64,000 nt of DNA from Tubulanus polymorphus. Lineage: Eukaryota > Animalia > Nemertea. A program made the translations under genes and the position numbers. The notes under the pieces were generated by a model. The model was not told the origin of the DNA. It did not search any database and worked only from the letters and a program-made list of their open reading frames with translations. Positions 1 through 64,000 of the stretch are shown piece after piece. Each line of letters starts with the position of its first letter. The first letter of the stretch is position 1. Location of the stretch: the NCBI RefSeq assembly GCF_964204645.1, contig NC_134033.1:16190655-16254654 (forward strand). Reading direction: 5' to 3'.

Positions 1-56
1 CTGCCCCTGCGTTTACCATGACTATCCTACGATGGTTTCAGCAATAGTAAAGTTAC

Positions 57-3000
57 CTTTACAATAGCCCCACAGTTTGTCCTGATCATAGTATTTGGTA
101 GTAGCGCACCACGGCCGTTTAGCGTTCAGCAAAATACAAGTATCATAACTTTTCTCTTTATAAACGAAAGGAAAGATGCACAGCTTCCCGCCTCCAGTTC
201 CTTCGACTGTTTTTATTTTCACTACAAAAAAAAGCGTGACAAGAAAATCAACGTCTAATTTTCAAAACATTGAAATTGAAGACAATGAACTTACGGGGGG
301 GGGGGGTTACCGGCGGGCGCACACCAGATAGCTAACAGAACACTCACGCACCTGTTCTTTCGTTCGTCACTTTAATACATTTCGAGCCTTCTTTTTTGTA
401 ATGAACAGGACATTGACCTCTATCTATACAGATATAAACAGACGCGTTAAGAATGTCACTAATTCAAGTCCTGTACCGTCTTGTGTCGCAGTGGAACTGA
501 GGTTATCAACCAGAGATGATACGATACGTACTGTAGATACGATGACAGATTCCATTTCGTCTTTCAAACCCTTTTGGACACGTGGTCGGTGTACCTATAA
601 ATATATTGTACATTAATGTTGCATTTCTACTAAATTGTAATATGTTTAACTGATCTGCTTCGTGTTATTCAGCGGGTAGACGGGTGGTTGGTGCAAAGTT
701 TAAAAGGGTAGACGGGTGGTTGGTGCAAAGTTTAAAAAGGAATGTGATCTAGTTTCGAAAGGAAGCCAATTCTAAAACGTTATGGCAATTTGTAGCCAGC
801 TCTATAGTCAGTCAGTTCTAGCCAGTTCTAATCAGTACTAATCGGCTAGCCGTGAGAACCAGTTCTCAGTTCTAACTGAATCTTGCCGGTTCTAATCAGC
901 CAGCTGTAAGGACTAGTACCAGTTAGATCTAGTTAGTTCTATTTTCAAATTCAGACACCAACCGCGGTAACCGAGGATCGATCGAATATCGTTTTTTTTC
1001 TCCGAGAATTATAGTTGAAATTTAATTGTCGGAGAACACCTGTTGGGATCGGAATTAGGAATTCATTAGTAGCGATCGGAACGAACCAATCGATTCGGTT
1101 CTCTGCATCTAGCCGTAGTACATCCTCGCTTGTCAGGGTTTGAAGCTCACCACGCCGACACAAACCCATCATTGGTCTGTTACACCGCCCAAAATTTCTT
1201 GAGCGGACAGGTTGTCGCTCAGCGGTCACCAGTCTATATATCTAGCCAATCAGGTACGTTGTACTGATCTGCCGGCGAAAAATAAACGCTATTGATCGGC
1301 TTAATACATAGACTGGTGGCCGCTGACTGGCAACCTGTCCAAGAATTTTTGGTGGTGTTATACACCAATGAAGGGTTTGTGGCCAGGCAACCAAACCCTG
1401 GCAAGCGAGGATGCCCGGAGTATACGGTTCCAACACTAACCCATTATTTTACTGTACAACCACTGGCTGGATCGTTTCACCTTGACCATAACGAAATTTC
1501 CGGTTCCGGTAACAGCCTTCATTTCACGTTTGTTCACCTTGTCGTTGGCGACCCAGTAAATTTCAATTCTTTTCTTCCTCAATTCTCGTCCGATTCTCGA
1601 TGAAGCTAACATGTTGTTCGAACTGCCAGCTCCCAGTACCACTATTACCTGCAATACGTTAAGTAAAACAGCATCAATATTTTTTGTACAGTGGAACTGC
1701 GTTACAGCGAACTTCTGGGCACCAGAAAATCTGTTCGTTATAACCGATAGTTCTATATACAGCCGAACCTCGTTACAACAAACTTCAGGAGACTAGAAAA
1801 TCTGTTCGTTATAACCGATAGTTCTATATACAGCCGAACCTGTTACAACAAACTTCAGGAGACTAGAAAATCTGTTCGTTATAACCGATAGTTCGCTATA
1901 ACCAGTATGAAATAATCACAATTTTCGTTAAGCGATAGTTCGTTGGATTCGGGATGAAATTGAAATAAATTGTCTTAAAAACTCTTTCGGGATGAAATTG
2001 AAATTCTTTCCAAGATAAATAGTTAGTGAAACTTTGCCCTAATTGACAGACACCGAAGTAGGTATCTACATCGATCAGTTTGTTCTCTCAGTCCCCCTAC
2101 CTTTCGAGCAGATTTTTTCCGGGCTCTATGATGCCTAACTAGTTGATGTTCCGCTTCTACCAGTCCGATAGCTAAATTAGACGGGTTGCCGACCTGTTTT
2201 ATATCGGTTATCGTGCGGAATACTTCCGCCTTCTGGACGGGTTTCCGCTTCAAGTCGAGTAAAACGCGCGCCCGTTCGTCGTAAGTGACCACTGCGACGT
2301 GAGCGCGAGCGTCGTCGATTCTGATTCCGTTCAAAATTCGAAGCAGTAAAAGTTTAATGTTAGTCAATTTGCGGGCGTTCATGCGTTTAGAAACATCGAC
2401 CAGCACGACCAGGTCAACCTTAACCAAATCTGATAGAGAAATGTAACGATATTAATCGGGTGTTTTTACATGACGAAGTAGATTAAAAATAAAGGTCTTT
2501 TCAAGTAAACGTGTCGATAGGTCGTACTAGGAAGGTTAACTGATTTTTATCAAATATCGTGATCATGATAAAATCAGTTTACCTAAACAGTACCTGTATT
2601 CATTATCAATTTGATAATCTCATGGCTTAGATAATCATGGATTTGATAATCTTATGGCTCTTAAGACCAGTCTAAGGCCATCTTCGTTCTATAGCCAATC
2701 AAAGAACCCAAGACCACGTTTGAATTTTTTAGGTCAAGACTATACAACTAGGCCAAGGTGAACACGGCTCGTTTACAAGATTCTAATTAGTCTCACCTCC
2801 TCCTGGGTCGAGTTTGATGCACGTTTTTCCCACTCCGTAATATCCTGGTTGACAATCTGTAACGAGAAGGATCTATAGACGTCACTTTCATCATTCGACT
2901 GGAAAACCTGCTGACTTTGAATCGACTTATTGAGAATTCTACCGACCTTTTTTGATACATTTTCTATCCCCGTTTAGCATTCCCGGCGGGCAGGACATCA

Positions 3001-6000
3001 CAGCTACAACAAGAAACAAATATGTTGCGATGGAAATTGGAAAAAGGCGAATCTCGAATAAAAACGTTTTTCTCATTAGGATTTGAAAGTTTGATAAGAC
3101 AACTTCCAAATAAAAAAAACCGAGGAAATTAGTTTCGACTTGGACAATTAACAAATTTTGCAATAAGAAATTATGCTTTTAAGACTTCAGAGCCGCCACC
3201 ATGACCGAAACCAGTCCGTCTCATCGGGGAACTTACCCTGGCAATAGCCCCATTTGCCGTCCGTGTCGTAGTCCGAAGTGGTGGCGCACCACACGTAAGA
3301 TGAACCAATCGCCGTGCACGCTTTATAGATTTGACCTTTATATCGAAAGGGAAATTTACAAAACGCGCCGGCGCCGTTACCCCCGAATGTTTTGATTAAT
3401 TCTACAAAGAATAAATCAAGAAATGAATGGGGAACAATGAACAGCAAGATAGGATACAGAAAATGTGTATAAATTTGAATATGATAAAGGAGGACTCGAA
3501 GGATTACAATCTCAGGTCGATCTATGTGCGCCAGTTATAATCTGTAAAATGAAGGGGTCACAAACGGTTGCGGAAGATGACGTCATTCCACTTACCAACT
3601 CGACGGACAATCGATAAGGCGCATTTCTGATCGCCTTGATCTACAAAACCAGGCGGACATGGAACACCATTCTTTACTGTAAATCAAATTAGACTCTAAT
3701 TAGTATCGTCCACTCTTGGGCAGAGGGGGTTTTCCTGTCGAAATCTAGACCCAGTTCAAATAGAAATGGCTAAAATTCAGATGTCGTATTAACCCATTAA
3801 GTGCTCTTGTACAGAGATGTTAATTTTATCTCTGAGCTAGGTGTCCACCGTTGTGAGTTGGGATTTGAACTCCCGGAGTCAAACTACTTGACCTCGAATC
3901 AATTTGGCTTTAGAGATGTTATTAACCATGAATTGTGGAACCAGATCCTTGAGACCAAATTAGCAGTCAATGAACCGTCCATGAATTTAAAGCTTTTGTT
4001 GAAACTTACGTTTTTTCTTGACTTTGATACATTTGGTTCCCTGTTGTATGAATCCTACTGGGCAGCCTTTTACATGTGCTAAAATTTAGAAATAAATATC
4101 CTGTTAATTCACCTGAGAAGTTAACTAGTATATCTGTCCCGTGGATGGATATCCTCTCAGCAAAAACGTCACGCCTGAAGTCAATCAATCAAATAAATAA
4201 TGGATAATCACGCTTATTTCTAGATCAAAGATCCACCAGTATTTTGTTATTCTAACTAATTAAGCCTCTTATCCGGGTCTCTGCTTACCGTGACAGACAA
4301 GTTTCACGAATTTTCCCTTTTTCAGATGCAGCGTGTCGGTGCTTTTCACGTGTATGGTCTCGTCTGCAAGTCGATTCAGTTTGGCGCGCACGAGATTCTT
4401 GCCGATACCGACGACGATCGACAGAACGTGTAAAGACTCGTCGTGAAGCGTCAGGTTTCCGAACAGATCCGAGTGACTGGTGATCAGTACGATGATATTG
4501 GGCACCCCGGCCCGGGCGCCGTTACCGGGCAGGAATACCTGCTGATGCACGGATTTCATCGCGGATTCTAAATTTCGAGTATTAAACTTCGTGCGTTTCA
4601 GATGTTTTGTAACTTCTTTGACAGCATCAACGTTAGTAGAATCCTAGAACAAAATGCGACATGCGCTGTATTTTATGCTGTTCATTGAGCCCTAGTCGTA
4701 TAACATTTTTTACTTTTAGTATCTATGTTCTTGGTGGTAGGCCTTTATGAATCATACAATTTCGTTATGACACTAGTATTCCTGGAGATGACTGCAATAG
4801 ATTTTAGTAGCAATCGCCAGGCGAATTAAGTGGTCCAGAGATTCGTTGACCTGTACCGGGTAACAAGGGTCTACAGTAAAGTTGACCGGTACCGAGGAAG
4901 GAGGAGTCTACTGTAGAGTTGACCTGTACCGGGTAACAAGGGTCTACAGTAAAGTTGACCGGTACCGAGGAAGGAGGAGTCTACTGTAGAGTTGACCTGT
5001 ACCGGGTAACAAGGGTCTACAGTAAAGTTGACCGGTACCGAGGAAGGAGGAGTCTGTAGAGTTGACCGGTATCGAGTATGGAGGAGTCTACTGTTTTTGA
5101 TCAGAACTATTTAAAACGTGGATTATGCTGTAGAGTTGACCAGTGGAGTTAACCATCAAGACGACAAGTACCGAGTTAGGAAGAATCAGGGAAAATGACG
5201 GTGTTTACCGAATGGATATAGTTAGAAAGTTTAAACGGATCGGGGTCTATGCTGTAGACCGGTTACCTTTAGTTTGAGAAGCACTTTCGCCCGTTTACTG
5301 AAACTGACAACAGCCACTCGATTGTGATCTAAACCGATTCTGAGATCGGACAGCACATCTTCGATGAACTGACCGACGGCTTTGAGGTCCTGTGTCACCA
5401 TCCCGCTGGACGTGTCGATCAGAAATATCAAATCACTGGCCATTTTACACCCTGAAATCCAACAGTACACAACGTACAATCAAACGCGCATCATCTGACG
5501 TCTTAATTTCCCAATGCGTAGGAGATCATTCTCTAATGGGAAGCTACAACACAATCCGAGTTTGGATGGTGAACCCTTATGGGTAGACCCTCCCCAACGT
5601 CAACCAAACCAAACTTCAGACGATAGGATCGAATGAGTCCTCATTCAGATAAGTTTTCAACAAACGATGAATTTGATGAACGATTTCTTATCATCTTAGA
5701 TAACCAATCTAAAGGTTTCCAGAAATGTATAAGATACTATTATGTTATTCATTATCTTCTACACTGAAAATAATCAGTTTATCTGCCATAATCATGAATG
5801 GGGTAACCGCACCGCTACTGTGGCAATCGAGGATTCCACTTCTGGCAGGCGAGGATCCACCAGGTTCGCTAGTAGTATGACTTGTTCTACATTTAAAACC
5901 GAATGATTTTTTCTTAAATGAATAAATCATTAATGAAATCTGTATCGATATCTGAGTAGAAAATATGAATTTATTAGAAATTCAGTACAAAGCTTATGAA

Positions 6001-7529
6001 CTAAATTTGACAACGAAATTATGAATATATATAAAAAGATTCATTTCCATTTTTACCTTTTTGTTTATTTTGCTCTGTTTCTGTCACGAATCGACCGGTG
6101 TAGATGGCTTCAACCTGCATCGATAAAATCTCAAAAACCACAGAATTAGGCAGATAGACAAAGTAGCAAGTTCAATCTTACGAGCCCGGCCTTGCCCTTC
6201 GTGATGTCGTCCACGTGAAGGCAACGTCTTGACGCGCGGACTATTTGTTTGTATCTTTTGCGACGAAAAACTATCACCGAAGCGAATATTTGACAACGCA
6301 AGCTTGATAATCGTAGAGTTAAAAGATGGTATAACAGTTTGAGCAGAATAACATCTAAACTAGGTCACGATGGCCACTTATTTCATCAAGTCGAATTTAA
6401 CTCAGTCTGGGACGTAAATATTCGGAACTGTCATATAACTTGTAATGAAGATTGATTTTGACGTATAGTTTTCGAATGGAAAATCTGCCTAATTCGTCGT
6501 TCAGCTCTTGAGAGATTATCGGTGATGTTTTTATTTTATCAAGCCAAACTACGCGCGGTGAATGAATGAAATAAGCGGCCGGCAGATATACGGAGAAATC
6601 AGGGGGAGATGGAAGGTGGGGGTGGGGGTAACCGGGTATTGGGTGACTGGCGACCGCGGTGTGTATACCCACGACGTTACGATTTTCGGAACCAAAAATA
6701 CATCGGTAAAAGCAAGACGAAAAAGGATTTAGAAGAACAAAGAACTTGGAACCGTAGTCTACAGGAACGCAAGTTACAAGTGCAGCGTTCGGGATTAGTT
6801 GAAATCCGAAGAAAAGTTGTCACCAGTTACAGGTACATAGTAATCGTAATTGATATGTCTGTTCTACAAAGAAAATTGGTATTAATTTGAATGAATTTGC
6901 ACAGTTATTGCTCAACTGATAACAAACATGTGCCAAAGTCTCTAACAAGTCAGTGTAGCAGTGGTCGAGTGGTTCGGTCACTGGTCTCGCCCCTTGCTCG
7001 TGGTGGTTTCTAGTACCGGTAGCTTGTGGCATTCTTGACCCCTGATCGCTTTTATCTATAGATAGATTGATACCCAAATCGGCTGAAATAAAAATTCGTC
7101 ACTGATTCTCTACGAAAGTCTGAAAAAGAATTGTCTTTTAGATTTTAATAGAAATGATTTAAATGGAAAATGTTTTTCCCGCGACTAGAACGTGTGGACG
7201 CGTACGCATTGGTCGCGTTTAGTGCCCATTTGAAATTCCGTTATCGATCAGCAGGGCTCTATACTGGAGGGGCAGTAGAATCTATGTTGAAGGGGCAGTA
7301 GACTCTATGCTGAAGGGGCAGTAGGGGCAGTAGGCTCTATGTTGAAGGGGTAGTAGACTCTATGTTGCTGCTGATTGATGCTCATGATAAATGTCACCGA
7401 ACGCTTGTGATTCTTCTACATCAATTAAGTTCTAACTTGTTTTCACTTACTCTTATCTTTCTCATCTGAGGCTGCAACAACAGTGGTTATAACAACGACC
7501 AGTAGACCGATGGTGAACAGTCCCCTCAT
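57..7529 (-). CDS. Secreted mosaic protein with von Willebrand A domains, fibronectin type II domains and short two-cysteine modules (3' end outside window)
   Basis: Phase-consistent GT-AG exons in transcript order: 7529-7451 (signal peptide MRGLFTIGLLVVVITTVVAASDEK); 6354-6182 and 6114-6057 (less certain); 5451-5267 + 4643-4289 (vWA: DLIFLIDTS..RVAVVSFS..GARAGVPNIIVLIT); 4078-4010; 3676-3596; 3401-3237 (FN2: CKFPFRYKG..C..WCATTSDYDTDGKWGYC); 3003-2947; 2856-2797; 2429-2101 + 1648-1441 (vWA); 594-532; 423-352; 221-57 (FN2: CIFPFVYK..WCATTKYYDQDKLWGYC). A probable non-coding exon ends at 9621 (donor gtaagt). Confidence 0.85.
1121..1413. mobile_element. MITE, family A (TIR CATCCTCGCTTGCCAGGGTTTG)
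   Basis: Begins catcctcgcttgtcagggtttg and ends caaaccctggcaagcgaggatg. Further copies at 7637-7849 and 22944-23235. Confidence 0.8.
1689..1905. repeat. Tc1/pogo-like MITE end with ~70-bp internal tandem repeat (~2.5 copies)
   Basis: Starts ta|cagtggaac. The unit agaaaatctgttcgttataaccgatagttc.. recurs at 1724, 1795 and 1865. The same sequence lies inside the intact MITE at 46554-46709. Confidence 0.7.
4845..5093. repeat. 73-bp higher-order minisatellite made of alternating 36/37-bp monomers, ~3.3 copies
   Basis: gttgacctgtaccgggtaacaagggtctacagtaaa alternates with gttgaccggtaccgaggaaggaggagtctactgtaga; dimers start at 4845, 4918 and 4991. Confidence 0.9.
7256..7367. repeat. ~23-bp minisatellite
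   Basis: ctatgttgaaggggcagtagact-type unit, about 4-5 copies. Confidence 0.8.
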
Positions 7530-7636
7530 CGCGCCCTCTATACGCCTACAATAGAATTACACAGCCCATAGAGACGACACTCCGGATAAATAAGAGTTCA
7601 TCGGACGTATTAATCATCGTGTTTGTAACATTCTAG

Positions 7637-7849
7637 CATCCTCGCTTGCCAGGGTTTGATTGCCGCCTGATGAAACTCAGGCAAACACAAACCCAAGCCT
7701 CTGCAGATCTCTGCAGGTGGCCACTTGGCGGCAACCAGTCCGCCTAAGAAATCTTGGGCGATGTAATATACCAATGAAGGGATCGCGGCTATGGTTTGCG
7801 TTGGCGTGAGCTTCGGCTGGCGACAATCAAACCCCGGTGGGCGAGAATG
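7637..7849. mobile_element. MITE family A, diverged copy
   Basis: catcctcgcttgccagggtttgattgccgcc ... gacaatcaaaccccggtgggcgagaatg. Confidence 0.7.
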
Positions 7850-8408
7850 CGCTTCAGGTGTCTGAACCCGAGAGCACCATTTTAAGACGGTGGTCCTGCT
7901 GAACGATGTCAAAGACGTTGTCTTTTTGTTTTTTAAAATTTTTCATTTTTGTATATTTGTGTCGGTCTCTGTAAATAATCTATGTTATGAATAAAAAATA
8001 ATAAATTCATTTTTGATCAATTTCTGGCAGGTTTCGATTGAACGTATCCCGGTTTGGGAATTGCGATTCCCGATTACATATATTCTCATGAACGTTTACA
8101 GATAACGCTATTCCGAACATGTGCCTGAAGAGTATCGAATCGGCAAAGAGACCAATCGAAATGTGCCATAAATTCTGTTCTTAAACTTTAAAATTTGTAT
8201 ATAGTTGGTTTTAAACATTTCATAAATTTTAGTTATTCAGCAATGTCCGAAAATGTGGATTTTTTACTGCCATTTAGTATAACTCGAGTGGGTGAAATAT
8301 TATGTTGTGATATTATGTAATATCTATTCGTTCACCACTTTAATCTACATTACAAAATGACATAATAGATCACGATTGATAAAACACTCTGGATCCGTGT
8401 TGAAGCTA

Positions 8409-9492
8409 AGTAGAGAGAATCCCACAATAATAACGAAAAAAACACAGTCCGAAAATGTAACCGAAGCTGGTATTCGCACTATCGTATCATATAATTACCC
8501 TTTGGTTTGCTTCCCTTAAATCTATTTTAGCGTGCAGCTGTTTCTGTACGTTAATTTTCATTTAGTTTGTATCATCTCTGATTACTTGAATTAGTCTCTT
8601 TGTCTCTGGATTGTATATAATATCTCATAATTTTTGTTGTAACTCATTATTTCTGAAGATGACTATTAGGATAAAGTCGAAACGTTGAATAAACTACACT
8701 AGCTCAAGGAATACAGTATTCCAGAAGATGACTATTAGGATAAACTCGAAACGTTGAATAAACTACACTAGCTCAAGGAATACAGTATTCCTGAAGATGA
8801 CTATTAGGATAAAGTCGAAACGTTGAATACACTACACTTGCTCAAGGAATGCAGTATTCCTGAAGATGACTATTAGGATATAGTCGAAACGTTGAATAAA
8901 CTACACTAGCTCAAGGAATACAGTATTCCTGAAGATGACTATTAGGATAAAGTCGAAACGTTGAATACACTACACTTGCTCAAGGAATGCAGTATTCCTG
9001 AAGATGACTTAAGTCGAAACGTTGAATAAACTACATTAGCTCAAGGAAAACAGTATTCCTGAAGATGACTATTAGGATAAAGTCGAAACGTTGAATAAAC
9101 TACACTAGCTCAAGGAATACAGTATTCCTGAAGATGACTATCAGGATATAATCGAAACGTTGAATAAACTATTCACTAGTTCAAGGAATACAGTATTCCT
9201 GAAGATGACTAAAGTCGAAACGTTGAATAAACTACACTAGTTCAAGGAATACAGTATTCCTGAAGATGACTATTAGGATATAATCGAAACGTTGAATAAA
9301 CTATTCACTAGTTCAAGGAATACAGTATTCCTGAAGATGACTAAGGTCGAAACGTCACATAAACTACACTAGCTCAAGGAATACAGTATTCCTGAAGATG
9401 ACTAAAGTCGAAACGTTGAATAAACTACTAAAAGCATCAGTTACATTTTCGGACTGTGTTTTTCTCGTTATTATTGTAGGATTCTCTCTACT
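8409..9492 (+). mobile_element. Non-autonomous Penelope-like (PLE) derivative with inverted flanks
   Basis: 8409-8468 is the reverse complement of 9433-9492 (about 60 bp, few mismatches). It encloses the hammerhead array, and AATAAA follows the core in most units. Hammerhead-bearing pLTRs with inverted 5' segments are an established PLE feature. No ORF is present, so the assignment is inferred. Confidence 0.6.
8646..9428 (+). ncRNA. Tandem array of 12 minimal type I hammerhead ribozyme motifs (61-71 bp units)
   Basis: Unit: UAUUC-CUGAAGA-U-GAC(loop)GUC-GAA-ACGU-U-GAAUA, i.e. helix I (UAUUC/GAAUA), CUGANGA and GAAA cores, helix II, palindromic helix III. Cores start at 8653, 8722 (mutant CAGAAGA), 8791, 8860, 8929, 8998, 9059, 9128, 9199, 9260, 9331 and 9392. 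Confidence 0.85.
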
Positions 9493-10945
9493 AACATGAT
9501 AGATTTACAGCCGCCCAACCTTTCTACTTCTCATAGTATATGATGATAGTCTACTTGTCACCATCAATATGTACAAAAATAATAACAAGAAAAACAACTG
9601 ATTTCAACCAGGAAACTTACCTTTCTGTCTGTAAACCTAAATGTGAAACCCTTTTACGAAGCGACTATTCGAAAATTCCTCGGTTTAAGATCATCCGATT
9701 GTCCTAATGAAACTCTATAATTCGCCGTTGTTATCTCGGGGCCATGTGCGAACTGATATCGGCGCCCAATTATAACGCGAACACAATCGCGCGATGAACG
9801 GCACCTACCCTTAAAAACAGAACAGATGTCGAAAACCTATACCGAGCCTCCCCCCGTGTTTAATTCCCGACGATCGTTATCGAATTCTCGTTTCGAAAAG
9901 CGGCAATTAGATAAAACACGTAACCAATTAGTTTTCTGAGCTGTAACGATTTTATTTCATCGATATTTTAATTAGAATATATATAAATATAATTCTGAAT
10001 ATCGCGTATTGCGTTTGGACTTCAGTTCGGATGCGTTTGGAAAGGTTTGTCTCACCCCGATTATTGAAAACAATAAGCCTACATGTTATTGCGCTCCTAA
10101 AACCTGTACTGTACCTAAAATGGAGGTCGTGCAGTCACGTGCTTTCCAAATGACCAACGCCACCTGTCAGCAACTACGATCAACGAAAACGACGGAACGA
10201 CGGAATAGCTTCAACTCGGATTTATTTACTAGCACTAAACAACGAGTACCGATTTGCTACAAAACAAAAACAACTAAATGAGTAACAATACAATAAAATT
10301 AGCAGAAAATTGTGATAATTCGATAACTTACAATTGCTATCTCCAGCCATAGCGTAGTGCTGGCATACCTCAAATTCGAATGACAGGATAAGACTGTGCA
10401 TTTTACTGAAATGCCGCGAAAATTTATACAGATAGAAGTTCATCGGTTTACTAAATCTATTCAATTCTCCGTGAAGCGAAACGCAAAGGATTTAAGGATA
10501 ATACTGTATACAAATATCCAACAGTACTAATACACGACTTTAACAATACCGGTGAAGGAAGCACAAATTTAACTTTATATACATAGATTTCAACACTGCC
10601 ATATTGAAGGCCATTTACGTGACAGATTCCCAAAGTTTTCAACTGATCATGCATTTGAGCAATCTTTAGTGTCAAAGCTTGTTATATATGAATCAATATA
10701 TCATATTTTGCCCAGCACCTGCTCGAAGGCTTGTTGGTAAATGCACGTTATGTTATCACATCTTAATTTCAATTTTGATTTATAATTCTTCGTTCGTATT
10801 GTCCTGTCTAATGTAAGAGATCATCTGGTGTACTAGTATAACTAAGGAACAATAAAGAGTATTTGTATTTGTATTTGTATTTGTACTTATGCATGACAAG
10901 TCGGCAACACTGGCGGGCAAACTTACTATGACGTCACGTGCTCTA

Positions 10946-10947
<2 letters not shown>

Positions 10948-11023
<76 letters not shown>
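10948..11023. repeat. (TA)n microsatellite
   Basis: About 38 uninterrupted TA dinucleotides. Confidence 0.97.
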
Positions 11024-11027
<4 letters not shown>

Positions 11028-11578
11028 GATAAGCATAGGTCAGTTGCGCAGTCATGGCTGTAAGACCGGTCCATAGCCAGTCTAATTTAGGGCGGATCAA
11101 CATCACGACTGCGAGCGCCACGGGACCAACAAAATTATGTTTTCTTTCCATTTCTCTTAACTTAAGGTGTCATCATGTCGCAAACGGCAGATTTCCACTC
11201 ATCAATAAACTCACATCCTTATCTCGTGTATTGGTTCGACTCCATTTCCATGTGTAAAACACGCTAGTGCTCAGCCAACCATGCCTTATAAATAAACGTT
11301 TATCTTATCTTATCTTCGATAATCTTATACATTTGATAAAGTCAGGATGAATAAAGAAATCTGAACTTATCTTATCGTATCACTGCTAACATTGCTAACA
11401 TTGTACCCAGGTGTCGTCAAGATCGACAAACTATTAACAAAGCTAAGTAGCGGAAAGACAGACACAAAGACACACAGATATTAAACCTGAGAATGAATAT
11501 ATTTGAACATAGATTTCACTGATCTTGAAAACACTTCAATTTGCGCCAGCTGCAGTGCTTACTTCAATACGATACTGT

Positions 11579-12571
11579 TCAATCGCATATAACACGATCT
11601 ACAGGCGCGTCTTTCGATCCGACCGAATACCTCCACATACTCAAAGCTCGATTACCCAGTTTAAGGGTTTCGCTCATGATTCCATCTTTTAAAGTTCTAG
11701 TGACGAACGGAAAGTGTCCGTGTAACGCCGCGCAGTCGGTATGTACGACCCTAAAAGTACGAAACGTCCTGTGCGACACGTGGTGAGATGTACATTTCTT
11801 GTCGATATCCCCGTAACGATCTAGTAATACTTTTCTCCACTTGCGAGGCGCCGGTAACATCATTCCCATAAAAGGAACTTTAACGAGTGGGAAAATATCG
11901 GAGTTGTTCCTTCGTACCCACGGCTGAAATGTTGAATCTTTTATATATTCATCTATATGCACATAAGGCCATATATCGACAAGTGGCCAATGCGAGTACG
12001 AAAAAGATAATTTCCACGGGCGACTTTTAAACATTTTTATTTTCATATGTTTTACTTGCGGATCGTTGTCGTCGAAGACTTTCCTAATCTTCAATAAATC
12101 CTTTTTTGACAACTGAACGTCGAAATCGTCGTCCCAGGGCACCGGTCCGTGGTGACGATAGGCGCCGATCAACGAACCGGAAAACAGAAAATACTTGATA
12201 TTCAATCTGCGCATCAACGCATCGAACTGTCTCACCAGTAATCTGTATTGCGCTTTCCATTTTGGCTGGAGCTCCCTCGCGACGAATTTCATACGCAACC
12301 GATTCGACAGAGAGGAGCTCGATGTCTTCGCCCCCTCGATATTATCCTCGCGAAATTCGTAATAACTGTTCACGGAATGCACACTCTTCTTCGCCAGCGG
12401 TAGATACTTTAGTTCACCGGCTCGTCGGAATGTTTGAAAATTCACGAACAATGCGGAAATCGCGATGACGGAACAAACTCCGAGTAAACACAAACAAATT
12501 CTCAAACTCGAGACCATCCCAAAATACAGAGAATACTTGATTTTAACAGTTCTTTCACAATTTGGTTCCAT
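11579..12571 (-). CDS. LicD/fukutin-related nucleotidyltransferase-fold protein, type II membrane, intronless
   Basis: 330-aa ORF with an N-terminal TM anchor and the LicD signature YFLFSGSLIGAYRHHGPVPWDDDFDV, then WPLVDIWPY and DIFPLVKVPFMGMMLPAPR..L..RYG. Confidence 0.9.
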   Translation of the reverse strand: MEPNCERTVKIKYSLYFGMVSSLRICLCLLGVCSVIAISALFVNFQTFRRAGELKYLPLAKKSVHSVNSYYEFREDNIEGAKTSSSSLSNRLRMKFVARELQPKWKAQYRLLVRQFDALMRRLNIKYFLFSGSLIGAYRHHGPVPWDDDFDVQLSKKDLLKIRKVFDDNDPQVKHMKIKMFKSRPWKLSFSYSHWPLVDIWPYVHIDEYIKDSTFQPWVRRNNSDIFPLVKVPFMGMMLPAPRKWRKVLLDRYGDIDKKCTSHHVSHRTFRTFRVVHTDCAALHGHFPFVTRTLKDGIMSETLKLGNRALSMWRYSVGSKDAPVDRVICD

Positions 12572-13188
12572 CAGTGATTAATAAGGCATCTAGAACTTTG
12601 ATGGTTGAATAGATTTAGAAATTGAAGTTCAAGCTTAGGCTAATTGTTTAGACATAGTAGCCTAATCATGGATTCCATGGCTCAATTAGCCGTTGAAGCT
12701 ATTTTGGCTGCAAAATAGTAGCGAAAGCTTGTACTTCAAAGTTATCAGTCTGACTAGTTCGGGAACCACTAGTGAACACAGTTTATTGACGCAATCTGGT
12801 TCCAGCAAAAGAAAACAGCTTGATATCAATAAAGGCTGTGTTTAGGTTATCGACCAAGCACCGCACGCGCTCATTGTAACATCGAACCCCGTTATTTTAA
12901 GAGCAACAGCTTAATATGATAATATATCTTATGTACTGGTAATCCACATTCGACGGTGACAACAACAGCGGCAGGGTTCGTTTCATTTTACTTTATTACG
13001 AGGGAGAATGAAAATATCGAAAATGATTGTCTCTGTTTCAATTAAATGCGACGATATATAGTTTGATGTTAAAGGTTTAGCGAGCTAATTCTTAATTCTA
13101 AATAAAGTTTTTTTTTCATATGTTCTTCTTGAATCACTGGTATTTGTATGGCATTGGTAAAAAAAACAATTAACAACCTCTCAGTAAA

Positions 13189-13371
13189 TGACCCCTATAC
13201 CATAGTTAACATTAAACAACTTTCCAGTAGCTGACCCCTATATACCATGGTTAACATTAAACAACCTTCCAGTAGCTGACCCCTATATACCATGGTTAAC
13301 ATTAAACAACTTTCCAGTAGCTGACCCCTATATACCATGGTTAACATTAAACAACCTTCCAGTAGCTGACC
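13189..13371. repeat. 45-bp minisatellite, 4 copies
   Basis: tgacccctatataccatggttaacattaaacaac(c/t)ttccagtagc with alternating variants. Confidence 0.92.
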
Positions 13372-13846
13372 GACCGGTGAGGGCGCATTTTCATTGGACA
13401 TTCTACTACGTGTATAATACACTTCAATCGCTCTAGTCACAAATTGATTTACATATACATCGTATAAAATACTTCGGTGCCAAAGCCAAAATGTCTGCAT
13501 CATAGATTAAAAATCAATGTTGCTTGTCTCACTAACTTTGCCCCCCCCCCCCCCTACTATATTCAATCCGCCAGCTCTTACACAATACACTGTACTGACA
13601 ATGAGAAGTAGACAACAAGATTGTGTGCAACATATTGGGAAACTCATATTCGCGTCTACCGGATAACAATGAAGCAAACAATGAAGTTAGATAAAAATTT
13701 TGATAACAACAGGGAGCATCGATTGCTAAACGCCAGATTCGGACTTGAATTTCAATAGAGGCATAGCTCAACTGCTGTCACCAGAACGCGATCAGAATAC
13801 ACACATATTTCTATAACGGCAGTTTCTGAATGCGGCGAAGCAGAGG

Positions 13847-14917
13847 ATGGCAGACGAGATGGCCTCCAGCTCAATAATTATCGGTAACACTACTAGTACC
13901 GGTAGCAGCACCGCCACCGCTGAACCACTTTTCCGATGCCCCGTCAATTTTCTCTACGTCTTCAGATTCAACACTCTCGTCTATGCCCTGGGACCTATAT
14001 GCGCCTTGGGTATCTGTTTAAACGCTTTCAACGTATGCGTATTTCGACGCATGCGAGAGAGCGGGCAAGCTATCTACTTGCTCACGTTAATGTCCTGCGC
14101 GGATATCATCTATTTGGCGAACATCTTTCTCGACGGCCCGGTCCGTTTCGTAACGTCCTACGTCGTTTTCGGCGATGAGGTTTTCCGTCGTCGGCACACG
14201 ACTCTGTTTCCGATTTGGAATTGGATCGCGATCGCCTCGTACAAGTCGACGATGACCGTGCGAAATTGGGCCGTAGTTCTGACGGCCGTCGTTAGGTGTC
14301 TCCACATTTTATTTCCGCTGTGGTCGCGACGAGTCGTCGATCGTCGGTTCGTGAACGTCTGCGCGACAACAATCGTCGCCATAGCAGCCGTGTTATTCGT
14401 ACCGCGCTATTTCGGGTCGAAAATCATTTACGAACTGCCCTGTAAGGAGGCCCCGAGTTCGAGCCCGGTTTACGGTAAGTTCGTCAAAACCAAAGACATG
14501 GGTAAAATATTCACGCATATTTACATAGCGGTAACGGTGTGCGCACCGGCTCTGATACTGATTTTAGCCAATACGGTTTTGCTACGATCCGTCAGCCTTT
14601 CGAGTGTATCTCACAAAAAGATATCGACGAAAAGCGAAAACGACTCAAAACCGGGTTCGAACGCCAGGGCCACGCAGTTAGTCATAATAGCGACGTTCGT
14701 TTATCTGGTTTGCGAATTGCCGACTTTGATCTCTAGAATAGTTGAGTATTTTGTGAAATATGACCGAACGTTGTTAATGTTGTGCGTATCGGCAATCAGG
14801 GATAAACTAACCCCGCTGGACGCTGCTATCAATTGCCTCATATTCGTAATAGCCAGCGCCCATTTTAGAAAAACTGCCAGAAATATGCTATGCAAAGGTC
14901 GAAAAGCTAGCAACTAA
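13847..14917 (+). CDS. Rhodopsin-class 7TM GPCR, FMRFamide/sex-peptide-receptor-like group, intronless
   Basis: 356-aa ORF with seven hydrophobic segments; GICLNAFN (TM1), YLLTLMSCADIIYL (TM2), RC..ILFPL (TM3/IL2), LVCELP (TM6), AAINCLIF..AS..FR (TM7/helix 8). Confidence 0.9.
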   Translation: MADEMASSSIIIGNTTSTGSSTATAEPLFRCPVNFLYVFRFNTLVYALGPICALGICLNAFNVCVFRRMRESGQAIYLLTLMSCADIIYLANIFLDGPVRFVTSYVVFGDEVFRRRHTTLFPIWNWIAIASYKSTMTVRNWAVVLTAVVRCLHILFPLWSRRVVDRRFVNVCATTIVAIAAVLFVPRYFGSKIIYELPCKEAPSSSPVYGKFVKTKDMGKIFTHIYIAVTVCAPALILILANTVLLRSVSLSSVSHKKISTKSENDSKPGSNARATQLVIIATFVYLVCELPTLISRIVEYFVKYDRTLLMLCVSAIRDKLTPLDAAINCLIFVIASAHFRKTARNMLCKGRKASN

Positions 14918-15013
14918 CCCCCGATTAGCCAACCTGACAGGCAACTTTGGAGAAGTACCCTTTTTGCAAATATGTTACATCCAATATCACGTGCCCCCCA
15001 AAATCAAATTTGA

Positions 15014-15335
15014 TGGAACCTGATGGCATCGCTACACTCAGCCGCGGCACGAACCCCTGCCACACTAGACCGGCTGCGCAGGTACATGCGCAGGTGTACC
15101 GCGCGAAGACTTGCAGCGCCAATCAGATTGCTCGTTGTATAATCGCTGAGGTAAATATCACGGAATAACTATAATTGGGAAAATCAGGGTTAAAATAAAA
15201 CGGGATATCTGATTGGCTAATAATGACATCTAAACTGGGCGCGTAGCTGCGCACACGGCTGCGCACACGGGAAGTGTGGCAGGGTTCCGTACCGTGGCAA
15301 TCACGATTCCATTAGGTTCGAATCCCTGTCGGGAG
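15014..15335. mobile_element. Palindromic MITE family B
   Basis: gaacctgatggcatcg..cctgccacac ... gtgtggcaggg..cgattccattaggttc. A second copy at about 44550-44822 shares internal sequence (ccaatcagatt..ctcgttgtata..aaaacggga). Confidence 0.7.
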
Positions 15336-16640
15336 AGGATGAACCTTCTGACGCTTCAGATGAATGATATGATTCAAAATGATTTACATAAAGTTCTTGG
15401 TGGTGCCGATAGATGGCGAGCTGATAGCGAATCGCATCCAGGCGTTTCTTCCCGTTTGGAAAGAAACGGAACTGTAACGGCCATTTTAAATCAAAATCAT
15501 TTTCAGTTACGTCAAACGGTTACGTAATCAAAGAGACGTAGAGCGCCATCTATTCATGATAATTCAGAAAATAATGTTCGAATTTTGAATCAGGAAAGCG
15601 TCATTAGAGGAATATCTCATACGGAGCACATTTTCTAGTTAGTCTCGTTGCCCGATTTGCATAAAACGGTTCGTGACCGTTAGATGGCGAGTTGGTTGTA
15701 AATTATGGGATTCGAACATCGCGTTGCAAGAGTCCAATGTCATCAGGTTCGAATCCTAGCCGAGGAGGGAGGACATCTGCGGGATTTTGGTCGTTTCCTT
15801 TCCATTGATATCCATCGATACGAAAAATATAAGATAGCGAGCGATTTTAAAGTGAAATACAAGTTTTAATCACATTTATTCAATATATATATTTATAACA
15901 TACTATATTTCATACCCGTACAAAATACTATAATCATAATAAAACGATATTCAAATTTACATAAAGTAAGAAACATTATTTCTGAACGCAGTTTATAACA
16001 AATTCCCTATACAAAACAAATAATACATCACCGTTAAGAAATCAATAAATTCTGTTTTTTTTCATTTCGAAAATACGGTTCTTATCCTTTTCAAAGTGTA
16101 CCAGATCCCTGGTACATCATTTACAGTTGCTATAATCTATCTGTCCCCAGGAATCAGATCCACAGTTGTTGGTCATGACTCTTGTGGATTAAAACACAAT
16201 TAATTTACAATGATCTGATTTCAACTGTAGTCAAATCTTAACCGACAATCGCGGAACTGGATTCAGCAGGAGCCAGATGCACGGTCGTGACTTAGACGAG
16301 TCACACTCGAGATCCAATCTCAAACCATCTTAGTTTTATAATAAATCTTACGACTTAAGACAAATCTTAAAATTTGAGACGTTTCAGATTAAGTCACGAC
16401 CGTTGCTCGAGTCCATAGTTGAGACTGGAGTCCAAACGTGCTATCAAAAGGCTAGGGCTGATCATAGTAAATCAAAATTTGATTCGAGTTCTATGGGCTG
16501 ATAGGGCTGTTGGATAAGCTAAAGAACTCGGTTGGTCCTAGATTAGTCTTAAATCTAAGCCACAGCTATCGAACTGGGGTCCAAGTTTTATACCCCAATC
16601 ACTTATAGAAAATATATACTGAATCGTACGTACGTCCTAT

Positions 16641-33191
<16,551 letters not shown>

Positions 33192-36100
33192 CTCTGTTCC
33201 CGATATCCATTCAATAGCTGCGACAAGCGTAACCAGTCCAACCAGTATAATGCACGCCGTCCCTCCCGAGAATTCCACGCGGCAACCAGTCTATTTATTT
33301 GATACGGATCTAAAAAAGGAAGACAAATTAAAAATCAATCGACCGAAACTCAGTCCCCAATAATCCCCGTAAATCCCTTGACTCAATACGTCAAGATAAT
33401 CTTCATAATGTTGTATCCACGAAATACTGATTAAACCCGGTATTTCAGATAGCGTCGAATCCGGGCCACATATTCGTGACACTTTGCAGAACTCTCGACT
33501 AATTCCTACTCATAACTGTCAAAAAATATTTGCGTAGATAATCTACGGAAAATTACGTTTTTAAAGCGATGCTGCATAAGCCATAAATGCATCCCTAAAA
33601 ATGAGCCTCCGGATTGAATTAATCCTTCGCGAATAAAGAATTCGGAAACGAAAATTACAAAAAAACCATAGTTCCACAGTTAAATATCCTAGAAGTAAAA
33701 TCTTTACTCATAACTGTGGAATCGGGTCCTAGGTCTGGAGAATGAAAAAGTTGAAGCTTAATACGGTTTGTTCGCATGGAAAACATGCAGTTATCATTCG
33801 CAAACTATGTAATTGTAATTGTATATAAATTCGATTTTAAATTTTGTCGTGAAACTGGTCCCGACTCCAGTCAAATATTAGCTGAGAACTATGGACCCGG
33901 TTGTCGGCAAAAATCCGAAAGAAAAACAAACTTGACATTCGTTAAAATTCGTCGTCATGAGCTAATTTTATGACTGTAAATTCATCGCGCAAAATCGTTG
34001 TAATTTATTTCGGTGAAATTCTGTGACCGTAAATGAAGTTCAAACCACACTACGAAACTGTATCGTGTTTTGTATTATGAACTATTGCTGTTTTTATAGA
34101 TTTGATGGTTTGTGATAACGAGCAAGCAGCTGTCAACATATAACGAGCCGACATACTCTGACGCTCGGAGGGTGTATAGTAGTTATTTGTGAGGAGGTGT
34201 TCTGTTTCTCGATGGCTCTCTTCGCAGACGATCTAGCTGTCATTTTCTATGAGTACTAAGTGGTATTTGAGAGACGAGAGTTTGGATCCTCGGGGAATTC
34301 GGGTGTTAACTCGATTCTCATCTTGTAAATCGCTGCGGGATGATCAATTTCACAACTAACCGACCGACTCATGAAACTTGTATCATATCATTCGCGATTG
34401 AGCTATCGTTCTGTCTCGTCGTTTCTCGTCGTTTCTCGCTCTGACCAACGCGTCATCGTAGCGCCAAGTGGAACTGAATATTCGCACGACCCGTACAGTC
34501 AACTGGCTATTGGTTGCTAGAAAATTAGTTTCTTTTGTACGATAAGTGCCTCGTAATCGCCGATTTTATCTATTTTCCAAAAAAGAAAAACAAAAAAACC
34601 TGTTTCTAAAAAGAACATCCTTTATCGTCGCTTTAATGATTGGATTTGAAGTCAAAATCCCGAAACCGTTAGGATATAGATAAGATATTCTATCAATTTG
34701 CGTGGGATCTTATTCGTGGTCTGAACTGAGGTGAATCCCGAATACAAATACAGCATCAGTGAGTTAACAGTTAACTCTGAGTTGAAATCAGTTCATTTCC
34801 AACGAGTTTTAAACCCCAGTCTAATACAAACTCACAACTGTCGAACTGGGTCCAGAGCTGCAAAAACACCGAAAACACCCTCCCGGGGCCCAGTCACTTA
34901 GAGTCAACTCTTGAGTTGAGATCAGTACATTTCCAATGAGTTACCTTTTACGCTTAAGTCAAATCCTAACATACAACTGTGGAACTGAGTCCAGCCCTTT
35001 TTTCGAACGATCATTTTTGACTGATTCAAACCAATTATCATCTAGTTTTCTCTGGGAGTCTGTTAATATTCGTCCTATAAACCTCTCAGAACGATCGATC
35101 GATAAAACCCCAGCTGTAATTTCTAATTAAAACTAATGACAATCTCGATGCTGACGAGAGAAAGATGTGAAAATCTAATTTGTGTAATCACTGTTTTACG
35201 ACTCGAGAAACATTAAAAACACAGTTTGGGGCCATTGACTGAAGGGGGCTTCATGGGTACAATATTGGCACAGTTTGGGTCATTGACAAAGTATGTACGC
35301 ATCTATGGGGGATGGGGGCTTCGGGGTACAAAATTAGCCATTTTCCTTCATGCACATATAATGCTAAATATTTTGTGCGGATGAGTGATGAACCAGTGGC
35401 TTACCTGTTCAAGTTCCAAAATATCTAATCATGTATTTCGATTGAAACTAGAAATTAGGTAAATTCGACCGATCATCCTGTGTCAGTATTTCGATTTCCG
35501 ATTTCAAAATGTAAGCATCAAATCAAAACCAAATCAATAACATAAATAACAGGGACTAACATCCCTATTAGAAAGGATCGTCAAAAAGAATTGTCATCAA
35601 AATTTGGGTTTGCACTCTATGAACTGTCCATTACATCCAGCTCCATCTAAACGATATCTTGTGTACAAAAAATGCTCAAAAAACCATTTTCGACACGTTT
35701 TCGAATTCGGAAGTTTTTCTTGACATTGAGTGTTTAAATACGCATAAAATCGGGCACTGATTCGACCCTTTTGGATAAGCATCGATAGATTTTTGGATAA
35801 GAGATCAGAAAACGCTTTCAAATGTCGGAAATCTCGTTACATAAATCGGTCGTAAGAGAGATCAGTAAGATCACGAAGGGCGCTGACAACTTGCAGCAGC
35901 GGCAGCAGCAGCAGCACTCATAAACAAATTGAAGGGCTGAAAAATCCGAGAAATCTGACATGAAAATACATTAGTTAAATGTGTTCTACTCTCTCACTGG
36001 ATATGATGATGTCAGACGATTTTCCGTAGTCCATTAAAACATCAGATCGGAGTAGATCAGAAAGCCTTTTCCTCCGTCGCCAGCGACTGCTCCACGCTGT

Positions 36101-37384
36101 ATACAGCGAGGGGCAGCAGAGAGAGAGAGAGAGAGAGCAATCTCCGATAAAAAGCATTACAGGATACAGAGGCGGCCAAGAGAGCAAATTATTATTGAGT
36201 CGATTTTTTGCCGTTGATATTGAAATAGGATGAATCATACGTACAGCTACCGGGCCGTCTGCTAACAGGGAGCCGCCCGTCCTCCTGCAACTCCCAAGTG
36301 AAAAGTTTCCTAAAATATCCCATCCGTCCCGACTCCTTGGGCTTCCTAAAAATCCTTGAGTGCCTCACAACCGCGGTATTCCGAATCCGACAGTCAATGA
36401 TCGAAAGATGAGAAAAATCTAGCAATATGAAAAGCCAGAATCAAGGCTCCGTTGCGTGGTCTTGACGTAAGAGCGTCGTGTGGTTTGAAGACTGGTCTAA
36501 AGTTGTTGGATTGGTTGAAGAAACAGAATTTCCCAATTGTAAACTTCGATTCAAACAAAAAGATTCTGTAAATTCGACCGCTGATCACGCAACTTCGATT
36601 TCCGATTTCAAAAGCAAACCCCCTGTTTCGTTCCCGGCAGGTGCGGTGGATTCGTAAGGGACACCAAATCAAACGAAATCTACTAATCAAATAAATAACA
36701 GCGTCATTCCCCGTTTTAAGAATCGGAATGAACTTAGTCTGGCCTTATATGTAAGCCTTGTCTGTGCAACGACTGGCTACGGCAATTTTTTCCTTTATGC
36801 GAATTATCGAGGAATAAACAAAACAGGCGTAACTCAAAATCAACGAGTCGTATACGTCATATAAACATATATACTTCTGGCTCGGAAAAGTTTCGAATCA
36901 ATGGAATCTACCGACCAGCGATATCAATTTTTAATTTTTAGTGAATTACGCGCGCACACACACAATTGATTAATACGTACGTATCCCTTTCTAAACATAC
37001 GAGTTACCCACAGGCTATAAACATCAAAGTACGTGCTATAAAATATTTACATACACCCTACATTGAACTGACTCTAACTCCATCTCTCTCTCTCTCTCTC
37101 TCTAGTCAGGTGCCGGTGTTCAGGTGTTTATATTGTGTAAGTGGTATCGGTAAATTGATTGTTTCATATTCTATTGTTGAATTACAACAACCAGTCGGTG
37201 GATAAAACGCCCGCTCAAATTCTCCGTCAAGTAGCAATACCGAAATTCGATACCGGGGGGTTACTTCTATACTACCAGCTCGGGAGAAAGTTATACGGAC
37301 CTAACACACATCGTGGGCAATGTAATTCCCACTATCGGTGACTGACTATGATTCAATTGAAGAAAATATTCACAATTATGACGA

Positions 37385-37802
37385 AAAACTAAGAGAGTAG
37401 CGACGTTTTTTACTCAATGTTCTATAAGCTCGTTTCAAAGCTTTTTCAAAAATAGCCCGTCGAGCAATTGAGTCTAAACGGCACAATAATTAATACTTTC
37501 TCAGTTGTAAAAATGGCAGAACTGAGTCTAAACGTCACTAAACTCTTGAATTGTTTATTTAAATGGCTCATATCGAGTCTATACGTCAGTACTCTCTTAG
37601 TTTTTGAAAATGTCTCGTAGAATTGAGTCTAAACTTCGCAACTCTTAGTTTTGAAAATGGCTTATAGAATCGAGTCTAAACGTTACTACTCTCTTAGTTT
37701 TTGAAAATGGCTCAAAGAATTGAGTCCAAGCGTCACAACTCTCTTAAAGTTTTCAAAAAGGCTCACGAAACGTCAATACTGTCTTAGTTTTGAAAACGGC
37801 TC
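37385..37802. repeat. Degenerate ~47-bp tandem array with an inverted first copy (MITE-derived)
   Basis: actcttagtttttgaaaatggctc..gaattgagtctaaacgtc units; inverted aaaactaagagagtag at 37385; the same motif recurs at about 41605-41715. Confidence 0.7.
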
Positions 37803-40011
37803 TTCGATTTTTCTCATAATTATGGTCTTTTCAATTCCCATAAAGCCTACCGAAATTATAGTATATCGTAGAGATGAAAATATCTAAGCAGCCATCGCGG
37901 AGATATCTCAAAGCCGAGTTTCCCCCCGATGACACGACAAAGCTGTGAATCAGAAATGGTTACCAGCCTTTGGGCGTTTCAAAGACGTCATCTTGTAAAG
38001 CCGCGACGGAGGCTACATTTTATGAAAAGCCTAATCCCGTTGAGATGGCGAATTTTATGTAAGAAATCTGAAATAATGTGCGCGCGTTGCCTCAAAGCAA
38101 GATCTCTAATTATAGCACCAGAACTCGTTATATATAAATTTAAAAGATTAAAAGAGAAACTGACTACAGAAATCGTTCGAAACTTCACGTTTTTAAGCTA
38201 TAAACTGTACCTACTCAATCAACGTTTCGACCGAAAATAGCAAAAGTACATGAAGAGATATTTTATGTATTTTCGCTAATAGTCATCTCCAGGAATTAGG
38301 TTATAGTCGAAACTTTGAATCAATAAATTCATAGCTAAAGGACATTTTTCGGATTTTATCTTCCGTTATATTAGAGTGTGGATATTTTTTCTACGTTATA
38401 TCGTCACAACAGGGAATAGTTTTTCACGAATGGTTTTCCCGTTTTTAAATTTTTACAATCGATAAATAAATTTCGTTTTTTAATCGTTTCAATTTGTATA
38501 CAGTGGGTTTTAAGTCTATTCTCCTCGTCTGAATTAAACTATTTTACTACGATTTACGATATTCATATTTTGGAACAGGAACCTATCACGATGTAGATTT
38601 TGGGATCTATCGTTGAACAACAATCCAGTTTCAAATAATTCTAATAATTCTATTCTCGCAGTTTTGAAGATCTAGAAGATATTCGTTTCGAAAAAAATTC
38701 CATGACATTCTTTGTTTTTGTTTTCAATTATTACAAATTTCGATTTGAAGATCTGAAAAATCGTCGCCTTACCTGCCTCGGCGTTAGAAGTATTCAGCCA
38801 TTTACGCCCGAAACGACCGGTACCTACCGGAAGTCAATGACAAAGTTCCATTTGTATTTTCTGACAGTTTTTGAAATATTCCTGTCGTATTTTACGGCCG
38901 TGCGTATTTCCGTTTCCGGTCGATAGCGTTCGAAAGAAAATGAACACACGGGAAAAATCTCTCAATCACATTGAAAACATCCTGTGCAGTCTAAAAACTC
39001 AGAGGGAAGTGCTCCAGTTACTGTAGATCGCGGAGTTTCCCGGATTGAGAAGAACTTCCACACGTACGCGCTGCCGAGCGCCGGTTGTAATGGCTGACGG
39101 ATGGAGACAATATAATAAGCTCGAGACGCGCTCGGAGTCAATTATATTCTGAATCAATGAGGCCGAATCCTACTTCAGATCGATGCTCTATTTACACAAG
39201 GGATCCAGTAGACTTGCGGAACATCGCGCCATTTACATTATCACTTAAAACTAAATATTTTGAAGTATCGTTTTTACCGTATAGAAAAATCTAAAATTAG
39301 AAAGGCGCTCTCGATAAATCGTTAAAGCAGTTTCCACATATTTGAATTTCATATTTATAGTCGATTCTGCGGTGTAATCGACACATCAAATGCATTTATT
39401 CGTTTTACCAAAATGTAAATTTGTTAACTGAGAATGAATTTCAGCCAGTAAACCGTTAAAAACCGTTACATATTCAAATTCAAAATATTTCCGTCGACTA
39501 ATTCCCTCTTAATGATAGTGAACATATCTTCAAATAAATATTTCACAACCTTAAAAAAATGCCGAACTTCTAAGCTGTTAATCTAACACGAATTTCCGCA
39601 TTAACATAAACCGTTAAAAACCGTTTCCGATATTTGAATTTCATATTTTCAGCCTAATTTGATTTTAGCGCAGACTGGAAATTAGATTAGAACATCTTTT
39701 TAATCCCGTTTTGAAACGTATAATTGAACGCAAACGGATTATATCCGATTGAAAAAAAAATGTCGACCAGTTGGGAATTAGTTCTTTCATCTTAAAAAAC
39801 ACTTAACGGCATCATCTTTGATTCCGAAAAATAAATTAAGTCCTTAATCATCTTTGCATTAATATCACCGATCTATATATCTATGTACAGAGTGTTTGCA
39901 TTAGTATATTTCGACGCAAAAAAAACAATATCCGAACTTACCTCCGTATACGAAACCAGACGAGCCTGAATGGATCGATAATGAGAATTATCCGTCTGCG
40001 CCTCATCACTC

Positions 40012-40070
40012 AACAGACTGAACAGTTTCATTCCACGCCCCCTACTCTGCGTATTCCACCAATCACGTCG
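40012..40070 (-). promoter_or_regulatory. Candidate core promoter of the gogo-like gene
   Basis: Minus-strand initiator-like TTCAGTC at about 40022, GC box (ccacgccccc) and CCAAT upstream, strong donor GAG|gtaagt about 80 nt downstream at about 39941. Linkage to gogo is inferred. Confidence 0.45.
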
Positions 40071-40805
40071 CCTCGTTGCCTCGTTCGCTATCCATCTTAT
40101 TAATCATAAATGCTATTAAAGTATGATCCAAACAACACCGGTATGGAAGATGTTCCCGCCGTGATCAGATGCATGATTATTGATTCTGGATTTGTCTATA
40201 AATCAGAATATCAGATCTATAGGGCTATTATCAAACAATGCACGTGATATTAGATAAAGCGGGTTCGTACCAGCTCGTATAGAAAAATTATGGAAATGAT
40301 ATAGATCCAGTCCTCCAGATGGATCCAGAAATTTGGTTCTGGAAAACTGGTGCAGAATGATCAAAATTATCATAGAGATACTTCGCGATGCTCCCAATTT
40401 TGATTATAGAACCACATCTGACTTCAACACACTCACCAGACGCAATCAGTCGATACAGCTATTTAGTGTCTATAAATGTATTTTAGTGATCTAACCATGT
40501 GGTCCTCTAGTTTTTCTTGTGAGAGGTCCCGCGTTCGAATCATTGGATCGGTTTTGCCGAGAGCTAGGATTATGTTTGTTTTACTAGTCATGGGCCTATA
40601 AATTGAGTCTTACTCAGGGAATCTTTTCCTTTATGGAATAAAAATTTTTTCTTTGAAAATGCATGTGTAGAATCAAATGAAAAATTTCACCGCAATCTCC
40701 ATAGCCCAGTCCGGCGTTCGCGGTTCGTTGGACGCGTTGGACGCGGGCATGCTGCACGGCTCGTTATCCGGTCCATAAGTCCGCATCCGTGTCGTGTTAG
40801 ACGAA

Positions 40806-40815
40806 ATGACGTCAT
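40806..40815. promoter_or_regulatory. CRE/ATF palindrome ATGACGTCAT just upstream of the YIPF6 start codon
   Basis: Perfect 10-bp palindrome 15 bp before the ATG at 40830. Confidence 0.4.
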
Positions 40816-40829
40816 TGGGGAATACCATC

Positions 40830-43800
40830 ATGGCTGACGTGGAAGTCGAAATTGATGAAAATCAGGTAAAAATTTACAAATTACGTTGTCTATGATAAAA
40901 TGACATGTGTATAAAATACCATTCTGAAAAATGTTTAACGTTGGGCAAATATTTAACTCAAATTCATAGTATTTTGACCGCTTTGTAAGCTGTGACGGCT
41001 TCTTAAACATTGAATTGACAACTAAAGTTTTCTCCACACCACAGTGACCAGTGTCATCAGTGACTGACTCAACCCCAGCTCCACGTCCCCCCTTTCCTCA
41101 CCTCCGCTTCCCAACAACCAGACCCTGTCTCCCTCCTCTTGATCTGGCCCTTTCATCCCCAGGAGAGGGACTGCAGTCTAGGTTGTACCTAATGTAGCTT
41201 TTTAAAGATATTACTCTCCTCTCCTACAATTTCCATCAATCCATGGTATCTGGTCGTTGGCGAAGTGCCCCTTTAGGCTGGATAAGTCAATAGATTTAAA
41301 GTTTAAAGATGATTATTTGCCTGTTGTGTATATGTCGGCCTAACTGATATTGTTTGTTTGTTGTTATTGTAGTCCGATACGTTATTAAACGACGTATCAT
41401 TGGAAGGTGATATCACCGTTCCCGGAGCTCCGCAGGAAGATGAAGACACTCTGTCTACGCTGGACGAACCCGTTAAAGATACCGTTGTAAGTTTCTATCC
41501 AATTGTCAATATCAGGGAGGCCGTGCTCAGGGAGGCCGTGCTCAGGGAGGCCGTGCTCACAGTGGCTTCACTCTGTTTTCTATTGACAAGTTTATAAGGC
41601 TGCAAAACTAAGAGAGTAGTGATATTTCGACTTAATGAGCCATTGCTGTTGTTGAAAAAAAAATATTTTGAAAATGGCTCATGGAGATATGTTGAAATAT
41701 CACTACTCGCTTAGGCACAGGGGCTCGTATCAGAGTTGTAGATTAAGGTAAAAACAATAATCTATTAATCCAATGTCTATAATGTATATGAAATAACTAT
41801 TTTATACACATTATAGACATCAGATTAACTGATTAGTCGCTTTTACATTAATCTAAAGCTCTGATACTCTGCCCCTGTGATCTTAGGATTCTTCACTGGG
41901 CCGATAGGGTAACCACATATTTTGAAATTCGCGGTGTTTATAGTAAAATCGAGGAATAATTTTAATTGTTTTTTTTTTTAGCTGAGGGACATGAAAGCGG
42001 TCGGTGTAAAGTTTTTTCACGTTTTTTATCCAAAAGAAAGCAAGAAATTATTACGAGAATGTAAGTGAAATACAGTGGAAATTATGTTTATATACAAATT
42101 CTCTATTTTAGATATAGATTGTCATTTTGCTGTTTCGATTTATTTCAGGGGATTTATGGGGTCCACTTGTACTGTGCGTATTTCTGGCCATGTAAGTTAT
42201 CAATTTTTCGAAAAAATTTTCAAGCTTTTCTTAAAAATCTTTGTTTTTAGCTTTTTTTTAGAGAGATTTGAGATTCTTACAGATCAGGGTATTCTGACTC
42301 TTTCCGTAAAAATCAGCGACAAATCCTGGAATTTGAATTTCTGGTCTGTTGTTGTTGCTGGTGACAAGCAGCAAAAGGAACCTCTTGATAAGAAACAGCT
42401 CTCACTGAGGATATCTTATAATTTAATCAGGGAATTTTTGGTCAAGGGCCAGGGAAATATCTGTAAGAACCCTTGAAATTAATCTGATATTGCGAAATTA
42501 AAACGCTGATTTTGTCTGTAGGATGCTGCAAGGTTCAACTGAACGAGCGAATGATTTGAACGACGGAGGTCCGCAGTTCGCTGAAGTGTTCGTCATTTAT
42601 TGGGTCGGGGCTGTGATCGTTACGTTAAATACCAAATTACTCGGAGGATCGATGTAAGTATTGAAACTATAAACGGATAACAGAAAATCAAGTCAGTAGT
42701 ATGATACATATTGATACATTAGTGGAACCTCGTTATAACAAACTCGGGATCTTGATATGGGAAGTTTTACTGAAAAAGCAGCTCTGTAATCAGGGCTGGC
42801 GGAAGGATAAGCACATTGGTCCAGCCACTTCTTACTGTCTGTAGTATTTCGAGCGCCCAAGGCATGAAGCACCGGTGGGGGAGTGGGAGTCCTCTTTTTG
42901 AAAAAGCTTTTGAAATGAGAAATGCGTTTTAACGACATTCTGGCGTGAGATATTTGAGATAAATCCCCTTACAACCGGGACAAAATTCACGGCAAGAAGA
43001 TACTAGGTTTTGTATGGGATCATTCATTTATTACGTACGCATAAAATTTGAATTTTTCGACCCCCCTCCCCCCTCTGTACGCAAAATCGGCCATTTCTTC
43101 ATATACATTAAGCATTACAGTACGCGATAGCACTGACCCTCCCCCCTCCCCTAATGCGTACGTAATAAATGAATGACCCCTATGTATATATTACGTCAAA
43201 AGTGAAACATGATCGGCAAAGTTTTGGTCCGGCCAAGGCCGCCCCGTTTCCTCCGGCCATTGTAATTAAGCGCCATTTTTCTCTGAATTTCAGATCGTTT
43301 TTCCAGAGTGTTTGCGTGTTAGGTTATTGTGTTTTACCGTTGACTATAGCTCTGATATTTTGTCGTATAATTCTCGTCGCCGGCCACACGACGGCGCTGT
43401 TCGTCGTTCGGTTAATTCTCGTCCTGATCGCGTTCTGCTGGTCTACGTTCGGTAAGTCATCATCCATATTTTACCGCACCCCATAATTACTGTAGATCTT
43501 TCAGGACCCGGTTATACGCGGTTACGAGTTCCGTTTTGGCTTTACGAAGTTGAATTCATGACATCTGCTTAGTTCGATACTTGTTGCGGGCATCTGTGAT
43601 TAAGACTCGAATCCTAACTGACAATACTCAACCGGGTCCTAGGATCTCGGAATTCTCAAAACCTAAAATTTTAACTAAAGTAAATTCAACGAAATACGAA
43701 CCAATTTCCACAGTTTGACTCGTTGAATGAAAATGAGTTCATTTCCGATTTTTCAAACCTTTGTCAAATTCTAATTGAACAGAAGTTGAACACGCCGCTA

Positions 43801-44136
43801 GCTTCTGGGTTCAGTTCCACGGTTGTCAGTTAAAGTTAATGCTGTATAAAAATCAATGAGTCAAATCTGAACTCAGAACTGTGGAACTGGGTCGAAGATC
43901 TCGTTCTGTAGGTCTCGGTTAGACTTCATTTAGATGAGATTTTTTCAATTCAGAAATCATCGAAATATCGCCAATATTTTACAACCGTAATCGTATGAAC
44001 TGTTTCGATATTTTCAGCGTCTACCGCGTTCCTCGGTGATAGTCAACCTCCGCATCGGAAGGGTCTCGCGGTTTATCCGATATTCCTATTCTATTTCGTC
44101 ATCAGTTGGTTGATCATTTCGCATACTCATTTCTAA
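40830..44136 (+). CDS. YIPF6: Protein YIPF6 (Yip1 domain family)
   Basis: Exons 40830-40865, 41373-41486, 41982-42060, 42149-42191, 42522-42653, 43294-43451 and 44018-44136. They join in frame: STLDEPVKDTVLRDMKAVG..WDLWGPL..GGPQFAEVF..KLLGGSISFFQSVCVLGYC..ASTAFLGDSQPPHRKGLAVYPIFLFYFVISWLI. Confidence 0.96.
41718..41878. mobile_element. Short palindromic MITE
   Basis: caggggctcgtatcagagttgtagattaa ... ttaatctaaagctctgatactctgcccctg. Confidence 0.65.
42270..42474. mobile_element. hAT-like MITE family E (TIR CAGGGTTCTTACAGAT)
   Basis: ttcttacagat ... atctgtaagaaccct. A second copy at 63387-63592 shares aaggaacctcttga.aagaaacagc. Confidence 0.7.
43016..43161. mobile_element. Harbinger-like MITE
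   Basis: TIR gggatcattcatttattacgtacgca / tgcgtacgtaataaatgaatgacccc. Confidence 0.7.
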
Positions 44137-44549
44137 TATACGACAGCGACATCTGGTGGATGAGACTGAGCAATTACAACGCCCCCTGGTGGATTAGATT
44201 TCGGGGATTTCTGATTTCATTGTATTTAATCCTCAGGGTGGTTGAAAGGACTGTGGATTCGAAGCACCCCTTTGGACTGTTCTTGAAATTTCACCCCGGT
44301 GGCTGACGTCATTAGGATATGACCCCCGATGAACATTCCAGTGGTTGCTGAATGACCAGTAGTTCGGGATTCGATTGATAGATGGCGTATAGGTGTACAT
44401 ACTTTCTATGGTTATTTTTGCTTTATAAAATCTGTAACTAAAAAGCTGATTTATAAAAAAACGATCAAAATTGTGCCGTTAATTTCTACTGTAAAACAGA
44501 TGTCTTATCGGGAAGATCTGCGTTCGAATCATGCGTGGAACATGCTCCC

Positions 44550-44822
44550 TCGGCAGGGATTCGAGCCTGATGGCATCGCTAGCCTCCGCCACACTAGACC
44601 GGGTGCACAGGCACTCATGCGCAGCTTTGCCGTGCGAAAATTTGCGGCACCAATCAGATTTCTCGTTGTATAAACGCTGAGGCAAATTTCACGGATAAAC
44701 TGTCTAGGGAAAACCCGGGCTAAAATTAAAACGGGATTCGTGATTTGCTAATAATGACATCATCCAAGCTGCGTATTCGGTCTAGTGTTGCGGGTTTCAT
44801 ACTGTGGCAAGTCTCGATGCCC
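44550..44822. mobile_element. MITE family B in the YIPF6 3' region
   Basis: Homologous to 15014-15335. Confidence 0.7.
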
Positions 44823-45874
44823 GGGGGAAGATGGCGTTGACGAACATTTCCAATGATGCAGCGCTGCGATAGGATCGTCTGTCATATACCCGTTTCTTTG
44901 TTATTTGTACTTGTACATACTTTATCTAAATTTGTGTAATTTCCGAATCCAAACTCAGTGGGTTTTATTCGTATTAGGTAAATTAGGGACGCGATACGTC
45001 TTCAATGCGAAGAATTATCTGTATTTTAAATTTCTAAATCTCTAAAACTATTTGTATGAAATATTATCGTATTGTAAATTTGAGAATAAATAACATCGTA
45101 TTTATTTATTATTGTAAAATAAAAAAAACATATTTGCAACTTTCAACGTTTTGTTTAATTTCGTATCAGTTTCTGGTTTCTGATCATCTTTGAAAGTTTC
45201 TTCGGTGTGTAGATGAACCTTTTAGTAGTTTCTGGCGTTACCACTAGGGGGTGGTAGAGCGTCGTAGGTTACTGTGGATACAACCACTTCCAAAAACTGG
45301 GTGAAGGCGTGACACCACCACCGCGGGAACACCCTGTCTAGACGTAACGGGAGGGGGGCACCAAGGGCTCCTTAAAAAGTTGCCCTGAAATTGTACAGGC
45401 AAATGAAACATAATGAACTGTTAGCAAAACGTTTAGATTCATAAAATCTTGTTCTTTTCCAAAAATGAGTTAATGTGTAACGATGTTTTTTCTATGTTAG
45501 CCCTTTTAATGATTTTATATACGCCCTATATTGGGCTGCAACCCTCCCTGAATCAGACTTCAGATCAGCCCCTGGGGCCGTTTTCACCAAGCACCCGGTT
45601 ACCTACGTGTCACGTCTGCCCGAGAGTTCACCCATTAATCTTACGTGACACGGGTGTTTCGTGAATACGGCCCCTGGGCGCTGTTGTCCTTGGTATAGCG
45701 CAGAGGGTGGCTAAGAATTCATTCGGAGTCGGTTTTGGCAGATTCTGTATTGTTATCGCGATGTGATTTCCGTGGACAAATATTGTCCTGATAAACTAAT
45801 TAGTCTCACGCAATTATGACTAAGACTGTTGTTAGTGACTTCAATATCGTTTTGTGTGCGACGAGATCCTAGTA

Positions 45875-48800
45875 CTAGAAATGCGCCTGATGATTTCTCG
45901 ACGCGTCCATGAACTGTTTCTTGCCGGCCGCTAATTGCGAAATAAGCTTCGCCGTTTTCCTAACGTCGCTCTCCGTATTCAAACTCAGTATCGGCGACGA
46001 GGGAGATTTCGGGTAGAATTTCCAATTGTTCACGTTCCTCGTCGCCGGCGGTGGCGCTGTTCGATGATCGACCGCGTTCGGTAGTGTCACGTGATCGTCT
46101 GCCTCGATCCAGGCGTGTTTGTACGACGCGAACGGTACCCTAGTTCCGCCGAGGATGTCGTCCTCGTCGGCGATACGAGGCAGGTATATCGCCGGTCTGT
46201 TCGATGTTATCAGCGGGTTGTTAAACGCCCTATAAGCGCCGCCTCCTCCTCCAGTTCGATAATGTCCTCCGCCGACTGTATCACCCTCACTTATCAGGTA
46301 AGCGTGTCCGTTTCCCCTGCCCACCTTCTCAACTCTCGACCTTCCCCTGTTCAGATACTCGACCATATCTTTCTTCTTTTCTCTGTAATGAAAATGAATG
46401 ATACTCCTGATATTACTAGAGAATCCCACAAAAAAAAACGAAAAAACAGTCCGAAGTTCGTTATTATTGTGGAATTCTCTCTTCATCACTTCAACACGGA
46501 TCCATAGTGTTTTATCAATCGTGATACTCTGATATTCACTCCCAAACGTAATACAGTGGAACCTCGTTACCACTTCACGGGACCAAAAAATCTGTTCGTT
46601 ATAACCGATAGTTCGTTATAACCATTATGCAATAATCGGAATTCGCTTATCTGGGACGAAATTCTAGGTTTTTTTATAAACGATAAAACGGTCGTACGAG
46701 GTTCCACTGTATATCTGTAATGGAATATAGCACAGTTGCTTAAGTGAGATGGGGTCGGTGTTATAGGGGGCGCCACTGACCTTCGTCTGCAGATCAAAAT
46801 ACACATCCACAAGCAACTGAATATAATACCGACAAACTCGAGCAACGTCACGCAGGAAATACCGACCAATAACGCCGAAGCGCCACCTATATGCGAGAGG
46901 AATACCCACACCTGTAAAACATGATACGAATATCGAATTGCAAGGACGACTTTCTTAATTTCAGAGCAGGTATGATAAACATCGGCTACTTACATTTTCT
47001 GTGTACGTTTCTGTAAACTCGTTGATGTGAGCGTCTTGGTAAAATATTTCGAATTTGGCGAAATTATTTCTGAAAAAAAATCGCATGCAACGATGCTCCA
47101 ATTGAATGTGCAATGAAATAAACGGTGGGAATTTTCACCAACAGGGGGCGTTGCAAATACTCACTTGATGTAAGTTTCGTTTTTCCAAGAAGCCTTGACA
47201 GCTGGCTAAAAAAATTACGATTGTCAAAAAAAGATAATATGATGAAAAGATTTTTTTTTGAAACGATGATCGTATAAGATGATTTAAAACGGAAGGACTG
47301 GACGAGTGTAAGTTTGATTGCTACGTACGTTATGGAAGCTTGCTGGATTTAACCACGTGGTCTCAAACGTGGTAGACTTATAAACAACTTCGCTAAAATT
47401 AAAGAAATAATGTTTAATTGAATTGAGAAAGTTTTATTTTGCTTTTTTCTCTTCATTTGATCAAACAATAAAAAACATCCTACAACTTACGAGCATTGTG
47501 CTTTACAATCACATTCACTTCCGTTCGGTTTTAGTGACGTCATAACTAGTTTGCATAAATCTGCATAATATATTCGATTTACAGTGATACATTCGATTCG
47601 TTATTAATATATTGTGTATCATTAAATCATTAGTGAAATCATAAGAGAGAATGGGGAACTGTCAACGCTACTGTGGCAATCGAGGATTCCACTTGTGGCA
47701 AGTAAGGTTCCGCCAAGTGTCGCTAGTGTCGTTCAGCTTCTTCTGCGCTTCAATTGAGATCCAATGAACTGCGACCTTAGATAAATAAATTGGAAACTAT
47801 ACCAACTGCCGTGTAGAAAAATGAATCCGATGTATATTCTGTGGATTCGGGGCCTAGGAATCAATTCAAAGATGAATGAACTAATTCTTAACGTTAGACC
47901 GAGTGCTCGTAACGCCATCTCGCGGAATAGTTCCCCATTTCATTGATTAAAATAGATTGACTAATTTACATACATTGTTGTATATTCCTGCCGCTACATA
48001 CAGATTCGGCCGCTCCGTGGCGCTGCGCGTTGCCCAGCGAACAATTGCAATATTTTTTCAAGTCGGCGTCTAAACAGTTTTGCAAACAAACCTTTTAGAA
48101 ACCAAAAAAAAACAAATATATATTTAAAAAACGCGTTTGTAATATCCTATCGAAATGATTTCGACGATATTATGCAAACGTATATTTCAGCGAAGAATCG
48201 CTATATGTTTCTGTTAAATGCTGAATTATTAATTGTAGATAACAAATTTACAGTCGTTGAGAGCGGCTGTTGAAGTGGGTAGAGTTGAGAGTTTTGGGAA
48301 CGGTTAAAACTGTATAGATAAAAACCAATTAATAATTACCGACCATCGTCACCGGTAAAACCTGTATATACGTGTATAACACGGGGATCTAGTTCCAAAT
48401 AGTTAGATTTCGATTATTAGTTTCATTGTTTCATTTTTCAAACATCAAACAATCCCTAGGAAAAAATGTTAACTCACAACAGGTCCAGGGCCTACCGACA
48501 GCTGGGCCCGGTCTTATAGACTGGTATTACCTTTAACCCGGGGGCTAACTTAATTGATAATGAATTGAGTTAGCCGGCCAACGGGTAATAACAGTCTATA
48601 AAACCGGCCCCTGGAGTTTAGTAAGGTAACCCGCGGCCACACATACCAGGGGTCTGGTTAGGTGAGAGGGAGAGATCGGGGCGAGGGAAAAGAAGTGGTA
48701 GAGGGACAGAGAAAGGATATAGGGAGAGAGAGTGGAGGAGAGTGAGAGAGATTGGAAGAGAGGGAGAGAGAGTGGAAGAGAGGGAGAGGGAGTGGAAGAA

Positions 48801-51800
48801 AGAGGGGGATAAGGGAGAGATGAGAAAGAGAAGGGAAATTTCTACTTACTTTAGGATGATCCAAATTGCAATTTTCAGCTAATCTCTTGTAAAAATACTA
48901 AAAATCGAACAAACAAAATAATTTGATCATCAATTCAATTCGTATGAAATTACTAATATTGGCGGATACAGCGGTTCATCTACCTCGGTGATAGCGATAG
49001 AGACGGCTTTACCGGGAGTTAATACCACTGCGAGTGGAGCGGCATAGAACTGGTCGTCGTGACGGTGAATATAAACACGAATTCCCAAGTATTGCGTCGT
49101 ATTTAAATACTGGTCGGTTTGTAAGTCGACAATACTGTTGAATACTAGCAAGCAGAGAAAATACATCATAAAAACAGTGAAGACCTTCACATCCAGTCCC
49201 GTGGAAACTGGTGGCATGATATTTCATTTTGTTAAGGGCGTCGCGGTGATTGGGTCACGTCCTTGACCCTTGCGATGTGGCCTTCAGCCACAGACGACCA
49301 CCTTCTGGAGTTTTCTCTGCTCGAGGTGCTTGGCATCAGACAAGCAATGGCGACTATACAACCACACTGCTAAGCTGTGTGTCCATAAATCGAAAAGCTT
49401 TTTGTGAACTGATATACGTGTGGATACGATGTTCTAGCTAAGTAACATTTTGTTTAATCCGCCCATTAAAAACCTATAAATCAGGCACAACAGTCAACAT
49501 GTTTGTTGGCCCCAACATGTTTTAAGATCGTTTAAACGAACTGGAACCGGAATTTCCAATTACGTATGTATGATTTCAATAAAAAATACTGTAAATTCGA
49601 TCACAAGTCGATCACGTCGATTTCCGATTTCAAAATTAAACCCCCTGATTCTCTCCCGGCAGGTGTCAGTGGTGGTGCGTTTTCAGGGGACAATACATCA
49701 AGACGAATCAGACCAAATCTACCAATCAAACACTAGGAGGGACAATCCCTATTTCACAAGATAGAAACACTGAACACAAATAACGTAAAACCTACCACAC
49801 CTGCCGGGAATAAAACTGGGAGTTTCATTTTCGGAAATCGGTGTATATTTGATATGCGTAGATGGAACTGGATAATTGGAAATTTTGATGTAAGTGTATT
49901 AGCTGAGTAGACCTCCAGCTGACGCGAATACGTACCAGTTTTCTGTGAAATTATTACGTTTTGAGTGACATTTTCCCGTTTGTTTTTGTATGTGATACAA
50001 TTTCCATAATTCATGTCGGTGACGACTTCAAAATCGCTGGAACATAATAATGAAATGTGTAGGAAAATCTGAATGATTGGGGTACGAATGCGAGTGTGCG
50101 GGCTTCAGGGTGCCAGTCGCACAGACAAGGCTTACATTTAAGACCAGTCTTAGACTAGCTTTACTCTATAATAGCCAATCAAACAACTTAAGGCCATTCT
50201 AAGCCGATTTTGGTTCTACCAACTTAGAAGTGGTCTAAACTAATTATGGTTCTAACAATTTCAGACCAGTTTAAGTTCGTTTTGGTTCTACTACATATCT
50301 AACGACAGAAGACCAATCCTAAGCTCATTTTAGTTCTATAGCCAATCTAACAACTTTAGACCAGTCAAAAAGATTTAAGACCACTTATGGTCACGACTGT
50401 GCGATAAGGTTATATAATTTGGGCTTTAATTAAGAATAATTGTAGTTATTCTTCTTAACTTCACCCAGAAGTCGTCCAGAGTTTTATTTTCACAATATAT
50501 ATTTTCTATTCTCTTCTATACTTCTTATCGTAAATTAACTCGTCAATCAAATATACAACAACGAAGAAATTGAATCTAATCGGAAGGCGTCAAGAGTGAA
50601 CTGATTAAAACAAGAACGCGGTTGCCTTAGCAATTTCACGTGATTTATGAATAAATATTAACTTCACTTGCAGTAAAAAAACGCACCATCAGCACCAGCA
50701 GCACCAGCACCAGCAGCAGCAGCAGCAGTGCTGAGAACATTAAACTAATGGCCTGTGAATAAAACACTCTACGAAGTAATTCTGCGGTATTAGATTTCAC
50801 GTTGAGAAATAAAGGTCGATATAGTATGTAGCCGCGATGCCGCCGAGTCGCTCGCGACAGAGAGAGACCCAATCGAACATTCACACTTTTAACTGGTATT
50901 TTATGAGATGTTGGTTGTCTCTCTGCGGGAGGCTGGGTCGGTGGTGATGCGATGATGGCGTGAGCTAGGAGGTGGAGGAAGGGGGGGCACTGACCAAATC
51001 AAAAGTCGATATCCATACGCGAAAATTATGTGTCTATCGTACTATGCATGAACAAGCCTTGATCAGCTTTAAGTATAGGTAATATCAATCGGCAACCTTT
51101 CGGCGGGGTTCTTCCAGAGAGTCAAGCCGAAGAACCCCTAAAGGTTCTGCAGAAGAACCATTCAATTTGGTTCTAAGAATATGGCTCCACAGTTCCACAG
51201 TTGTAACTACGAGTTAAAATTAGTTCATTTTTAAACGAGTCAGGTCTATACTCAGAACTGATGGGTGCCCTGGACCACGTCCTTCGTACATTCGCCTGAC
51301 CGTCGTAATGAGCCGAAAATATCCGGCGCAGCTGATGTTATCGGATATCTGACTGTCTAATCAGCAGAACATTATAGTTCCGCGGTTAAAATTTGAAGAG
51401 GGTTAAAACATTGAAATCAGTGAAACTTAACCGAGAATTGTGGAACTGGTTTCAGATCAATACCTACTTACCGGTACATATACCGGTACATTCCGGCACT
51501 AATTTGACTATTTAACTCAACTATAGACGCAGACGAGAGTCTTGTTTAGTCGCTTTTGATCGATATTTCATCATTTCGATTTAAGAATCGACTGAAATTG
51601 ATTCTGACCAACGTGTTAACAACAGAATTTTGAGAATGTGTTCCTAAAACACAAATGAACACATTACCGTTTCGAAAGTTTAAGAATCAACTGTAAAAAT
51701 GGTCGATGGTTTTGCAGTTGAAAAAGAATTCATAAAACCTAGAACCTGACACTTGAAAAGTGATATGCGTTGATTTTCCATCGGTTTGAGACTGTGGTCG

Positions 51801-52641
51801 ATTTACTTATTTGCTTCGAAAATACATTCGAAAAATCATTTTAAAAAAAATTCATTTGATTCACGGGAATTTTTGGTTAGAATTGTACTCGAAATTTTAG
51901 ACAACGTGTTAACGATAAAACCCGGCGTTTAGGAATGCGTCAATTTAAAACAAACTTGAACACGAACCTTTCCGAACATTTACCGCCTAAAAACTCACAA
52001 TCGACGACCGTCGAATTCAGAATATCAGCACCGAGTTTTCGAACGCTTGAAAATCCGATTTTATCCATAACATTTTCGTAAATATCGTCGTCTTTCAATC
52101 TGTTTAAAATTCGACTATAAATCCGTCTGTTTGTAACCCCCCTCAACCGCAGTAATTCCTGTAAATATGTCGTATTTAAAGCTGCCGCGATCTGATCAGC
52201 AGTTCGTAATCGCGTTTGAATTTTCGGGTCTTTCAAAGCCGATTTTTGAAACGGGTTATAGTTACAGAGCGTAATCGACGGGAATTGTCGCGGATTCGAA
52301 CCGCGGACTTGCCGCTGGACGAATTTCGATTCCATCGTTAAGTACGCGTCGATTAGTTTATACAGTAAAAATCCCAGACCCGTGCAACCGCAGAGGAAAA
52401 TCAGGACCCAGATCAGTTTCGTGAACGCCCATCTGGTTTTGGCCGCGTACGGCAGCCCGTGAGCGCTCGAAATAAGGAAAAGGTGTCGAACCCCGCGACA
52501 GAAGGAATATTGCTCCGAATCCCGAGCCGGTCTGGCTCCAGCCGCGCCGACTCCGCGGGAATCCTCCGACCAAGGTTCACATTGCAACTGATTCACGTAA
52601 CGTTCACATTTCTCTTGCCACGACTCCTCGCTGTCGTCCAT
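45875..52641 (-). CDS. Degenerin/ENaC (ASIC-like) sodium channel subunit
   Basis: Exons: 52641-51968 (SSAHGL, TM1, FPSITLCNYNPF, VDCEF.G..C); 50036-49936 (YGNCITY); 49144-48984 (GIRVYIH..PG); 48897-48850; 48091-47974 (CLQNC..YCNC); 47560-47491 (CDCKAQC); 47392-47329; 47205-47165; 47069-46994; 46911-46781 (TM2 LSHIGGASALLVGISCVTLLEF); 46382-45875. Confidence 0.92.
46554..46709. mobile_element. Tc1/pogo-like MITE with TA target duplication
   Basis: ta|cagtggaacctcgt ... acgaggttccactg|ta. Confidence 0.85.
48660..48836. repeat. GA-rich low-complexity tract
   Basis: Purine-rich run of gagag/ggaag motifs. Confidence 0.85.
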
Positions 52642-53603
52642 CTTTGATTAACTCGTCGTCCGACGTACAGGGGGCGCTACGATCGCCAGTCGATTCGAAG
52701 CACGAACCCCTATATATTGACACGTATTTTCAGTCGCGCGTCGATATCGCGTGTGTAAATTCCTAACCGTTTAAAGATACGCAATGTGAACCTCTAAAGC
52801 GTCTCTTGCGAACTAAAAGGCTGGAACACTTCACGTCGGCACCGCTCCAATATCGCTGCAACCTCGCCGTATCGGCCGCAGTTGCCATTAGTAATAACAT
52901 CGCACCGACGCACGCTCTCCCTCTCCTCTCAATATCGGCAGTTGAAGTGTCTCCTGCAATTCTGGCACTTATGTTTTATTGTTTTCGATTATTCGCTAAT
53001 TGCGCACCGGGTAATTTCATTACATATATATCAAAATATAGTCGTTGAACCGATGGTGATGTTGTAATGTTGTAATGCAGGTGATATGGAACTCTACGTT
53101 CGATTGTGGTAATCGAGGATTCCGCTTGTGGCAAGCGACGATCCACCAGGTGTCGCTAGTGTGCGGTGGGACAACGATGCCGCATTTTGTCCTTAAATTT
53201 AAATGAAATTTCGCGATATAGAGAGAACAAAAATAGCTCGATGTTTGATTTTGCAAGATAAATACGATTTTATTCGATACAAATTACAAGCGTATTCATA
53301 AAATAATAGGCAAGCGACGATCCACTAGGTGTCACTAGTGTGCAGTAGGACAACGATGCCGCGTATCTTCTGAAAATCTATCCATTTCTCGCACCATATT
53401 AGCCTTTTTAAAGAGTTATTCAAGAGACATGATGTGCCTATGCGCGCATTCTTGATTATGCCGCTTTTTTCGATACCGATGGCAAAGCAATCAAAACTAA
53501 GAACGAATTACTGCTGTCTTTGTTTTTGCAAGACGAACACGATTCTATTTATTGATACAAGTTACAAGATTTCACGAGACAATGTGATTAATTTTCAGTT
53601 AGT

Positions 53604-56132
53604 TTAGATGTCGCTGTAATCGGGGTCTACTCCCCAACACTCCAGTGGCCCCACCTGGTGGTAGCCTCGTTCAGCCTGTAAATTTTGTCCTTTATCTTCG
53701 GCCTGACCTGTTGTAATAAATTATAGAATACAGTGACATCATTCGAACGGACTATTCGACTTATAGCTAGAAGAAGGCGAAGCGTCAAAGTCCTCTTTTA
53801 ATTTTACTTCGTAATTATGGGTTTTTCTTCAATTGAATAAGACAGACATTGGGGAAGTCTTAATACTGCGAGGACAGTTACAATTAGGAATTTATTTGAT
53901 TCCAACCATTTCCATGGTATATATATTGAGGGAGACTATCAAAACTATATTTACAATACCACAGAAAACGTAATACTTTTCCTAATAAAACAAAGTAATT
54001 AACAATACATATCTTACACTATTTATAACGCATTACTATTGCAACGATCTATAATTCAAATTCAAATTCAGATCTCTTTCACGAATATAATAGCATATGT
54101 ATCTATAAACCACCGCCTAGCGGGAATCGGATGAACTAACCTGTATCTCCGGCACAGAAATGAGTCACCGGAAGATCTTCTTTGAACGTCAAATAACCGC
54201 CATCTTGTCTCCAATAAGCGTCGTTCATGTCGCAATTACAACTTTTGCGGTCGGTACAAGTTCCGTTCTGTCCGCAAGCGCAGCCTTCGAACGATCTGTC
54301 CGTCACGTCGCCCCAATATTTGAAGACCACGTCGTAACGGCCTTTCCAGTACGTCACTCGTAAATTCGGGTCTTTCTCCGACAGGAAACCGGTCATGTAG
54401 CATCTCCAGCCGACGAACTGGCGACAGTGCTCGGACTGGTCTAAAAGCGGGTACAGATTGTAGTATTGGTATCGTCTGGGAATCAGTTCGTCGTAGACAA
54501 TCTCTTTATCGTATTCGCACGATCCTTCGTAGCCACTGACGTACGTCCAATTCATAGAGTCGTGATCTTAATACAAAGTATTCACAGTTCAAATAATTAC
54601 TTAATATAATGGAAATTCCAGAGGGAAAGATACACTTTTGAACAAGTGATTACATGTATCGAAAAATATTGGGCCAATATTTCTCGAAATCCACACAGAA
54701 ACATTTTGTGAGGTTCTAATTAGCTTACGCACCAGGTGAGAGAAAACACTTACTGATAATCGTTACACCGACGCCCCCTCGTGACTGCATATCGCACCAA
54801 ACTCTAAACGACGGGTAATTCAGCGTGGGTCTGATGTTTACGTAGTTCGATTCGGTCATTCCACGCTGTTTCATTTCCGTGCATGTTTTTGCTGTAATAT
54901 TAGAAACCACGTATAAATATTCTGGGACGGGTACACACCGCGTGTATACTTCATAATACGTACGGTTTGGTAAACAGTTAAACGAGTTACAGTCGACGAC
55001 CTCGGTCGCATTACCCACACAGGGTAGAGTTAGATCACCGTACGTGTCCATATTACACGATCTGACTCGAGACTTTCTACCCGTATCACATGACTTACTG
55101 CACAGAGTAAACGGACCCCAATCCGACCAATCACCGGGCTCTGTTGCACAGAAATTTTTGAATGAATTAGAAAAAGAAGTATTAAGTGTCGTCTGAAAAA
55201 TATTTGTATGCCTCAATCGAATTCACATAGAAAACTGTTCAAGCTTAGCTCGATGTTAAAATCATGGCGTGCCATACTTTCCGTAACGCAAGCGACTAAC
55301 TGAAGTTAATAGACACGGTTGACGGCCATTTGACGGCCAATCTGACGAGCAATTCACGTTAAGTCTGTGAATGAGGTATATACGTAAGCTTGACTTTAAG
55401 ACGATCTAAAACCAGTTTTGTGGAACTGTTCTGTTTTCACGAAGAACTTACTGGGACAATCTCCGAGGAAACAGTCGATGGTATGGTCGCCGGAACCAGG
55501 GCAGGTTCGACCCCCGAATTGAGGCGGTTTACACAGCCTCGTGCGCGTACGCGTTCCGTTGCCGCACGTTCTACTGCAATCGGTAAATCCGCCCCACGAT
55601 TCCCAAACTCCGTCAACTGTAACGAATATGCGAAATAGATCAGCCTTAGAAAAAACAAATCAAAATATCGCGTTCGAGAATTAAAGATTTAGGTTAGAAA
55701 ATTGATACCTTGTTTCTTAATATCTACCGAGCATAAACGTTTACCCGGGCGCCCGCCTATCTGGCCTGTTATTACTCAAATCATGATAAAGCTGGCCTTA
55801 GCAACCCCGGCAGTTATCGTTTCATTTAAGCCTCAGACCTGGAAGTATTGTTTTACAAAATTGGCGCCGCCCCCCCCCCCCCCCCCGAAAGCCAGATCTC
55901 TCTAATTTCTAACTTCTTTTTAAAATGGAAAATTGTAAGGAGAAAATAGAAAATAAAAGATCTTTACCCGGGCAATTCAATTCGTTACAAACGGAGCTGT
56001 CTTCATCCGGACCGGTACAAGGATCACCGCCGTGCTGAGGTTTTCTGCAGTCCCGGGTTCGAATGCGTGTACCGCCGTTACAGGTCACTGTACACGTACC
56101 CCATTGCTGCCATTGCAACCAATACCCGTTGA
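53604..56132 (-). CDS. Protein with three TSP1 repeats and a C-terminal Caspr/neurexin-IV-type fibrinogen-like domain (5' exon not resolved)
   Basis: Exons: 56132-55968, 55616-55452 and 55140-54964 (TSP1 W..W..C..TC..G.R.R.R.C); 54891-54754 (KTCTEMKQRG..FRVWCDM); 54566-54141 (HDS..SEHCRQFVGWRC..YWG..CACG..C..CNCD..WRQDGGYLTFKEDLPVT..GDTG); 53707-53604 (VGPLECWG..stop). Confidence 0.85.
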
Positions 56133-57765
56133 CTATATACAAAAATATAAAACGGGAAATATCTCATAAATGCAGGTTTGACTATCTTTCTGTAACGACC
56201 TGAAATAGAACTCAAGGTTATAGCGCTGCAAGGCAAGGATTTCGAGCGATGAAAAAAAACTGGTTTTTTGTCAAAAGGATACGCGACAAGGGAAGGTTTC
56301 GTCGTGTGTAAAACGTTTTTCATGGTGGATATTTTCGTCGCAGGTGACGTCTCTCTCTGAAATACGACAGAAATACGTAATCAACTTACCATTTTAATTA
56401 ACGAGTCATCGTATTACTGACTAACGAATCCACATAAACACAGAATACTGAACAGTGATATTTAATTGAAGTCTGCTTTTGATAAATAATCAACGTAAGC
56501 TTACAAAACATCTAGTATCGCGTAGGTTCACTGATTTGTAGTCATCTTGGTTTTCTCAAGTTATATATACGTAAATCAAGAAAAAACTGACCTGATCGTC
56601 AATGTACTTCACTTCACTCTATCTGACAATCCCAAAGCGTCCAAAACTATCACAATCATCTCTCGTTTTCATAACGCGGAGCGAAACGGACGCTTTTTCG
56701 GGAAAGCAGTTCATTTTATACCAGCGACTGTGAAATAACTTCACGGAATTACGATGTTTGGTCTGTAATTAAACGGATGTTCTTCAGGCGATCACGCGAA
56801 CCATTCCTACAGTTATAAGCAGCCGATTAACGGTAAAATCGACAATTAGTGTTTTAATTATTCAACCTGATGATCCATCTATCAGACGCTGTGATAATTG
56901 ATTAACCCGTTGCCCCAGATCCTGAGTTGTGTTGTATCTGATGGAAATTTGCCCGGTGGTTAGGGTAACCCAATAACTATATCTTGTACGTAGTTTTTCG
57001 ATGACGAAACCTGCGCTTTTAGTGATCATTAACTGTCAACTGTTGGAGAGAGGGCGACAATATCTATTTAGAGGGCGAGCGGATGAGTTCACGGGACTCC
57101 GCTGTCAGTTGTGGTTTCACATTCACCAAGCCTGATCGGTCCCATGGTTGAGTGGAACCGGGTCCAAGAATCTTAGTTACACTAGGATCGTAGAGCGACT
57201 GGGTGGAGACAACCATGCTGCCTGGACTGGGTGAAGGTTTCACAACGCTGCATTCCAAGTGGTTTCACTCAATACGGTCCTGGTGACATAGTCTCTGAGT
57301 CTGGACAGGGCATCGGTATTCATGGGTTTCGACCCCGGGCGGTCCTGAAAGTTTTTGGTGAGTCAGCTCAGAATTATCGACTCAAGATTTCAACGATGGA
57401 AAATATATAGTCACAAATGGTTAATTTGCCAATGCAATGGCAAAAAGAGTAATTAGTAATGCATAGAATTCTCGTACTGTGGATCGGGTAGCAATAAACT
57501 AGTTCAGGAATTTGCCGCCAATGGTTAATACAGGGGCAGCACCTAACAGACAAAATTCGACACACATTGAGATTCTTACTGTGGCATGTGTATGAACCAA
57601 AATTCAATTTAATTTATTTCATTAAAAAGAAAAAGTTCGCGTAGGCCTATGCATTTGTAAAAAGATGGCAATTCAATTCATTGCATTAAGAAAGCGATTT
57701 CCGATCTGGTCGAAACTGTCTTTGCGCCTATTCTGACTGCGAATGCAGATGGCGCAGAATCGGAC

Positions 57766-57818
57766 TAGACTGGTTGCCTGTCCCATTCAATATCTGAATG
57801 GGACAGGCAACCAGTCTA
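57766..57818. repeat. Perfect 24-bp inverted repeat (5-nt loop)
   Basis: tagactggttgcctgtcccattca-atatc-tgaatgggacaggcaaccagtcta. Confidence 0.9.
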
Positions 57819-57996
57819 TGGATTCCTCGCGTCCTTGTGCGCACTTTCGACTTTTACCGTACTGCATCGAGTGGATGGAAGGAAGTGGATGGTTTCCGAC
57901 GGAAGAATCGTGTGATAATGTGGATTAACATGATAGTTTTAACGGATATTTTCTCGTGATAAAACGCCGGATTTAAACCGCATTTATTACCGAGCG

Positions 57997-60900
57997 ATGG
58001 ATCAACACAAACATCACCTAAAAACGAATCCACTCGAAAAAGCGAACTGGTTATCGAAACTTATATTTTGGTGAGTTGAAAAATTTCTGTCTCCGCTTTT
58101 TTTAACTGTGATGACTCAACCGGCTGTTTATTTTGAAGCCGGTGCTCCTGCTGAAACGAGACCAGGCTTCATCAGGGTCAGAGTCAGACAACAGTGAACT
58201 TGAGGGACAGCCACGCCAGTCCTAGTGTGCGCAGCTAGGGTCGGTTGGGGGATGGGGAGCGGTTGTTCCAATTGTTATGTAAGGTGGGCCTGGCTGCCTG
58301 GGCTGTGGTAATTTTTGCTCAATATGAAAAATAGGCATTTCCGGATCCATCTTAAGGGTTCATATCGAATTCATCGTAGGTAGAATTTGTGAAAACTCAT
58401 GATAGTTGAGAAGGAATCCAGGGACAAAACTGTTTTTCAATCCTCACGAGTAGAATCCTCAATCGCCCACAGTTAGTGCAGTACTGCTGGCTGTATGCGG
58501 GTCATTCCCTGAATTATGAGATATATCTCCGTCACTGGTAGTAATGATCTAGAATATATAAATCTGGGTCACCTGCCACAGCTGAATAAAAATACTCTCA
58601 GATTATTAATGAGGCTATCAAATAACAAATCAGAAAACCAATAATAGGCTAGGCTTATATCTAGGCCTACAGCTAAGTTTGTTGTAAACCTAAATATATA
58701 TAGGCCTATAGGCCTAGCCTATATCGGAAATTAATGATTTATTTCGATTGATTGATGATATAGATTATATTGTTAGTAAACATAGGCTACCTGACTCTAT
58801 GGAATCCTAATGCAACGTCAAATATTAGTAAATTTGTTCGCACCTAAAATGTAACTCATGAATCTCGTTGATGTCTTAGTGTCTCGTAGGTCTTACAGGG
58901 CTGGCTTATTCTAAGTTATATAAGGTGCCCGGCGCGTTATTAGATAAATATTTATAGGCCTGAGGTAGAAGTTTGGTTTTCTTCAATTGTCCAATAGGCA
59001 CGTGCATTTTAATCAAAACCTAACCATTTTAGGGCCTAGCTTAACATTCATCTCGGAGGGAAAAGGGGACAAATTGCTAAGTTACTATTGATGAAACACT
59101 CGGACCGAGTCTGTGTTTATAAGAGATTGCAAATTCCATAGTCCTAATGAGAAAAAAGACAAATCCAAATGTCACCTTGCGATAATAGTTAATTCAACAT
59201 TTGGAGTTTCCTTGATATTCCTGAAAATGACTATTAGAATTTCTGCAAACGAAGTCTCTTTGTTCTGGATGTCGTGGTTTTGTTATTAGGCCTATAAAAA
59301 AACCAAGAGTTATAATAAATTACTTCTTTTTATATTTCCTTCTTTCTGAAAATGGCTATTAAGATTTTAAGTCAAAACGTTGAATAAACTGCTTAACTAG
59401 TGCAAGGAATCTTTCAAACTCGCATTTCTTGCTTATTGCGCGATTTAATAACAATACAAAAATTTTGTGCGAAAACCTTTCGGCTTAATAGCCTAGGTGC
59501 GAATAGATTTTGAATTATGAGTACGGTAAATTTTGATCGATCGTAAGTTTCAAGCTAATGTAACATATTGTATTCAACACCGCTGCGTCGGTGCCCGGAT
59601 CGAGAATAGCTTGTCCCAGGTCCGCGTCAGATCGTAGAAATTATAGATACGCGCTGAATTAGCGTTCGTAACAGGTGCTGCCGCTGATAAAAAGTCCTCG
59701 TATTAAAAATCATCAGAATACGAGATGATCGGAAAAAAATGAGTCATTTGTCAAATACATGATATACCTACGTGTTAAACTAAACTGTTACTGATGAATT
59801 ATTCAGATTGAATTGAGGGAATTGGAACGGTGAGGGTAATCGAGGTCACGTGCTACTCGTATTTCAAACACTCACTCGACCTTACCCCCTATTGATTTCC
59901 AGTTGCACTTGAATAAACTTTTATCGATTTATATCTCTCTAACAACCTCGCTGAAATATTACCCAGCTCTGAGTTGTTTCGTTTGTTTTATTTGACTATA
60001 CCGCCCTAGCTGCCTCCCTAAATTACACCTATGACATTGTCGCATTATTTTCTGGGTATCGTTTTCATATCCAGAAGTTTTTCGTTTTCCAAAAGATTCC
60101 TCCTCTCGTTAAAATGCCTAAATGTATCGTCTCCTGAAAGAGATGGTTGCCTCCATTAATTCACCCTATGACATCATCAACCGTCTGACTGATTTTAACT
60201 GCTGACCCTGCGGTTACTAGAGATCACTAACTCCCACTAGAGATCACCATCAGGGAACTCCCACTAGAGATCACCATCAGGGCCCAGTTTCACGAAAGGT
60301 TTAAGCATAAAACGGTTGAATTTGAATTGTTGTTCTCATCGAAAACATGAAGTAACCAATGGCGATTACACCAAAAATTTGAGTTTAACTTTTTCGTGAA
60401 ACTGGGCCCAGGTGTGAAACAATTAGCTAGAAAAATAAGGGTTTTTTGTTTGAATTTTTGATCATTAAAATTCACATTCAAATCTTTTAGATTTTGTATA
60501 TGATGGGTTTTAAACTTGATATTATCTAAATATTGTTTTCGTCAGTGAGTACGCAGGCTATTGCACAATAAGCCTTATTGATTAGCGTTGTAATGCCCGG
60601 TTGTCTGTTTATCTCTGATCCGATACGTAATACCGTAATACTGTAACTGTATATATTTTGTAGGTGGATTAATCCGATATTTCGTATCGGATTCAAGCGC
60701 CGATTAGAACAGGATGATTTGTACAATATCACCGATGTGAATTCAGCGGTTTATAACGCCGATCTATTAGAAAGGTTAGTCGCTGTTTTGATACCGTCAT
60801 ACGAGACCATTTATATAATCTGAATATGGTGAATTTCCTTGTAGTTGCGTCAATAGTTTTCTAAATATGGTACAATTCCTAGTTGTGTCGAGGTAGTTTT

Positions 60901-63821
60901 CTAAATATGGTACAATTCCTTGTTGTGTCGACGTAGTTTTCTAAATATGGTACAATTCCTTGTTGTGTCGACGTAGTTTTCTAAATATGGTACAATTCCT
61001 TGTTGTGTCGAGATAGTTTTCTAAATATGGTACAATTCCTTGTAGTTGCGTCAATAGTTTTCTAAATATGGTACAATTCCTTGTTGTGTCGACGTAGTTT
61101 TCTAAATATGGTACAATTCCTTGTTGTGTCGACGTAGTTTTCTAAATATGGTACAATTCCTTGTTGTGTCGACGTAGTTTTCTAAATATGGTACAATTCC
61201 TTGTTGTGTCGAGATAGTTTTCTAAATATGGTACAATTCCTTGTAGTTGCGTCAATAGTTTTCTAAATATGGTAAAATTCCTAGTTGTGTCGAGGTAGTT
61301 TTCTAAATGACTTTGAATTAGTAAATTGAATCGGGTTTCAAAAATAGAGATGAACTTAAACGACTTAAAAACTCTTAGTTGATTGTATTTGAAACGATAT
61401 AAATGGAGATGTCTTCGCAGTAATGTGATGACTTATTCACTAGGTTCAGATTATAACGGGATACCGGCGAGGCTACTGTGGCGAGCGAGGATTCAGCGAT
61501 AATCCCGTCAGGATCACTAGTGGCACTGTGGGTTACCGCGCTTCAGTTTACGTTTCAGTTAAATTTGAGTCAACGTTTGATAAATCAGTGAAATTTTCAG
61601 TGAAATCTATACCATACGCTGAGTAACAATGCAGATCCTATATCTTATGCGATGACTCGTTAATTATTTTCGGGTTTAAAAGCCTGAAAATCCAAGTTCA
61701 AATTTAATTTCAAAAATACGCTGATTTTCACTTGGTGTTTTGTTGCGCCACCTGGTGGTGCGCCGGTATCCCATTACCGGAAAAGGCTCGTAAATTGAAA
61801 ATGTTCTTAACGAATTTGCTTCTTTTTTGCAGACAATGGAGGCAAGAAATGGCAAAAATAAAAGAAGGCAAATCGCCCAGTTTTATTCGGGCGATCATTC
61901 GAGCGTATGGGCCCAGTTATATGGTGTTCGGTATATTTGTATTCATCATCGTAAGTATTGTAAATTCAGCGGTGACTGATTATCAAATTCTCTATATTCA
62001 CAAACAATTATAATAGATACATTATATGAATTATATCGAGGCAGTTTCATGAAAAAGTTGAACATGAACGAAGCGTGTTTTTAAAAAAGAAAGCAGCATT
62101 CAGGATTTGAACCTGGGCTAGGGAGAAAAGAAATGAGATATAAAAAAATCATATTCGTGGGAAAAAAAACTTGCGTGCAATCTGAATGTTTTAAGGTTAC
62201 GATATGTGATTCAAAAAGAAATACAAATCTTAGACGCTTCATCAACATGTAGAATATCAAGGGTAAACAAAAATGATACCTTGTTTCTTCGCAGCGGCCG
62301 GTTCAGTTTTGTAAAATATAATAGAATTTGTAATCAGTTTATTTCTATAGCTGCTAGGTCTGTTACATGGTAAAATTGATCACGATTTAAGAAAAAGAGT
62401 AATGTACAGGGTAGATAGGCGACAGGGCGGGTCAACATTTAAGCTCAGCAGAGCGGAGAAACAAGGAATCAATTTGTTTTAGCTAAATCAATTAAGTTTG
62501 ATATTTCATGTGTTTTGGTTTTTGGTGATATTTTCAGGAGGCTGTGAAGATAATTCAACCGTTATTGATAATCGGATTGATCGGTTATTTCTCGGGTAAC
62601 GTCACCGAGACTCAGGCGTATTTATACGCTATGGGTATCAGTTTGTGCGCTCTGTTCCTCGCCACGGTTCAACACTCATATTTTCAAGGCGTGATGTCAC
62701 TGGGAATGAGAGTGAGGGTTTCCTGTTGTGCTCTAATGTATAGAAAGGTAAGATTAAGTGAAAAGTAAGGCGAATGAGGATAAGTTTCCTCAGTTAAGGT
62801 TCCGGTTCCACTATTCTGGGCACACTTCTAAACCCATTTCCACAGTTCGGTTGCTAGTTCTACAGTTCAGGTCCTGGTTATACAACATTCTGGCTGGACC
62901 CAGTTGTACAGTTCTTGTAAAGTTTTCAGCATTTTAACTCTCAGGTCAGGCTTTAAACCGACAACTGGGAAACTGGCTCCATAGTCTTAAATCCTAAGAC
63001 TGGTCTTAAGTTGTTAGATTGGCTATAGAACTAAGTTGGTCTTAGAACGGTCTTAAATCTAAGCGCTGACAATGGAACCGTCCCCAGGATCTTGGATCCA
63101 GTTCCGCAGTTGTGAATTGGAAAATTCAGTTCAATTTCAATATTTTAATATCGTATTCAACTCCAAACCGTGTAAACTTGATCCGAAGGATAGAACTTCG
63201 TCGTCTCTGAGAGTTGAGGTGCGGTCGATATTAATGCGTGATATTTATGTTTCAGGCTCTGAGATTGAGTAACACTTCCCTGAATAAAACCACAGTTGGA
63301 CAAATAGTCAATCTCATGTCTAATGACGTATCTAGATTCGATATTGTAAGTAATTCTCGATATTATTAGAAATTCGATTATACAACAGGGTTCATACAGA
63401 TTGCAGGCAATTATTTGAATATAGGAATTTGAATTTCTGGTGTCTTGTTGTTCTTGCTGGTTACGAGTGACACAAGGAACCTCTTGACAAGAAACAGCCC
63501 CCATTTTGTATATTTTATGATCTAATCAGGAAACTTTTGGTCAATAGTCGGGGGAAATCAGGGATTTTGATTGCTTGATCTGTAAGAACCCCGATTAAAT
63601 GAAATCGGTGAATTCGAAATTAGAGGATATAATTTTATTTGCGTCGGTATTTTGTAGGCTGTGATATTTTGTCATTATCTATGGCTCGGCCCGATCCAGG
63701 CTGTCACTGTTCTAGCGTTACTGTGGTATAATCTGGGACCGTCGTGTTTAGCCGGTTTCGCCGTTTTGATACTTCTAGTCCCGCTGCAGAGTTATATGGG
63801 AAAGTTATTCGCCATGCTCAG
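57997..63821 (+). CDS. ABCC4: ABC transporter C family member 4 (MRP4), 5' part; continues beyond window
   Basis: Exons 57997-58070, 60664-60774, 61833-61950, 62538-62747, 63256-63345 and 63658-63821: [86 protein letters not shown]. No TMD0. Confidence 0.93.
60830..61308. repeat. 40/41-bp minisatellite, ~12 copies
   Basis: tagttttctaaatatggtacaattccttgttgtgtcgacg and variants, in ABCC4 intron 2. Confidence 0.95.
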
Positions 63822-63839
63822 GTACGTCTCATATGTGTA

Positions 63840-64000
63840 TCTCACCTTTCCTTTACTTCCCTCTCATTCTCATCTTCGGCTACCTCCTCTCCTCTTCCCT
63901 ATCTCGCCTACCTTTTTCCCTGCCCCCCCCTCTCCTCTCTTACAGCTCCTCTCATCCCCTGCCTCCTCTTTCTCCACTTCACTCTCTCCCATTCTCTCCC
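63840..64000. repeat. CT-rich low-complexity tract
   Basis: Pyrimidine-rich run to the window end. Confidence 0.85.

Follow-up and report, generated by a model that had tools for sequence, protein, structure and literature searches.

The element that occupies positions 8410-9491 of the window (i.e. the whole stretch of 64,000 nucleotides analysed here) is, with good probability, a non-autonomous 5′-truncated insertion of a Penelope-like element (PLE), in which the element's own minimal type I hammerhead ribozyme has been multiplied to 12 units. It belongs to a known kind of element, being a tandem repeat of minimal hammerheads derived from a PLE, and does not represent a new ultra-small circular-RNA system. 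The repeated module would be the ribozyme of the PLE itself, with a helix I of 5 bp, an unpaired U before helix II, a G-C-closed helix II of up to 6 bp and the palindrome ACGU in place of helix III. Following the published model, neighboring copies would pair their ACGU segments to form a shared helix III, and each core would then cut the other copy after GUU. The 69-nt unit would have arisen by internal deletion from a retrozyme-like repeat of 167 nt, in which the ribozyme is followed by the PLE 3′ region, a tail and a linker. The reverse transcriptase and endonuclease of the PLE would have inserted the arrays, using as templates linear RNAs that bore the PLE 3′ end, and the numbers of units in the arrays would afterwards have been altered locally by duplication at the DNA level.

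The tandem array and its hammerhead motif

The array lies on the + strand at 8648-9428 and contains 11 full units, of 61-71 nt each, and one partial unit. TRF places a repeat at 8648-9404 with a period of 69, 11.3 copies and 88% matches, and a manual split of 8648-9428 gives 12 units of 69, 69, 69, 69, 69, 61, 69, 71, 61, 71, 61 and 42 nt, starting at 8648, 8717, 8786, 8855, 8924, 8993, 9054, 9123, 9194, 9255, 9326 and 9387. This confirms the 12-unit minisatellite that had been described in the initial annotation, and the assignment of the stretch as an array of 12 minimal-hammerhead modules draws in addition on the box pattern and descriptor matches given below. Unit 12 stops at 42 nt, at the point where the PLE 3′ end resumes.

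The unit is composed of UAUUC, CUGAAGA, U, GAC-loop-GUC, GAA, ACGU, U and GAAUA, with the predicted cleavage site after GUU at position 39 of the 69-nt form. Both boxes (CUGANGA and GAAA) are present in the right order and with the right spacing in 11 of the 12 units, the exception being unit 2; the UAUUC/GAAUA helix I with GUU is found in 10, and the ACGU palindrome in all. Helix I is extended to GUAUUC/GAAUAC in units 3 and 5, just as had been annotated. The unit sequence had also been read correctly, but the boxes and helices had been ascribed to every unit, and this is not the case for four of them. Unit 2 is altered in the core (CAGAAGA and CUC), the GUC of helix II is replaced by AUC in units 8 and 10, and the 3′ strand of helix I is lost from unit 11. 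Most of loop 2 is missing from units 6, 9, 11 and 12. Complete hammerhead units follow each other without interruption in units 3-5 and again in units 6-7.

No open frame of at least 80 aa in the window overlaps the element, which therefore seems to lie outside coding sequence. The neighboring frames encode a LicD-family protein (11582-12571, − strand) and a Srw-type 7TM receptor (13847-14914, + strand). A separate short tandem repeat is located at 7258-7367, having a unit of 23 nt (TRF also gives 32 nt), with ~2-3 copies and 88-91% matches in each TRF row. Directly after the element, at 9535-9604 (+ strand), the sequence weakly resembles a C/D-box snoRNA (snR61/U31b; 17-18 bits, E 5-7), with UGAUGA and CUGA boxes; the match is far below the gathering score and is probably due to chance.

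The motif was searched for using a full minimal-hammerhead descriptor, for which helix I had to have 5 bp, helix II had to be closed by G-C, and both boxes, a 4-nt palindrome and a nucleotide other than G at the cleavage site had to be present. In the window this matched five units in its strict form and eight in its relaxed form, all on the + strand, and 300 dinucleotide-preserving shuffles of the window gave 0 matches. The box pattern alone gave 19 matches in the window where 4.4 were expected. The search with Rfam that the initial annotation had proposed had a negative outcome, there being no match to the Rfam hammerhead families in the window at the gathering score, nor at E≤10 on 8300-9700. 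This is to be expected because the motif is without helix III, which the models require, and it falls outside the canonical hammerhead (Rfam Hammerhead_1 and its relatives), which includes that helix. The small palindrome is predicted to allow a shared helix III in a dimer.

That no Rfam family is matched, and that each of the boxes is short, could be taken to mean that a satellite unit resembles a hammerhead by chance. Yet in addition to the empty shuffles, the pattern CTGABGA-N10-32-GAAACGTT occurs at 843 sites genome-wide compared with 16 for a reversed control, an enrichment of ~50-fold, and in most of the listed matches of this box-only pattern helix II has 6-7 bp. Moreover, the identical motif is found at a fixed place in PLE 3′UTRs (see below), and helix II covaries. 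We regard a fortuitous resemblance as barely conceivable.

The covariation was examined in alignment A1, which consists of window 9059-9092, L060, L062 and five variants from the 843-site search. Over these eight variants, which were chosen by eye from the list of pattern matches and are to that extent biased, 89% of the cells of helix II are paired and six of the seven pairs change on both sides. The covariation score was reached in 0 of 500 shuffles, and in slid controls just 18-50% of cells were paired. The core boxes and the G10.1-C11.1 pair are invariant across the eight variants, which come from several PLE families. Helix I was compared in three families. In family B (L058-L060) the sequence is CUGAUGA-U-GGCUAA...UUAGCC-GAAACGUU, with helix I formed by CGC/GCG instead of UUC/GAA, while family C (L062) has a helix II of 7 bp and the palindrome AUAU. 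Judged by its sequence, the motif is truly a minimal type I hammerhead as found in Penelope elements, and at the level of the PLE family it is real. This was the class put forward in the initial annotation, and the identical core in the 3′UTRs of elements with reverse transcriptase (RT) and GIY-YIG domains, together with the covariation of helix II, bears it out. The extra U and the palindromic ACGU, to which attention had also been drawn, are published hallmarks of PLE minimal hammerheads (PMC4209133).

Two further observations concern the motif. A16 and G17, in loop 2 of the 34-nt core, are invariant in all eight variants while the surrounding helix covaries, which hints at a tertiary contact or a contact with protein; the 61-nt class of window units (6, 9, 11 and 12) is without this loop. 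In the PLE locus L052 (− strand, ~2801) a motif similar to the hammerhead has an A-G mismatch in helix II, and the ACUGU that follows its GAA is not a palindrome; this motif may be a variant with a helix III loop of 3 nt.

A Penelope-like 3′ end surrounding the array

A genome search for GIY-YIG gave 310 candidates, many having frames of 817-841 aa and many being arranged in inverted pairs. The open frames of L055 and L060 match RVT_1 and GIY-YIG above the Pfam cut-offs, and L054 shares C-terminal residues with L055. The 34-nt core is present in identical form on the coding strand in four of the 12 GIY-YIG loci listed (L054, L055, L056 and L061). It lies 318-320 nt downstream of the stop of the L054 and L055 frames; L056 and L061 are degraded, with shorter open frames, and the core is farther from their longest frames. 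In all four loci the core is ~95 nt before the end of the element, i.e. the point where the copies cease to resemble each other. In family B, same-strand hammerheads that by their coordinates are 2.86 kb apart flank an 817-aa frame.

The corresponding sequences can be recognized in the window on both sides of the array. Positions 8469-8716 align almost base for base with the 3′UTR of L054, L055, L056 and L061 (alignment A2), and within this the stretch upstream of the ribozyme (8469-8647, + strand) is a 5′-truncated PLE 3′UTR of ~180 nt. Positions 9387-9491 align with PLE 3′ ends (alignment A3); the section that follows the array (9429-9491, + strand) is the PLE 3′ terminal region in a short form that is without the tail of ~35 nt. 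The 3′ end in A3 is common to L054, L056, L061 and the array L041, and the similarity of all of them stops at CTCTCTAC. On the far left, 8410-8468 (− strand) is an inverted, 5′-truncated copy of the PLE 3′ end that comprises its last ~59 nt, being equal to the 3′ terminus of the autonomous PLE ending GGATTCTCTCTAC. From these alignments the element is composed, in order, of an inverted 3′-end fragment, 3′UTR, the ribozyme module 12 times over, and a 3′ end. The window copy itself has no ORF. Both direct flanks read TAA (8407-8409 and 9492-9494), which is a possible 3-bp target-site duplication, albeit a weak one as three bases can match by chance.

The inverted arms (8409-8468 and 9433-9492) are ~60 nt long and 93% complementary. 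With TAA at either flank, the whole could be viewed as a MITE-like DNA transposon, in which an internal satellite is bounded by terminal inverted repeats of 60 nt and by a duplicated TAA target site, and the element was initially read in this way. That reading was dropped. The arms are the 3′ end of a retroelement with RT and GIY-YIG domains, the interior is PLE 3′UTR, and no transposase partner was seen. Furthermore, where the terminal inverted repeats of a MITE would be equally long in every copy, the upstream inverted copy is of variable extent, being present in 16 of 37 arrays with an arm of ~19 to 147 nt, and absent from the other 21. We consider a DNA transposon very improbable. Because the arms and the interior correspond to the PLE 3′ end and 3′UTR, the apparent terminal inverted repeats are better explained as the usual inverted/forward pairing of PLE copies.

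Insertions of PLEs have been characterized by 5′ truncation, an adjacent inverted and truncated copy, and an optional tail of 30-40 bp (PMC8557442). The window element and the arrays exhibit this architecture, with 5′ truncation, the inverted copy and the optional tail. The flanks of the 37 arrays follow a recurring plan, in which a forward array ends in a common 3′ region of ~45 nt, with an extension of ~35 nt after it in some copies only; the PLE-type 3′ region, present once, closes 27 of the 37. The upstream reverse complement of the 3′ region often carries about one unit. From the architecture alone we infer that the arrays were probably mobilized by PLE enzymes, as the retention of the element 3′ end and of the inverted truncated copy suggests.

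Rearranged copies of the ribozyme region are also found within the PLEs. About 320 nt past the ORF stop of L055 (− strand) part of the ribozyme is duplicated internally (...GTCGAAACGT-ATTAGGATATAGTCGAAACGTT), which may be a first step to multiplication of the module. In family B, many of the hammerheads are paired head to head in inverted orientation, their cores separated by just 5-54 nt (C1:273232-273353, 6116999-6117093, 7856486-7856573, 12556556-12628, 15219405-498; C2:4468543-631); these are PLE copies whose truncation point is immediately upstream of the ribozyme, each being linked to an inverted twin.

Origin, turnover and activity of the 69-nt repeat

Genome-wide there were 1,439 first-look candidates for the 69-nt repeat, with scored matches on at least nine contigs. 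The arrays contain 10-40 units each (there are 20 in L035), and the places listed for them are nearly all in the distal few megabases of chromosomes; the window is ~0.25 Mb from the end of C9. The listed RT and GIY-YIG frames are mostly in chromosome interiors.

The end of the unit taken together with the 3′ region matches arrays with a period of 167 bp. The first 65 nt of the 167-nt monomer are equal to the 69-nt unit, and the remainder comprises the 3′ region, the extension and a linker of ~20 nt. Mixed arrays of 69-nt and 167-nt units also exist. On the grounds of the shared 65 nt and the mixed arrays, the 69-nt unit is, as far as its sequence goes, a derivative by internal deletion of the 167-nt retrozyme-like repeat. 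The shorter form is now the more frequent; allowing at most one mismatch, there are 1,551 junctions of the 69-nt type compared with 190 of the 167-nt type, and the controls gave 0.

The initial annotation had suggested a self-standing ultra-small circular-RNA system, i.e. an autonomous retrozyme with 69-nt monomers that are cut out, circularized and reverse transcribed by a rolling circle into new arrays. Several points speak in its favor. The hammerhead is a true one of the PLE type, neighboring units are predicted to be able to form a nested double-hammerhead, and the 69-nt units outnumber the 167-nt type ~8 to 1. However, in 27 of the 37 arrays the sequence at the end is a PLE 3′ region foreign to the 69-nt unit, and many arrays carry PLE 3′UTR or a linker of the 167 type on their 5′ side. 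Since arrays end in a 3′ region that lies outside the unit, a 69-nt circle cannot be the whole template. Together with the derivation of the unit by deletion and the junction palindrome discussed below, the position of the arrays inside PLE 3′UTR and 3′-end sequence speaks against the suggestion, and we find such an autonomous system unlikely.

Variation between copies was examined in a conservation profile of 588 full monomers from 37 arrays. It had been stated in the initial annotation that core positions as variable as spacer positions would count against a functional system, and this is what was found, the divergence per site being 1.39% in the core and 1.28% in the spacer. The core is intact in 78.6% of units compared with 84.6% expected at the spacer rate. 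As conservation of the core does not exceed that of the spacer, there is no visible selection on the copies; the test has little power, as the family is ~98-99% homogeneous per site and thus either very young or strongly homogenized. One polymorphism concerns helix II. Unit position 27 (e.g. window 8881 compared with 8812) is T in 54% and A in 45% of the 588 units; T completes a 6-bp helix II (GACUAU/AUAGUC), and A gives an A-A mismatch.

Read from the 3′ end, the patterns of T and A at position 27 are array-specific, with runs and higher-order periodicities, and this points to local turnover at the DNA level. The two variants are mixed in most arrays, which speaks against autonomous monomers. 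Rolling-circle copying of one monomer would yield runs of identical units, and long runs are indeed found in some arrays (e.g. 22 A-type or 17 T-type units). These runs leave room for rolling-circle copying, and the T/A patterns neither prove nor exclude it. A more elaborate scheme would have the 69-nt module freed by double-hammerhead cleavage and circularized, and the PLE reverse transcriptase, primed on the PLE 3′ end, switching onto the circles and rolling. Were this true, the template switch would explain both the single 3′ cap and the long runs of identical units, and the 69-nt circle would be the smallest ribozyme-bearing circular RNA known. We give it little credence.

The folding of the RNA was also predicted. 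For the 69-nt dimer the predicted minimum free energy is -34.6 kcal/mol, achieved via a near-palindrome at the junction, GGAAUACAGUAUUCC, while the nested double-hammerhead is predicted at -16.9 kcal/mol, i.e. 17.7 kcal/mol higher. In the 167-nt form the predicted gap is smaller, at -42.7 compared with -34.5 kcal/mol, or ~8. The near-palindrome is created by the 69-nt deletion. In the predicted fold it sequesters the 5′ strand of helix I together with C3-U4, and it would form first during transcription so that these elements become hidden; this is a further point against autonomous 69-nt monomers. A shared helix III would be just 4 bp. Units of the window array may still cleave, but we think this less likely than not. 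In sequencing run X1 the flanks are covered ~40x and the repeat far higher, which is DNA-like, and run X2 yielded nothing; neither says anything on expression.

The same observations bear on whether the array is now inert, i.e. a satellite seeded by a PLE 3′UTR and propagated by unequal crossing-over, with ribozyme motifs that have no present role at the RNA level. Core and spacer are equally variable and there is no excess of intact units, and each array has its own variant patterns and higher-order repeats. Within the window there is no difference between units 8 and 10, nor between unit 12 and unit 9 over the truncated length of the former. To this can be added the four damaged units, the strong competing fold that is predicted, and the low published in vitro activity of the class (PMC4209133; 10.64898/2026.07.22.740005). 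Against it, the copies are young, so homogeneous that the selection test is weak, and 79% of units still have an intact core. We take an inert relic to be a serious possibility, if somewhat short of an even chance. It is compatible with our preferred reading of a 5′-truncated PLE insertion with a multiplied ribozyme, agreeing with it on origin and differing only on present activity.

Comparison with known systems

Work by Lunse et al. in 2017 is said to have found that PLEs have minimal type I hammerheads in their pseudo-LTRs and 3′ regions. In the minimal hammerheads of PLEs helix I is short, one nucleotide stays unpaired 5′ of stem II and helix III is missing; they are proposed to act as dimers (PMC4209133). 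The module in the window resembles them closely, having the CUGANGA...GAAA core, a 5-bp helix I, a long helix II (up to 6-7 bp) preceded by one unpaired nucleotide, and no helix III but a palindrome permitting a dimeric double-hammerhead (Cervera and de la Pena 2014, PMC4209133); as in the published cases, the motif is on the sense strand, downstream of an RT and GIY-YIG frame. The published ribozymes have a long helix II, are proposed to be dimeric and cleave poorly in vitro (PMC4209133, PMC6765202). Unlike the published PLE hammerheads, which occur once per pLTR and ~3 kb apart, the module here is repeated head to tail every 69 nt, with 10-40 copies per locus. Tandem minimal hammerheads in PLEs have already been noted in reviews (PMC7761336).

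MITEs with internal tandem repeats are similar in having inverted ends around a short satellite array. Unlike theirs, the inverted ends of the arrays described here are of variable length and derive from truncated copies of a retroelement, not from terminal inverted repeats that bind a transposase. The hammerhead satellites of newt, schistosome (Sm-alpha) and cave cricket have units of 150-500 nt with a helix III hairpin, and match Rfam Hammerhead_1. They too are tandem or dispersed type I hammerhead repeats, and several of them need dimers, helix III being short, but the motif in the window gives no match to Hammerhead_1.

The closest comparison is with retrozymes. The non-LTR retrozymes are tandem repeats of type I hammerheads with monomers of 170-400 nt, and circular RNAs have been shown (Cervera and de la Pena 2020, PMC7229834); the hammerheads of that class are canonical, with loop-loop contacts (PMC7229834). 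Likewise, the repeats described here are in tandem with a type I hammerhead in each unit, have low GC, co-occur with PLEs and share homology with their terminal regions, and the multimers are enriched towards chromosome ends (PMC7229834; 10.64898/2026.07.22.740005). Compared with the retrozymes of 2020 the unit is of 61-71 nt, the ribozyme is the minimal variant, the repeat is known from DNA alone, and a PLE 3′ end caps the majority of the arrays examined. A monomer of 170-400 nt with a canonical hammerhead, as in the 2020 description, is not what is found, the 167-nt relative being at the lower edge of that range.

A preprint by Li et al. (2026) derives vertebrate retrozymes from PLE pLTRs (10.64898/2026.07.22.740005), whose consensus sequences measure 51-972 bp and whose multimers are located at the ends of chromosomes; of nine Xenopus retrozyme dimers, one was cleaved (10.64898/2026.07.22.740005). 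The size of the 69-nt unit therefore has precedent, as consensus lengths down to 51 bp had already been reported. The operational definition of a retrozyme in that work is a TRF array with at least two consecutive complete hammerheads, canonical or minimal (10.64898/2026.07.22.740005), and by this the array in the window is a retrozyme because units 3-5 and 6-7 are consecutive and complete. It provides an invertebrate case for a view put forward recently, in which the tandem hammerhead repeats of animals have branched off from PLEs as non-autonomous forms. For annotation, ~1,500 satellite units can be placed under one explanation, and there is a caution in that a perfect-looking concatemer of ribozymes need not be a free-standing RNA system. 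What this genome adds to the known systems is that the whole series can be read in one place, from a PLE 3′UTR with one ribozyme to the 167-nt repeat and on to the 69-nt repeat, with the hallmarks of PLE insertion on the arrays.
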